In this document: positions 1 through 64,000 of the stretch, in pieces
How the letters are laid out: each line of letters begins with the position of its first letter
Numbering within the stretch: the stretch's first letter is position 1
Origin: Guillardia theta CCMP2712
Lineage: Eukaryota; Protista; Cryptophyta
Length of the DNA stretch: 64,000 bases
Assembly: GCF_000315625.1 (NCBI RefSeq)
Contig: NW_005434661.1
Span: 5,764 to 69,763, forward strand
Direction of reading: 5' to 3'
Position numbers and translations under genes: made by a program
The notes under the pieces: generated by a model
Told to the model about the DNA's origin: nothing
Database searches by the model: none
What the model saw: the letters and a program-made list of their open reading frames with translations, nothing else

Positions 1-2511
1 GTAGAAACAGACTTCTTGACCAACGATGAGACATTTCAAAAATACAAACACTTGATGGATCCTCCAGGGCTAAATTTGACGACGCTCCATTCTTCAAAAA
101 TTTTACAGATAATTACAGGAAATATGCCATTCGTGCATGGGCGGCAAGTGCAAGAGAAGCGGTTCTTGATTCAATCGAGCAGGCTAAGATTGATAAGGAA
201 CGAAATGCTCAAGTTGCACGAGAATATGAGGAGAATAAAGGTCAATCGTATGCTTGTTTTTGTTGCTGAAATAATCTTGAGTGGCAGGAAAGGAGGTCGA
301 ATTTGACGAAGATGACGACTCAGCTGAAGATGATTATTTAGATGATGAAGTTCCATCTGAGCAGAGATTGTTGTATGAGATGTGTGCATGGGGATGGAAG
401 ATGAGCGCTCGCACGCCGATCGGTTTAGAAAACTTGGGCAACACATGCTACATGGCGTCTGCTTTGCAGATGTTTCGCTGTGTCCCCGAGCTGCTCAAGG
501 CAATTTGCAATTTTGAGCCTATGCAGGAGTCTCGATCGCATGCGCTGTCGCAGAATTTGATAGAAGCGATGAAGTTGTTGTTCATGGAGCTCACAGAACG
601 CAAGGAATCAGTCTCGCCTCTCACTATGGTGCACCACCTACGCAATTATGCTCCACAATTTGCAGAGGTCGGCATGATGGGCCCTGCTCAACAGGATGCA
701 GAAGAATGTCTGTCAACCATGTTACAGGTAATCACATTGTGAACACGTCCGTGTGTAAACTTTCGTTCACCGTATGCAGGCATTGATTGGTCAATTCCCG
801 GGCAAGAAAAACAAGTGCCTAATCCGTGAGCTGTTTCAAATAGGATTGAAAAAAAAGATTCAGAATTCGGATCCAAATATCCCTGAAGAATCAGTCATTG
901 TAAGACAAGACATGTCCACAATTAGCACTGATCGATTGTTTGGGACATCAATCAGAAGGAAACAACCATGCGGTTGCCTCTTATCATTGACGCAAAGACT
1001 AACACAATTCACGATAGCATACAAAAGGTTTGTGAGCATCGAAAACTTTCTCGCTGAGTTTTCCTGGCAGACATTTAGTTACGAGATCCAGAAGCATTCA
1101 ACGGCAACAGGGTAAGCCTTGAAGAATGGCTACAGAGCTCAGCATGACCTTGCTTCAGAGTTGATGCCACATACAATGTGTCTACTGAGGTGACAGCCTT
1201 CATGGTTGGTTGAAATTTTATGATATTTGTATTTATACAGATCACTGAACTCCCCCCTTACCTGTTTGTGCACTTCGTTCGATTCTTCTGGAGAAATGTG
1301 AAGTATCGAAGAGACTGCTGCCTGTGATGTAATCTTCTTCTTTCTAGGATACCCAAAAGAAGGCTAAGATATGCCGTGACGTGCACTTTCCTGTTGTAAG
1401 ACGCCTCCATATTGCACGATTCTTTTGCTTGACCTCAGAAATCATTTCTCCTAGATTCTCGATCTGTTGCCATACTGCAGCCCAGAGTTGAAAAATCCGA
1501 TTGCTCGCAGCCTAGCCGAGCAGAAAGCTTCATACCTCCAGTCACATCCTGTAGGGCCACCAAATGGTGGTGTGGGGATTGGGCTGACAGAAGAATTTTC
1601 AGATCTGGGGAGACGGGGAAGTTGACGAGAATGAACGCAAGTGAGAGGAAAATTGCCCTTGATCTCCTGTACATTCAAACAGCCGCTCAGGTGGGCCGAG
1701 CTCGAGCAAGAAGAAATTCAGAATGAAATAGCAGAGGCAGAGCGTCTCAAGGTAACTGTTCCATTCCCGGGATCAACTTGAACGTGATTTTTTAGTCTGC
1801 CCTCGCTTCTGGTCGAAGCCTGAACGAGCAGGTCCATTGATGCTGAACTCTATGAGACAAATCTTGATACGTGACTTTCAAAGAATGAAGAGGATGACGA
1901 TCAGTTTGGCTACGGAGACGAAATGTGATTCAAAGAACCTGGTTTGATTTATCTTGCTCACCGGCTGTGAGAAGGGAGGATGAAATTCCAGCAAATTCTA
2001 CATCCGCGAACACCAACACCAACAACAAGACATCTTCACAAGGCGACAGGCTCGAAGGCTGTTCCTCGTAAGACAACAACTTGAGAAATGAAATGGCAAG
2101 TTGAGGCTGATCCATCAGGCGACCTCTTTCTTCCATCTACGAGCTCCGTGCAGTGCTCACTCATCAAGGTCGATTTGCGGACGCTGGTCACTACATCGCT
2201 TGGATCAAGACAGGTCGGCGCATGACCTGATCCTCTGATAGAACCAGTCACTTGTTTGGTTGATGCAGGCATCATGGAAAGAGCTTCTCCCAGAAGCGCA
2301 CTGCAGCCCATGTGGCTCAAGTTTGACGATGAGAAGGTAATGGTACAAGACCCTGTCCCCGCTGATCAGCTGCCAACAGATCTCATTGCATCCTGAAGAA
2401 GAAGTGAAGAAGACTTCAGGAGGGTCAGAGGGGCCCATTGCATACTTGTGTTTGTATGGGAGGTCAAGAGCACTCGCCGAGGGGTTAAACTTCGACGATC
2501 AGATACGTTGA
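1..2511 (+). CDS. USP14/Ubp6-like ubiquitin carboxyl-terminal hydrolase, multi-exon, probably 5'-incomplete
   Basis: Cys box GLENLGNTCYMASALQ (~422-470), QQDAEEC, LPPYLFVHFVRFFW (~1250), His box YELRAVLTHQGRFADAGHYIAWIK (~2138-2210), WLKFDDEK, GGSEGPIAYLCLY; TGA at 2509-2511; short GT-AG introns. Confidence 0.85.
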
Positions 2512-2572
2512 GCTGGAATTCAACGAGGCTCACGGAAAAAATGTGAAAGAAAGAATATTTATTGAATTATTC

Positions 2573-3403
2573 TCAATCGGTGAATAACACAACATCTTCC
2601 AGTTTCAGATTCCACTCAACAAAACGAGCGTCGTGGTCATATGAAGCTCCATTAGATCGAAGAATTTGCATCCATTCATTCCTCTCCTGCTGTGTGCAAA
2701 ATTTCCATGTAGAATTCTTGTTTGTTAGCTTTGAGCATAGTCGTAAGGATTGTGAGTTATCCCTTTCTTTGGCCACCCTTATATCTCCAGGGTGAAGAAA
2801 AGTAAATTGCCGCTGATGATTGCGGTGCACTTGGATCAGAACTCTGCCATCTGCCAACAATTGGCAGGAGGCTGATGACGGGGGCTTTCCGGATTCAGCA
2901 TACTGGAAGTGACATCTGCGCTGGGCAGTTACATCGGTCTTGGTGTCATTTCTCAATGGAACAGCTTTGACTGCAGAAGATGGTATCGCAGGCGCCTTGG
3001 CATTCTCGCCAAATGCAGATAAAACGTTCTTCGACTTGATGCTGTCTGCACGCGAGGAGGTGCAGGATGTTCCACGACGATTTTCCTTATTGTGCTCCAT
3101 TCTTATCTTCCTTCGTAGAGTCAAACTGAGTTTTGTGTGCGACATAGAACTCGCTAGGATATTCTGCTGCCGCATGTCCATGATCGAAGAGAAGGTAGTT
3201 TTGCTGATATCCTTCCTGTCAGCAGGGCATGGTGGAAGCAGGCCGGTATGGATGATTTCATTCCATTGCTTTTCATGCATGATGATCAAGGCGGAGGTTG
3301 AAGTCTGAGGGGAACTCAGAGCGAGACAGCAGGGAGGAGAGGTGGTGGGGGAAGACTGTGGGACTTGCTCGAGGAGGAGATGACTCGACGACGACTGACG
3401 CAC
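2573..3403 (-). CDS. hypothetical protein (possible C-terminal PH-like segment)
   Basis: 276-aa ORF; C-terminus ...WKFCTQQERNEWMQIL resembles a PH-domain terminal helix; start uncertain. Confidence 0.4.
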   Translation of the reverse strand: MRQSSSSHLLLEQVPQSSPTTSPPCCLALSSPQTSTSALIIMHEKQWNEIIHTGLLPPCPADRKDISKTTFSSIMDMRQQNILASSMSHTKLSLTLRRKIRMEHNKENRRGTSCTSSRADSIKSKNVLSAFGENAKAPAIPSSAVKAVPLRNDTKTDVTAQRRCHFQYAESGKPPSSASCQLLADGRVLIQVHRNHQRQFTFLHPGDIRVAKERDNSQSLRLCSKLTNKNSTWKFCTQQERNEWMQILRSNGASYDHDARFVEWNLKLEDVVLFTD

Positions 3404-4049
3404 GAAGCGCTCTCGTTGTGTAATAGAAGCTAGAGCAGAGTTTGACTACAAGAGTTTGACTGGGATCTTGCAACGACACATCATAATGGTGGGTATGTTC
3501 CGGTGGGTGAGGTCAAGTACCGGTACAATATCCTCACCTTGTCTGTCATAGGCATGGGTACTGAACAGACCAACGTTAGTTAGAGGGGTGATGGACACAA
3601 AGGGGTGGGTCCCGGATGCTCCAGGCACGTTGCCTTTTATAGTGAGGTACAAAGTATAACCCCACTTTATTGTAGTAAATGGAGGGGTACTTGACGGGGT
3701 ACAGATCTATCCGTGGCCCCTGCACGTCGGGCAATCCTGGTGCCAGTCAAACGTGCCACCCATCCCCCACGTGTTTGTACCACAGAAGAATCAGTTGATA
3801 TGGGCTTCAGACTGAACTACTGCAGGCAGTCGGACTCCGAGAGTCGAAATCGCCTCTTTTGGCTACCTCAACGACGGGCTAGAGTTGGGGGCCACTGGGC
3901 TTGTGTCACGGACGTCAGCACACCCGCCTCAGAGTCAGGCTTGATGGTGACCCGGAGTCGGACTCCCCCACCGTCACTGGTGACCGGGCCCATGGGGTTA
4001 CGTCCAAGTTTAGATTATTTAAATCTAAACCCAGCAGATTTTCTGCACT

Positions 4050-5365
4050 ATGGTGCCTGCATTGCTAAGCTTGTGCTGCTTCCTATCGCCTTCTCCCTTG
4101 CATGTTCGCAGAAGCTCTCCAGCTCAATATGACTCCTTTCTATCCCTCCGATCGTCGCGCCCCTGCTTTTCGCTCTCACCTGACTGCCTTCCAAGAACTT
4201 CGTTTATAAGTAGATATCGGGGGCTACGAACCCAAGGCAATGTAGCTTGTCAGGCGAAAGATGACGATCGGTTTGATGCATGGTTTGAGAGATCTGAGAA
4301 GAAAATGGAGCAAATAGAGGTATTTTCTGTCTTTCTGTCTTCTCCCGCCTCCTCTTCCCACGGAAACACATGAAACCTAATTTCGTGGGTGAAGAGAGCA
4401 TCGATCGCGGCCCCAGACTTTCTTTCGTCTCGATCTTTGAGCACATGGAGCTGCTGCTTGTGGAAAGTCGCGTACCTGTTCTCAGAAAATCTACAACAAG
4501 AACGGGTGATTGCTCCAGACCTGGCATTCGTGGCTAATCGAACCTTCGGTCAATCCAGTGAAATTATCCAGCCAAGCACCTTAAGTCTGAAGATTCCGAT
4601 CTCAAGTCACTTTCTTATATGAGATGGTAGGAGGCAGTAGCGTTGCACTTCTCTTCGCTTCGTCGTGGTGCCCTGCGTATGACAAGAGAGCTCCAATGCT
4701 ACACTCACCCACTCTGATCTGCAGATGCATACAGTTCCTGCCCTTGTTGCAGGCGTTTTTTTCAGCGCAAGTATGCAACTTATTGGCTGAATGCAATGCT
4801 AACTTAGTTGTAAATCAATATTTTATAGAACTCTGGAGAGCACAGCAAAGCTAAGGTGCATTTTTCTATGTAGATTGCGTCTAAACTGCGCGCAAGATAT
4901 CCATCATTTTTGTGAGCTCGGATTTCTCAGAGGAGGACGCAACCACCTTTTTCAAGTTTCAAGTTCATTTTGTTCTTTGTTCATTCTCAAACTTTGTCAG
5001 AAATGCTCACGGCGATTGGCTGATGCTTGACTACAAAAGCGCTCTTCGTTCCGAGCTGAAGCGAAAGTTCGGGTGCGTGCTTTTCAAGGAACTTTTCGGC
5101 CGGCTGATGATGGCATGCTGTAGAGTGTGGGCAGGAAAAGAGGCCTCGCAGTTTGGCACTTCCATAGCATCGTTCAAGTCGAGGAGAAGTGGAATCCCCG
5201 CGCTTGCAATTGTCGGATTAGACGGAGAGCTTGTCAACTTCTTGAACGCTGAGCTGGAAGGTTTCGAGGCTTTGATGTAAGTTTTCTGTGCAATCTGCTT
5301 GGATCTCATACTACAACAGACACTGGAATCCTGAATACTATGTCTGGCAGCAACTGAAACATTAA
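4050..5365 (+). CDS. nucleoredoxin/tryparedoxin-like thioredoxin, multi-exon
   Basis: Splicing GT(4677)...AG(4724) joins LLFASSWCPA to CIQFLPLL, giving a WCPAC active site; later IIFVSSD and SGIPALAIVGLDG motifs typical of nucleoredoxin-like domains. Confidence 0.7.
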
Positions 5366-5483
5366 AACGAGGTACGGGGGCTTCGAACTCACTTGTCTTT
5401 TACTAATTACAGCAATAGTAGACAGTATGCTCCGATGCCTCGGTCGATACATTCATGATCGGATCATCTCGTAGCGAAATTTT

Positions 5484-7025
5484 CAGAACTTTGAATCGGG
5501 TTGCTCGAATTCGTCGTAAGACAAAGAGCTGAATTTCTCAGCACTTTGACCATCACTATCAACACGTTTCCTGGTTCCTGGTGATCATTGCGAGGCAAAA
5601 AGAGAGACGATACTTACTCTCTTAACGTCGTGGTGCTGGCCATTCTTCCATCCTTGTTGTACATACGAATCGTGCGTACAAGCTCCTGTTCGCCTCTCAG
5701 AATTAGCAGGAATTACCATGGTAAATAACCTTGTCATTGAAGAAGCAACCAAACTCAGCGCTGAAGCTTTGAACGCCTGGCAACTTGTCTCCATTCTGCA
5801 CATCATCAAAATGCAACGCAAGTACAGAACAATAGAGATACTTTGTCTGATTCTGTGGAGAATGCTGCTTCAAGTGCCTTCTTTACCGCTTCCACTGGAT
5901 CCCCCTTGGAGCCTCCTGATTGATCGGGTTCTGCTTTTTCAACTTTGTCGAGGCTGACCTTGTCCAACTTCTCTGGCAAACACACCCAGCATCCACTTGG
6001 AAGCATGAAAAGCTTGCAACCATCGTCCATGATGATCGAATCTTCAACTGGACTGTTGACATCACTCCAAGAGATCTTTCTTGCAACTCTGTTGCGCTCG
6101 TCCAAAACTTGCATTTCCCTGCGAAATTTCTGGGTACCATCCCATTGATTCCCACTTCGTGCTGCAAACGTCATCTTTCCTCCTCCTAATCTTGCCACTC
6201 CCCTGAAATTTTTGCATCATTCAATGGCGTAAAAGCAGCTATTCATTTCACCTTCCAAATGCTTCTCCTCGATATTCCCCCAAAAGTGAAAGGAACGTCA
6301 TAGGGGGACGAGTGGGCTGCACATTGTCTTCAAAGTATTTGATCCCTATGAGCCTGTTTGCACCTGTCCAAAGGGTTTGATCAAATCAAAATTACACTCA
6401 AGAAAAGATTACCAACGCTCACAAATCTCTTCTCTTCATATAAAATAATCCTGCTGAGCTTTGATTCAAAGTCATAAAGTGCTAGACATCGGATCCTTTC
6501 TTCTTCCGACAGCGCAACAGACATTTCGATGCAGAACCTGGCAGTTCCTGGGACATCAGGAACCGACACCAAGGAGCTGTCGTAAGAATAGGAGCCATCT
6601 TCGGCACAGTGAAATTCATCGTTGACAGTTATCACAGACTCAGAAAGGCGGGGAGAAGTCTCGTTGCCAACCACAAGTCTTTGCTTTGCCGACTGCTGAC
6701 CTTCTTCTAGTTGAACCACGTCGATGGAGTGCTCAGTGACGAAGGGTGGAACATAGTCTCCAGTTTGTGGCGAGATATGCAGCGCCCTGCCCATCCAACG
6801 GCCGAGGTTGTAGTTCTTGAAGGCTTCCCACTCAGACTGGAATGGGAGTCGCTCCTCAGATTCCCTCCATTGCATTCGCGGAGAACAGAAACCATTGCGC
6901 TGCGCCCGAGGGCTCCCGATGCGCTTCAAGGTCGACAAGCCATGCCTTCCGGCCAATTTCAAGGGACTCACGCAAAAGCATGATGCACCGCCAAGTGCAC
7001 AACTCAGCAGGAGAAACAATTTCAT
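5484..7025 (-). CDS. plastid-targeted DUF3598-like protein, multi-exon
   Basis: MKLFLLLSCALGGASC-F bipartite presequence; EWEAFKNYNLGRWMG and R.R....YDFESKLSRIILYEE resemble cyanobacterial DUF3598 proteins; 3' end approximate. Confidence 0.55.
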
Positions 7026-7974
7026 AGAATGAAAGTCGCCACCTGCATCATGCCTCGTGAGTTACGACCCTCTTCCATGTATGTCTTGTTTCCTGTCCCT
7101 CCTTGGCTCCCCCTCCCTCCTTCTCTCCCTCTCTCCCTCCAAATCTTTCCTCACCTAAGCACTGAATCAACTCACCGATCTTATTGTTTTGATCACTAGG
7201 CTTTTGTGCTCGTCCGAATTCTCATAGCTTCTCTGTCTCTACTTCTTCGTGCTTTCGTCCCACCTCTATTACATTATCCTCCTTCCTGAATTTCCTTCAT
7301 CTCGATCTGAAAGTGCAAGTAGACATGAACTAAATCTTGATGTTTGATATCTGACTTGCGTTCGTGCATCTTCTTTCTCTCAATCTGTTTCTCTACGGAC
7401 AGCTGCTTCTTCCATTGCTGTTTAGCTGCTCTCCCCGCATTGTCGAGAATCCTCAATACAACCCACCCTTCAACACTTGTGATAACCCCACCCCGTCTAA
7501 TTACCAGCCGCTGCTACAAATCAGAAGCTAAATTGGACACCAGTACCCCCTCATTTGTGGAAGTCGTAATTGTTGCACCCTACTATTATGACCTACCCCT
7601 GCTGTTTAACCCCACCTTCTTAAATGCTGGAAAAGCACCGGGTAGATCTATTGAGGATCTTAACACCCCACCTACTGTATTACCTAATGCCTCATAGGAC
7701 CCCGAGATGCTCCATTGCAACAAGACTGGATCTTGTGAAACCTGCTGCACCCCCTCGTTCATCTTTACCCTCCAATAAGTCTGATAATGGTGGGTAGGGG
7801 GTACTCGGTCAAAGCACCGGGTCCTTTGTCGGTGAGAACAAGGGGAGAAATCAACAGCTGCGATCGCGATTGACCACCCGGGCATTGACGGATCGAAATG
7901 CAGGTGGGGGTACATGTAACTACCCATATATTGAAAAGACATTTGGGTGGTAGGGGTGGTCTTTCACTCTCGAG

Positions 7975-8786
7975 GATGGCATGTCGATGGCTGAGCGGCT
8001 TTACGGCGCGCGCGCCGCGTCTTCGGCCTCTTGTCTCCTCTCCCACCATGCTTCACTCCTTGTCTTCTCAGCTTTCTCGACTTATTCCACTGGCCCCTTC
8101 ACCAGTACGCAACAACATAACATCAAGAAGCATCACTTCCTTCAACTGCTTTCCTTCTATTGCCAGAGGCTTCGTCATCCCTTCCAAGGAAATGGGGAAA
8201 AAGCGGGGTTTCATATCAGCTACTGATTCCTTCAATCTTTGTGGTGCTCAGAACCAAGTGAGACAGTTTCGCACTTCTTCCCCGTGTCTTGAAAGAAAAC
8301 GAATGACCGGGGTTGTTGTAACCAATGGGGCTCAGAAATCAGGTATGTGAACTCTTTGAGTTGCCTGCCTGATCATGGGAATAACTTACATGACCTGTGC
8401 AGTTGTAGTGGCAGTCGAAAGATATTTTGTGCATCCCAAAGTCGGTATGATGATCAAGAAGAGAAAGAAGTTTATGGCTCATGATGAAGAAGACAAATAT
8501 CAGGTACTGGCTCGGGACTGTTGTTCGTATCTTACAGGTTTCCTTAAAGATTGGGGACCGAGTTATTATCGAAGAGCATCGTCCTATCAGCAAGAGAAAA
8601 CGCTTCATTGTTAGAGTTTGAATTATGTTGATCGTCAAACTGATGTCGCCGCAGGTCATTGGCTTGGCTCCATCCAAAATCCCAAGCTATTTGAGAGAGG
8701 AAGATAAGCAGGAGATCGATGCCAAATTCTCAAAGGAACACGTGGAATCAGAATCGGAATCAGCCAAACAATTGTCTGATAAGTGA
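7975..8786 (+). CDS. rps17: ribosomal protein uS17, organellar (likely mitochondrial), multi-exon
   Basis: RKRMTGVVVTNGAQKS / VVVAVERYFVHPKVGMMIKKRKKFMAHDEE / IGDRVIIEEHRPISKRKRF after intron removal; R/S-rich presequence. Confidence 0.85.
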
Positions 8787-8966
8787 TGTTGGAACATACA
8801 AATCGAATACCATTTAAAATCCTTGCTCATTGTTATTTCCATTTTTTCTTTCAAAATTCGAGCATGGCATGAAACTCTAGAAGTTGGCTTCATGAGGCTA
8901 CACTCTAAACTGAAAGATGTTCTCTCTTTGAAAAAGTAGATGGAGACTGCTGACAGTCACTTGAAC

Positions 8967-10425
8967 CTAGGCTTTGCCCATCGCCTTCATCATCGTCTCT
9001 CCGATTTTGGCTGGGGAATTGGTGACATACACTCCAGCTGATTCAAGGGCCTTGATCTTATCCTGAGCTGTTCCTTTACCGCCAGAGATGATGGCTCCCG
9101 CATGCCCCATGCGCCTTCCGGGTGGTGCAGTGAGACCTGCGATGAAAGACACGGCCTGCAGGGAATGGGTGAGTAACAAGAAAACCCTCAATCGTAAGAT
9201 TACCGGTTTCTTGATTTTGCTGTTCTTCATCACCTCGGCTGCTTCCTCTTCAGAGGATCCTCCGATCTCGCCTGTTATTCAGTCACATCAATGCCTGATG
9301 TTAATCAGAACAATGTCAACGGACCAATCAAAACAATCCCTTCTGTATCCGGGTCTTGCAAAAAGAATTCCACACAATCCTTGTGGCTGGTTCCATTGAA
9401 AGGATCTCCGCCGATACCGACAACAATGGATTGACCAAGACCCATCTATGAGATAAGATTCCTTAGAAAAGCATCCATTTTCATGGCAACTAACCTGAGT
9501 AGTCTGGTAAACAGCCTCGTAGGTCAACGTTCCGGAACGAGAGACGATTCCAATCTTGCCTTTGCTATGGATATATCCCGGCATGATACCCATTTTGCAC
9601 TCACCAGGCTTTAAGTCCAATGAATCTCTCAAAGGAAAATACTTGTGAAACGAAATACCTTAATGATCCCTGGACAGTTGGGTCCAATCATACGAGTCTT
9701 GGTGGACATATTCAGTGCGTGCTTCACCCGCACCATGTCCTAATAAAAGGTTATAAGCTTTCAAAGTTGAAAAGAAATGTGGATCAAATCACCTGCTGCG
9801 GGATTCCTTCGGTGATCACAACGACCTACAAAAGACCATTCAACATCACCATTAACTTAAAGGAGTTTTTGATTCAAATTCCATGATGTTTCTTCTGGTT
9901 TTGAAAAAGTCTCACCAGCGGAATCTCTGCCTCGATCGCATCAAGCGCTGCCCGCATAGCAAACGGGGGAGGAACGTAAATAACCTCACATGATGTTAAA
10001 AAGTAGCCGAAGAACACAATTTAGATCGATACAGAAGCATCTGGCTTAACGGCTTCTTTGGCTTCTCGCACAGTGTTGAACACTGGAAGCCCAAGATGGG
10101 TGGTACCTCCCTTCTTTGGAGTAACCCCTTTTAAAATGAACGTCAACATCCATAATATTCTGAACATTATGAGAACTTATACCTCCCACCATCTTGGTTC
10201 CGTAAGCAATTGATTGCTCAGAATGAAACGTTCCCTATCAAATCATCAGAAATCCTTCGCACAGGATGGTTGTTTCAATTCAGCAACCTGAGAGCCGGTA
10301 AAGCCCTGGCAGATAACTCGCGTGTCCTTGTTCACGAAAGGAGGTGGGCGTTGGCTCATAAACCTCTTGTTGGCCTTGAAGGTCCTGCAGAAACTGCGGG
10401 ACAGATCTCTTTGAAGAGCTTGCAT
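8967..10425 (-). CDS. SUCLG1: succinyl-CoA ligase alpha subunit, mitochondrial, multi-exon
   Basis: [64 protein letters not shown] (phospho-His motif). Confidence 0.95.
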
Positions 10426-11431
10426 GGTGTCTGCGACCGCAAAGATACAAGTCATGTTTGTGAATCGCATTCAAAACAATCAGCTTGAACAGACGAAATT
10501 CTAGATTTTTGGGCGGAAAAATGATCACATCTAAACCACTTTGCGTGCCGTTTCACTACGACTGTTCCAAGAAACTGTCCCGTATGCGAGCTTGAGCAAA
10601 GATTCCTTTGCATGTGGCTGGATATCTATGTAAATCTAAAGTTTTCTAATCAAAAGAACAAAAGAGTGAATGTAATGTCTCCTTGTATCAATCTGCCCAG
10701 CTGTGTTGGTTCTAAGGTCGTAACGAGATAAATGCTACGAAAACAATGTCTGAGAAGAACGTGTGTATAACTCATGACAGGCAGAGAACAATCGTCCAGA
10801 ATGAGCAGGAATTACTAGGCGAAAAGAACGAGAGGCTTGCATCAGGGTCGCTGCAGTCGCGACATGGCACCGTAGGGCGTATCAAGGTCAGCGACACCAT
10901 TGCTGCCGAAGATACAGGGGTCGGTACTGGAAGCTTAAAATGTATGGATTTTTAAAAATTGGTAAAACTGGTGCTATTTTTCTACCTGTAATCAACAACG
11001 TATTTTAAAATATACAAATACAATACAAGGAATTACAAAGATGATAATCTACAAAAATTATACTAATATTCATTGGTACTGATAAGTATCGATCTTACCT
11101 ACATGAAACAGTTCTTTGATATGTATATTTTGTACTGAATTTTCTTCTCCTCAAATCACACACCCTACAATATCCTGTGAATGAATGGGGTGCTGAGGGT
11201 AGTCGACGCTTTTCTTTTTTTTCGATCGTTCATCTGATAACGACTCAAGACCGGTCGTACCTCTCACTTACGTGGTGCTATAACCCCTACCCCACCTTCA
11301 TCCAGCAGGACTACCCCTTTCGTCCCTTGAAGCCTTTACGTTGCCACTTTGAAAGCCCTCTACCCCCTACCCTCGGAGGGGCCGCGGGCCTCCCGGTGGA
11401 CTCCGAGCCGCCGGAGATGATTGATGTTGAG

Positions 11432-11601
11432 TTGAAGTTTGAAGTTTGAAGTTTGAAGTTTGAAGTTTGAAGTTTGAAGTTTGAAGTTTGAAGTTTGAAG
11501 TTTGAAGTTTGAAGTTTGAAGTTTGAAGTTTGAAGTTTGAAGTTTGAAGTTTGAAGTTTGAAGTTTGAAGTTTGAAGTTTGAAGTTTGACGTTTGAAGTT
11601 T
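11432..11601. repeat. (TTTGAAG)n heptamer tandem array, about 24 copies
   Basis: Near-perfect GAAGTTT repeats read directly; a single GAC variant near 11588. Confidence 0.95.
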
Positions 11602-12290
11602 GGGGCTGCCGCAGTAGGTCCCTCGAGTCGGGCGTTGAGTTTCTTCTCCTGTACGGCGAGGAGTCCGCCCCGGCTTCTCTTCATGAATCGCCGCGATGCC
11701 AGGCGGCAGTGAGTTCAGCCGCACGGCAAAGCAGGTGGCGAGTGACTCGCTTCAAGTTGCTGAACTTGATTCAGTGAGAGTCCGATCTGCAGTGCCATGA
11801 TGGCTGCCGCCGCTGCAACTCAGTTGTGCTGGTCGTGTCGTTACCCCTGAGGGCCTCGGAGCCGTGTTGTAGCTAGATCATGGTACTGAGTTGTTATCGC
11901 TCAGGGAGCGTTTGCGAGTGCTTGGAGTTAGTACCCGGTAGTACCAGTCTGGCAAAACAGTTCAAGTGCAACTATCGGATCCCCGCATATCAACCCAGAG
12001 GGCTGAAGTTTGTAGTTCCAGAGGACAATGCATGGAGGAGACAGCAAGTATTTATAGTGGTATTATATTGACCTCAATTTTGATGATATGTGGATGGTCT
12101 AGCTGTTAGCTTATAGTTGATTACGTTTTTAGATTTTCATGTTAGCAGCGACAATGCGTTGGTGTTTTCTCAAACTGGCAGAATTACAGCGATATTTTTG
12201 TTTCTCATGGTTCTCTCAGATTTTGATGTCATCGGATATCTAGATTGAACCTTGGCAACCACTTTTGACCCGAGGAAGAACACCACCATC

Positions 12291-12774
12291 ATGAGCGAGT
12301 CTCAAGACATGGAAGGGAAGTATCGATCGATATACCCTGTCATCGATGAGCCTGTTGGGACTTCTGTGCCGTTTTTCCCACAAGTGGCAACTCAAGACAG
12401 CAAACCAAAAGTTCCAATGCTGGGGCAAGGGCAAGACCCTTCCAAGAGACTGGATCTTTCCATGTCCGAAGCTGATGCGAAGGTGACAGTCGACTTGGCT
12501 TACTGCTGTGCATGTGATCACACTTGCTATGCAGGCACTCATGCAGGGTTCTCACCCTGCCATGAAGCGACCCGACATCACCTCCCTCGTCAGACCCACA
12601 GCCTCCATCACCGAGATCCCTGGCGCTCCGTCGGCCGCAAAACGGCTGAGCGGGGCAACTAGTCTCAGGGATGCAGCGAAGCCGATTGAAAACGGAGCAG
12701 TACAGCGACAAGCGCTGGACAGCATCGTGTCACCCCTCACGAACAAAGAAGATACCTCAGATCGCTTCTCGTAA
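12291..12774 (+). CDS. hypothetical protein, two exons
   Basis: MSESQDMEGK... exon, GT-AG intron ~12484-12534, in-frame exon ending ...TSDRFS* at 12774. Confidence 0.4.
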
Positions 12775-12864
12775 TCGCACCATGCACATGTCTGACAGAT
12801 GGTGATCTTTTCCTCAGATTCCCCGCCGTCGTTTCTTTTGCTATCGGCTGGATTTTCCCTCCCA

Positions 12865-13794
12865 TGTGGTTGTGCGGCCTTCGATCTTTGTCATCTGCCA
12901 ATCGAACTTCAAGACTGCTTGGAGCCGCTTCTCTTTTCTTGCTTGTCTTGTATTGTACGCTTGCGCTTGTTCTATTTGCTAAGTGAGGAATTGCAAAGTC
13001 TTGAGTGAGGATATTAACTTCACTGCAGATACTATTGGCCAGATGATTGGTCTGGCAACGATCCTTCCTGTGTCCAATTCACGCAAGGACAGCAAGATTT
13101 CACTTCCAATCCCAACGGCAGTGCCCTAGCAATCCAAACGCTGCCTGCAACCAGTGCGGTCATTCCTAACATCACTCTATACACAGTCAATTGTGCATAT
13201 GTTACACAAACTCAGATCAGTGCGGACACCTCGACTTACAAGAACAGATCCTTTGTCGTCCGTGCTCTCTTTCCTACGACCCTAGGGGACGACTTTGGGC
13301 TGTATGTGCGGGACATTGGATCGCCTATCAGTACTTCTTCTGCCTCCTCTCCTGCACGAGCTTGGTTCCAATACTCCAACCCGGCCGTCAGCAACCCCTA
13401 CAAGGTAGGAAGCCCCAACTACGGCAGTCGTCCTCCTTGCCTGTCTGCAATGTGCAATGGGGTGTACGAGGCGCCAGCCTTCGCCAAGCAGGGATCCAAG
13501 TATGTTGCTACTGTGTCCCTGGGCTGGTGAGTTTTTCCATCTTGCTAGTTGCAGCTGAGCGCAGCATAGGTATCAGTACCAGATGGCCATCGGAATGTAC
13601 GCAATCACCAAGAACGCTCTCGAGCGCTCCTTCTGCATCGACACCTGCCTAATTGACAACATCCCAGACCCTAACAATCCTTCCAAGTAAGATCCTTCTG
13701 GCGACTCGCAGACACTGACGTGCCCTTGTTTTCAGAAATATCAACCCCTGTGCCGGCGTGTCTCTGGAAACATGCTCGGCAGCCAGCCACTGTA
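12865..13794 (+). CDS. hypothetical Cys-containing protein, multi-exon
   Basis: Plausible exons (e.g. IGSPISTSS...YVATVSLGW, YQYQMAIGMYAITKNALERSFCIDTC) bounded by GT/AG; start uncertain. Confidence 0.4.
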
Positions 13795-13912
13795 GACTAG
13801 CGAAAAGCAGCACGCAATGCACAGGATAACAGCACAAGATTGAGAGAAAATCTAGCTTCACTAGCAGAAATGCCAAATTATAGTACAAGGGAAAATTGAG
13901 AGGAGCATGTTT

Positions 13913-15599
13913 CTACCAGAAGCGATTTCTCTTTGGAGGAGGCGCTTTGTTGCCCCAGTCGTAGCAGAAGTCCATCTCGTGCCCGAGCTCACTCATGGCG
14001 TCAAGAACTTGCTGTAAACAGCAGATCATGAAATGGGAAGCCCTTGCACAAGAACACCTGCTTCATGCCATCGTAGTCCGGCTCATCCTCGAAGGAGAGG
14101 CTTCGACTGTTGAGTTATCGGCTCAGTGCGAGAAGGACAGGCAGTGCGATCGACCTGTACTGGAGAAGTTGAGGAATGACTGAGGGAAGCCCAGCACAAA
14201 GCTCTGCCATTGGTGTGTTCTTCTTGAGATTCTTGACACGATCCATCTGCCTGCGGACCGGTAGAGTCATTGAAAAGGACGACGGCGAGAAGGAGGAGGA
14301 GGAGGAGGAGGAGGAGGAGGAGGAGGAGGGAGGGGGAGGGAGGGGGAGGAGGAGGAGGAGGGGGAGGTGGAGGAGGCGGTGGTGGTGGATGAGGAGGAGG
14401 AGAAGGAGGAGGAGGTGGTGGTGGTGGTGGAGAGAAATCTGTCATACCTGGCTCTTGCCCACTGCTGCTTCTCTAATCCGTCGAACGTCTGAGCCTCCTC
14501 CTTGCACCAGGGCAACCCTCCTCGCATGAGATAGATCTGCGCGAGGTCAGAAAAGTGAACAAGGCATGGGCGATACAGACCAGGACGTACATAAGCTCTT
14601 CCAGGTCATCGCGCCTTGATTGCTCGTATCCCTCATGCTTGGGGATGCTTGCATAGCGCAAAGTTCCTCTCAGAGAATCCCTAGAGCAAGTCATTACACG
14701 ACAAAACGACAAGGATGAGCCACTTGGACTTCTTGCACGGCACGTGGTTGCCTTGCTCGTCTTGGAAGAAGTCGCTCAGGCCGTAGTCGATCAAGTAGAC
14801 CTGCAGTCTGCGTCACAAGAGACGCGAGAAGCCAATCTACCTTGTTCGCTCGCTCCTTGACCCCCATGAGAAAGTTCTCAGGCTTGATGTCCCTGCAATA
14901 GAATCAGCTTCACTGCATGCACACGTCCAGTTGACCGATGGATGATGCCTCGAGAATGGATGTGGCTGAGACAGTCAAGCATCTGTCTGCGGGTGAGAAA
15001 GATCGATCCCTCCAGCTTCAGCTCACCTGATGTGCAAGCATCAGCCCCGTCTTGGTCGAGACCTGCCGTGACTTCAGCTCGCCCCCTACGGCAAGCGATC
15101 TTTACGCTTCTCTTATCCATGAGCTCGAGAAGATCCTCCATGTCCGGGCCCAGCAGCTCCATCACCAGGATGTTGCAGTTCTACGAGTCGTAAGATCCGT
15201 AGGCTGCTCGTCCTCCTCCTCACCTCTCCGTTCAGATCTCTCTTTCCCACCCAGTACACGTCGGCGATCCCTGGACCTCCTTGAAGGTGGATGAGAGTCT
15301 CTGCCTCCGCCCGCAGCGCGCTCACTTTCTGTCCGATGTCTCGCTCCGCCTTCACCGCCACCTGCGGCAGACTCTCAGCGGGAGCGAGCGACCTTTCCAG
15401 TCCTATGCCTCTTGCCCTGTCTTGAGGTCCGTTGCCAAGTAGATCCTCCCAAACGACCCGAACCCCATCTCCTGTACCTCCCCCACCTCTGGTCGTGGCC
15501 TCGCCCACACCGTTCCCTGCTTGGGAGGCTGTGCCCGATTACAAGCGAGAGGAGGCGCGAGCAGTCGAACTTACGGGTCTCGTCGCCTGGATAGTCCAT
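13913..15599 (-). CDS. casein kinase 1 family Ser/Thr kinase, multi-exon
   Basis: GSGSFGRIY, VAVKAE, LVMELLGPDMEDL, IHSRGIIHR/DIKPENFLMG, VYLIDYGLS, LRGTLRYASIPKHEGYEQSRRDDLEEL, FCYDW. Confidence 0.92.
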
Positions 15600-16683
15600 C
15601 CTCCTCCTGTTCCCTCGAGCTGCGATGGGACGATGAGATACTGCTCGTCTGGTTTCACCTGGCACCGCAACCCTCCAGCTGGACTCCGGAGACGCGCAGG
15701 AGGAGTCGCAGGCATGAAACCCAGGGACGGGTTGAGTTGGATAAAGAGGAGAAACCCGACATAGAAAACCAGGGGCGGAAGACAGGTTGCTTGCATTCCG
15801 TTGCAATCCTGCATCAAGTTTCACCCTGAACATGCTCGAACAAGAATGAAGGACTTCAATTGAGGACTTCAATTGGTTCACATTCTATTTCGATAACTAG
15901 CAAACGTGTTTCTCATATCTTGAGTTCTAGTAGGTAACCTCGTCCTGGGTGCTCAAACCCCCGGTTAGCCACCTATCTATGTTTAACGAAAGAATCTTAC
16001 TTCAAATATCCTATATATACAATGGTTTCCAATGCTTTCAAAGTTTCCTCGTAGACAAGACCAACTTGATGAGCAAAGGGACCCATATCCACTTGCCTTG
16101 TGACTCCTGGTAAAGTGTTTATAATTGGAGCTGCCCGATATTCTACCTCGTTGCTTCTGAGGGCCATTGCCTCTCTATTCCGTCATTCAATCAGCATGTA
16201 CCTTCTTACAGCACTAACTGATGATTAATCTGTCTTAATTCGCTTCCCTCCCCTTCGGTTCACCTTCTGTTTTGCTACTCTCTTGCATGTGCTGTCCGTT
16301 CTCTCCTCCCCCTCTTCCTCCTCCTCCTCCTCCTGTCTGAGCTCGCAGGCGCCTCATCTGTTCTCCTTTCTCGCGTTCCAACAATCTTGTATTTTCAAAT
16401 TTCTGACGCATTTGTACTACCAGGAAAATGACCTGAAATCAAGATTTTTGGATTGTTCTACATATTTATAAAATTTACCCCCATTTTGTAGGTACTGTTT
16501 TACAATAATGTATGATTGAAAAATATTTACAAGATATAAATAATTTGTATACACCAAACGTTTTGAAAATGGGGTGTTTTGACTTTTATAAAACTTCCTG
16601 TAAAAACCCTTTCACATGGGGAAGCCCGCCTCGGAAGATCGGGCTTCACCTTCCGTTACAACGAAACGGCACGTGCAGCCGCC

Positions 16684-17497
16684 ATGGGGAAAGCAAAGAA
16701 ACCGAACAAACAAATGGAAGATGAACGTGGAGGGGGAGGGGAGAAGAATGCCATGAGGGAGAAGTCATCTGACAAGCTCTTTGCCAAGCCGTTGAGAGGC
16801 ATCAGCAAGCAATCTCCCTCCCGTCCTGCAGCAAATTTAGGTGTACAGAATAAAATCATCGAGAAGATGAAGATGAGCTCAGAAAACATGTCAAGAGGGC
16901 AAAGAAAAAGACTGGCGAAGAAGTCAAATGTGATCAGAAGAAGTAAGTTATGCAGTGATGCTAGACGCTAGATCTCTGTGTATTTTGATGCTGGTTTCAC
17001 ACGCTTGACACCTTTTCCTGATAGAGGAGATCGGCTCTGCTATTGTATCGAAGGCTTTAAAGATACAGGATGGCAGTCTAGGGGTGACCTTCACTGTTAC
17101 AGAGAGATGGTATCATGACTATATGTCTGCAGGATTTGGATTGCCTTACCTTAGCTCTTCCTTCCTCTCAATCCTCAGCACCTTCACAACAGAACAAGAA
17201 GTGCGATCTTTGTCTGTCGAGGGCTGTTTTTGACAATTTTGGTCAGAGGCCCCGGCAAGATGACGATCAAGAAGCAAAGACGAATGCTCATTGCAGAGTC
17301 TCAACAACTCCAATCTGTAAGTTTCTTTCCTTCTTCCTTCCAAGATGATTTCAGTGTTGCTTTTTTCGTTCTTGTTCTGGCAGCGGTCTATGACGCAAGT
17401 CACGCAGGTTTTGACGCATCCTCTCTTCCAGTCAAATCCGATAGGAACAATCCACGATCACCTCGAGAACTCGATTCGACTTTCGAAAAGCGTCTAG
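16684..17497 (+). CDS. Slx9/FAM207A-like ribosome biogenesis protein
   Basis: Basic N-terminus with SRGQRKR; C-terminal ESQQLQS/VLTHPLFQSNPIGTIHDHLEN resembles the SLX9 family motif. Confidence 0.6.
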
Positions 17498-17778
17498 GGG
17501 TAGAACAATACCTCGCTGTATATTAGAGCCAGCTCACATTCTTTCAATTGCTATTAGACTTTAAAGAAATCTCAAGTCGATCACTTGCATGAAGCTAACT
17601 TGAAGGAACAGCTCTCACTGTGAAACACGATCGTGCATTTGCATTGCGCTGGATTGAGTTCGTCAGAACCCCTACCAATGACTCTCATTCAAGGGGTGAT
17701 TCGTGTCCATCTGGATTCGGATGGACGGGGTGCTAAGAGAATTTCGTGTGGGGTAGGGTCCTACATCTAAACGCCTCA

Positions 17779-18618
17779 ATGCACATTCTCGTCCGCTCAG
17801 CCGCCGCTGCCGCCTGCATGTTGGCATGCACAGAAGCGTTCGCTCCTCCTCCTCCATCAGGTGGTTCCTATCATAGCCTCCAATCTAGGCAGTCGGCAAG
17901 AGGAGCTGCAATGAAGCACGAGTCGAGCGTGACAAGCATCTCGAGAAGAAATGCCCTCCTAGCTGGAATTTCTATCGCTGGCTCATCGTTGCTGCCTCCT
18001 CTGAAGGCTCTTGCGGAGCCAGTAGCGGATGAGATCAAAGACTACAAGCTTGTTCAGATCTTTCAGGTTTCCCCTCTCCTGCTCTCTTTTATGGCCATTC
18101 ACAATGTGTATGACAGGAGTGCAAGGATCTTGGAGTTGTTCGATTCTTGTCAGTGAACCCCAATGGAGCTGTGCTAGAGGCTCTTGGAAAGTTTGATTAC
18201 TCGCTCGTTCCCTTTGAGATCCCCGGCAAGGGCCAATATGTCAGGATTGCTGGGCCGAACTCGCCGGATCACTTGGTAGCTTCCTTCGAATGCAGTATAA
18301 ACCTTGACAATGTGAGTAGTGATTTTGTTTGATGTCTCCTGACTTGAATGGAAGGCTGCGATTCTTGCCTTCGACAAGCTCTATGGGCCAACAGGAGAGC
18401 TGTACTCGCTGAGGATCATGAACGACAAGGGAGACAAGATCCTTTCGATTCTCCTCAACTATGACATCGAGGTATCCCTTCTCACACTGTCTTTCGTCAT
18501 GACACAGGCTCAGGGGAACGGAGGAAAGCCTGGCAAGTACTACAAGGGAGCAGTCGAGAAGTGGGAGGAGCTGCGCAAGAAGTACGGGGACGCCAACGGC
18601 GAGGTCAAGCTGAAATGA
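17779..18618 (+). CDS. ChuX/HutX-like (heme/tetrapyrrole-binding fold) protein with plastid + thylakoid-lumen (Tat) targeting
   Basis: Signal ...CTEA-FAP; RRNALL-hydrophobic-ALA Tat signal; spliced mature part FQECKDLGVVRFLSVNPNGAVLEALGK...YSLRIMNDKGDKILSILL...GKPGKYYKGAVEKWEELRKKYG resembles cyanobacterial HutX-like proteins. Confidence 0.7.
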
Positions 18619-18634
18619 GTCGTCTACTTTAGAG

Positions 18635-21600
18635 TCATTGCTTGGCTTGTCTATAGAGGCCTACAGGCCTATCGACTTCAGCATTAGTGAGCGGAGCGAT
18701 CTTGCGCTTGTAGAGGTAGTCAATGTCCTTCAGATCCTTCTTGTCCTTCTGCACTAGCGGCCTGAAGTTCTTGGAGTGGATTGAGGCGATCTTGCGCTCT
18801 TCCCTCACGCCAGGCGCTATCGGCTCGACCCTGGAGAAGCAGAGGGGTGAGGAGAAAGGGGAGGATTGGCAAGGCATACCATCGCATGAAGTTCTTGTTC
18901 TTGTCTAGCGTCTTTTCAACCACAGTCTTCACCTGCCCGAGTGTAAGCATGCTCTACTCGCACCGCAGTGTCGTACCCCGTAGGTCTCGTGAACGTAGGT
19001 GTTCACACGGTCCAGGAACGGCTCGCCGTCGAAGATGGAGGGAGGAAACTCAGCACCTGGTTGACATCCTTCTTTGCCGGGCCTGCGCCATGTCAGGCAA
19101 GGGGAAGGAGGCGGGGAGGGAGAGATCACATAGTCTTGAGAGACTTCTTCATGGGGCTCAGCTTCAGCATCGCCTTGTACTTGTCCATTCGCGCTCCTCC
19201 ATCCGACCACTGGACATGGAACCGTCGGTCATCCACCACCTTCTTCTTTTCCCAGGTATTGTACCTGGTGCAGGTCAGAAGCAAGCACAAGGTCAAGGAG
19301 CTTCTCAGAGCTTCTCACAGCTGCGACTTGCGCTCCTGCATCTCCAACGCTGCTCCCCCCTCAGCTGAGAACACTGACTTGAAGAACTCGGGGTTCTTTT
19401 CAAAGAGCTGGGGCTGAGCTGGATACCGGATGCTAAAATCTGGCTGTCCAGGTAGGAGGTTGCTCGTTGCACCCTCGCGCGAGCTGAGGTTCCACTCGTT
19501 CTCGATGTACTCGCCGTGATCCGACGTAGGAGCAGACTTGTCCACCTGCGCTTCCCGGAACTCCATCACGCTCCGCGCCTTTGGCCATCGGAATCCTTCA
19601 GCTGTGATCCACCTGGATCGGGACCTTGCGACCTCTTCTCGTGCTGCTGTCTCAGGGTCCTGCAAGGCACCACGAGGTCACAGACAAGACACGGCAAGCA
19701 GCACGAAACAGTGGAAAGACCTGCAGCACGAAAGCGCCCGACAGAAGGTCCTTGCTGAAGGTGTAGTGAACTTTGCCGTAGTCCCGCGTGAATTTCTTCC
19801 GCAGGAAGTCGCGCTGTATGTTTGAGTACTGAAGGTACTGCCCACTGTAGTTGTACACCTCCTCGACTGAGACCGGCAGCTGCTCTCGTCGCTTCTGCTT
19901 GTCTGCTCGCACAGCGTCTCGGTTCTGGGCAACAAAGTCGACCTCTGCTGGCTTAGTGGCGAGGAATTGAACGTAAGCTGCGTTGGACGCGTCCGTCGGA
20001 GCTTTCGTCTTGGGCCGTGGCATCGTGCTGGCAGCCACAAGCTCCTCCTTAGTCAGTGCCGGCATCTGCTCCTCCTCCTCCTTCGTCTTGCGACTTCTTA
20101 GCTGTTGTGGCTTACCTGTTTCGTCTTCAATGCTGAGGACATCGCCTAGCTTCTTGTACATGTGTTCAAGTTGGTCTACTTCAGGAAAGAGCGCAAGGTC
20201 TCGGAGCTTCTTCATCCTTCCCGAGTGTGAGATTTCATGCAGGCGGATCATAGCTATAGCAGTCAGGCGATACTTGGGTTGCAAGTAGGCGTCCACACGT
20301 AGGATCAGATGTCTTAGAGTCTCTCGCAGCTTGATGCGTTTGAGGTTCAGCGGGTACTGCCAGTAGAGGCGGGTCGGGAAGCTGATCTCTGGGTTGTAGA
20401 GCATGCGAAACGTCTTGGAGTTCCTTTCACATCGCGGATTCTCGTCGAGGAGTTTTTGAATTCCCTTGCCAGCCAATCCTTCGAGGATGAAGATCCTGTA
20501 GTTGTTGTCGATGACCTGAACTCCCGTCACGATGTCGAAGTTGGGGCTCTGCGCCTGCTCCTCCCTCAGCTCGATCCCATTCAGCACCTTCTCCATCATG
20601 TCCAGCGTCGCTCCAGCGCTCTTGAGCTTTGCGAGCGTGTCGAACGCCAGGGCGGCTTCTCTGGTCTCCTGCTTCTCTTCCTCTGAGGCGGACTGACTAT
20701 ACTGCGCCAAGAAGTCTGCGTTGATGCGAACCACGGACCTGACGAGGCTGGCCAGCATCTCGGCATTGGAGTACTCGATGCGGTACACCACCCGCTGGAA
20801 CGCGCCCTCCCTCTCCTCCCTCTCCTTTCTCAGCGGTCGTGCCAGCCTGAGCCGCACCAAGAGGCAGCTCCCGCAGTCCACGTACGGCCGTTGAGCAGGA
20901 CGTTGATGAGCTGAGAAATCTGGGTACTTTATGCGCTTCGGCCGCACGAGGCATCGCTGAGTCGAGAGGAGATCGCCCGAAGCCAAGGGATGGAGGAGAA
21001 CTTCACATGTAGCGAAAGAGTTGGCAGGAAGCTTTTCCTCTCCTCGCTGCTTGTCAATCGATTTCAACCCGCTCCATCGTGACAGCACCGAGTCCGATGA
21101 CGCCTCTTCCTCTTCCTCGGACCGTGGGGGTTGCTCCTTCTCTTCCTCTTCCTGATGCTCTTCCAATCTGTCTTGATCGTGCAGCTCGATGTTTACAATA
21201 CCATCTTTCATGTACCGCAGCAGATCGCTTTGGTTGACTAACCCTGCCAAGAATACTTTGGTATGATTGAAGACTACCTGTCTGTCCTGCAAAATGACTG
21301 TTTACAACGGTTGATACTAAAGTAGTCATCCTCTTACCTGCGCAACGCTGTTGGTGTAGATCTCTTTGCACCATTCTGGAGACTCATCGCCGGAATGATT
21401 GTTGGCTTCTTCACTCAGCGGATCGGGCATGAACACATACTTGCAGTATGCAGGTTTGAACCTGCTCCTCACCTCCTCTGTACACAACATCCTTGGATTG
21501 CAGCCATCCTTCCAAGTTTTCCCCATCTCGTATCTAGAGGGGTCTGGGAGGTCTTCAGCAGACAGGATCTTGATGCTCAGCGGATTCAAAACATCTTTCA

Positions 21601-22159
21601 ATCTCTCTGACAGGAATGGATGTTGGATTACAAAACTGACTTGAAAATCAACCAGGAAGAACGGCTTAGCCCACAGTGGAGTGTTCAACAACGAGGCTCC
21701 CACAACGATCTCATTCTCTCCAGAAACGAAAGGAGCGAAATCCACAGGGAGAATCAGCAAAGGAGCATCCATACTCTTTCTTTGCAGGGTGATGGCGCCG
21801 TCTACTTGTTTGCACATGCGGACGACAAGGTCCCTGCTGACCCTGCAGGTGTTTTCAATGGTTGTCCTCCACACAAATCCATCAGCTTCGTTTGCTTTTC
21901 CTTCATCGCTCTCATCTTTGAAGCTGATCGCGTCAGTATCTGACTGCTGCCCATCGAACAACGACAAGTTGAAGAAAGCATCCCAATCCTCTTCCAGTTC
22001 CCCCTGTTCCTCCGCAGCTCTGTCTCCTCCTTCTCCTTCTTCGTCGCCCTCTCCTTCAGCACGATCATGCTGAGGGGGGTCGTCTGGGGGTCTTCGTCTC
22101 ACTTCAATTCGTGCAGACACGACAACATCTGTTTCCTCCTCCTCTGACTCTCCTGCCAT
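18635..22159 (-). CDS. CFAP92/KIAA1257-like cilia-associated protein, multi-exon
   Basis: LNPLSIKILSAEDLP...PAYCKYVF, VFLAG...IELHDQDR, IVTGVQVIDNNYRIFILEGLAG, IKLRETL, VYNYSGQ, FRWPK motifs in CFAP92 order. Confidence 0.7.
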
Positions 22160-23431
22160 CTCCGTCGCCCAGGCTGTTAGCCAGGGGTGCGTCCGTTAAA
22201 CGGTGATGACGGCCCGGGGGCGGGGCCTGGCAGTGGCAGTGGGGCAAGGGTCAGTGGGGCCTATTGAACCCCGGGCCGGGAGTCCGAGCCAGCGCCGTTC
22301 GCATCTGAGACTGCCGCCCGCCCTCCGGGACCCGGTGAACTTGGCAAGTTGGCCCCGGACTGAGTGGCACCGGCGTGACTCAGTAAGCAATCCGACCGCC
22401 GTGCACCGACTCCTCCGATCAGCGGCACCCAATCCGGGATCCGACGCCGGGGCCGGGACTCGACTCGGACGGTTCAGCCGCTGCACTGCGGCAGTGAACC
22501 GTTCGGAAGGCTCACCGCCAGTACTACGGTATGCCACGATCCGATGCCCTCATCACCCGGGCCGGCCCGGTACCGTTACTGAGGCCACGGTGCGCCGCTG
22601 CGTCCGACCGGAGTCGGGCCCGGGGCCCGGCCGGGCGTCCCGTCGGCCCTGGTGGCCCGCCAGTCACCCATGTACTACCCCAACAGTTGAACATCGAAGG
22701 ATACACCGTTTCAAGGCTGAAACCCTCAGATACGGTGAGGCAGTCTTGCCCAGAGCTGAAAAGTATGATTATTTCAACGATTCAAGGAAACATGCGACCG
22801 TGAAGAAAAGTTTTAGGGTTTCAAAAATACATCTATGTATTGCAGATACAAATATAGAACAGTTTTTCAAGTGTAACATATTTTTATTTCATCCCACGGT
22901 CGAATGGTTGCACGGTTACGACCCTTTGACCACGCTGATAGAGCTAGACCAATGGGTACTGGTTTATACCCCCCATGTTGCCTTGGCTTTGCCCTTAGTT
23001 TTGGGGGTATCTTACAAACCACCCCATTGAAAAACTACCCTCCCGTTACAGCAATGCGACTGTTGGATTCCATTGACCCTCTCATGGAGATACCATTCCT
23101 AGGACCCTACTATGATTTATGGTCATGAAGGGACGTATTCTTTTGATTCTGTGTTGGACTACCCCACCCTCTCTTTACAGGTTCGAAGATTGTTTCTCTG
23201 GAGAGCCTGCAGTGAGGGACCGGTGGTGGAACCTTTCACGGGTGCGGAAGGGATGTTTTCAGGGCGAAGTCATTGATCCTTTGTTGAACTGTGGGGTGGG
23301 TACACAATTAATAAGGAGCTGACAGCTGAGTAGGGGTAGGTGTACAGTGATCACGTTTACGTGTGATAACAGGGTGGGTCCTATTGTAGGTGTTCTCCAT
23401 GGGTGTAAAGAGGGTAGGGGTTTGATGATTT

Positions 23432-23557
23432 TCATGTGACTATCACGTGACTATCATGTGACTATATTTTGACTCTTTTTATTCACCGCATTGTACCCAA
23501 AATCTCCCACGTGATACGGAAACCCCATAAGATAATGATCACGTGATAGTCACATGA
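23432..23557. repeat. inverted repeat built from 11-bp TCAYGTGACTA units (MITE-like)
   Basis: 23432-23450 TCATGTGACTATCACGTGA is the exact reverse complement of 23539-23557. Confidence 0.7.
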
Positions 23558-24432
23558 CTATCACATGTGTTTTCGGCTCCTAAGGACGGGACACAAAAGC
23601 AAGCTTCGAAGAGTATGCTTTTCGCTCCGATTCCTTTGTGGGGGTGGGTTGAAACGAGAGGGTACGGGGTCATAGGATTGGTGGCTCTCAGGGGTGTGAG
23701 GTCATATCAAAGGAATATCATTGCAGGGGTAGGTGGGTTGAAACTAGGGGTGAAGAATTATCTGTGGGGTACTAAGTTATAATGGGGTAGTGGAAGGGAC
23801 CCAAGAAATGCAGCTGACAGGAAGCAGACAGGGGAGGGAGTGCGGTGGACAGTGAGGGAGAGAAGGATGGGAGGAAGTGTAAGAAACGAGACTAGGTGCA
23901 ATGACCATGTTGTTTTCAAACACGTCTGTATGGAACTGTGGGAATATGAGTAGAGAGGTTAAAGGGGCAAGGAAAAAAGCTTGTTCGAAATCTGTTTCGT
24001 GTCATACGTTTGTCTGGCAGCCATTTGGCGGGGGCCATCGTTGTCGATATTTTAAGTTTTGTCATTGGAACATAAGATTGAAATCTTCTTCACGCGAATG
24101 CCCTCTCAACCACAAATTCAGTATATCAGAATATCGCTACCTATTCCAAATTTTCATGCTAGATTTTGTATCTATTTGATTGTTACTATGGAACACCACA
24201 CCCACTTTCTGTTCGAACTGATTCGGTGCTACATGTGACCTTGGCACCCAGTAGAACTGTTGTAGTGTTGAATCTTTAGCCTGTCCTGCCTGTCAAATCT
24301 TCAGATTTGTTTTTATTATCCCGTGTTGATTATGGTATATCCAGGTCGCAAACCCTAAATCAGATTGCTAATGACAAGCTTGTGCGCCGTGGACTAGAAT
24401 TCTGACGGAAAAGAACCCCTACAACAACCATC

Positions 24433-27400
24433 ATGTTGTCTTGCGCATCAGTCTGGCCGTTCCTCTTCCTTCTCGGGAGCTTGTCATCAGCTACCGCATT
24501 TCATCCCAGTGGTTTTGGGGGCTGGACTGATGGGTTGCTGCGACCGCGAAGCATCGCGGGGTCTGTCACATCGCTGGGGTCACGATGCTCGATCAAGCTC
24601 AGTGCCTACCATGGCAGAAAGGACGCTGCCAGCCGTGGGTTGGTGGGGATAGCAGACAACACTCGAGAAGGAGGGGATGAAACCAGGCGGCAGTTGTCAG
24701 CACAGGAGAAGAAAATGCTCAAAGTCCTCAGTGAGCGGATGAAAGCTCGGGACAAAAAGACGCCAGAGAAGCCGTCTGACGGCCGAGCTTCAGTCGAGTC
24801 GCAAGAGGTTTGAAGACGATCTGTGTGCTCCCTCGTGACTTTGGCATAGGTTGCCATGGAGAAGCAGCGGCTGCAGGAGAAGCTGAACTTGAGAGACAAG
24901 AGCCTCTCGGTCAACTCGGTAGAATCTCAGTTCTCCGGTTTCTCGGATGATAGCGTCGGACTGTCAGTCTCAGAGCTCTCGGTGACGCAGTTGCTTCTTG
25001 CTGCTCTTCGCTGACGATTTGGCGCAGGAGACCAACGCCCATTCCTCTCCTTCGCTAAAGAGAATTCTTACCAACGAGAGCGCGAGCAAAGGGTTTTCCC
25101 CCAAGGCCAAGAAGGTGACTTGCAGCATTTCGGTCTTTCGTTCGCTGAATTGACGTGACAAGGTCAAGGAAAGGCATGACGTGAAGCAGACACGAAGCGC
25201 TGAGCCATCATGTAGAGTTTCCTGGCATAATTCTTAATCTGAATGTCTTGTGTCTCAGATGTGAAGGGGGTTGGTGGGCTTCCCAAGAACTTGACAGCGA
25301 TTTCTCGACTCTCCGAGTTGCTGGACACGCTGGAGCCCTACGCGGCAAATGCCAACGACTGTAGAATCCCAGCATCCGACGCCGTGGGGGCTCTGAACCG
25401 CTTGAAGAGACTTCGTCATCAAGCGACCAATCCTAGTCTTGAGACAAGGTATGGCAGCCATGGGTCGGCTGTGCATTCCTTAAGCCATGCTGGCAGGCTC
25501 TCCTTTCAGATGCAGGTGTTCGGCTCAGTAGCACTCGAAGACGTGTCTGCCATGTCCGGGAAACTGGTCTCACTCATCGTCAATGCCATCGCGCACTCCA
25601 GGAGTCACACTCGACTGCTCAAGGCGGCTGGCGATCGTGCGCGAATTCTTGCCGAGAGCGGTAAGAGCTGCTGCTGGTTGGGCCCTCACGCCTGACCCTG
25701 TGCTCAGCTATCCATGGCGACGTTGACATCCTCGACGTCCAAGCAGTCTCAGTGATTCTCAATGGATTTGCACGAGCAGGAATACGCGATGAGAAACTGT
25801 TTGCCTCCCTCTCGAGTGTTGCTCTTGTCCTCTCAAACAGCAGGCGGCAAGATTTCTGTGCTCAAGCGATTTCCATCATCGTCAATGCGTTTGCGAAGTT
25901 GCAAATCAGAGATGAGGCATTGTTTGACAACCTTGCGAGCTGTGCGTTGGATGTTTCTCCCTCAGATTTCAGTCCACAAGCGATCGCCAACATCATGAAC
26001 GCGTATGCCCGGCACGACCTGCTCAACCTCCAGCTGTTTGGCTTTCTCAGCAAAGTGGCTCGGAGCATCCCGGCGGCGGACTGGCTACCAAGACATTTGG
26101 CAATCGTTGCCAACGCGTTGGCTAAGCTTGAGATCAGAGACCAGGAGGTGAGAGGGAGGATGGAGGGCTGAGGTTGTCCTGGTTGGGCCTGACCTGCTTG
26201 TCCAGCTCCTCGCTTGGCTGACTCAGGCGGTTCGCTCTCACCCACCAGAAACTTTCGATCTTCAGGCGGTCGCCAACCTCCTCAACGCCTTCGGCAAGCT
26301 CTCGGGCACTTCGACCGACCGCCAGCTACTGCGACATCTATCAGTTGCGCTGAAGGGACTGCACATGCAGCAGTTCGACCCGTCCTCGCTCGCCAGCTCC
26401 CTCCATGGCTTCGTGTGCACCGGATTCGTGGACGAGAAAGTCTTTCTGAAGCTGACGAGAGTCGCCAAGTCGCTCGATCCTCTGCTGTTTGACGCTCAAT
26501 CAGTGAGCACAATCATGCACTCCATCGCCAAGACGGAGGTGAAGGGAACGAGAAGAGGCACTGCGAGTATGACAATTTCTGCAGATTCGCGATGAATCTT
26601 TGTTCAAACGGATGTCGTTCATCGTCCGTCAGATGGAATTTATCCTCGAGTCTCAGAGTATTGCGCTCATCATCAACGCATGTGCCAAGGTGAAGTTGAT
26701 CAGGAGAGAGGAGGGAGAAGATGACGATGGCGACAGGTTGACTATCAAGACGAGCTGCTCATGAAGCACCTCTCCCGCATCGCACAGACTTTGCCGCCGG
26801 ACAGTTTTCTTCCGCAACACATTGAGAACGTTCTCAACGGGTTTGCAAAGTTGAACTTCAAGGATAAGCAGCTCTTCCAGCATATGGCAACGGTACTGAC
26901 CTTCTTTCTCCCAGCCCTACACTCCTTCCTCGTTGCCCTCTGCTTCTGCCTGCGTTCTCACTCGTTGCTCAGGTGGTCACCTCCACTCCCCGGGAGGCTT
27001 TCGATGCGCAGGCAGTCGCCATCATCATGAACGCGTATGGGAGGATGCATCCTACCGAGCAGTGCACTCGAGAGGTCTTCAGCTACCTTGACAGCAACAT
27101 CTTCCCGCAGCTTCCCTCCTCCTCCTTCAACGCAACTTCCATTGCTATCGTCCTCAACAGCTGCGCCAAGGCCGGGATCAAGGCCGACGCCGTCGACCGC
27201 CTCCTCCTCAAGCTGAGCCAGGAGCTCGACAACGAGAACCTGCAGCTTGACGGCCGTCAGATCGCCAGCCTCCTGCATGCCATCGCCACGTTGAACCTGC
27301 AGGTGGCCACCAGAGCTACTCCCTCCTCCTTCTTCCTTCCTCCTTCATGTCACGTCCTCCTGCTCTTCCTGCGCCGGATCTGTTTGGTCGAGTATTGTTG

Positions 27401-28295
27401 ACAAGGGAGCAGGAGGAGCACATCGTTGACCGTCTGATGAACTCGCTGCTCGCTCTCCCTGTCGAGTCGCTTCTCCCGGAAGAGATCGCACTAATCTCTT
27501 GGTCCTCTGCCGTCCTCAACGTCCAGGTAACCGCGACCCTCCTCTTCCTTCCTTCCCTCTCACCCCTACTACTCTCCTCTTCACTCCTCTCAACCTTTGC
27601 CCTCCTCTTCCTGCTTCTCTCCTGTTCCTCTCCTGTTCCTCCCCTTACGTTCCGCGCAGAGGCCTCAGTTTGTTGGGTGGCTGCTTGAAGGCCTCGACCT
27701 TCATCTTGCCAGCATGGACTCCAATTTCCGTCGCCAGGCGTATCAGTTTCTTCTCACCTGTGAGCTGGAGGGCTGGCTGGACCCCAGTCGAGGTCTGCTG
27801 AAGGCGAAGCCGTGCCAACCTCCCCCACGAGGAGGAAGAGAGAAGAAGGCGCGGGCTAGCGTGACGCTGGAACGAGGAAGCGTGACTCTAGAGCTCGAGA
27901 TGGAGCAGCACAAGCCGTCCCGCCTGCAGAAGGACGTGGCGGCGATCTTGTCGGAGATGCAGATTGAGTTTGTGGAGGAGTTCATCGACGAGAGGAGCGG
28001 TTACTCGCTCGACCTCCTCCTGCGCGACAAGCGCACGGCGATCGAGGTCGACGGGCCCTCGCACTTCATCGTGGGGACGCACATCCCCCTCGGCAAGACG
28101 GTGATGAAGCACCGGCACATGCAGCAGCTCGGGTTCGACCTCCGCATTCTCCCCTACTGGTACATGCGAGGAGGAGGAGAGGAGGAGTTGGCTGACGAGA
28201 GTTACAGGGAGTGGGATCAGCTAAAGGGGAAGGAGCAGAAGAAGGAGTACATCCGTCGCCTGCTGACCTCCACCCCCTCTGTCATCCTCCTGTAG
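24433..28295 (+). CDS. plastid-targeted helical-repeat (HPR/OPR-like) RNA-binding protein with C-terminal RAP domain
   Basis: ATA-F presequence; many ~38-aa repeats of the type F..QAISIIVNAFAKLQIRDEALF; RAP motif SRLQKDVA...YSLD...AIEVDGPSHF...MKHRHM...LPYW/EWDQL. Confidence 0.85.
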
Positions 28296-28441
28296 ATTAT
28301 GTAGATAGGTTCTCATGATCTTGTATCCTAATGTACAATAGATGACCTGCGTATACCGCCATTCCTTCTCCTCCTCCTCCTCCTCCTCCTCCTCCTCCTC
28401 GTCTACTTCTTCTTGGCTGTCTTCCGGTCTCCCGCCTGTAC

Positions 28442-28625
28442 TCAAGTCACATGCAGCACGAGCTTCTGCTCTCGTACCCTCGTCGACTTCTTCTTGATTG
28501 AGTTGCGATCCGCGTACACGTCCTCCAGCTCCTCCAGCACCTGAACGCCCGTCAACCTCCTCTCCCCTCTCCAGCTCCAGCATAGGACAAGGAGAAACCT
28601 AAAGAGGAGCAGGAGCAGGAGCAGG

Positions 28626-28668
<43 letters not shown>

Positions 28669-30115
28669 AACCCCTGACTGGCTCGCTTACCTCATCGTAG
28701 TCGAAGGACTGCTGGCTGCCGCTGCTGAACTCTGAGTCCGAGTCTTCCCTCGCCATGCCCAGGTCCAGCCCCAGCCTGAAGCTCTTTGAGTGGACGAGTA
28801 ACAGCGAGGAGCAGATACGAGGAGGAGGAGAGGAGAAGACAGGAGTGGAGAGCAGGGCAGAGGAGGGGAGGGGAGGGGAGGGGAGAGAAGAGGAGGATAT
28901 CGACCTTCTATCTTTCCGCATGACTCTCTTCGGGATGGTGACGCGTCGCTGATGGGAACTGGAGGGCCACATGACGGACTTGAGGGTGTCGGCGACAAGT
29001 TTCTCAGGGATGAGGCCGACGAGAGGAACGCCCGAGAGAGTTTTGTGCTTCCTTCCCGCCTTGTGGCCACGTCAGAGGAGAGGATGGATGGAGGAGCAAG
29101 AGTGGAGGAGGAAGCACAGGAGCAGGAGCAGGAGGAAGATGAGCGGGGTTTGATGAAAAACAAAACAATGAGCAGGAGGAACAGACAGAGTTGTACAGAC
29201 TTGAAGGCAAGGCAAGGAAAGGAAAGGAAAGGAAAGGAAAGGCAAGAGGAGTGGGGAGGGTTGGCGACTAACCTCGATAGATTCAAGACTGTCTTCTAGA
29301 GGAGACGCGAGGGCTTCTGAGAGATAAACCTCCTCCTCCTGATCCAGTTCGACCTGCTGCACGTGAGGAAGAGAGGAGGAGGAGAGAAGGAAAAGAGAAG
29401 ACATTACCATGTACCCATCCTCTGCGCTTGCTGCCTTGTCCTTCTTCTTCCTTTGGCTCTCCTTCTCCTTCTCCTTCTCCTTCTCCTTCTCCCCTTCTCC
29501 TCCTTCTCATCCCTCTGCTCGCTCTTCAAATTCTTCGTGCTGCCCGCTGCTGCTGCTTCACCAAAGTGAACTGGAAGAGCTGCTGGGCGGCCGTTGGTGT
29601 TGACAGGAGGAGCAGGGACATCCGCTGCGTCCTGCGGAACAAATGAGAGGGGAGGAGGGAGAAGAGTAGACGAGAAAGGGAGGAGGGAGGAGGAACAGAG
29701 GGGAGAGAGGAAGAGAACGGGAGGAGGGTGGGAGGAGGGAGAAGAGAAGAAGAGGAAGGGATGAGAGAAGGAATGGAACAAGAGAGGAAGAGTGGGAGGA
29801 GGAGGAAGGAGGGAGGAGAGAGGAAGGGAGGAGGAGGAAGGAGGGAGGAGAGAGGAAGAGAGGAGGAAGGAGGGAGGAGAGAGGAAGAGAAGGGAGGAGG
29901 GAGGAGGGAGGAGGGAGGAGGGAGGAGGGAGGAGGGAGGAGGAGGAGGGAGGAGGGAGGAGAGAGGAAGAGGAGGGAGGAGGGAGGAGGGAGGAGGAGGA
30001 GGAGAGAATGACCTGTACATGCCGAGAGACAGACTTGAGTCGGTGCAGGAGTCGATCTTTCATCTCCAACACTCCTCTCTGCAGCAAGTCATAAGAACCT
30101 TCTTCCCCCCCTTTT

Positions 30116-30153
<38 letters not shown>

Positions 30154-31804
30154 CCCTGCCCCTGCCCCTTCCCCTGCCCCTGCTGCTGCTGCTGCCCCTG
30201 CCCCTGCCCCTGCCCCTGCCCCTGCCCCTGCCCCTGCCCCTGCACCTGCTCCTGCTCCTGCTCCTTCCTTCTATCCTCCTCATTGCAGTGGATCGTACCT
30301 TGGCCTTGAGCCAGAGGTAGCGCGTCTGATCAGAAGAGAGCAGTCGAGGCTTCTCCAGCTTCTCCTCCTGCTCGTCCCTCCCGCTGCACAGCTCGGATAT
30401 TCTTCTCAGCCTGTCCTCCAGCTCCACCGCAGTCTTGACATCCATCTGCATGCTCTCCACGGACGGCACCATGCTCTCGTACATGCTCATCAGCGTCTCG
30501 AGGTCCGGCGCCTCCTCCTCCTCCTCCTCTCCCGCCGCTGCTTCTACGGTGTACAGCAGGCACTCCACTGTGAAGTTGACCTGCTCCAAGAATGAGTCCC
30601 TCGCTCTTCGCTCCTCCTCTAGCAGCCCCTCCTCTTCTCCCCCAACGTCTCCTTCCTCCCCTCCTTCACCTCGCGCAAGACGCTGGTCAGGTCATCCTCC
30701 ATCGTGCTCGGCTCGGCGCTCACAGACCGACTGTCCTCTCCGTTCGCCTCCTCGACCAGCAGGGAGCGGACCATGTCCTTGCGCTCCTCGCACTGTAGGA
30801 AGAAGAAGAGGGAAAGTTGAGATGAAGACGAGGAAACAGGAGGAAGGGACGAGGAGAAGGATAGAGATAACGACGAGAGCAGGAAAGAAGGAGAGGAGAG
30901 GAGAAGAGAGGAGAAGAGAGGAGAAGAGAGGAGAGGAGAGGAGAAGAGAGGAGAAGAGAGGAGAAGAGAGGAGAAGAGAGGAGAAGAGAGGAGAAGAGAG
31001 GAGAAGAAGAGGAGAAGAAGAGGAGTAGAGAGGAGAAGAGAGGAGAAGAGAGGAGAACAGAAGAGAAGAAGAGGAGAGGAGAGGAGAGGAGAAAAAACAG
31101 ATGAGAAGAGTAGGAGAAGAAGGAGAAGGAGAAGGAGAAGGAGAAGAGGAAACAAGATGAGGAGGAGAAAATGGGCACAGGGGATAGAGGACCATGGCAT
31201 GTACGAAGATAAGAACGTCCCGCCACTGGGCCATAATCTCCAGGATCTGAGGGAGAGCAAGTGAGAAAGCTAAGTCAAGTGTAAAGCAGAAGGAGATTGG
31301 GAGGGAGGGAGAAAAAGGAGGGAAGGAAGGAGTGAGTGAACGAGGGAGAGAGAGGGAGAGGTAAGGAGCGGAAGGAGTAGAGCAGAAGCAGGAGAAGGAG
31401 CCAGAGGGGTAAGAGGATCAAGGAGGAGAAGGAGAAGCAGGAGAAGGAGATTGGGAGGGAGAAGGAGAACAAGGAGGAGGAGGAGGAGAAGGAGGACTTG
31501 AAGGGGGAAAGACCTCATGGTCTAGGTCATCGTGGGCTGTTGGGTCGAGGAAGTGAACGCGAAATGAGCGAAATCGATAAAGTTCGTGCATGAGCCCTGG
31601 AGGACAATATGAGACAGCAGGAGAAGAGGAAGGAGAGCGAGAAGCGACAAGGGGAGATGCGGAACAGGCAGGGGAACAGCAATTAGTAGGAGCAATGGAA
31701 CCAGGAGAGAAGGAGGAGAAGGAGGAGGAGGAGGAGGAGGAATGGCAGGGGCAGCAGCAGGATGATCAGATGCGCAGAAGAAGGAGCGGCGGTAGCGGCA
31801 GAAC

Positions 31805-31835
<31 letters not shown>

Positions 31836-34194
31836 CGAGGACGAGGAGCAGCAGCAGGAGCAGGAAGGGCAGGAGGATCAGACAAGCAGTGGCAGGAGCA
31901 GCAGGGGAGCAGGAGGTCAGTCAGTGGACATACTCTGGCGTAGGAACCCGATCTTCTTGTGGTAATCCTCAAGTTTGACTCGCAGCCGCTGCTCGTGCTC
32001 GACGCACTTGTCGTAACTGCTCGTAACGGACCTCAGCTTTCTCTCCAGCTCGCCCTCCTTCGAGCTCGTCCCGTGACCGTACAATGACTGCGCCGTCTCC
32101 TGCAGCTGGGAATCAGCAGGGAAAGGGAGGGAGGAGAAGGGAGGGAGAAGACTGGTGAGATAGAGACGTCAAGAGGATGTTCGACCAGGAAGATGGGAGA
32201 GAGGATGAGAGAGGAGGAGCAAGACCTGTAGGAGAGCTCTCTCTCTTCTCAGCTCCTCGCAACGAGCTTCTCCGTCTCTCACTGTCTCCTCCCAGGTCTG
32301 TCGAACTCCTCGGAGTCCTACGAACAGAGACACCAGCCTGCCCAGCCGTCATCCCCCTCCTCCTCCTCCCCCTCCTCCCCTTTCTCCTCTTCTTGCTTCT
32401 CCTTTGCCCCTCCATCCTCTTCGTTCGTCCCTCCATTTTCTTCTTCCTCCTCTCCTCCTATACCTGTCGATGTCCGTATCGCCTGCTCAGCCTTATCAAC
32501 ACGAAGAAAGAAAGTATCGGGCAAGACGGAGAGTGGTCGAGGGGTAGGAAGGAAACAACTTTGGAAGCGACACTCTAGCAGGAGGGGCAAGAGGACGAGG
32601 ATGGAGGGAAGGGAGAGAATGAGACCTAGCTTGCAGATCATCATATCGAACGTCTCCTCGTACAATTTGATCTTCCTCTGCAGCTCCACTCGTCGTGGGG
32701 ACTGCACGTTCTGGTCGTACATCTAACAGGCTAAGGGGTCAGCTGGAACGCAGGTGGGAGGAGCAGAGGCCGCAAACCTTCTCGAGCTTCTTCTCCATCT
32801 CCTTGTAGGATTTCTCTGCGTTCACGACGTTGCTCTTGAGCTCGTTGGTGTGCCTTGCAAGGCTCCTCCTCTCTTCCAGCTCCTCCTCGTACCGCACCCT
32901 CATCGTGTGAATCATCAGCTTCAGCTCCTTCAGCTCGTTCGTTTTCAGCTCCTTTTCCACCCGCGGGACCTGCAGACTCTTCAAATATAGCACGCGAGTC
33001 CCTCCTCGACTTCTCCTCCTCCTCCTCCTCCTCCTCCTCCTTCCCTCCTCTTCCTCCTTCCCTCCTCGTCCTCGTTCTTGTCCTCGTCCTATCGTCAATC
33101 TCCTCTCTCACCTCGTCACGTAATTTGAGCTTCAGCGCCATCAGGTCCATGTTGTGCTTCTTCACGCTCTTCTCCAGCTTCGCCAGCTCCTCCTTGTCCT
33201 CCTTGCTGAACTTTGTCAACCTGTTGGCGAGGTGCTCGTAGCGGCTGTTCTCGTATTGCACCAGCTTTATGGACCGCAGGGTCTCGTCGAGCTTCTTCTG
33301 CACTCTCTCCCTCCTCCCGTCCACTTCCCCGCCCTCGATCTTGGTCGCCGCCACAGCCTTCACGTCGGCGTTCTCGTTCTTACAAGCTTCCAGCGCCTTC
33401 TCTTTCTCCATGAGCTGCTTGTGCCCCTCGTTGTATCTCTTGGACAGCTTCAGCACAAGTTCCCTACCCTGCCCCAGCAGCTTCTCAGCTGCCTCCTCGG
33501 TCAGAAGCCGCGGGCTCTCCATGCAGGGATGTGACAGCTCGGGCGCCTCGTCCTCGAACTTGGAGAACTTCTTTCTCTCCTGCTCAGCGAACTGCCGCAC
33601 CGCGTCCTCCCTCCACTCCCTGAAGGACGCGCTCTTCTCCCGTACTAGCAGCGACTCCCTGGCTGCTGAGGGGTCGAGGAAGTTGTTCTCGTGCCACAGG
33701 ATGCTGGTGTTGAACGGCAGCTGTGCTCGCCCCGCGTGACCTTTCAGCCTGCTGAGCGACTGCTCGAGCCTTGCTCGGCATTGTTCGGCATGCTCTTCAG
33801 CGGCAAGATCGCTCCTCTCCTTCTGCCTCTTCTTCATTCCTATTCTCGACTTTTTCTTGGGCTTCAGCAGCATCGTAATGGGCGGCAGCGACCCGTACAT
33901 CTGAGAACCTCCTGAAGCCTCCACCGCCTCCTCGTTCTCTTCTGTCTTGTCCGCACTGCCCTCGTTCCTCGTCAGCTTCTTCTGCGGCATCACCTTCCTC
34001 ATCTCATCGTAGGCAAGTTTGCCTGCCTCTGTGAAGAGCGAGGGAATCTTGCTGTCCTCGGTCTTGAGGAGACTGGACGAAAGCTGCACCTCAAACCCCT
34101 GCCTCCCCAGATGACCAAAATCCCATCCCACAGGAGGACAGCTTGAGCTCCGAGTGCGCTCTTCTTCGACGGCATGTCTTCTCCCTCTACTCAC
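28442..34194 (-). CDS. long coiled-coil hypothetical protein, many exons separated by low-complexity introns
   Basis: 487-aa E/K-rich ORF 32731-34194 plus a series of GT-AG bounded coding exons down to ~28442; gene boundaries and possible split into two genes uncertain. Confidence 0.5.
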
Positions 34195-34310
34195 AGACTG
34201 GAATTGCTGTTGTGCTCGTCTTACTGAACCACCATGTGCTCGTCTTACTGAACCACCATGTGCCTTCTCGCTCTCAAGTCTCTGCGACGATTCTGCGCTT
34301 CTTTCTCTCC

Positions 34311-34322
34311 CTGCCTGGCTGG

Positions 34323-34365
<43 letters not shown>

Positions 34366-34390
34366 GCTGCCTGCCTGCCTGCCTGCCTGG

Positions 34391-34488
<98 letters not shown>
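34311..34488. repeat. (CCTG)n/(TCTG)n microsatellite
   Basis: Direct reading. Confidence 0.95.
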
Positions 34489-34854
34489 TGCCTTGGCTCT
34501 TCTTCTGTCTCAAGTTGATCTTGAACGCATTCCGCCGGCGGTTGGTTTGAGATCGAAAAAAAAAGATAAAAAGAGTCATTTCTTTCATTGACAGTTGGCA
34601 GGCCGGCCCCGGGCTGCTCAGCCGACAAGCCGGGCCGCTGAAACTGAGTCACGAGTCACGAGTCACGAGTTGAGCAGCCCAGGCGGCCCGATTCACGATC
34701 GGGTCGAATAAAGCAGGGAAGAAAATATCGTGGAAAAAATTGTATGCAATGCGATAAAAATGTTCTTATACACTAAACAGGAGAGGCACTATAGAGAGAT
34801 CGGATGGCTGACTGGATGACTGAGAAAGAATAACTGAAAGTACATACTGTTCTA

Positions 34855-35974
34855 CTATAGCTTCAGAGTGATGCTACATCGCCATGCCGTAGTCAGGCTT
34901 CGGAGTCGCCAGTCGTGCCACCGCCGCCGTAAGGCTGCTGCTGCGAGAAATTGCGATTCGAAATATCCCCAAGGGCTTGACGGATCATCTATACACGGAT
35001 CATACTCCGCACCGCCTCTCTTGACCCACCTGCCGCATATCCTCCGCAAGCTCGCGCATGCTTGCCTTGAGGTCGCGCACCTCGTTCTTGACCTCCTGGC
35101 ACAACCGTGAGCTCCTCCATTTCTGTCAAGATCAGTTTCGGTTCACCGATAGCCCCGTATCCATCTTGCTCTCGAGCTCCTGCACCTCGTTCTTGACCTC
35201 CTGCACCTCGTTCTTGACCTCCTGGCACAATCGTGAGCTCCTCCATTTCTGTCAAGATCAGTTTCTCACCTGCACCTCTTTCTCGAGCTCCTGCACATCC
35301 TTTCTGACAGGCTCCTGCCCCATTCTTGTCAATCCCTCGGAGTGGCCGCCTCAAGGCTGACTTGAGCCTCCGCTACCAACACCGTGCTCTACATACCGTG
35401 TGTTTCTCCACAGTTTGAACGACGTCGTCTCGAAGTTCTTTCAAAGGAGCGAGTCACCGATGTCGAGAATTAGGGGCATCATCATCATCTCAACCTTGAG
35501 GCTTGTTCTCACGTCATTGAACATGCTATAGACAGTCTGAAGCTCCGCGTAACAAAGGAAGATTGGTACTCCGCACTGGGCTAGTAAGATGTTAGCCTCC
35601 TTGGCCAGCTGCCATTGCTTAGCAATATGAGTGGCGATGTCGACGAAGACCGCCTTGTCTCCTGCGACTATCAAGCCCATCGCCACCAGCCTGGTGTTGC
35701 TGCTTTCAGCCTGGTCCGGTGGCCACATTTGTTGCCTGAGCGACAAAGCAGTTTCAAGTTGCCAGAGCTTCAGTACAATCCTAAAGGTACATTGAGTGAT
35801 TTCAAAATGTACAAGATCATTTTCCATCAGAACAAGACGCTCTAGCTGCTTTCTGGCATCCTCGTCCTCCTCTCTACCGTATGTATCTAAGGCAATGACG
35901 AGCGAACCGTACGTTGCTTCTTCCGAAGAATCGTCAAGGTCCAGCGCGCATTGCAAAATTTCTCTCAAATTCAT
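34855..35974 (-). CDS. hypothetical protein with C-terminal coiled-coil repeats (QEVKNEV)
   Basis: 177-aa ORF 35441-35974 followed by short exons encoding QEVKNEVQEVKNEVQELE and QEVKNEVRDLKASMRELAEDMRQ; linkage inferred. Confidence 0.4.
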
Positions 35975-36649
35975 GATTGGGGTAATAGGTAAGATTCGAA
36001 AATAGAGGTCGAACTAAACGTCGCAGTTTATGTTGTACGTTTTGCTTCCTTCAGAAATCCCTTTGAGTTGACTCGATCTCCCCGCGACGAAAATGTTGTT
36101 GTATGCACTGCGATATGTACAAGTATTGATATATGAAAGATCTTCTATCTTTGAAACCTCAACATCTCGACTGTGATAGGCGGAAGGTTGGTATTGACTT
36201 GACTTTCAAGGCTGTTACGAGACTTGTTTTGATTCAGCTTGCGGATGATTTTCCCTGCCGCACTCCCATGCTTCGACCTTTTGGCCATGGCGAACGTAGA
36301 AGCCTGAGACAGCAGCGCGTTTCTCAGGGTAGGATCTCTTTCTTTTCCTGGTAGGATCTAGCTTTCCATTTTGGTAGCAAAAATACCGGTACTATCACCT
36401 ACGCCAGTGTCACAGGATGGGGTCGGTGGTCTACCTGCCGCAGTCTATAATAGATAAACGCCACGAATCTATCTACCACGGGTACTCTCCCTCATGATGT
36501 GACATGATGTGACGGAATATGTGAATACCCTTCTGAACGACGAACTAAGTTTTCGCACAGAACTGCCGTCGTATGATTGAGAGCCGCGACTCTCCGTCAT
36601 ACAACGGCAGTTGTTTTTTTTTGCCAAATTGTCTTCGGATGTTGTTGGA

Positions 36650-36846
36650 GCCTTACATGAATCCTACCAAATGATGCCAGTCAGTCACTTCAATGATCAC
36701 ATGTCGTAAACATCGGATCATAATGGAGGCAGGCACCGGGCAGGCAGGCAGGCAGGGAATTAGGCATCGAGTCCCGAGGGACGCAGTCTGGGTAGGGAGG
36801 GGGCGACAACAATCATTGAATTCACCTCAGGGGCGACGTAGGTGAT
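36650..36846 (-). ncRNA. candidate Fanzor omegaRNA (scaffold ~36846/36826 to ~36672, putative guide ~36671 to ~36650)
   Basis: Directly downstream of the Fanzor stop; stems 36812-36820/36689-36697 and 36804-36808/36702-36706, hairpin 36771-36782, pseudoknot-compatible GAUGCC(36768-63)/GGCAUC(36678-73); boundaries are inferred. Confidence 0.55.
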
Positions 36847-37580
36847 TCGGTCTTTCAGGAAACACATTGAAACAAGTGAGTATATTCAGTGCAGCATTCA
36901 AGTCCCTGGATTTGATCGGCTTTCCTTTACAGCTGTCACGATAACAGTTAGATGAAAAGGTGAATTACAGGAGTATACAAAACTTGACATTACCTCGATG
37001 ATCTGCAAAATTTCAATCCTCGTACTTCACTTTTCCTTGTTTTCAACCTACAGGTCTCGTCTGGTTCTTTCCCTGTATTTTCAATCCGTCGAAGCACATC
37101 GAGCTCAGAACCACAATCGTTACAGCACTTGGTAGTACGGTATTCGTCAACATCTACGACTCTGTAGTGATTCTCGAATCTTCTTCTTATCCACCTGACC
37201 GGTACAGGCCTTTCTCCTCGACGTCCTGTAGACGGGAACCTTGCATTTCCATATGCGATAACAGGTTCTATTTCTCCCTTTCCTTTCATTGTACGGATAA
37301 ACCTGTCGACTGACTTTCGTTTCGAAATGTAGATGTCGAATTTCATCCTGGCGTATTTTCGCTTTGAATAATGCGAAGTTAACTCCTCCCAATGACTTGT
37401 AACTGCAAGAAGATAGTCTTCGAATCTTGATAGACTGCCGCCAGACTTACTCGAGAACCCCTTGAGATAGTGCAATGTCGATTGAATATCTTGATCCCAC
37501 GTCTTTCTTTTCTTTTTATTGCGATTCAGATGTGACTCGTGATAATATTGTTTTCTCGAAAACTGAAATCTTTTTCTGAT
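36827..37580 (-). CDS. Fanzor1 (TnpB-like RNA-guided endonuclease), C-terminal part with one intron; 5' part lost in N gap
   Basis: Open frame from the gap: FSRKQYYHESHLN...VIAYGNARF...RPVP...VDEYRTTKCCNDC...VRGLKFC; intron 36933-36993 (GT-AG); then SCKGKPIKSRDLNAALNI...RPNHLRRP*; contains RuvC-II Glu, zinc finger and RuvC-III Asp. Confidence 0.92.
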
Positions 37581-37681
37581 NNNNNNNNNNNNNNNNNNNN
37601 NNNNNNNNNNNNNNNNNNNNNNNNNNNNNNNNNNNNNNNNNNNNNNNNNNNNNNNNNNNNNNNNNNNNNNNNNNNNNNNNT

Positions 37682-38146
37682 AATGCTGCTAAGCATGCAA
37701 ATAATGATTACGATTTTGATATTCATATTTATGGCACTAAACTTGATACATTCCTTTATTCTTGTGAATGTGGTCTCCTTCTTACTCGACAGCTGCTTCA
37801 TATTCATCAAAAAACTACTAAACATTCTTTCACACCATGTCGTGACATCAAGGCTAAACCTTCACATGCGCATATCCCTAATCTCCATTTTGATCCAAAG
37901 GATCCACTCGTCTATGTTTATGATTCATTCATCTTTCAATGCCATTGTGGATTAATACTCAACACTCATTTAATGACTTTGCATCTTACAGTTTGTGATC
38001 ATGAATTCGATCTTCTTGATGACATCTATAAACACAAATCCGATGATCTTATTCCACAAGCGTGTATTGAATATGATGATAACTTATTTCAACAGTCTGA
38101 TACTCCTCTACAAAAACAATTCATTGATTTAGAAATCCTTGATTAA
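37682..38146 (+). CDS. virus-type zinc-finger protein, 5'-truncated by gap (absent from ORF track)
   Basis: Stop-free frame from the gap: ...YSCECGLLLTRQLLHIHQKTTKH...FQCHCGLILNTHLMTLHLTVCDH...LEILD*. Confidence 0.7.
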   Translation, partial: NAAKHANNDYDFDIHIYGTKLDTFLYSCECGLLLTRQLLHIHQKTTKHSFTPCRDIKAKPSHAHIPNLHFDPKDPLVYVYDSFIFQCHCGLILNTHLMTLHLTVCDHEFDLLDDIYKHKSDDLIPQACIEYDDNLFQQSDTPLQKQFIDLEILD

Positions 38147-39551
38147 TAATTTCATACTTTTTTTATATTTTTTTGTCCAATTATATGACTCTGTACGTAA
38201 AAACGATGATTCCTGCGTACAATACAACAATAAATCTATTACACTACTAAAATTAAAATATATTCCTATTGCAGTACAATGCTAATAATATCCAAATTAA
38301 AACACTTGAAAACACAATGACAAAATTTCTATTAAGATTATGTTCAATAAATATTAATTACCCATACAATAAATATTATTTCAATTAAAATAATATCCAA
38401 TAAATATTAATTGCCTTATCAATGTAAATTAATGCTGCAGCGCGGTGCATAAATTGCACAATGTAAAACGGCGGTATAGCATGAGCAAAGCGAATGCTAT
38501 GATGAGCGCGCAGTGCTCATCTATTCCATTGCAACTTGTGCTACACTTGTTATTCCTATTACACTCGCAAACCCTTGATTACAAGTATTCAGTCGTCCTG
38601 AACTGTATAATGGAGCGTATCATAACACAGAAATAACAGAATAAACAGCGGTAACGCACGTAAGTGCGTGGGCCGAAGGCCTATCCCTGTTGAAACATGC
38701 TAACCATATATATTTCTTGATGATTTTGTGATTATTTTTCTTTTAAGTTAAATCTGAAATTTAGTAGTGTTAATATATATTTGTTAATTATACATTCCTC
38801 GACGGCGAGTGTCTTGCAATGATTCGATAAAAACCGCAGCAGTGCAATGCTAAAATTTAAAAGACCTCCATGAAATCAATCTGCTGGTACCAAATGGTTA
38901 AATCCATACCTTTAAACACAGACATAAATCCTTTAGTAAAAAATATAAAATCAAATTTGTATCAGATTTAAACTGTGTTCTCGTAACATTTACAGATTAC
39001 AATCGCATTTTCATGACTGGACGCTCAGCTTGCCGTAGGCAACAGAATTGCAATGAAACCACAAGCTTATTCTCTTATAATCTTGCAATTCCGTTGCAAT
39101 TTTGTCCAGTTTAGCTCCTTTTGTCAAAAGGAGCAAATAAAAGCAACATAGAGCTACTCGTAGCCACATAAAACCCCAAGCTTTTACATATATTTTTTCA
39201 TATATCATTGGGCGACAACAATTAAATGGTTTAATTGTTTTTTCATTTCTTAATATATATGCCAACATCATGCTTTTTAATTGATTACATTCATTCTCTT
39301 TTTTTATTTTTATGCACTATACTGCTGATAATTATTGTACAATATTCAATATACTAACGAGCGTACCCACGGAGTGGCTTGAGCAAACATATTATATATT
39401 TGTTTTCCTATTGATTATATCAGCGCTCCCTATTTTTTGCATGCAAAACATAGAGGAGCAGCTTCGCTGGAAGCAGCCTTGGTCGCTTGCACTCGAAGAG
39501 CTGCGCCAACCTTTTGAATGTGTTAATGAACTCTTGATTATAACAAAAATA

Positions 39552-40195
39552 AATTAGGACAAGAATTTTCATATTTCTGAAATTTTGCAAAATTGAAAAA
39601 TAAATTTTCAACTTGAGAAAAATATTTTCCTGATTTTACATTTTTTCCAGAAATTCAAAATTCTTGTCCTAATTCAATCATTATCTTAGATCATACACTA
39701 TAGTACATATATATCTAATGTTATATGTGATGTACATGATCTATGTATGTGCATTGGAACTCTTGATATCAAAAATAAATTAGGACAAGAATTTTCAAAT
39801 TTCAGAAATTTTGCAAAATTGAAAAATAAATTTTCAACTTGAGAAAAATATTTTCCTGATTTTACATTTTTTTTTGAAATTCTAAATTCTTGTCCTAATT
39901 CAATCATTATCTTAGATCATACACTATAGTACATATGTGCTATATACTATATACTATATACTATATACTATATACTATATATTGTGTATATGATGTATGT
40001 ATGTATGTATGTATGTATGTATGTATGTATGTATGTATGTATGTGCTATTGAACTCTTGATAATGTCAAAAATAAATTAGGACAAGAATTTTCAAATTTC
40101 AGAAATTTTGCAAAACTGGAAAATAAATTTTCAACTTGATAAAATATTTTCCTGATTTTACATATTTTTCAGAAATTCTAAATTCTTGTCCTAAT
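39552..40195. repeat. array A: three ~120-bp palindromic units with 18-bp arms AATTAGGACAAGAATTTT
   Basis: Units at 39552-39674, ~39778-39900 and ~40075-40195, separated by related spacers with TATAC/TGTA microsatellites. Confidence 0.9.
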
Positions 40196-41102
40196 CTTAA
40201 TTATTATCTAAGATCATACACTATAGTACATATGTACTATATACTATATACTATATACTATATACTATATATTGTGTTATAATGTATGTATGTGNNNNNN
40301 NNNNNNNNNNNNNNNNNNNNNNNNNNNNNNNNNNNNNNNNNNNNNNNNNNNNNNNNNNNNNNNNNNNNNNNNNNNNNNNNNNNNNNNNNNNNNNNNNNNN
40401 NNNNNNNNNNNNNNNNNNNNNNNNNNNNNNNNNNNNNNNNNNNNNNNNNNNNNNNNNNNNNNNNNNNNNNNNNNNNNNNNNNNNNNNNNNNNNNNNNNNN
40501 NNNNNNNNNNNNNNNNNNNNNNNNNNNNNNNNNNNNNNNNNNNNNNNNNNNNNNNNNNNNNNNNNNNNNNNNNNNNNNNNNNNNNNNNNNNNNNNNNNNN
40601 NNNNNNNNNNNNNNNNNNNNNNNNNNNNNNNNNNNNNNNNNNNNNNNNNNNNNNNNNNNNNNNNNNNNNNNNNNNNNNNNNNNNNNNNNNNNNNNNNNNN
40701 NNNNNNNNNNNNNNNNNNNNNNNNNNNNNNNNNNNNNTCACATACACCGTAGTACATATATACTATATAGTATATAGTATATAGTATATAGGAAGAGATA
40801 TGCAGTTGTCTATGTAAGTACTATGTATTGTGTATATGATGCATGTATGTGATAATTGAACTCTTGATAATATCGAAGTGTCCTAATCTTAATTATTGGT
40901 TCACTATAGTACATATATATTAAATGTCACATGTGATAAGGCAAAATTATATCAAATCTATATTAAAAAAACTATATTTGTAATCATTTGTTTTGTCTCT
41001 TTNNNNNNNNNNNNNNNNNNNNNNNNNNNNNNNNNNNNNNNNNNNNNNNNNNNNNNNNNNNNNNNNNNNNNNNNNNNNNNNNNNNNNNNNNNNNNNNNNN
41101 NN

Positions 41103-41746
41103 AATCATAACACTCATCTCTATATGCTAAACATAAATTATGATTATCACATTTTTGAAAATATTGATACATATGATAAGAGTATCCTATGTCATTCAAT
41201 TCATATATTAAAGATAAATCTTTTGATGCTTGCATAACACCAAATGTTTTCGGATATGCATTCATTGAATAATCATCTATACTGAACATAGATACTATAT
41301 CATATATTACATTATCTATTACATATGAATTATTGCAATAAGGGCAATTATGTATATTAAAATCATATGATTTCAATATGCATGATTTATGGAACTTGTG
41401 GCCACATCCTAATATCAGTGAATTCTTTGGGGAAACAAAACCATTATAGGCGCAGCCAAGGCTGCTTCGCGGCCGCACAGATGGAACACTCATCCATGTA
41501 TGGGTTGATATATGTCACCTTCTTAAGAAGCTTGTCAATAAAGTATTGTTTTTTCTTTTTCCTTTTACTTGATAATGGTGATGGGGATGGTGTATCATAT
41601 GAATTATATACCACTGATTTTTTTGAATATAGGTATCCACGTACTATATTCTGGCAATAATAACATTCACCACAGTCACATATTTCCTGAGAATGATCTG
41701 ATGATAGATTGTCTGTTATTATATCTTCTAATGTCAATGATTTCAT
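41103..41746 (-). pseudogene. RING-finger protein frameshifted by a 28-bp insertion
   Basis: Removing 41449-41476 fuses the two ORFs into ...DECSICYNGFVSPKNSLILGCGHKFHKSCILKSYDFNIHNCPYCN (RING-H2 spacing). Confidence 0.8.
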
Positions 41747-41902
41747 TTGAGATTCGTTTCATATATTCGTTTCATTTTTAACACTATGAAACAATATATC
41801 CTAGATCATGACCATGTGACACTGTGCTTTTGCAAGAGACTATGTATAGAATATATGTATAGACATCTGATATATATTGTTCCTGTTGTGCTATATGGTA
41901 TA

Positions 41903-42572
41903 TTTAGGACGCTTCGCTTGCCGGAGGCAACAAGAATTTTGATTTTTAGAAAAAAATGTAAAATCCGGAAAATAAATTTTCAACTTGAGAAAAATATTTT
42001 CCAGTTTTGCAAATTTTCACAGATTTCTAAATTCTTGTCCTAATTTATATTTTTGTACATATGGCAACTATTTATCATGTTTAATTCTTGATCATCACTA
42101 TATACATGTCTATGTATAGAACATCTGATCTATATTGTTACTGTTGTGCTATATGGTATATTTAGGACAAGAATTTTGATTTTTAGAAAAAAATGTAAAA
42201 TCAGGAAAATATTTTTCTCAAGTTGAAAATTTATTTTCCAGTTTTGCAAATTTTCACAGATTTCTAAATTCTTGTCCTAATTTATATTTTTGTACATATG
42301 GCAACTATTTATCATGGTTAGATTCTTTATCATTACTATGGTGCTTGAGACTAGAGGCTACATACATAGACATACATAGACATACATATACATGTATAGA
42401 CATACATAGAATATCTGATCTATATTGTTACTATTATGCTATATGATATATTTAGGACAAGAATTTTGATTTTTAGAAAAAAATGTAAAATCCGGAAAAT
42501 ATTTTTCTCAAGTTGAAAATTTATTTTCCAGTTTTGCAAATTTTCACAGATTTCTAAATTCTTGTCCTAATT
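41903..42572. repeat. array B: three ~120-bp palindromic units in opposite orientation to array A
   Basis: Units ~41903-42044, 42161-42282 and 42451-42572 match the reverse complement of the array A units. Confidence 0.9.
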
Positions 42573-42680
42573 TATATTTTTGTACATATGGCAACTATTT
42601 ATCATGGTTAGATTCTTTATCATTACTGTGGTGCTTGAGACTAGAGGCTACATACTTTATATTGATTTTTTATTAAGATC

Positions 42681-43616
42681 ATGGAAAATCCTGCCACCTT
42701 CCAATTTAAATCTAATCTGCTCAAGGCGTCAAAGAGCAATGATTTCAAGGATGCCGTTGCCTACGGCAAGCGGAGCGTCAATGAATGGCGCATCATCAAA
42801 AACAAGATGATCAATGATGATCCAAACAAGACATACAAATGCATATGTCAGAGGAAAATCCAATACATTTCATTCATCTATAACATAGAAACGAAATTAA
42901 CAATATTGGTTGGATCTACATGTTTGAAGAAATTCAAGATCAACAAAAACCACAACCAAGACAATCCCTATACAAAAATCATCATATCCAAACTGACCAA
43001 AGGAGAGTATGAGATCATAGACGACATAATAGAATATAGTGATGACGTTGAGAAAGAATTGCAAAATTATTATGAGACTATAATCACCAACATTCTAACC
43101 AATCCTAGATTGAGCACTGAAGATGTTCATGATGGTCTATCTACTATCATTGAAGAGATTCTGTTCTTGAAGAATGAATACGGATTGTCATATCTAGATT
43201 CAATTCTTAATGAAGTTAAGGAATCAATTAAAAGAATTGATTTGCAATTAGAGAGAGAGATTGAAACTAGATTAAGACTGCAGAAAATAGATGAAGAACA
43301 ACTTATTCAACGATTGAAGAAAGAGGAAGAAGCAAGAAAATCCAAAGAGATTAATGACTTTAAAGATAGAATTAACAACATTAATTATTCTACAAGTCAT
43401 ATTCTTCAATCTTTAGAAAATATGCTACAAGAGATGCAAGGTAAATCATACTTAGAACACATCTCAATCAGAGTGAATAAGTTGATCAGAAGATGTCCTG
43501 CTTCTACTATCGCAAGGGGGACAGAACCCTCATATTTCAAGAAGAAGAGTTTATCAAAATCAATTAGTTTTTTTATTAGTTTTTATTACTTTTTTTCTTC
43601 CGCCCTCTCTTTCTAG
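42681..43616 (+). CDS. virus-like hypothetical protein with N-terminal Cys motif and coiled-coil tail
   Basis: 311-aa intron-less ORF; EW...CICQRKI...IYN..T..TILVGSTCLKKF, a pattern I associate with large DNA virus/phage ORFs. Confidence 0.65.
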   Translation: MENPATFQFKSNLLKASKSNDFKDAVAYGKRSVNEWRIIKNKMINDDPNKTYKCICQRKIQYISFIYNIETKLTILVGSTCLKKFKINKNHNQDNPYTKIIISKLTKGEYEIIDDIIEYSDDVEKELQNYYETIITNILTNPRLSTEDVHDGLSTIIEEILFLKNEYGLSYLDSILNEVKESIKRIDLQLEREIETRLRLQKIDEEQLIQRLKKEEEARKSKEINDFKDRINNINYSTSHILQSLENMLQEMQGKSYLEHISIRVNKLIRRCPASTIARGTEPSYFKKKSLSKSISFFISFYYFFSSALSF

Positions 43617-44528
43617 CATGGAATCACACAAAATTAATCTGGGATTAATTCCTTTAATTTTTGAATATTTTTTCTTCAACTCATAAAACAATTTATCAAA
43701 CTCTTCATTTAATTTAACAAAATTAATTGGATTTTCTTTATTATTAGATGTTTTCTCATCATCATTGTAACCACTAAAACTTGGCACAAAATAATCAATA
43801 TGTGGTTTAATCATGACAACTTCTATGTGCAGTTTAGTCAAGTTTAAACTATTCCATTTTTCGATAATTTTAACAGTTTTTTCTTTGGAGTCAGTGTGTA
43901 TAGAAAATTCTAATGTATCATATTTTTTTAATTCCCAATGTTCATTTTCATTGTCATAGTCCTTTCCATCTTTAAAAGAATATGGAAAAGCGTTTGTAAG
44001 TCTAAAAACACATGTGTCTTCATTTAAATTTAAATTAAAATCATTTAAATTTAATTTATAAATCTTGTCAACCAAAAAACAATCTTGACCATCAGAATAC
44101 TTAACCTTGACTAAACATGTGATATTTCGCTTTTGATCTTCTTGTAAATATTTTAATTGTTTATATTCATAAAACGCGTTTTCTTGTTCTTTTATTTGAT
44201 TTTCATCATATTGATTTGTAATTTTAATGTCAGGCAATGATTTCAGAGATTTTGGTATAGAAGGATCTGCTACATCATCAGGATTTGCTATATCATCAGG
44301 ATCTGCTACATCACATGTTTTGCCTGTACAAAAAATTCTTGATAAAAAACCACCTCCTGCTTTCTTAATATTAGAAAGCGGGATGAATTCATTTTTTAAT
44401 TTGATATATTTTTTGTTTTTCTTTGTATAAATAATCTTGCCATTGTATTTAGCTTCCGTTTTTATATAATCACTATGTTTATTAGTTTGTTTTTTATGTT
44501 TTGCAACAGGCACAATCAATCTATTCAT
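43560..44528 (-). CDS. virus-like hypothetical protein
   Basis: 322-aa intron-less N/K-rich ORF; KYIKLKN...GGG motif recalls giant-virus low-complexity families. Confidence 0.6.
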   Translation of the reverse strand: MNRLIVPVAKHKKQTNKHSDYIKTEAKYNGKIIYTKKNKKYIKLKNEFIPLSNIKKAGGGFLSRIFCTGKTCDVADPDDIANPDDVADPSIPKSLKSLPDIKITNQYDENQIKEQENAFYEYKQLKYLQEDQKRNITCLVKVKYSDGQDCFLVDKIYKLNLNDFNLNLNEDTCVFRLTNAFPYSFKDGKDYDNENEHWELKKYDTLEFSIHTDSKEKTVKIIEKWNSLNLTKLHIEVVMIKPHIDYFVPSFSGYNDDEKTSNNKENPINFVKLNEEFDKLFYELKKKYSKIKGINPRLILCDSMLEREGGRKKVIKTNKKTN

Positions 44529-45374
44529 ATTTATTTACAATATTACAATATTATAAAATTATATTACAATTAATTTTATAAGCTTCCAGCAAATTAAGTT
44601 TGTCAGATTGCATTTAAAATCAAATCTTTATCTTTAATCGGCGCTTTGCTTAATGAAGCCAACAAAACGTTTTTCTTGTAAATTATAAATTTCCAAAATA
44701 TAAGAATTGATTCTTCAGAGAAGAATCCAATCCTTTTGTAGTTTAAAATGCGTTAGTTTTATCCAATATGTATTGTTGTAGAAGTCTTGTTCCATCTCTT
44801 TATAAATGCAATACACTTATTTTCGTAGATATTTGAATATATCCATCTCTAATTTCTACATAGACTAGAAGAATTAGATCTAAAATCAAAGAATATATCA
44901 AAAATGCCATAGAAATTAATGATCCAGAACTTATTGTTAGGGTCCCGCTCTATATTCATTTTTTCTTTCCAAGAAAACAAATTCAAAAAGAAGCAATTCA
45001 AGATATCTGCCGTCGTTTCGGAACCCCCCAGATGAGAAGAAGATGAACGAAAAGAAAAGGAATAAGAAATATGAATCCGAAAGACATAGACTTGAAGCAT
45101 TAGACTGATTCCGTGATATTAGAATAGGGGGTTCCGAGCTTGCGCAGGCTTGGCTTTAGCCATCCGAAGCGATGAAATCGCTAAGGCTTGGGCCTTGCCC
45201 AACCGCCCCCCTCCGACGGTCAGTTACTCAAGTTGTATCATGGTGATATTGATGGTTTCACTATTGAATTACAACCTTCTCTTGAAACCTATCAAGAAAT
45301 CTTGACTAAATATGATCTATGGAAGAAGGATTTTCCATCCTACCTTTGATATTTCTAAATTAATTATTTTTTAC

Positions 45375-45560
45375 ATTGATATCGCAATTGATTTGCATGG
45401 ATATTGCATGATACTGCATGGATATTGCATGATACTGCATGAATTTGCATCGATATTGCAATTGTAAGCATTGATTTCGCATGGTTGTGCATGGATTTGC
45501 AAAGATATTGCAATTGTAAGCATTGATTTCGCATGGACTTGCAAAGATAGCGCAATTGAT
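45375..45560. repeat. degenerate ~11-bp GATATTGCATK tandem repeats
   Basis: Direct reading; same family as 46170-46425. Confidence 0.8.
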
Positions 45561-45606
45561 ATGCTTTTGTTAGGCATGTTTAAGAATAAAAAATACCACA
45601 GATAAT

Positions 45607-46116
45607 TTATTTATCATTGTTTGATGAATTTTTCAAAGCATGCTCCAACTCCAATATCTGAATGATTTTAATGATTTGCATGATTATATGCACCGTTCCG
45701 TAACCAGTAAAATTAAACACAACCGAATCCTCAACCTCATCACCGTTATGATAATGATAATAACTGAACTTCCGTGCATCATACTCCTCCTTAGTCATCA
45801 AGTGGCAATACATATGCCCCTCATACGAACTGAGAACTGCATCGTAGTTTTTGAACAAAGGCCTGAACAACCCCAATATGTGCAAGTTGTTGTGTTCAGC
45901 TTCGGAATCAAGATCGGCATGAAAATCGAATCGCAAATGGTACGGCCGGTCTGTATGGCATTTGCATGGGTCTTTATCTTCGATAACAGGAAACTCAGTC
46001 TGTCCAAGAGTTCTCCTCACTAGATTTTCTAGTTGAGTGTCATAATATGATTTAGAAGTATCATATAACGATTTCTCAATACATTTCTTTCGCTCTGCAT
46101 CCAATATAGATTGCAT
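45607..46116 (-). CDS. hypothetical protein (island)
   Basis: 169-aa ATG-initiated intron-less ORF with protein-like composition, flanked by repeat arrays. Confidence 0.6.
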   Translation of the reverse strand: MQSILDAERKKCIEKSLYDTSKSYYDTQLENLVRRTLGQTEFPVIEDKDPCKCHTDRPYHLRFDFHADLDSEAEHNNLHILGLFRPLFKNYDAVLSSYEGHMYCHLMTKEEYDARKFSYYHYHNGDEVEDSVVFNFTGYGTVHIIMQIIKIIQILELEHALKNSSNNDK

Positions 46117-46169
46117 GTTTTTGCTTTCTATTGATTGAACTGATTGATATCATTTTTTCGAATAGTTGT

Positions 46170-46425
46170 GCATTTTATATTGCATGGTTGTGCATTGATA
46201 TTGCATTAATATTGTATTAATATTGCATTAATATTGCATAGTTGTGCATTGATTGTGCAAAGATATTGCAATTGTAAGCATTGATATTGCATTAGTATTG
46301 CATTGATATTGCATGGTTCTGCATGGATATTGCAATAGTAAGCATTGATATTGCATTGATATTGCATGGTTGTGCATGGATTTGCAAAGATATTGCAATT
46401 TTAAGCATTAATATTGCATGGATTC
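46170..46425. repeat. degenerate ~11-bp GATATTGCATT tandem repeats
   Basis: Direct reading; shares GCAAAGATATTGCAATTGTAAGCATTGAT with 45499-45527. Confidence 0.8.
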
Positions 46426-46532
46426 ACATAGATATAGCATAGATATAGCATATATAGCAACAGTGAGCATAGATATAATATTGGAAAGAGATATTTAGTA
46501 TAAACAAAAATTGTATAGATAATATAGATAGA

Positions 46533-46814
46533 ATGTCTGACACAGCAGCTGTTGATACAGTTATTGATCCTAAAATCTTGAAAAGAAGAGAATATCAAAG
46601 ACAATATTACAAGAAGAAATATCAAGAAGACCCCGAATACAGGAAGAAGAGAGATCAGATCAACAAAGATTACAAAAATTCAAGATATCAATATGATGAG
46701 GAATATAGGGAGAAACAGAAGGAAATCAAACGAGATAAATTAAGGAAGAAATACAATGAGGATGAAGAATACAGATTGAAGAAGATAGCGGATGTATATC
46801 TTAGAAAGATATGA
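46533..46814 (+). CDS. small charged (K/R/E/Y) virus-like protein
   Basis: 93 aa with three Y..D.EYR repeats. Confidence 0.6.
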   Translation: MSDTAAVDTVIDPKILKRREYQRQYYKKKYQEDPEYRKKRDQINKDYKNSRYQYDEEYREKQKEIKRDKLRKKYNEDEEYRLKKIADVYLRKI

Positions 46815-46885
46815 AAAGGATATAAGGAAATTTATATAGATATATCTAGTTACGAGGAAGAAAAAGATCCAAGGAAAGAGACACA

Positions 46886-47235
46886 ATGAAATCGGATTAT
46901 GAGACAGATGTTTCAATGGAGTCAAATGAAACATATAAGACAGATGATACAGTATGTTGCATTTCGGTTCCGAAAAGTAATTTTGATGTGATAAAATACT
47001 TTGGATCGAGAGAGTTGCAAGGGATGAGGTTCTATGAGAATTTTGATAAGAAAGCATTGCAAAATGTGTTCCAAAACTTTGAAAAGTATGAATCAGAGAT
47101 AAGGAAGAACAATGAACAGGAAGATTGGAATCCGAAGGGATTCATGCTGAATTATTTGAAGCATTCAGGATCGAACGATTACTGTTTGATAAGTTATTCA
47201 AAGGCAAAGAAAGCGCCTCAATTCAATGAAAATAA
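46886..47235 (+). pseudogene. 5' fragment of a viral replication-type gene (possible PolA-like primase-helicase N-terminus), interrupted
   Basis: FYENFDKKALQNVF...LNYLKHSG...ISYSK pattern; base composition changes abruptly at ~47235 while the frame runs on into unrelated DNA. Confidence 0.35.
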
Positions 47236-47236
47236 T

Positions 47237-48375
47237 CATATATATACTGAGGCGGGCCCGCAGGGCCCGCCTTACAAAAAACTCACAACGTCGGGAGCCC
47301 CACCGCAAACATACCCCCAGATCCCCTCCCACCTTCCATCTGAGGTCATGGAGAGGCTCATTGGCCTCCATCTAGACTGATCTGATACCTCCTTGTGTCA
47401 TCCGACTCATATATATACTGAGGCGGGCCCGCAGGGCCCGCCTTACAAAAACTCACCCAAGACTTCAAACAAAGCATGGAAGCTCTCTCCAACAATGGCG
47501 ACAACAAATTCATCGGGAAACTCCTCAACACCGCCATGAAACCCCAAGTCGACAAGTACGCCGCCGACGCTTCCTTGCCACTCTCGGCTCTCTCAACGGA
47601 TCAATGGGTCAACGACTTCATCTTCTCCCTCGACACCTCCACGATCAGCAGATCCATCCAGGCTACGAAGACCGTCAATCGATCCAGACTCAACTCGCCT
47701 TGGCATCCTCCAAGCTCTACAACGGGACCGAATCCGAGGCTCAACCCAACCGCAACCTCTACCTCTTCCAAAAACTTCACCCCAACCAACAATACAACAG
47801 CAGCGACAAAAAGGCCTTGGCAATCTCCTATGTCAACCGATGCATCGAGATCATCATGTTCTGGGACAAAGACCTCACTCAGACCCCCAACTCTACCCAC
47901 GTCCCAACAAGGGATTACATCAACAACATGGTCGATACATTGTCAACCAACAACGATATCTTCATCTCAGTTCACTGCGCCATAGACCAACCTCTCAGAT
48001 CCGTCTTCAACTACACCATCGCAACTCAGAAGCATACCAAGCTCTACACCATCATCGCTTTGACTCTGACCGCAGTGCGTCGCGCTGAGCAACAACCCGA
48101 TACTATCCTCAGTCTCTATAAGTTCCTCTTCTTGCTGATCAACGAACATATCGTTCGTCCGCATATGTCAGGCCTTAACTTTAACTTTAAAAATCTCTTT
48201 GATCTTCAATAAACTTGACTTGAACGAAAACTCATTCGACTCAGTGACTGTTTCCGATACCCTAAACCTTAATCACTAGATTAACTTTGAACTTTGAACT
48301 TTGAACTTGAACTTGAACTTAAACCTTAAACTCAAACTTAAACTCAAACTTCAACTCTGAGGCGAGCCCACAAAG
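47237..48375 (+). mobile_element. unidentified C/A-rich element with duplicated 5' hairpin repeat, frameshifted ORF and AACTTG-type tail
   Basis: Direct repeat CATATATATACTGAGGCGGGCCCGCAGGGCCCGCCTTACAAAAACTCAC at ~47237 and ~47408; overlapping ORFs 47476-47985 and 47604-48212; degenerate AACTT(T)G repeats 48283-48355. Confidence 0.4.
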
Positions 48376-48638
48376 ACCACCCCATCCTCCCCTTGTAACT
48401 TCAAATCAAACTAACCGTTACAACATCAGTAGTACCCCTTTAACGAGCTCTTAGCCCCATTCCACTAGGCGTGTTCGGTACGCCAATTACAGGTCAATTC
48501 TGAATTCTCAATTGTGGGCCACATTTAAGATTTCAGAACGCGCGCAGAAAACGTGTTCGGTATTGCAATTTAATAAGTCATGTTGTAAGATAATAGTAAC
48601 ATTTTAAGATTCAAACCGTGCCCTTGCTCCCATCAACC

Positions 48639-49964
48639 ATGCCGATTCAGCGAGACACGCCACGGATGTATGGGAGGCGCACCCTCCTCTACCATTTGGA
48701 GAAGGCTGTGGTCAATCGCTCATCAGCGCGCATCATGCAGATTCTCATGCTCACGATTTCGCAGCATTCACGGCAGAGCATGCGGCTTCTTGGCATGGGG
48801 GTTGGTGATGCATTGTTTTGGCTGTTTCGTTCAAAACGTCGGGTGCGGGAGCTTGTGTGCTTGTTGTCTATGATGGACATGAACAACCGTATCGTCAATC
48901 TGCCCTTTCAGCGGACCGGATCGCAGGGACCACTGAAGACGCCAGATTCCTTCTCGCACGTGGAATTCGTGCAGCAGTTCCGTTTTCGTAAAGTACATTT
49001 TCATCGCATTCTGCGATGCTTGAAGGATGATAACGGGCAGCCAATGATGGTAGGGGACGAACCAATCTTGTTGAAGTTTGGAAAGCGAGGGCACAGGACA
49101 TCCGTGCGTGCAGACTCAGTCTTCATGATTTTCCTGCGTCGGCTGTCATATCCTGCGCGGTGGTGCGATCTGGTATATATTCTAGGTGGGTCCATCACAG
49201 TTCTTTCCGAAACTTTCAATCACATGGTCAGAATCTTGCACAAGAGGTACGCTATCTTGTTGGCAAGCATGCGGCCTTGGAGGCATCGATTTAGCCAATT
49301 TGCTGCTCACATGCGAAGTTGGGGTTGTCCACATGACAACCTTGTCGCTATTTTTGACGGTCATTTACAGCCCACGTGCCGACCCGGGGGTGATGCTAAC
49401 TGGAACTTGACCCTACATGACAGGCAGACGTTTGCCGGAAAGGAGAGGCTGCACGGGTTGAAGTATCAGGCTTGTGTATTCCCGAATGGGATATGCTGCG
49501 TGTGGGGGCCTTGGAGGGGTTGTGAACACGATGCAACAATGTTTCGGCGGTCTGACGTTCTTGAAACCTTGCGCGAGGTGTCAGAGGAGCAGGGGGTGGA
49601 CTTCTGCTGTTTTGGGGATTCGGCGTATCCCCTTAGCCGCTTCATGCAGCACATCTTGAAGGCTCCAGCGGAAGGGGAGCTCACGCGCCTGGAGAGGAGG
49701 TATAACGCCCTTATGGGCCGCTTTCGCATTGTCATTGAGAATTGCTTTGGAGAGGCAACTCAATACTTCGGCATGCTGCAACACCGACACAATCTGCGTT
49801 TGGGGAGCCAGCAGGTTGGGAAGCTCTTTCCTCTTGCGATGTTCATTTTCAACATCCACACTCTGTTTTATGGGAACCAGACAACAGCATACTTCGAAGG
49901 GGAGCACATGGTACTGGATGTGTCTGTGGAGGATTACCTGTCGTTGGCAGATGAGTTTCAATAA
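48639..49964 (+). CDS. PIF/Harbinger DDE transposase (DDE_Tnp_4/HARBI1-like)
   Basis: FRF, LRRLSYPARWCDL HTH region, IFDGH, HGLKYQA, EHDA, FGDSAYP, YNALMGRFRIVIENCFG; D-D-E triad intact. Confidence 0.93.
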   Translation: MPIQRDTPRMYGRRTLLYHLEKAVVNRSSARIMQILMLTISQHSRQSMRLLGMGVGDALFWLFRSKRRVRELVCLLSMMDMNNRIVNLPFQRTGSQGPLKTPDSFSHVEFVQQFRFRKVHFHRILRCLKDDNGQPMMVGDEPILLKFGKRGHRTSVRADSVFMIFLRRLSYPARWCDLVYILGGSITVLSETFNHMVRILHKRYAILLASMRPWRHRFSQFAAHMRSWGCPHDNLVAIFDGHLQPTCRPGGDANWNLTLHDRQTFAGKERLHGLKYQACVFPNGICCVWGPWRGCEHDATMFRRSDVLETLREVSEEQGVDFCCFGDSAYPLSRFMQHILKAPAEGELTRLERRYNALMGRFRIVIENCFGEATQYFGMLQHRHNLRLGSQQVGKLFPLAMFIFNIHTLFYGNQTTAYFEGEHMVLDVSVEDYLSLADEFQ

Positions 49965-49979
49965 AGAAAACCTCTACCG

Positions 49980-51020
49980 TTAGTCGTTCCCTTTCAGCAT
50001 CTTCACCAGATAATCTGGGATGTTCACACCCCTGTCATGCAAAGCCAGAAACGCGTTCATCGCATCGGCCGCCCGCTGCGAGCGAGTAGCTTCCGCCTTA
50101 ATTCGTTCTGCCTGGGCCTTGATGATATCTGCCTCGGCCTTGAGGACCTGTGCCTTCCCAAACTGCTCCATAACGGCTCTGTCGTTTGCCTGAGAGGACT
50201 CCAGTAGATCGCACAGGCGGTCTTGCTGACTGAGAACGCCCGCAACATGGTCGGAGGACGGGCTGCCGCTTTTGCGGTTGGGCCCTTTCCCGTTGGGATA
50301 CAGAGCTGGATCCTGCTTGGCGCGCTTCTGTAGACCGCATGAGGTGCCACGCCCATAACTGCCTCCCTGTTCATTCTTCTTGCGCGTTTTCTGAACAGAA
50401 TTATCCTCCTCGGAACTCGGATCTACAGGCTCGGGGGAGGGAGTTAAGCACTGCTCAGTCTGTGCTGCGATGTTATAACCACAACGTTTAGCGGTGGTCT
50501 CCATAGCACCCTGTAACCTCTCCCTGGCGTCATTCTCCTCATCCTGAGCATCCCTCTTCTCCCTCTCCTTCCGGTCTTTCATAGCCTTCATCCGGCCGGC
50601 CAGATCGAGCATGAGCTGGTGCATCTCTGAAAGTTCCCCGCCACCATTCTGCCACAGCTTCACCCATTTTTCCTCACCTCCGTTAGCGATTTCCTCAGCT
50701 TGTTTCTCAATCTTGCGCCATTTGTCCTTCAAGGTGTTCAACTTCAGCTGCCCTGCAAACACAGGATGCCCGTTGAGCGCCTCCTGAGCCTCCTTCAGCG
50801 TCTTCTCCTTCTTCCCCCATTCAAATATGGCACCATCGTTGTATTGCATGACACATTTGATGATCTCTACCATGCGCTGTTCCCCATCCCCCTTGAATTG
50901 CATGGCCGCATGGGACAGTTCAGATGGCTCTCCCACGCCTACTGCATTAGGTTCTTCATCGCCTGCTCCAACACGTAGTGGAGCGCCGTGGGGATCTTCA
51001 GCCTGCATAGGTTGCTGCAT
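49980..51020 (-). CDS. Harbinger ORF2 (Myb/SANT-like DNA-binding protein)
   Basis: Uninterrupted ORF convergent on the transposase inside the TIRs; LNGHPVF...TLKDKWRKI resembles a Myb/trihelix third helix. Confidence 0.75.
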   Translation of the reverse strand: MQQPMQAEDPHGAPLRVGAGDEEPNAVGVGEPSELSHAAMQFKGDGEQRMVEIIKCVMQYNDGAIFEWGKKEKTLKEAQEALNGHPVFAGQLKLNTLKDKWRKIEKQAEEIANGGEEKWVKLWQNGGGELSEMHQLMLDLAGRMKAMKDRKEREKRDAQDEENDARERLQGAMETTAKRCGYNIAAQTEQCLTPSPEPVDPSSEEDNSVQKTRKKNEQGGSYGRGTSCGLQKRAKQDPALYPNGKGPNRKSGSPSSDHVAGVLSQQDRLCDLLESSQANDRAVMEQFGKAQVLKAEADIIKAQAERIKAEATRSQRAADAMNAFLALHDRGVNIPDYLVKMLKGND

Positions 51021-51685
51021 GGTTGATGCGCGCGCGATTGGTGAATACAAGAAATTCAAATTAAATTCGCGTTGTAAGCTCGCGGTACATCAAATTGGCC
51101 TCTGGTACAAATTATTCATCGTACATTAAATTGCCTCTGGTACAACAATTTCATGGTACATTAATTCGAAAAGCTCTCGTTTCAATAGTCGGTGGAAATG
51201 CAATTGTGGGTGTATTCCACCAACTTTTGAATTTGCAATTCTGGGTCCGAGGTCCCATATTTGATTTACTCAATTTTTTGATGTACCAGCATTCCACCTG
51301 TAATTGGCGTACCGAACACGCCTACTGGTACCGGTGTTGCTCAGCCCCCACTACCCCCATGTCTTGTTTCTGGTAGGATCTCGTCTTGGGGAGCTTCGGA
51401 GTAGGTCTGCCACTGACTCCCGTCTAGCTTCACCCCCGTTATTCTAGCTAGAGTAACCTCGGATATTCTCAACGCCCTGCAAGGCATCCAGGGCTGTCAG
51501 GTGTGCCTCCTCCCTCCCCAGACTCAGCCCTGACTCATGTTCGGAGATCAAATTGAGAGTCACTTTCAAACGAGAAACTATACATTTACATTCGGCTGAT
51601 CTAGATATCAGTTATACACATTAGGTCAAGTTCATAGAATCCAGCGCAAGGAAGGAGACCGGAGGTATCACTTTGCTGCGCTGAT

Positions 51686-53449
51686 TCATTCGCACGCATG
51701 GTCCATGTCCGTCCCCGTCAGCTTCCATATAAGAAGCGCACAATCGAAAGGATTTTCTTCGGCCCCTGTTATCGCGTAAGATAGTCTTTCCATGCACCCA
51801 ACATTTCAGTACTCACCTTCAACAAACATCTGGCTGCTGTCCAGGTCCCCTTCCAACACGTCAGGTCCAGCACACCAAGAGCAGGAGAACAGACCGATCT
51901 CCTCGTACAGCCGCGTCCCTGTCCCAGCAGCAAGTAGGTCAAGGTAAGGGTGAAGCATGGAGGAGGTGATGTGCTGGGAAGGGCTGGAGAATGACGAAAA
52001 TGCGGCGGCCTCTGGATCCTGCAAGCTTTTGATGGTGTCGAAGCACCTGATGGTCCCGTCCTGTCTCAGACAATCGTATGAGATGCAAACCAACACTGCA
52101 CGTATGAAGCAAACATGGCTCGGGGTGAACAATTGCTGTCCCTTGGGATGAAGATCGAACTGCTATGATTGTGAGCGAAGCGTATGAGGCAGAAAGGCGA
52201 ACCTGTAGTCGCTGGTTGGTCGGTGCGCACCTTTCATACCGAAAGAGAACGTCTCCCGTATTTCTCACATCCCAGCACAAGATCTCATCGTCCTTGCGAG
52301 CTCCGCTGTACAAGTAGTTGCCGCAAGGGCTCCACGCCAACCAGGTTACGCCTCCTCGGTGACCCTGAGAGCGAGTCACGGCACGAAGAAGCAGGAACGA
52401 GAGCAGACGTTGAGAGTGTAGAGAAGCTTTCCTGCAGGGCTAGCAAGCAGAGCGATATGCCTCGAGTATGATCCCGCAGCGTAAAGTCCTGACCTGTTGA
52501 ATGACTTAGTAGGTTGACTCCCCTCACTCGTCTTCCACTTCCTTACCTATCTGGGTTGAAAGAGATGCAGGAGATGATTCCCCTCTGCCCAGTCGACTCT
52601 CTGTTTGCTCGTTTGAAGGTAGGTTGTAGCACATGTTCGCGGCTGACAAAGCTCAAGTCAGAACCTTTTAATAGACCACCGCTGCCTTCACCCTGGCCTC
52701 TCGATGTCAAACACTCGAATGCAGTTGTTGTACCCGCAGTACAGCTTATTGCTCGTGTTGTCAAAGCCAATCGAGTATGCTGCAGCTTTTGCACATGTCA
52801 GGCACCTCTCTCAGTCCCACCAGCCCCACTTAGTTCCTCTGCGTCGGTGTACGCACAATACGACCCGCGGCACTGTCCGGTGTAAGCATCCCATACGTGA
52901 ACAGGGTGATCTCTATCGCAGGCATCTGTCATGCAACAAGACCGGAAAGAGTTCAGGATGACCTCGTTGTGCTGAACACACAACACGTCTCAGGTTGACT
53001 TGAGTGCATCCCAGGATACCAAGCTGCACAATTCCGTCCATGTTACAAGAGGTAGGGCATGCAGGGGGATAGAGATGAAGGAGCACCTGACTCGTAGATC
53101 GTCTCTCCTTCCTCCTCACATTCTTCAGCTGCATACAGCAGAGCAAGGGAAGCTCAGACCTGGATCCTCAACGATGCCGTGAGACAGTCACGTGACTGAT
53201 CCCAGCTCTGCTCGTCGCTCGCATGCTCTTCGCCCCCTTGTGGGATCTCGAAGATTCGTAGGATTTTATCCTCCGAGCTGCCGCATACCGTCAGGCATTG
53301 GTGTCGTCATAGCACGCAGTCACGTTACCTCGTCAGGACGCACAGACCGTCGGGCGACCATTTCACGTCTTTTAGGAAGTTGTTCTTGACCTAGACACTT
53401 ACGTGTTGGCACTTTCGTGGCGAACAGTTTGAGCAGCAATGAACGCCAT
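51686..53449 (-). CDS. WRAP53: telomerase Cajal body protein 1 (WD40), multi-exon
   Basis: RDHPVHVWDAYTGQCRGSY, LYCGYNNCIRVFDIERPG, QRGIISCISFNP, GHRGGVTWLAWSPCGNYLYSGARKDDEILCWDVRN, TNQRL; start approximate. Confidence 0.85.
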
Positions 53450-53656
53450 CATAACATCCTCCTCCTCCTCCTCCTCACCTTCCCATCTTGATACTCCTTA
53501 GCCGCTGCCCACATGGCGCTGCCACTAACCATGATCGCCCACCGCACCCTACCCCCACCCCCATGCCTCATGCTTATAATACCCACCCCTTCATGGGATC
53601 TTCCGGCCCCGGGCAATTCGACTTCTACTACTGAGCCTCCGCTACTTGTCCGGGCG

Positions 53657-55795
53657 ATGGGTATGTGCGGGGAGGGGGGACCAAAGTTTGACAACCTCTG
53701 GGGGAGATGGGCATGGCAGTCACGGTTGGGGTGCCTGCTCTTGTCATGGCGGCATGGCTGTGCGTGGAGGGAGCAGAAGTTGTGCCGTCTCTCGCCCTCG
53801 AGGAGATGGTTGACATCGTAGCAGGCTCAGGTACCTCTTGCCGTCATTCCCCGGTGTGACTTCGTTTTCAAGGTTCTCAGTCCCGGCAGCGTATCGGAGC
53901 GAAGCTAGCAAGCAAGGAGCAGGTTAAGAGGATCATCTTGCCATCGACTCTGCTGTGCGACCTTGACTCGTGTATCTTCAGTCCGATCATGTCACCAAGT
54001 TGAAGCATAAACTATCTCGTAAGGTCCTGCCTTGAAAAGCATCAGGTATGACTGCTTCAGACCTGATAGGCAAGTCGTCGAGCCTCGAAATCCTCTCGTC
54101 ATCAGACTCCTCCTTCATCCACTTATCAGAGGGTTCCTCACCTCTCAGGTGAACCTCGCGTTGAGCTCAACAGTTGCTGAGCAACAGGAAGCAGCAGCGT
54201 TCTACATGTCAGTCACGGCGACCTTCTTCGGTCCCTCCACTACCAGCATGAGACGGTGAAGTTTGTCGGCGAGCATATTCGTTGCTCATGATGTCTGGTT
54301 ACATCAGAAAACCTCTGGCATGTCAGCGATCAGGAGCAACAACTTCCTCCTCTCTCCCATCGCTCCTCTGAGTTGCTTCCTGCGGGTGAACGCGTCATGG
54401 AGCATGTTTCAAGAGTCGAGGTACATCGAGCACAGTCAGGGCATCCCAGGAACGAGCAGCGTGATAGCAGTCGTGAGCAACGAAGAGTCCGCTCTCGTCA
54501 ACTACCTCCGTCAGTTCCCCGACCTGTACAACTTCGTCGCCAACAGTCAGCAGCTCTTTGGGATGGAGGGGAGGAAGATTGTGCGGGTAGATATGGAGAC
54601 GAACAAGATCCTGTGGGAAGCAGGATCCGGTCAAGTTGGCTCTGCCGATGGGACTGCAACCGCCTCGTCCTTCTCTTCTTCCATTACAGGCCTGGCATGG
54701 GCCCCTTCATGTACCCAAGGGGTCAGTAATTGATGTTATCCTCCCCTCCCATCCCCTCCTCGTCCTCCCTCTTCCTGCTGCTTCTATTCGTCATGCAATT
54801 ATCTGCCAGGAAGTCTGCTCTGTCCATGGAGCACGAGAAGGCTTTTTCCAGCAGCAGGGGATGCAGAACTGGATTTACGTGGCAGATTCCGGAAATGTGA
54901 GACAGAGGAGGAGGAGTGGAGGAAAGGTGGAGGGGGAGCGAAGGGAAAGGGAGAAGATGGAGAAAGTAAGGAGGAGGAAGAGGGGGGGGGAGGGGACAAA
55001 GAGGAAGAGGGGGACCAAGCGGAGGAAGCTGCTAAACAGACGAAACAAGTGATGTTTGCGTGGGAGAAGTAGCAGCAGCATGAAAGGAGATGTACAACGC
55101 GAGGAGATGTAGCTAGAGGGGGAGGGGAGTGGGACTGAAGGAAAGAACGGCTCTTGTGACAAGTTTCTTGCTTTCAGTGTCTCATCAGACTTGTGGACTT
55201 TGCGAGTGGAGCGACAAGGACGAAATGGGGACGAGGATGTTTGAACGGGACAGACGCACAAGACCCGAACTTGTACACTGACAGCCCTATCCCCTCCAAG
55301 AACGTCCTTGGAAGGTTCCAATGCTTTTCTTCGCCCTCGTTTTCTCTTCTTTCATCCTCGTCTTCGGCCTGCCCAGCCATTGCTCTTGCTCTTTTTCTTG
55401 CTCGTGCTCGTGCTCGTGCTCGTGCTCTTGCTCTTCATCCTCGTCTATTGGCATGGTCCTTCTTTCCTCGTTTGCTGCTCAATTCTTCCTCCTCTCCCCC
55501 CCGCTCCCCCTTCGCTTCTTCTCCCTCCCTCCTTCATCTTCTCACGAGTGTCTCCCTGGCTGCAGTCACCTTTCAATCGCGTGGGTCTCTTGGAAGTTCT
55601 TCATCGTAGCTGACAGAGACGCGAAGTGGGTCAACTGACGCGTCAAAGTCTGTTTGACGTCTGTACGTCTGCAGTCGCATCCGAATGTTTGTCACCAGTC
55701 AGCATCAAGGGCTGTCTCCTCTTGCCGGCAGGTGAGATGATGGCAGCAGCCCGGCAGATTGACTTTCCTCCTCCTCCTCCTCCTCCTCCTCCTCC

Positions 55796-55830
<35 letters not shown>

Positions 55831-57598
55831 CTCTTCCTCTTCCTCCTCCCCTTCAATTCCCTCCGCTCCAGCTTTGCTCCGTCTGCTGTCTAGGATGTTT
55901 AATCATGTACATCTCAAGAAACGCTTATCGTTTCTTCTTCCAGCAACGTCTCTGCCTGCAATTCCTCCAGTCAGCTCGACGGGGATGGCATGACAGCAAC
56001 GTGACTCCTTCCTCCCTCTCGACGCTCCTGCTTGACTTGCCTGCAGCTTCTGCCGTCCTGACGCTGTCGCTGCGTCCTCGAGCGGAACTTTCGCCGTCGT
56101 CTCAGGAAAGTTGTCAAGATGTGTGGAGAGAGCGTGAAAGACTTTGCAGAGGATGTGCGATCCTCGTACCGCCGGTTGAGGATCTTGAGATTCGAATATG
56201 AGGTGAGGAAGGAAGGGAGGAAGGGAGAGGAATGGAGAGAACAGGAAGGAAGGAAGGGGAGGGAGAGGAGCATAAGGAAGAAGAAGAGAGGATTGGGGGA
56301 GAGGCTGAGTGGAGGAGAATAGCGATGAAGTAACCTTTGTTGGTATTCCAGTACTTGCCTGGAGGAGACGTCAAAGATGTGAAATGTACCGTGAAGACTT
56401 TAATCTATCAACCCATTACAGGACACGTGGGAAAACTCTCCTCCTCCCCCTCCCCCCCTTCTTTCTTCATCTCTCCTCCTCTCCTCCTCTCCTCCTTTGC
56501 TCTATTTCTCTCTCCTCCCCCCTCCATGCATCTCTTGATCACCTTACTTCACTTCACCTCATCTTCTCTCTCTTCCTAACCTCCTCAGCTCAAGTCTTCT
56601 TCTCTCTGCTTTGTACCCTCTATCGCTCCTCCTTAGAGTCAACCCCTTCCCTTCTCTTCCTCTTCTTCCATCTCTTCCTTCTCTTCCTCTTCTTCCTCTT
56701 CTTCCTCTTCTTCCTCTTCCTTCTCTTCTTCTTCTCCCTCTTCTGCTTTCTCCTCACTTTCTCGCAGGATCAGCTCTTTAGCCCATATGGCGGACTTCAG
56801 CTGTCCCCTGACGGACAGTTTCTCCTCTCTGGTTCAACACCACAGAGGTGAAGAAGGGCAGGAGGAGGGGGAGGAGGAGGAGGAGGAGGAGGAGGAGGAG
56901 GAGGAGGAGGAGAAGGAGGAGGAAGGAGAATATCGTTTGCAATCATCCGCTGACTCTGATTCTCCTCNNNNNNNNNNNNNNNNNNNNNNNNNNNNNNNNN
57001 NNNNNNNNNNNNNNNNNNNNNNNNNNNNNNNNNNNNNNNNNNNNNNNNNNNNNNNNNNNNNNNNNNNGGAGGAGAGTTTCTCTGCCCAGACTGCTCCTCC
57101 TCCTCCTCCTCCTCCTCCTCCGCAAGGAGCTCTTCTGTACCCGCCGAGCAAATGTAACCCTTCTCCGTCTCCCTCACTCTCCCTCACTCTCCCTCTCCCT
57201 TTCCTCCCTCCTCCCCTCCTTGAACTTGTCTCCTTTCTCCGCCCTGTTTCCGCTTCCTGTTTGAATTTCTTTTTCGTCTTCGTCGCTCACTTTGAATCTT
57301 CAGGGGCCAGGCACAGACAGAAGAAATAAAGAGGAGCCTCCAAGGTACTTGCTGCCTCTCCTCCTCCCTCCCCCCCTCCCCTCCTCGTGCTGTTCAACGG
57401 TTCACGTCCTGCTCCTGCCCTTCCGTACTCTGCTCTCCTCCTCCTCCTCCTCCTCCTCCTCCTCCTCCTCCTCCTCACTCTGACAGGCCGTGCAGATTTG
57501 CGGGCGATGCTGGAGGAGCACAAGAGAGTTGTGGTGACCGATGGAGGGAGGTGGATCAGGTTGGTGGAGACAAGCGAGCTGAAGAAGCTCATGAGATG
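53657..57598 (+). CDS. hypothetical multi-exon protein with NHL/beta-propeller-like segments
   Basis: AGSGQVGSADGTATASSF..ITGLAW, IYVADSGN, LFSPYGGLQLSPDGQFLL; exon structure poorly resolved and interrupted by a gap. Confidence 0.4.
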
Positions 57599-57665
57599 AA
57601 AGTTTCTTTGTTCACTGGATGTCGGAGAGAAGAGTTTGTGTGAAAGATAATAAAGTTCAATGTGA

Positions 57666-57790
57666 GGAGACGAGACGAGACGAGACGAGACGAGACGAGA
57701 CGAGATGAGATGAGATGAGATGAGATGAGACGAGATGAGATGAGATGAGACGAGACGAGACGAGACGAGATGAGATGAAATAAGATGAGA
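57666..57790. repeat. (GAGAC/GAGAT)n pentamer microsatellite
   Basis: Direct reading. Confidence 0.9.
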
Positions 57791-57937
57791 GGAAAGCATT
57801 TATCTCATTTATCATTATCTAAAGATTTTTTAAGGTTTGTTTTGTGTCATAGTAATTCTACAGTTGAGCAAATAGCAAATCATGAACAGTGAGAGACTCA
57901 AAGATGGTTGTTGTTGATTCTGCTGCTGCTGTTGCCA

Positions 57938-57989
<52 letters not shown>

Positions 57990-58046
57990 GATGATGATGA
58001 TGGTGGTGGTGGTGGTGGTGGTGGTGGTGGTGGTGGTGATGGTGAT
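57938..58046. repeat. compound (TGT)n(TGA)n(TGG)n trinucleotide microsatellite
   Basis: Direct reading. Confidence 0.9.
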
Positions 58047-58334
58047 GTTCATGATCGTGGTGACGACATCATCTTGAGACAAGCACAACAACAGCGATGA
58101 CAAATGCAATCAAGATGACCTAAGAAACAAGATGAGTCGCAACAGCACAAGTCAGAACAAGCTTGCAACACAACAAGCCTGACCGAAGTGAAAATCAGCA
58201 CTGCGATGAGGCGAAACAGCTTTTTTATGCTTCTGGAGAGCTTGTTGAGCTGCAAAGAAGTGAGGAGAAAAAATAGAGAAACAAACGCTGCAAGAAAACC
58301 AACAAGCACAACGGGGTAGAGAGAGCGATGACAA

Positions 58335-58562
58335 TCACATGAAACAGCAAGAAAGCAAGAGGCAGATTTGAGATGCACTTACAACCTCTTGATCAACTTC
58401 TACCCTTGGCTTCATCCCCTCATCCTCAGTTTCATTCGCTGCAAACAAGATCTTAACAGAGAATGACAACGTCGTGATGAACCTGATGCCTGAACTGCAC
58501 AATCTCGATACTGCCTGAAGATCAAAATTAATCCGTTTATCATCGTGTTTGTCATGGTTATG

Positions 58563-58607
<45 letters not shown>

Positions 58608-60865
58608 TTCATCATCATCTTCATCATCATCTCCCTCACCTGAGGTCATGACTTCGTATTTTGCTACTCTCATCTTCAACTCGCAGCATCTGTTGTGTTT
58701 GCTTCGGCCCGTTCTGCCCTTCCATGTTGTTGAGTTCTCTTGCGACATCGATGTGACATTCAAGTGCTGAACCTAAGCATCAAATCAACAACGCTCGAGA
58801 TGAAAGGAGGGGAGAAGAGAGGCAGGGAGGGGAGAAGAGAGGAGGGGAGGGGAGGGGAGGGGAGAGGAGGGGAGGGGAGAAGAGAGGAGGGGAGGGGAGG
58901 GAAGGGGAGGGGAGGGGAGGGGAAGTGGACAGGACAGGACAGGACAGGACAGGAAGAGGAGGAAAGGAGAGGAGGGGAGCGCATCACCTCGCGAATTTCC
59001 TTTGAGAACCTCAACATTGATCGCTTCAACTCTCTCACTCTCGTTCTCACCTGCTTTCATATTGTCTACATCGACTCCTGTTCCTTCAGAGGCTCCTCCT
59101 GCTCCTGCTCCTGCTCCTCCTGCTCCTGCTCCTGCTCCTGCTCCCTCTCCTAATGTCTGCTCGTCATCAGAGGAGTTCTCCTCTTGTCTCTCTTCTAGTG
59201 CTTCTGGAATCACCTGCTCTCGCAGGTCAGACGATGGTGCTGCAGTGAAGGGCAGGGAAAGGGACGACATGAGAAGGCAAGAGGAGGAGGCAGGGGAGCG
59301 AAAGAGGAGGAGGAGGAGGAGGAGAAGGAGGAGGGGGAGAAGGAGGAGGAGAAGGAGGAGGAGGAGGAGGAGGGGAGAGAAACCTCCATCAATGGCGCCT
59401 GTGCTGACAACCTCAACGGCCAGGTTGCGCTTCTTGTGCTGCTCTCCGGCTCGACCCGGACATCGATGGTTGCTGGCTCAAGAAATGAAACCCAATCCCC
59501 TCCTCTTGCTGCATCTCCTTCAGCAGCCCCGTCCGTTCCTCTGATTCCTGCTGGGGCTGGGGCTGATAATCTTCCTCCTCCTGGCTGCTCACTGATGTCA
59601 ACAATATCTTCACCATGGTCGCGATGGCACAGTGAGGAGCTGATAGTCTCGAGGAGAACCCCTGGCTCCTCTCCTCCTCCTCTTCGAGCCTCTCGATCGG
59701 CTTCTGCTGTTGCCATCTGATCTTTCCCGGGCGTCGTGACGTCGAACGGATTCCACGAGTGCTGAGCTGGCGGGAGGGAAGTCGCAGTTGGTGATGGAGG
59801 AGGGGATGAGGATGCTGGAAGAGCAAAGAAAGGAGCAGGAGCAGGAGGACGAGCAAGAGGAGAAGCAGGAGGAGGAGCAGGAGGAGGAGCAGGAGGAGTA
59901 TCTGATAGGAACTTGCTGTCCCTCGAAAGCTCTGCTGACTTCTCGAAGCTCAGGCGGGAGCGCAAGTCAAGAGCAGGAGAGGAAAAGTGCACAGGAGAGG
60001 AGAAGGAGGCCGTCAGAGTCTCGAGGTCGATGAACCCTCCTCCCTCCCTGCTGATCGAGATCTCACGCGCACCTCCTCCTGGGGCTTCCCCGCCAGGGGA
60101 CTCTTCCTCGCCCTCTCCTCCTTCCTCCTCCCATCTGCTAGACTCCTCGTCCTCGTCCTCGTGATTTTGATCGCCGGGCTTCTCCTCTACTGCTGTTCCC
60201 TCGGCCATGAAGGCTTCAGATTTGATCATGCCGAACTCTGATTCCGACAACACACCGATATCAACCAGCTCCCTGAGATGAGCTGTGAGAGGTCAAGCAT
60301 GTGAAGATGCGGTGAAGGAAAAGACCAACAGGAGAGGGAGATGAAGGATTGAAGGAGAACACAAGGCAGAGTGCGAGGAAGAAGTCAAGAAAGGAACAGA
60401 GATCTCAGACAGGTAAGGAGGGGAGGGAGAAGTCAAAGGTGGGAGTTGATGCGAATGGAGTGAGGGCAAGAGAAGAAGATGACAGTGAGGATGACAGCAT
60501 GATGGCAAAAGGATAACGATAAGGAGGAGGAGGATGAAGATGATGATGAGAATGATGATGATGATAAGAATGATGATGATGATAAGAATGATGACGACAA
60601 CGACAACGGGGAGGAGGAGCACGAGGCAGCGTCACCTTAGATCTTGTTCAAGTCGGGTTGACTCCTCTCTGTACGACTTCATCGACAGCCTTTCTGCTCC
60701 CTCCCGTCGCTCGTTCATCAGCTCCAGCGACGATTGTCGCAACACACTCAAGACTGGGTCCAACGACGCAGTCGGGCTCGTGCGACTCGACCCGTCCGCC
60801 ACCTGAGAGCCTTGTCTTCAGCCCATAGAGGAGAAGATAGGAGATAGTTGACCTTGACCACCATG
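58335..60865 (-). CDS. hypothetical low-complexity acidic/Pro-rich protein, multi-exon
   Basis: 347-aa ORF 59210-60253 plus flanking GT-AG bounded exons; ends uncertain. Confidence 0.4.
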
Positions 60866-61765
60866 GCTGATAACTTTCAAGTCTCCAGGAATGGTTCAGG
60901 AGTCTGTCCTTGAGACGTCAGAATGGTTAAGTACATCTAAAACTCCCCATTCCTCTCTTTCGCTCCCTGGCTTCTTCCTCCCCCCCCTCACCCTGGTTCC
61001 CTCCCTTCCGAGGCTGTCTCCAGGCCGCTTCTGCTCCGACCCATTGTACTACTCCTTTGGCTCTCCTACCTCAACTCTACGGTGTCAGCTGCTCCTCAGT
61101 CCACTGCAGCTGCCCCTGCCCCTTCCCTTACTGCCCCTGATGCCCTCGATGCCGCCCTTGCTGGAGCCTCCTCAGTGCTTCTCCTCCTCCTCCTCCCCCG
61201 TGCTCGTCATGGTCGCGGCAGTCGGAGCCGACGGAAATGCCGGCGCATCTCAGATCATTTGAAAACCGAGGTTGGGGCCTTCACCCGCAAGATTCAGTAC
61301 TGGAACTAACCAACTGATACACTGAAGTAATATTTAAAATATACAGAATTTAGTTAACTATTTCAATGATGTAGTGAGATGTTGTACTGGAGGCAAGTTG
61401 AGCTAAAAGCACACTACGGATAACTGAAACTTGAAAAAATGGCGGGAGAAGCAGAGAGGAGGGAGGGAGGGGGAGAGAGAGGGAGAGAGAGAGAGGAAGC
61501 AGGATCGAGGAGTGAGGCAGACAGGTATGCAGAAGGAGGGTTGCTGGGAAGGTAGGAGCTTGATGCCTTTCATGTGATGAGAGAAGGGCGGGCCGTTTTC
61601 CCTCAGACAGGAATGCGGTTGGAGCAATGGTAACAAATAGAAGAGGCGTGCGAGGAGGGAAGAGCGAACGAAGGAAGGGAACAGATGGCATGACAGCATG
61701 GCAAGAGAAAGGCAACACTGACTTGTATCTGTAGGAACACTCCACGAGTACGTCTGTAGTGAAAC

Positions 61766-62398
61766 ATGGAGGAGACAGCAAGACAACTGAAGATCAAGGT
61801 CGGAGTCGTGAAAAGGTAAGAAGTGATGTTGTCTTCGTCGTCTCGCACTCACAGACCATTCTTTTCCTTCCTCCTCCCTCCGTGGTCAGGCTAACCAAGG
61901 AGCATGCCTCCTATCAGAAAGAGATCGATCAGCAGACTGCAAAGATCGAGAAGATGACTACAGCAGGAGATTGCGAGCATGACATCAAACAGCAGGTAGA
62001 TGCTCCTGCTCCTGCTTGTTCCCCTCTTCCTTCCCTGCTGCTCATCTTGAACCCTTCCCTGCTCCTCGTGCTCCTTCCCTCGTCCTCATCCCAGCCTTCC
62101 TCGCTACGAGACTGTCAGTCAGTCTATTCCTGTGCCCTTCCTCCCTTGTCCAACGTCCTCTACTCACTCACCTCCTGCTCGTCCTCTCCTCGCTCACCTC
62201 CTCTTGCGTGCTCGTGGCTGACAGCAGAGCCAGAACGAAGTGCTCAAGGAGGCGCGGGTGTGCCTGGACGACTCGAAGCGGAGGCTCGGGGCTGCAGTGG
62301 AGGAGCTGGGGGCGCTGTTGGAGGAGGCGGGAGACTCGTTGAAGGGAAGCGCGGACTACGAGGAAGCGGAGGGCCTTGTCAAGGCTAACAGAGCATGA
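61766..62398 (+). CDS. TBCA: tubulin-binding cofactor A, 3 exons
   Basis: METARQLKIKVGVVKR / LTKEHASYQKEIDQQTAKIEKM...EHDIKQQ / NEVLKEARVCLDDSKRRL. Confidence 0.9.
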
Positions 62399-62483
62399 AG
62401 AGCCAATAACATGTGCCGAACATGTTCCCGTTCCTCGTCCTCCTCCTTGTCTGCAGCTTTATTTACATCATCGTCCTTTCTCT

Positions 62484-63453
62484 TCATTGCCCTTCATTAT
62501 CTCCTTCTCCTTCACCAGCACCCGCTTGAACATCTGACTCCAACGCATTCCTCGGCTCGTTGTCCTCCGCTGCCTTGTCTTCTTCTCCCTCCGCCCTCTC
62601 ACCCTCAGCTGCCACCTCACCCTCTGCCTTCTCTCCTTGTTCCTCTACCACCTTCTCCTCTTCTCCCTCCGCTTTCTCTCCGTCTCCACCTTCTGCCACC
62701 TTCTCTCCCTCCTCTTGTGCAGGCGTCTCTCCTCCCTCCACCTTCTCTCCCTCCTCTTGTGCAGGCGTCTCTCCTGCCTCCGCCTTCTCTCCCTCCTCTT
62801 GTGCAGGCGTCTCTCCTGCCTCCGCCTTCTCTCCCTCCCCTGCCTTCGGCTCCTCCCCTTGACCCATCTCTCTCCCCTGCTCGCTTGTCTGCACGTGCTC
62901 CTCCGCTTGCTTCTCCTCTCCCTCTCCTTCCGGCTGCGCCGACTGTTCAGCTTCTCCGCCGCCTCCCGCTGCCTCCTGGCTATCGTCTTGCTGCTCAAGA
63001 GCTTCTGCAGAATCTTCACCTGCTGCTTGTCAGAGGAGAAGCATATCGGTGACGCTCAGACGGGTAGGAGGAAGGGAAAGAGAGCGAGGTAGGAGGAGAG
63101 AGTAAGGAGGGAGCGACGTAGGAGGAGACAAGTAATGGGGCAAGGAAAGGAGGAGCAGGAGTAGGGGTAAAGTAAGAGAGAGAGAGCCTTCACCTGGTAT
63201 CTCCGCATCGTTGTCAACCTCCTCCCCCTCCTCCCCCTCCTCATCTAGAGCAAGTGTTAGAGCCGGCCTTGACTCCTCCTCTTTGCCTCTCCACCCTCCA
63301 CCCGCCCCCTCTGCATCCCTCGATCCTCTTCTTCTCAGTCCGCTCCTCTCTGTCTACTCCGCCTGCTCGTCTCACCCTCGTTGATCTGATCGTTGGAAGC
63401 GTCCTCTGCGATGGCAGGAGGTATGCGCGGCTTCGGTCTCTCCCTTGCGGTAC
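62484..63453 (-). CDS. 3' part of a coiled-coil protein with acidic 14-aa tandem repeats
   Basis: 42-bp repeats ~62697-62840 encoding EGEKAEAGETPAQE; upstream exons continue toward the end-of-window gap. Confidence 0.5.
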
Positions 63454-64000
63454 CTAATCAATCAAGTCAGAGAGGAACGGAGAGGGGGAAGACGGGGAGG
63501 AAGAAAAGGAAGATGAGGTGGAAGCCGACGGGGTCGCTTGCGTGGTTGGAGTCGCTTGCGTGGTGTGGTGCCCGGTTTTCGCTGCCTCCTTCGTTTCCTA
63601 GTATGTTATTGACGCGGGTTTGTTGGCTCTATCCTTTGTTTGCTTCAGTTTGTCCTTCTTGTTTGAGTCGAAAAAAGGGGTAAGTGGGCCCCTGGCGGGG
63701 GCCTGGAAGATGAGTAACGGTTTATAACGGTGTTGACGAAAGGGGCGCCTGGGCACGATCCAGTGAATTGAGGAAATAGAGTAGCANNNNNNNNNNNNNN
63801 NNNNNNNNNNNNNNNNNNNNNNNNNNNNNNNNNNNNNNNNNNNNNNNNNNNNNNNNNNNNNNNNNNNNNNNNNNNNNNNNNNNNNNAGCTACGGGTTTAT
63901 CCCAGACGAAAGTTTCACAGGCGTGGACAACTCGCTCTCTGTTGCAGTCTCCCTCCTTGATGGATCGGTTGGTCCACTTGCTCCTTCCTCTCCTTTTTCT

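Follow-up and report, generated by a model that had tools for sequence, protein, structure and literature searches.

The DNA between positions 36448 and 37580 of a 64,000-nt stretch of the Guillardia theta genome (strain CCMP2712; contig 13, 5764-69763; hereafter the window) is very probably the 3′-terminal 1.13 kb of a single copy of a non-autonomous G. theta element of 2.73 kb, the sole gene of which encodes a Fanzor1 protein of 666 amino acids. A preliminary description of this DNA had proposed a Fanzor1 gene with a RuvC-III exon hidden by a genuine spliceosomal intron, and both parts of that proposal are upheld by the genomic copies, the homologous genes and the RNA data described below. 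The parts of the window copy are as follows.

37581-37680, no strand: assembly gap of 100 N that interrupts the window copy
36994-37580, minus strand: 3′ portion of exon 1 of the Fanzor1 gene, covering residues 437-631 (of 666) and the first 2 nt of codon 632; RuvC-II (E582 in VDEYRTTK) and Cys 1-3 of the TNB zinc finger lie here
36933-36993, minus strand: GT..AG intron of 61 nt, phase 2, separating the last two zinc-finger Cys
36827-36932, minus strand: exon 2, with the last zinc-finger Cys, RuvC-III SRDLNAALNIL (D642), the C-terminus and the stop codon TGA (36829-36827)
36664-36825, minus strand: second sense GT..AG intron, in the 3′ UTR, 162 nt in the window and 166 nt in copy C87
36448-36663, minus strand: structured 3′ tail of the element, candidate omegaRNA scaffold and putative right-end signal
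36447-36450, minus strand: TTAT at the right boundary, a possible target-site or TAM-like tetranucleotide
36427-36446, minus strand: host DNA past the right end, which from its position and by analogy with TnpB/Fanzor loci (PMC10432273) would be the native guide source if the tail is an omegaRNA
37265-37332, plus strand: antisense GT..AG intron of 68 nt within exon 1, from an RNA joint, with the dinucleotides read in the sequence
36876-36932, plus strand: antisense GT..AG intron of 57 nt within exon 2, from an RNA joint

The minus-strand frame is open from the gap edge at 37580 to 36996, giving 195 codons that read IRKRFQFSRKQYYHES...VDEYRTTKCCNDCGSEL...GLKFCRSS, and the reading continues to 36994, where the intron interrupts a codon (intron GT at 36993-36992, AG at 36934-36933). 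Exon 2 completes that codon, AG|C for serine, and continues as CKGKPIKSRDLNAALNILTCFNVFPERPNHLRRP to the stop (34 codons); the second sense intron begins 1 nt past the stop codon, with its GT at 36825 and its AG at 36665-36664 as read in the sequence. The open frame reaching the gap, the 61-nt GT-AG intron at 36993-36933 with its downstream exon, and the motifs VDEYRTTK, CxxC...CxxxxC and RDLNAALNI after joining had all been pointed out earlier and are all present as described, with the four zinc-finger Cys complete after splicing. The visible part was likewise correctly reported as free of stops and frameshifts: its coding portion shows 0 base differences from the intact sister copy C87.

Searching the genome (87.1 Mb, 669 contigs) with the 195-aa fragment gave 45 matches, including 8 other copies at 100% identity, 5 at 96-99% and two older copies at 77-86%, together with two further families of Fanzor1 genes, both intron-less. 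The second family (L015-L023, L025), with about 10 copies that are 96-99% identical and contain open frames of 642 aa, matches the window family at 48%, and the third (L027, L028) at 40-41%, both over the C-terminal third of the protein. At least 13 copies of the element are 97-100% identical and lie in unrelated flanks, and further copies occur in other flanks on environmental contigs. Alignment of 8-kb stretches around 12 near-identical copies delimits an element of ~2,730 nt with sharp common ends (left end CCTTTAATCGAC..., right end ...GGCGTTTATCTA), and the right boundary is common to 13 copies; the window holds the 3′ 1,133 nt (37580 to 36448), and with them 35% of the gene. TTAA or TTAT abuts each element end, and the left and right tetranucleotides are the same in 9 of the 10 copies readable at both ends (TTAT/TTAT in three of them; Fisher p about 0.03 for left-right agreement), which suggests, on a purely statistical footing, a 4-bp target duplication.

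No empty site was found with the 3′ flank of copy C29, which occurs only at two filled sites, or with the flanks of the environmental copy L047, which matched a repeat at window positions 51323-51501 and the filled C30 and C29 sites. That repeat (minus strand) is 97% identical to the 5′ flank of L047, the likeness ending 11 nt before the element, and seems to mark where a different repeat family ends, with Fanzor copies (also C98) nearby. Terminal inverted repeats and a second gene were looked for in the element and neither was found, Fanzor being its only ORF; the 121-nt left end occurs only in Fanzor copies. The element is thus a young multi-copy family that encodes no transposase, is bounded by TTAA/TTAT and has no inverted ends. 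As for a piggyBac-type cut-and-paste element, neither the terminal inverted repeats nor the transposase ORF of that type were found in the element; the TTAA or TTAT flanks may reflect a TTAA target duplication. Separately, the piggyBac transposase family PF13843 scores above its cut-off at no fewer than 10 loci in the genome (including C1:917360-918118, C21:234111-235178, C181:11687-12760 and C13:194785-195441), some with open frames of 670-800 aa, and these loci are candidate mobilisers of TTAA-flanked elements.

Most full-extent copies are broken. Exon 1 is intact in 4 of 12 (C87, C29, C111 and C23), one lacks its ATG through a 168-nt deletion, and the other seven are frameshifted, deleted or, in C99, interrupted by an assembly gap. 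Distinct substitutions among the copies, counted with a misaligned stretch beside a gap left out, number 9 synonymous, 19 non-synonymous and 1 stop, a pattern near that of neutral decay once a copy has inserted; variants common to several copies are few and mostly synonymous. In the broken copies C57, C40, C30 and C244 (L032, L041, L042 and L037), the frameshifts are mostly 2-4-nt GC-rich non-templated insertions (CACG, CCAT, CTGC, GCCG, GCCA and others; five in C57), which look like repair or excision footprints.

Because the gap removes everything upstream of residue 437, the window copy itself may be either complete or 5′-truncated. If it is complete, at least 1,595 nt of the element are missing from the window, namely the 5′ UTR and residues 1-436; RuvC-I had been placed in this missing part, and its aspartate D417 indeed falls 20 residues upstream of the gap edge. 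We regard it as possible, though on balance unlikely, that the window copy is a complete, intact and expressed nuclease gene with its 5′ 1.6 kb in the gap. Its visible 1,133 nt differ from C87 by one substitution in the 3′ tail and one 4-nt indel in intron 2, the latter a difference from C87 common to all other copies, and 12 of about 13 copies holding the window region span the whole element. Moreover, the 100 N are a placeholder and not a measured size, as indicated by a 100-N gap in copy C99 that stands for a 41-nt hole and by the extension of contig C467 described next. Against an intact copy, the frame is intact in only the 4 of 12 full-extent copies named above, truncated copies exist, no read is traceable to the window copy, and C467 points to 1 kb or more of AT-rich DNA other than Fanzor next to the gap edge. 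This 5.8-kb contig (L052, 2355-5782) is 99.8% identical to window positions 37681-38565 and extends on the gap side by a further 1,043 nt of Fanzor-free DNA with a GC content of 29%; it represents either the second haplotype, which would put more than 1 kb inside the gap, or a paralogous copy of the island beyond the gap. As a possible haplotig it could help to close the gap. No window sequence beyond the gap matches the element, and no public gene product matched the ORF beside the gap. The window copy lies at the border of a 9-10-kb AT-rich island directly past the gap (37681-47235, 20-32% GC), in which Pfam gave no match for seven larger ORFs and a RING finger for one (40987-41493, minus strand); parts of the island are repeated on C467, C374, C483, C35, C75 and C180.

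The complete gene can be read in copy C87 (L004/L034), where an ATG lies 287 nt into the element and a 632-codon exon 1, the same 61-nt intron and exon 2 yield the 666-aa product. Its N-terminus, MPRKRKR, is a classical basic nuclear-localisation-type motif, and RVIAIDPGR (D417), VDEYRTT (E582) and SRDLNAALNIL (D642) supply the RuvC D...E...D triad, of which E582 and D642 are in the window and D417 is present in the full-length sisters, the gap having removed it from the window copy. These three columns are invariant or at least 90% conserved (94-95 relatives aligned), with D nearly invariant at the D642 column of the 95-sequence family alignment.

Assignment of the window gene to Fanzor1 was made through its sister copies. 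Using phmmer, the sister ORF matched SpuFz1 (8GKH, E 9e-7) along the stretch extending from RuvC-I through the zinc finger, and a 95-member family profile matched, over nearly the whole profile, SpuFz1 (7e-40) and PpFz1 (8e-34), as well as GtFz1 (5e-73, partly by construction because GtFz1 is in the profile). An exhaustive profile search with an E limit of 1e-3 recovered 7,470 cluster representatives; a word-indexed protein search returned 3 matches only. In Pfam, PF07282 (Cas12f1-like_TNB / OrfB_Zn_ribbon; cut-off 26.3 bits) was the only domain in all 10 relatives tested, the intron-less ones scoring 21-34 bits, with 4 of the 10 above the cut-off; GtFz1 scores 23.4 bits. Because the intron takes away the end of the domain, neither the window fragment, at 17.1 bits (E 0.006), nor the exon-1 ORF of the sister, at 14.8 bits, reaches the cut-off. 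AlphaFold models of the C87 exon-1 ORF (pLDDT 85, pTM 0.86) and of an intron-less family-2 paralog (pLDDT 92, pTM 0.90) both returned solved Fanzor1 chains as their seven best Foldseek matches (E 1e-15 to 5e-21, TM 0.50-0.73; SpuFz1 0.62-0.73, PpFz1 about 0.6, GtFz1 about 0.5), with Cas12f/h, Fanzor2 and TnpB ranking far below. These fold tests concern sister C87 and family 2, the window copy being without WED, REC and RuvC-I. The profile or structural match to TnpB/Fanzor that the preliminary description had named as a check was thus obtained with the sister ORF and the family models, the window exon pieces scoring below threshold in Pfam, and from sequence and predicted structure the window gene is a Fanzor1.

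The 61-nt interruption is a real spliceosomal intron; it splits the TNB zinc finger and leaves the RuvC-III aspartate in the second exon. Aligned with an intron-less family-2 paralog (56% identity, E 2e-12), exon 1 ends at paralog residue 607 and exon 2 picks up at residue 609, with the split codon supplying residue 608, so that nothing is lost or gained at the join; the genes of families 2 and 3 run uninterrupted through this position. RNA across 36932/36994 had been suggested as a check, and a spliced joint was found in a single contig of run X1 (depth 7.2, shorter side 28 nt), which bears the exact GT..AG joint (5072-5132 of L034, the C87 locus). The joined 33-mer, as an intron-less DNA form would carry it, was not found in the genome with 2 mismatches allowed, and in the stranded raw-read run X17 zero reads lie over the 61-nt intron. 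The intron and its splice sites also persist in older copies that are 91% and about 81% identical in nucleotide sequence; these copies carry a 5-nt indel within the intron, a change that a coding region would not tolerate.

That the 61 nt are instead a disabling insertion, leaving a pseudogene that ends at TAA (36991-36989), is in our view highly improbable: the open-reading-frame track does have a stop there, and public gene callers give a 632-aa unspliced product (P0001), but the insertion would have to carry canonical GT..AG ends, restore frame and homology exactly, yield a spliced RNA contig and keep its splice sites whole in copies as diverged as about 80% identity while tolerating a 5-nt indel. 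Introns have already been reported in Fanzor genes, including the characterised Chlamydomonas Fanzor1c (PMC10530073). One environmental relative shows a break of another kind: on contig L044 (1968-2028; relative P0003, 25% identical) the frame is broken by 61 nt that contain two perfect hairpins and have no GT..AG ends, about five codons upstream of the G. theta intron position, and the RuvC-III motif follows in another frame.

Introns and a nuclear localisation signal are host-gene-like features, and with them the gene might be read as a single domesticated host gene and not as a transposon passenger. This is scarcely credible, because the gene has at least 13 near-identical copies, many of them frameshifted, that share sharp boundaries and lie in unrelated flanks, and yet more copies occur in other flanks on environmental contigs; we keep to a gene carried by a multi-copy element.

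G. theta also encodes GtFz1, reportedly among the four Fanzors first shown to cut DNA, with an unusual D-E-N site and no editing of human cells. Whether the window gene was that locus or a paralog had been left open. GtFz1 is GUITHDRAFT_101477 on scaffold 7 (contig 7, published coordinates), with the N-terminus MSNIRIVKRK, and the data file of the Nature paper lists two G. theta loci, on scaffolds 7 and 348. It is not among the 45 genomic matches to the window fragment; it shares about 22% identity with the intron-less sister family over 320 residues of the C-terminal half (E 8e-6) and matches the family-1 exon-1 ORF over 51 residues only (35%, E 2e-6). The two have in common the genome, the Fanzor1 fold (PDB 9CER-9CET; TM 0.50-0.53), loci without inverted repeats or transposase, and the tetranucleotide, the GtFz1 TAM, TTAAN, matching the flanks of the new family (PMC10432273, PMC11423790). 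They differ in the third catalytic residue, N658 in GtFz1 (PMC11423790) where the new family has D642, in the intron, which GtFz1 does not have there, and in the 3′ RNA region, which is unrelated in sequence. The chance that the window gene represents the published locus of GtFz1 or a closely similar copy, as the shared organism, protein class and TTAA-type flank (PMC10432273) might suggest, is virtually nil given the different scaffold, the ~22% identity, the missing intron and the D in place of N. On these comparisons we regard it as settled that the window gene is a distant paralog.

For transcription, reads and contigs of four runs (X1, X2, X3 and X17) were mapped on copy C87. Only X17 is on record as RNA; X1-X3 hold RNA as well, as follows from their canonical splice joints. 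Sense GT..AG joints span the 61-nt intron in X1 and the 166-nt intron (5240-5405 of L034) in X1 and X2. Joints of the opposite polarity (CT..AC) define four canonical antisense introns: one of 68 nt (4733-4800 of L034), found in all four runs and better supported than the sense intron; one of 57 nt (5133-5189 of L034), in X1 and X3; and two of 65 nt and 238 nt (L034:4312-4376 and 4428-4665) that lie partly or wholly in the part absent from the window. In the stranded run X17, all raw gene-body reads point in one direction, the same as that of its two CT..AC-joint reads, and for this reason we take them as antisense RNA, under a strand rule that is uncalibrated. A 1,252-nt contig of X1 that spans the initial 1.25 kb of the coding region has letters found only in C23, so that an intact copy is transcribed on one strand or the other; across the four runs no read was assignable to the window copy.

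The family is therefore transcribed on both strands and produces spliced sense mRNA at low depth. The earlier description of the gene as host-expressed is weakly supported, the sense splicing being of low depth in unstranded contigs and the antisense splicing better supported; nor is its wording as a host-expressed, active nuclease supported as it stood for a transposon family in which most full-extent copies are broken and the window copy is cut by the gap. Outside the window, in the 3′ flank of C87, ~44 nt (L034:5638-5681) reach depths in the thousands in contigs of the RNA runs, where a wide variety of sequences adjoin them at either side; this is a short transcribed repeat of very high abundance.

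The 3′ tail of the element is strongly structured. Its last 216 nt (36663-36448) fold with a minimum free energy of -70.3 kcal/mol (z -4.9 against shuffles), and the 161-nt family-2 tail gives z -3.9. In an alignment from which two wrongly oriented rows were left out, the last ~55 nt are nearly unchanged in the old copy at 91% identity while the sequence upstream has decayed, and one of the two changes replaces a U.G pair of the terminal hairpin by C-G. The tails of families 1 and 2 are alike only in their terminal 20 nt (16/20), the family-2 3′ region showing no match to exon 3 or intron 2 beyond them, and an Rfam search of the tail returned nothing relevant. Taken together with its position, the tail at 36448-36663 is a candidate omegaRNA scaffold. 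It also holds a 10-nt tandem duplication (TCACATCATG twice, 36489-36508) that is full in C87, partial in C30 and absent from the other genomic copies, and so marks a sub-lineage.

By analogy with SpuFz1, GtFz1 and TnpB (PMC10432273, PMC11423790), the protein would associate with a transcript of the element's structured final ~200 nt, whose 3′ extension, derived from the flanking DNA, would direct cutting to sites adjacent to TTAA/TTAT. The TTAA/TTAT at the element ends resembles the GtFz1 TAM (TTAAN) and would fit a nuclease that recognises the restored empty site. For the new family, omegaRNA, TAM and RNA-guided cleavage are thus plausible by likeness to known systems. We consider it very unlikely that, beyond this, the family still moves today, the spliceosome matures its guide RNA into a spliced omegaRNA, and the antisense spliced transcripts act as a brake imposed by the host or by the element itself. 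On such a view, removal of the 162-166-nt intron would join the end of the coding region to the terminal scaffold; homology cannot tell whether the second intron interrupts the scaffold, since family 2 shares only the last 20 nt.

Among prokaryotic relatives, TnpB proteins have about 400 aa, without the REC expansion, introns or nuclear localisation signal; their guide RNA comes from the right end of the element, and their TAM is the insertion-site motif. The TnpB of IS200/IS605 (ISDra2; PDB 8H1J) shares with the new family the ancestral RuvC and zinc-finger core (PF07282), but its Foldseek TM to the G. theta models is 0.21-0.34. The best match in both sequence and structure is SpuFz1 of Spizellomyces punctatus (PDB 8GKH, 9CEU-9CEZ; TM 0.62-0.73 over about 600 residues), a multi-copy transposon passenger of about 640-670 aa with the same D-E-D RuvC triad and TNB zinc finger. 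Identity to it is only 16-17%, and SpuFz1 elements have inverted repeats and a CATA TAM (PMC10432273), unlike the new family with its TTAA/TTAT flanks and no inverted ends. The Chlamydomonas reinhardtii Fanzor1c, CrFNuc (Jiang et al. 2023, PMC10530073), is similar in having spliceosomal introns and several copies per algal genome. Its guide RNA derives from the 3′ UTR, and it is carried by Helitron2 with asymmetric inverted repeats (PMC10530073); the G. theta element shows neither such ends nor a Helitron protein.

These data offer a clean, datable example of an intron retained in a transposon-borne gene alongside intron-less sister families. Surveys based on open reading frames or gene callers list this protein as 632 aa, without its RuvC-III residue. 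With four intact copies, a canonical D-E-D site, an N-terminal nuclear localisation signal and TTAA/TTAT flanks, this second G. theta family provides a natural comparison with GtFz1 and, judged from its sequence, an additional candidate nuclease.
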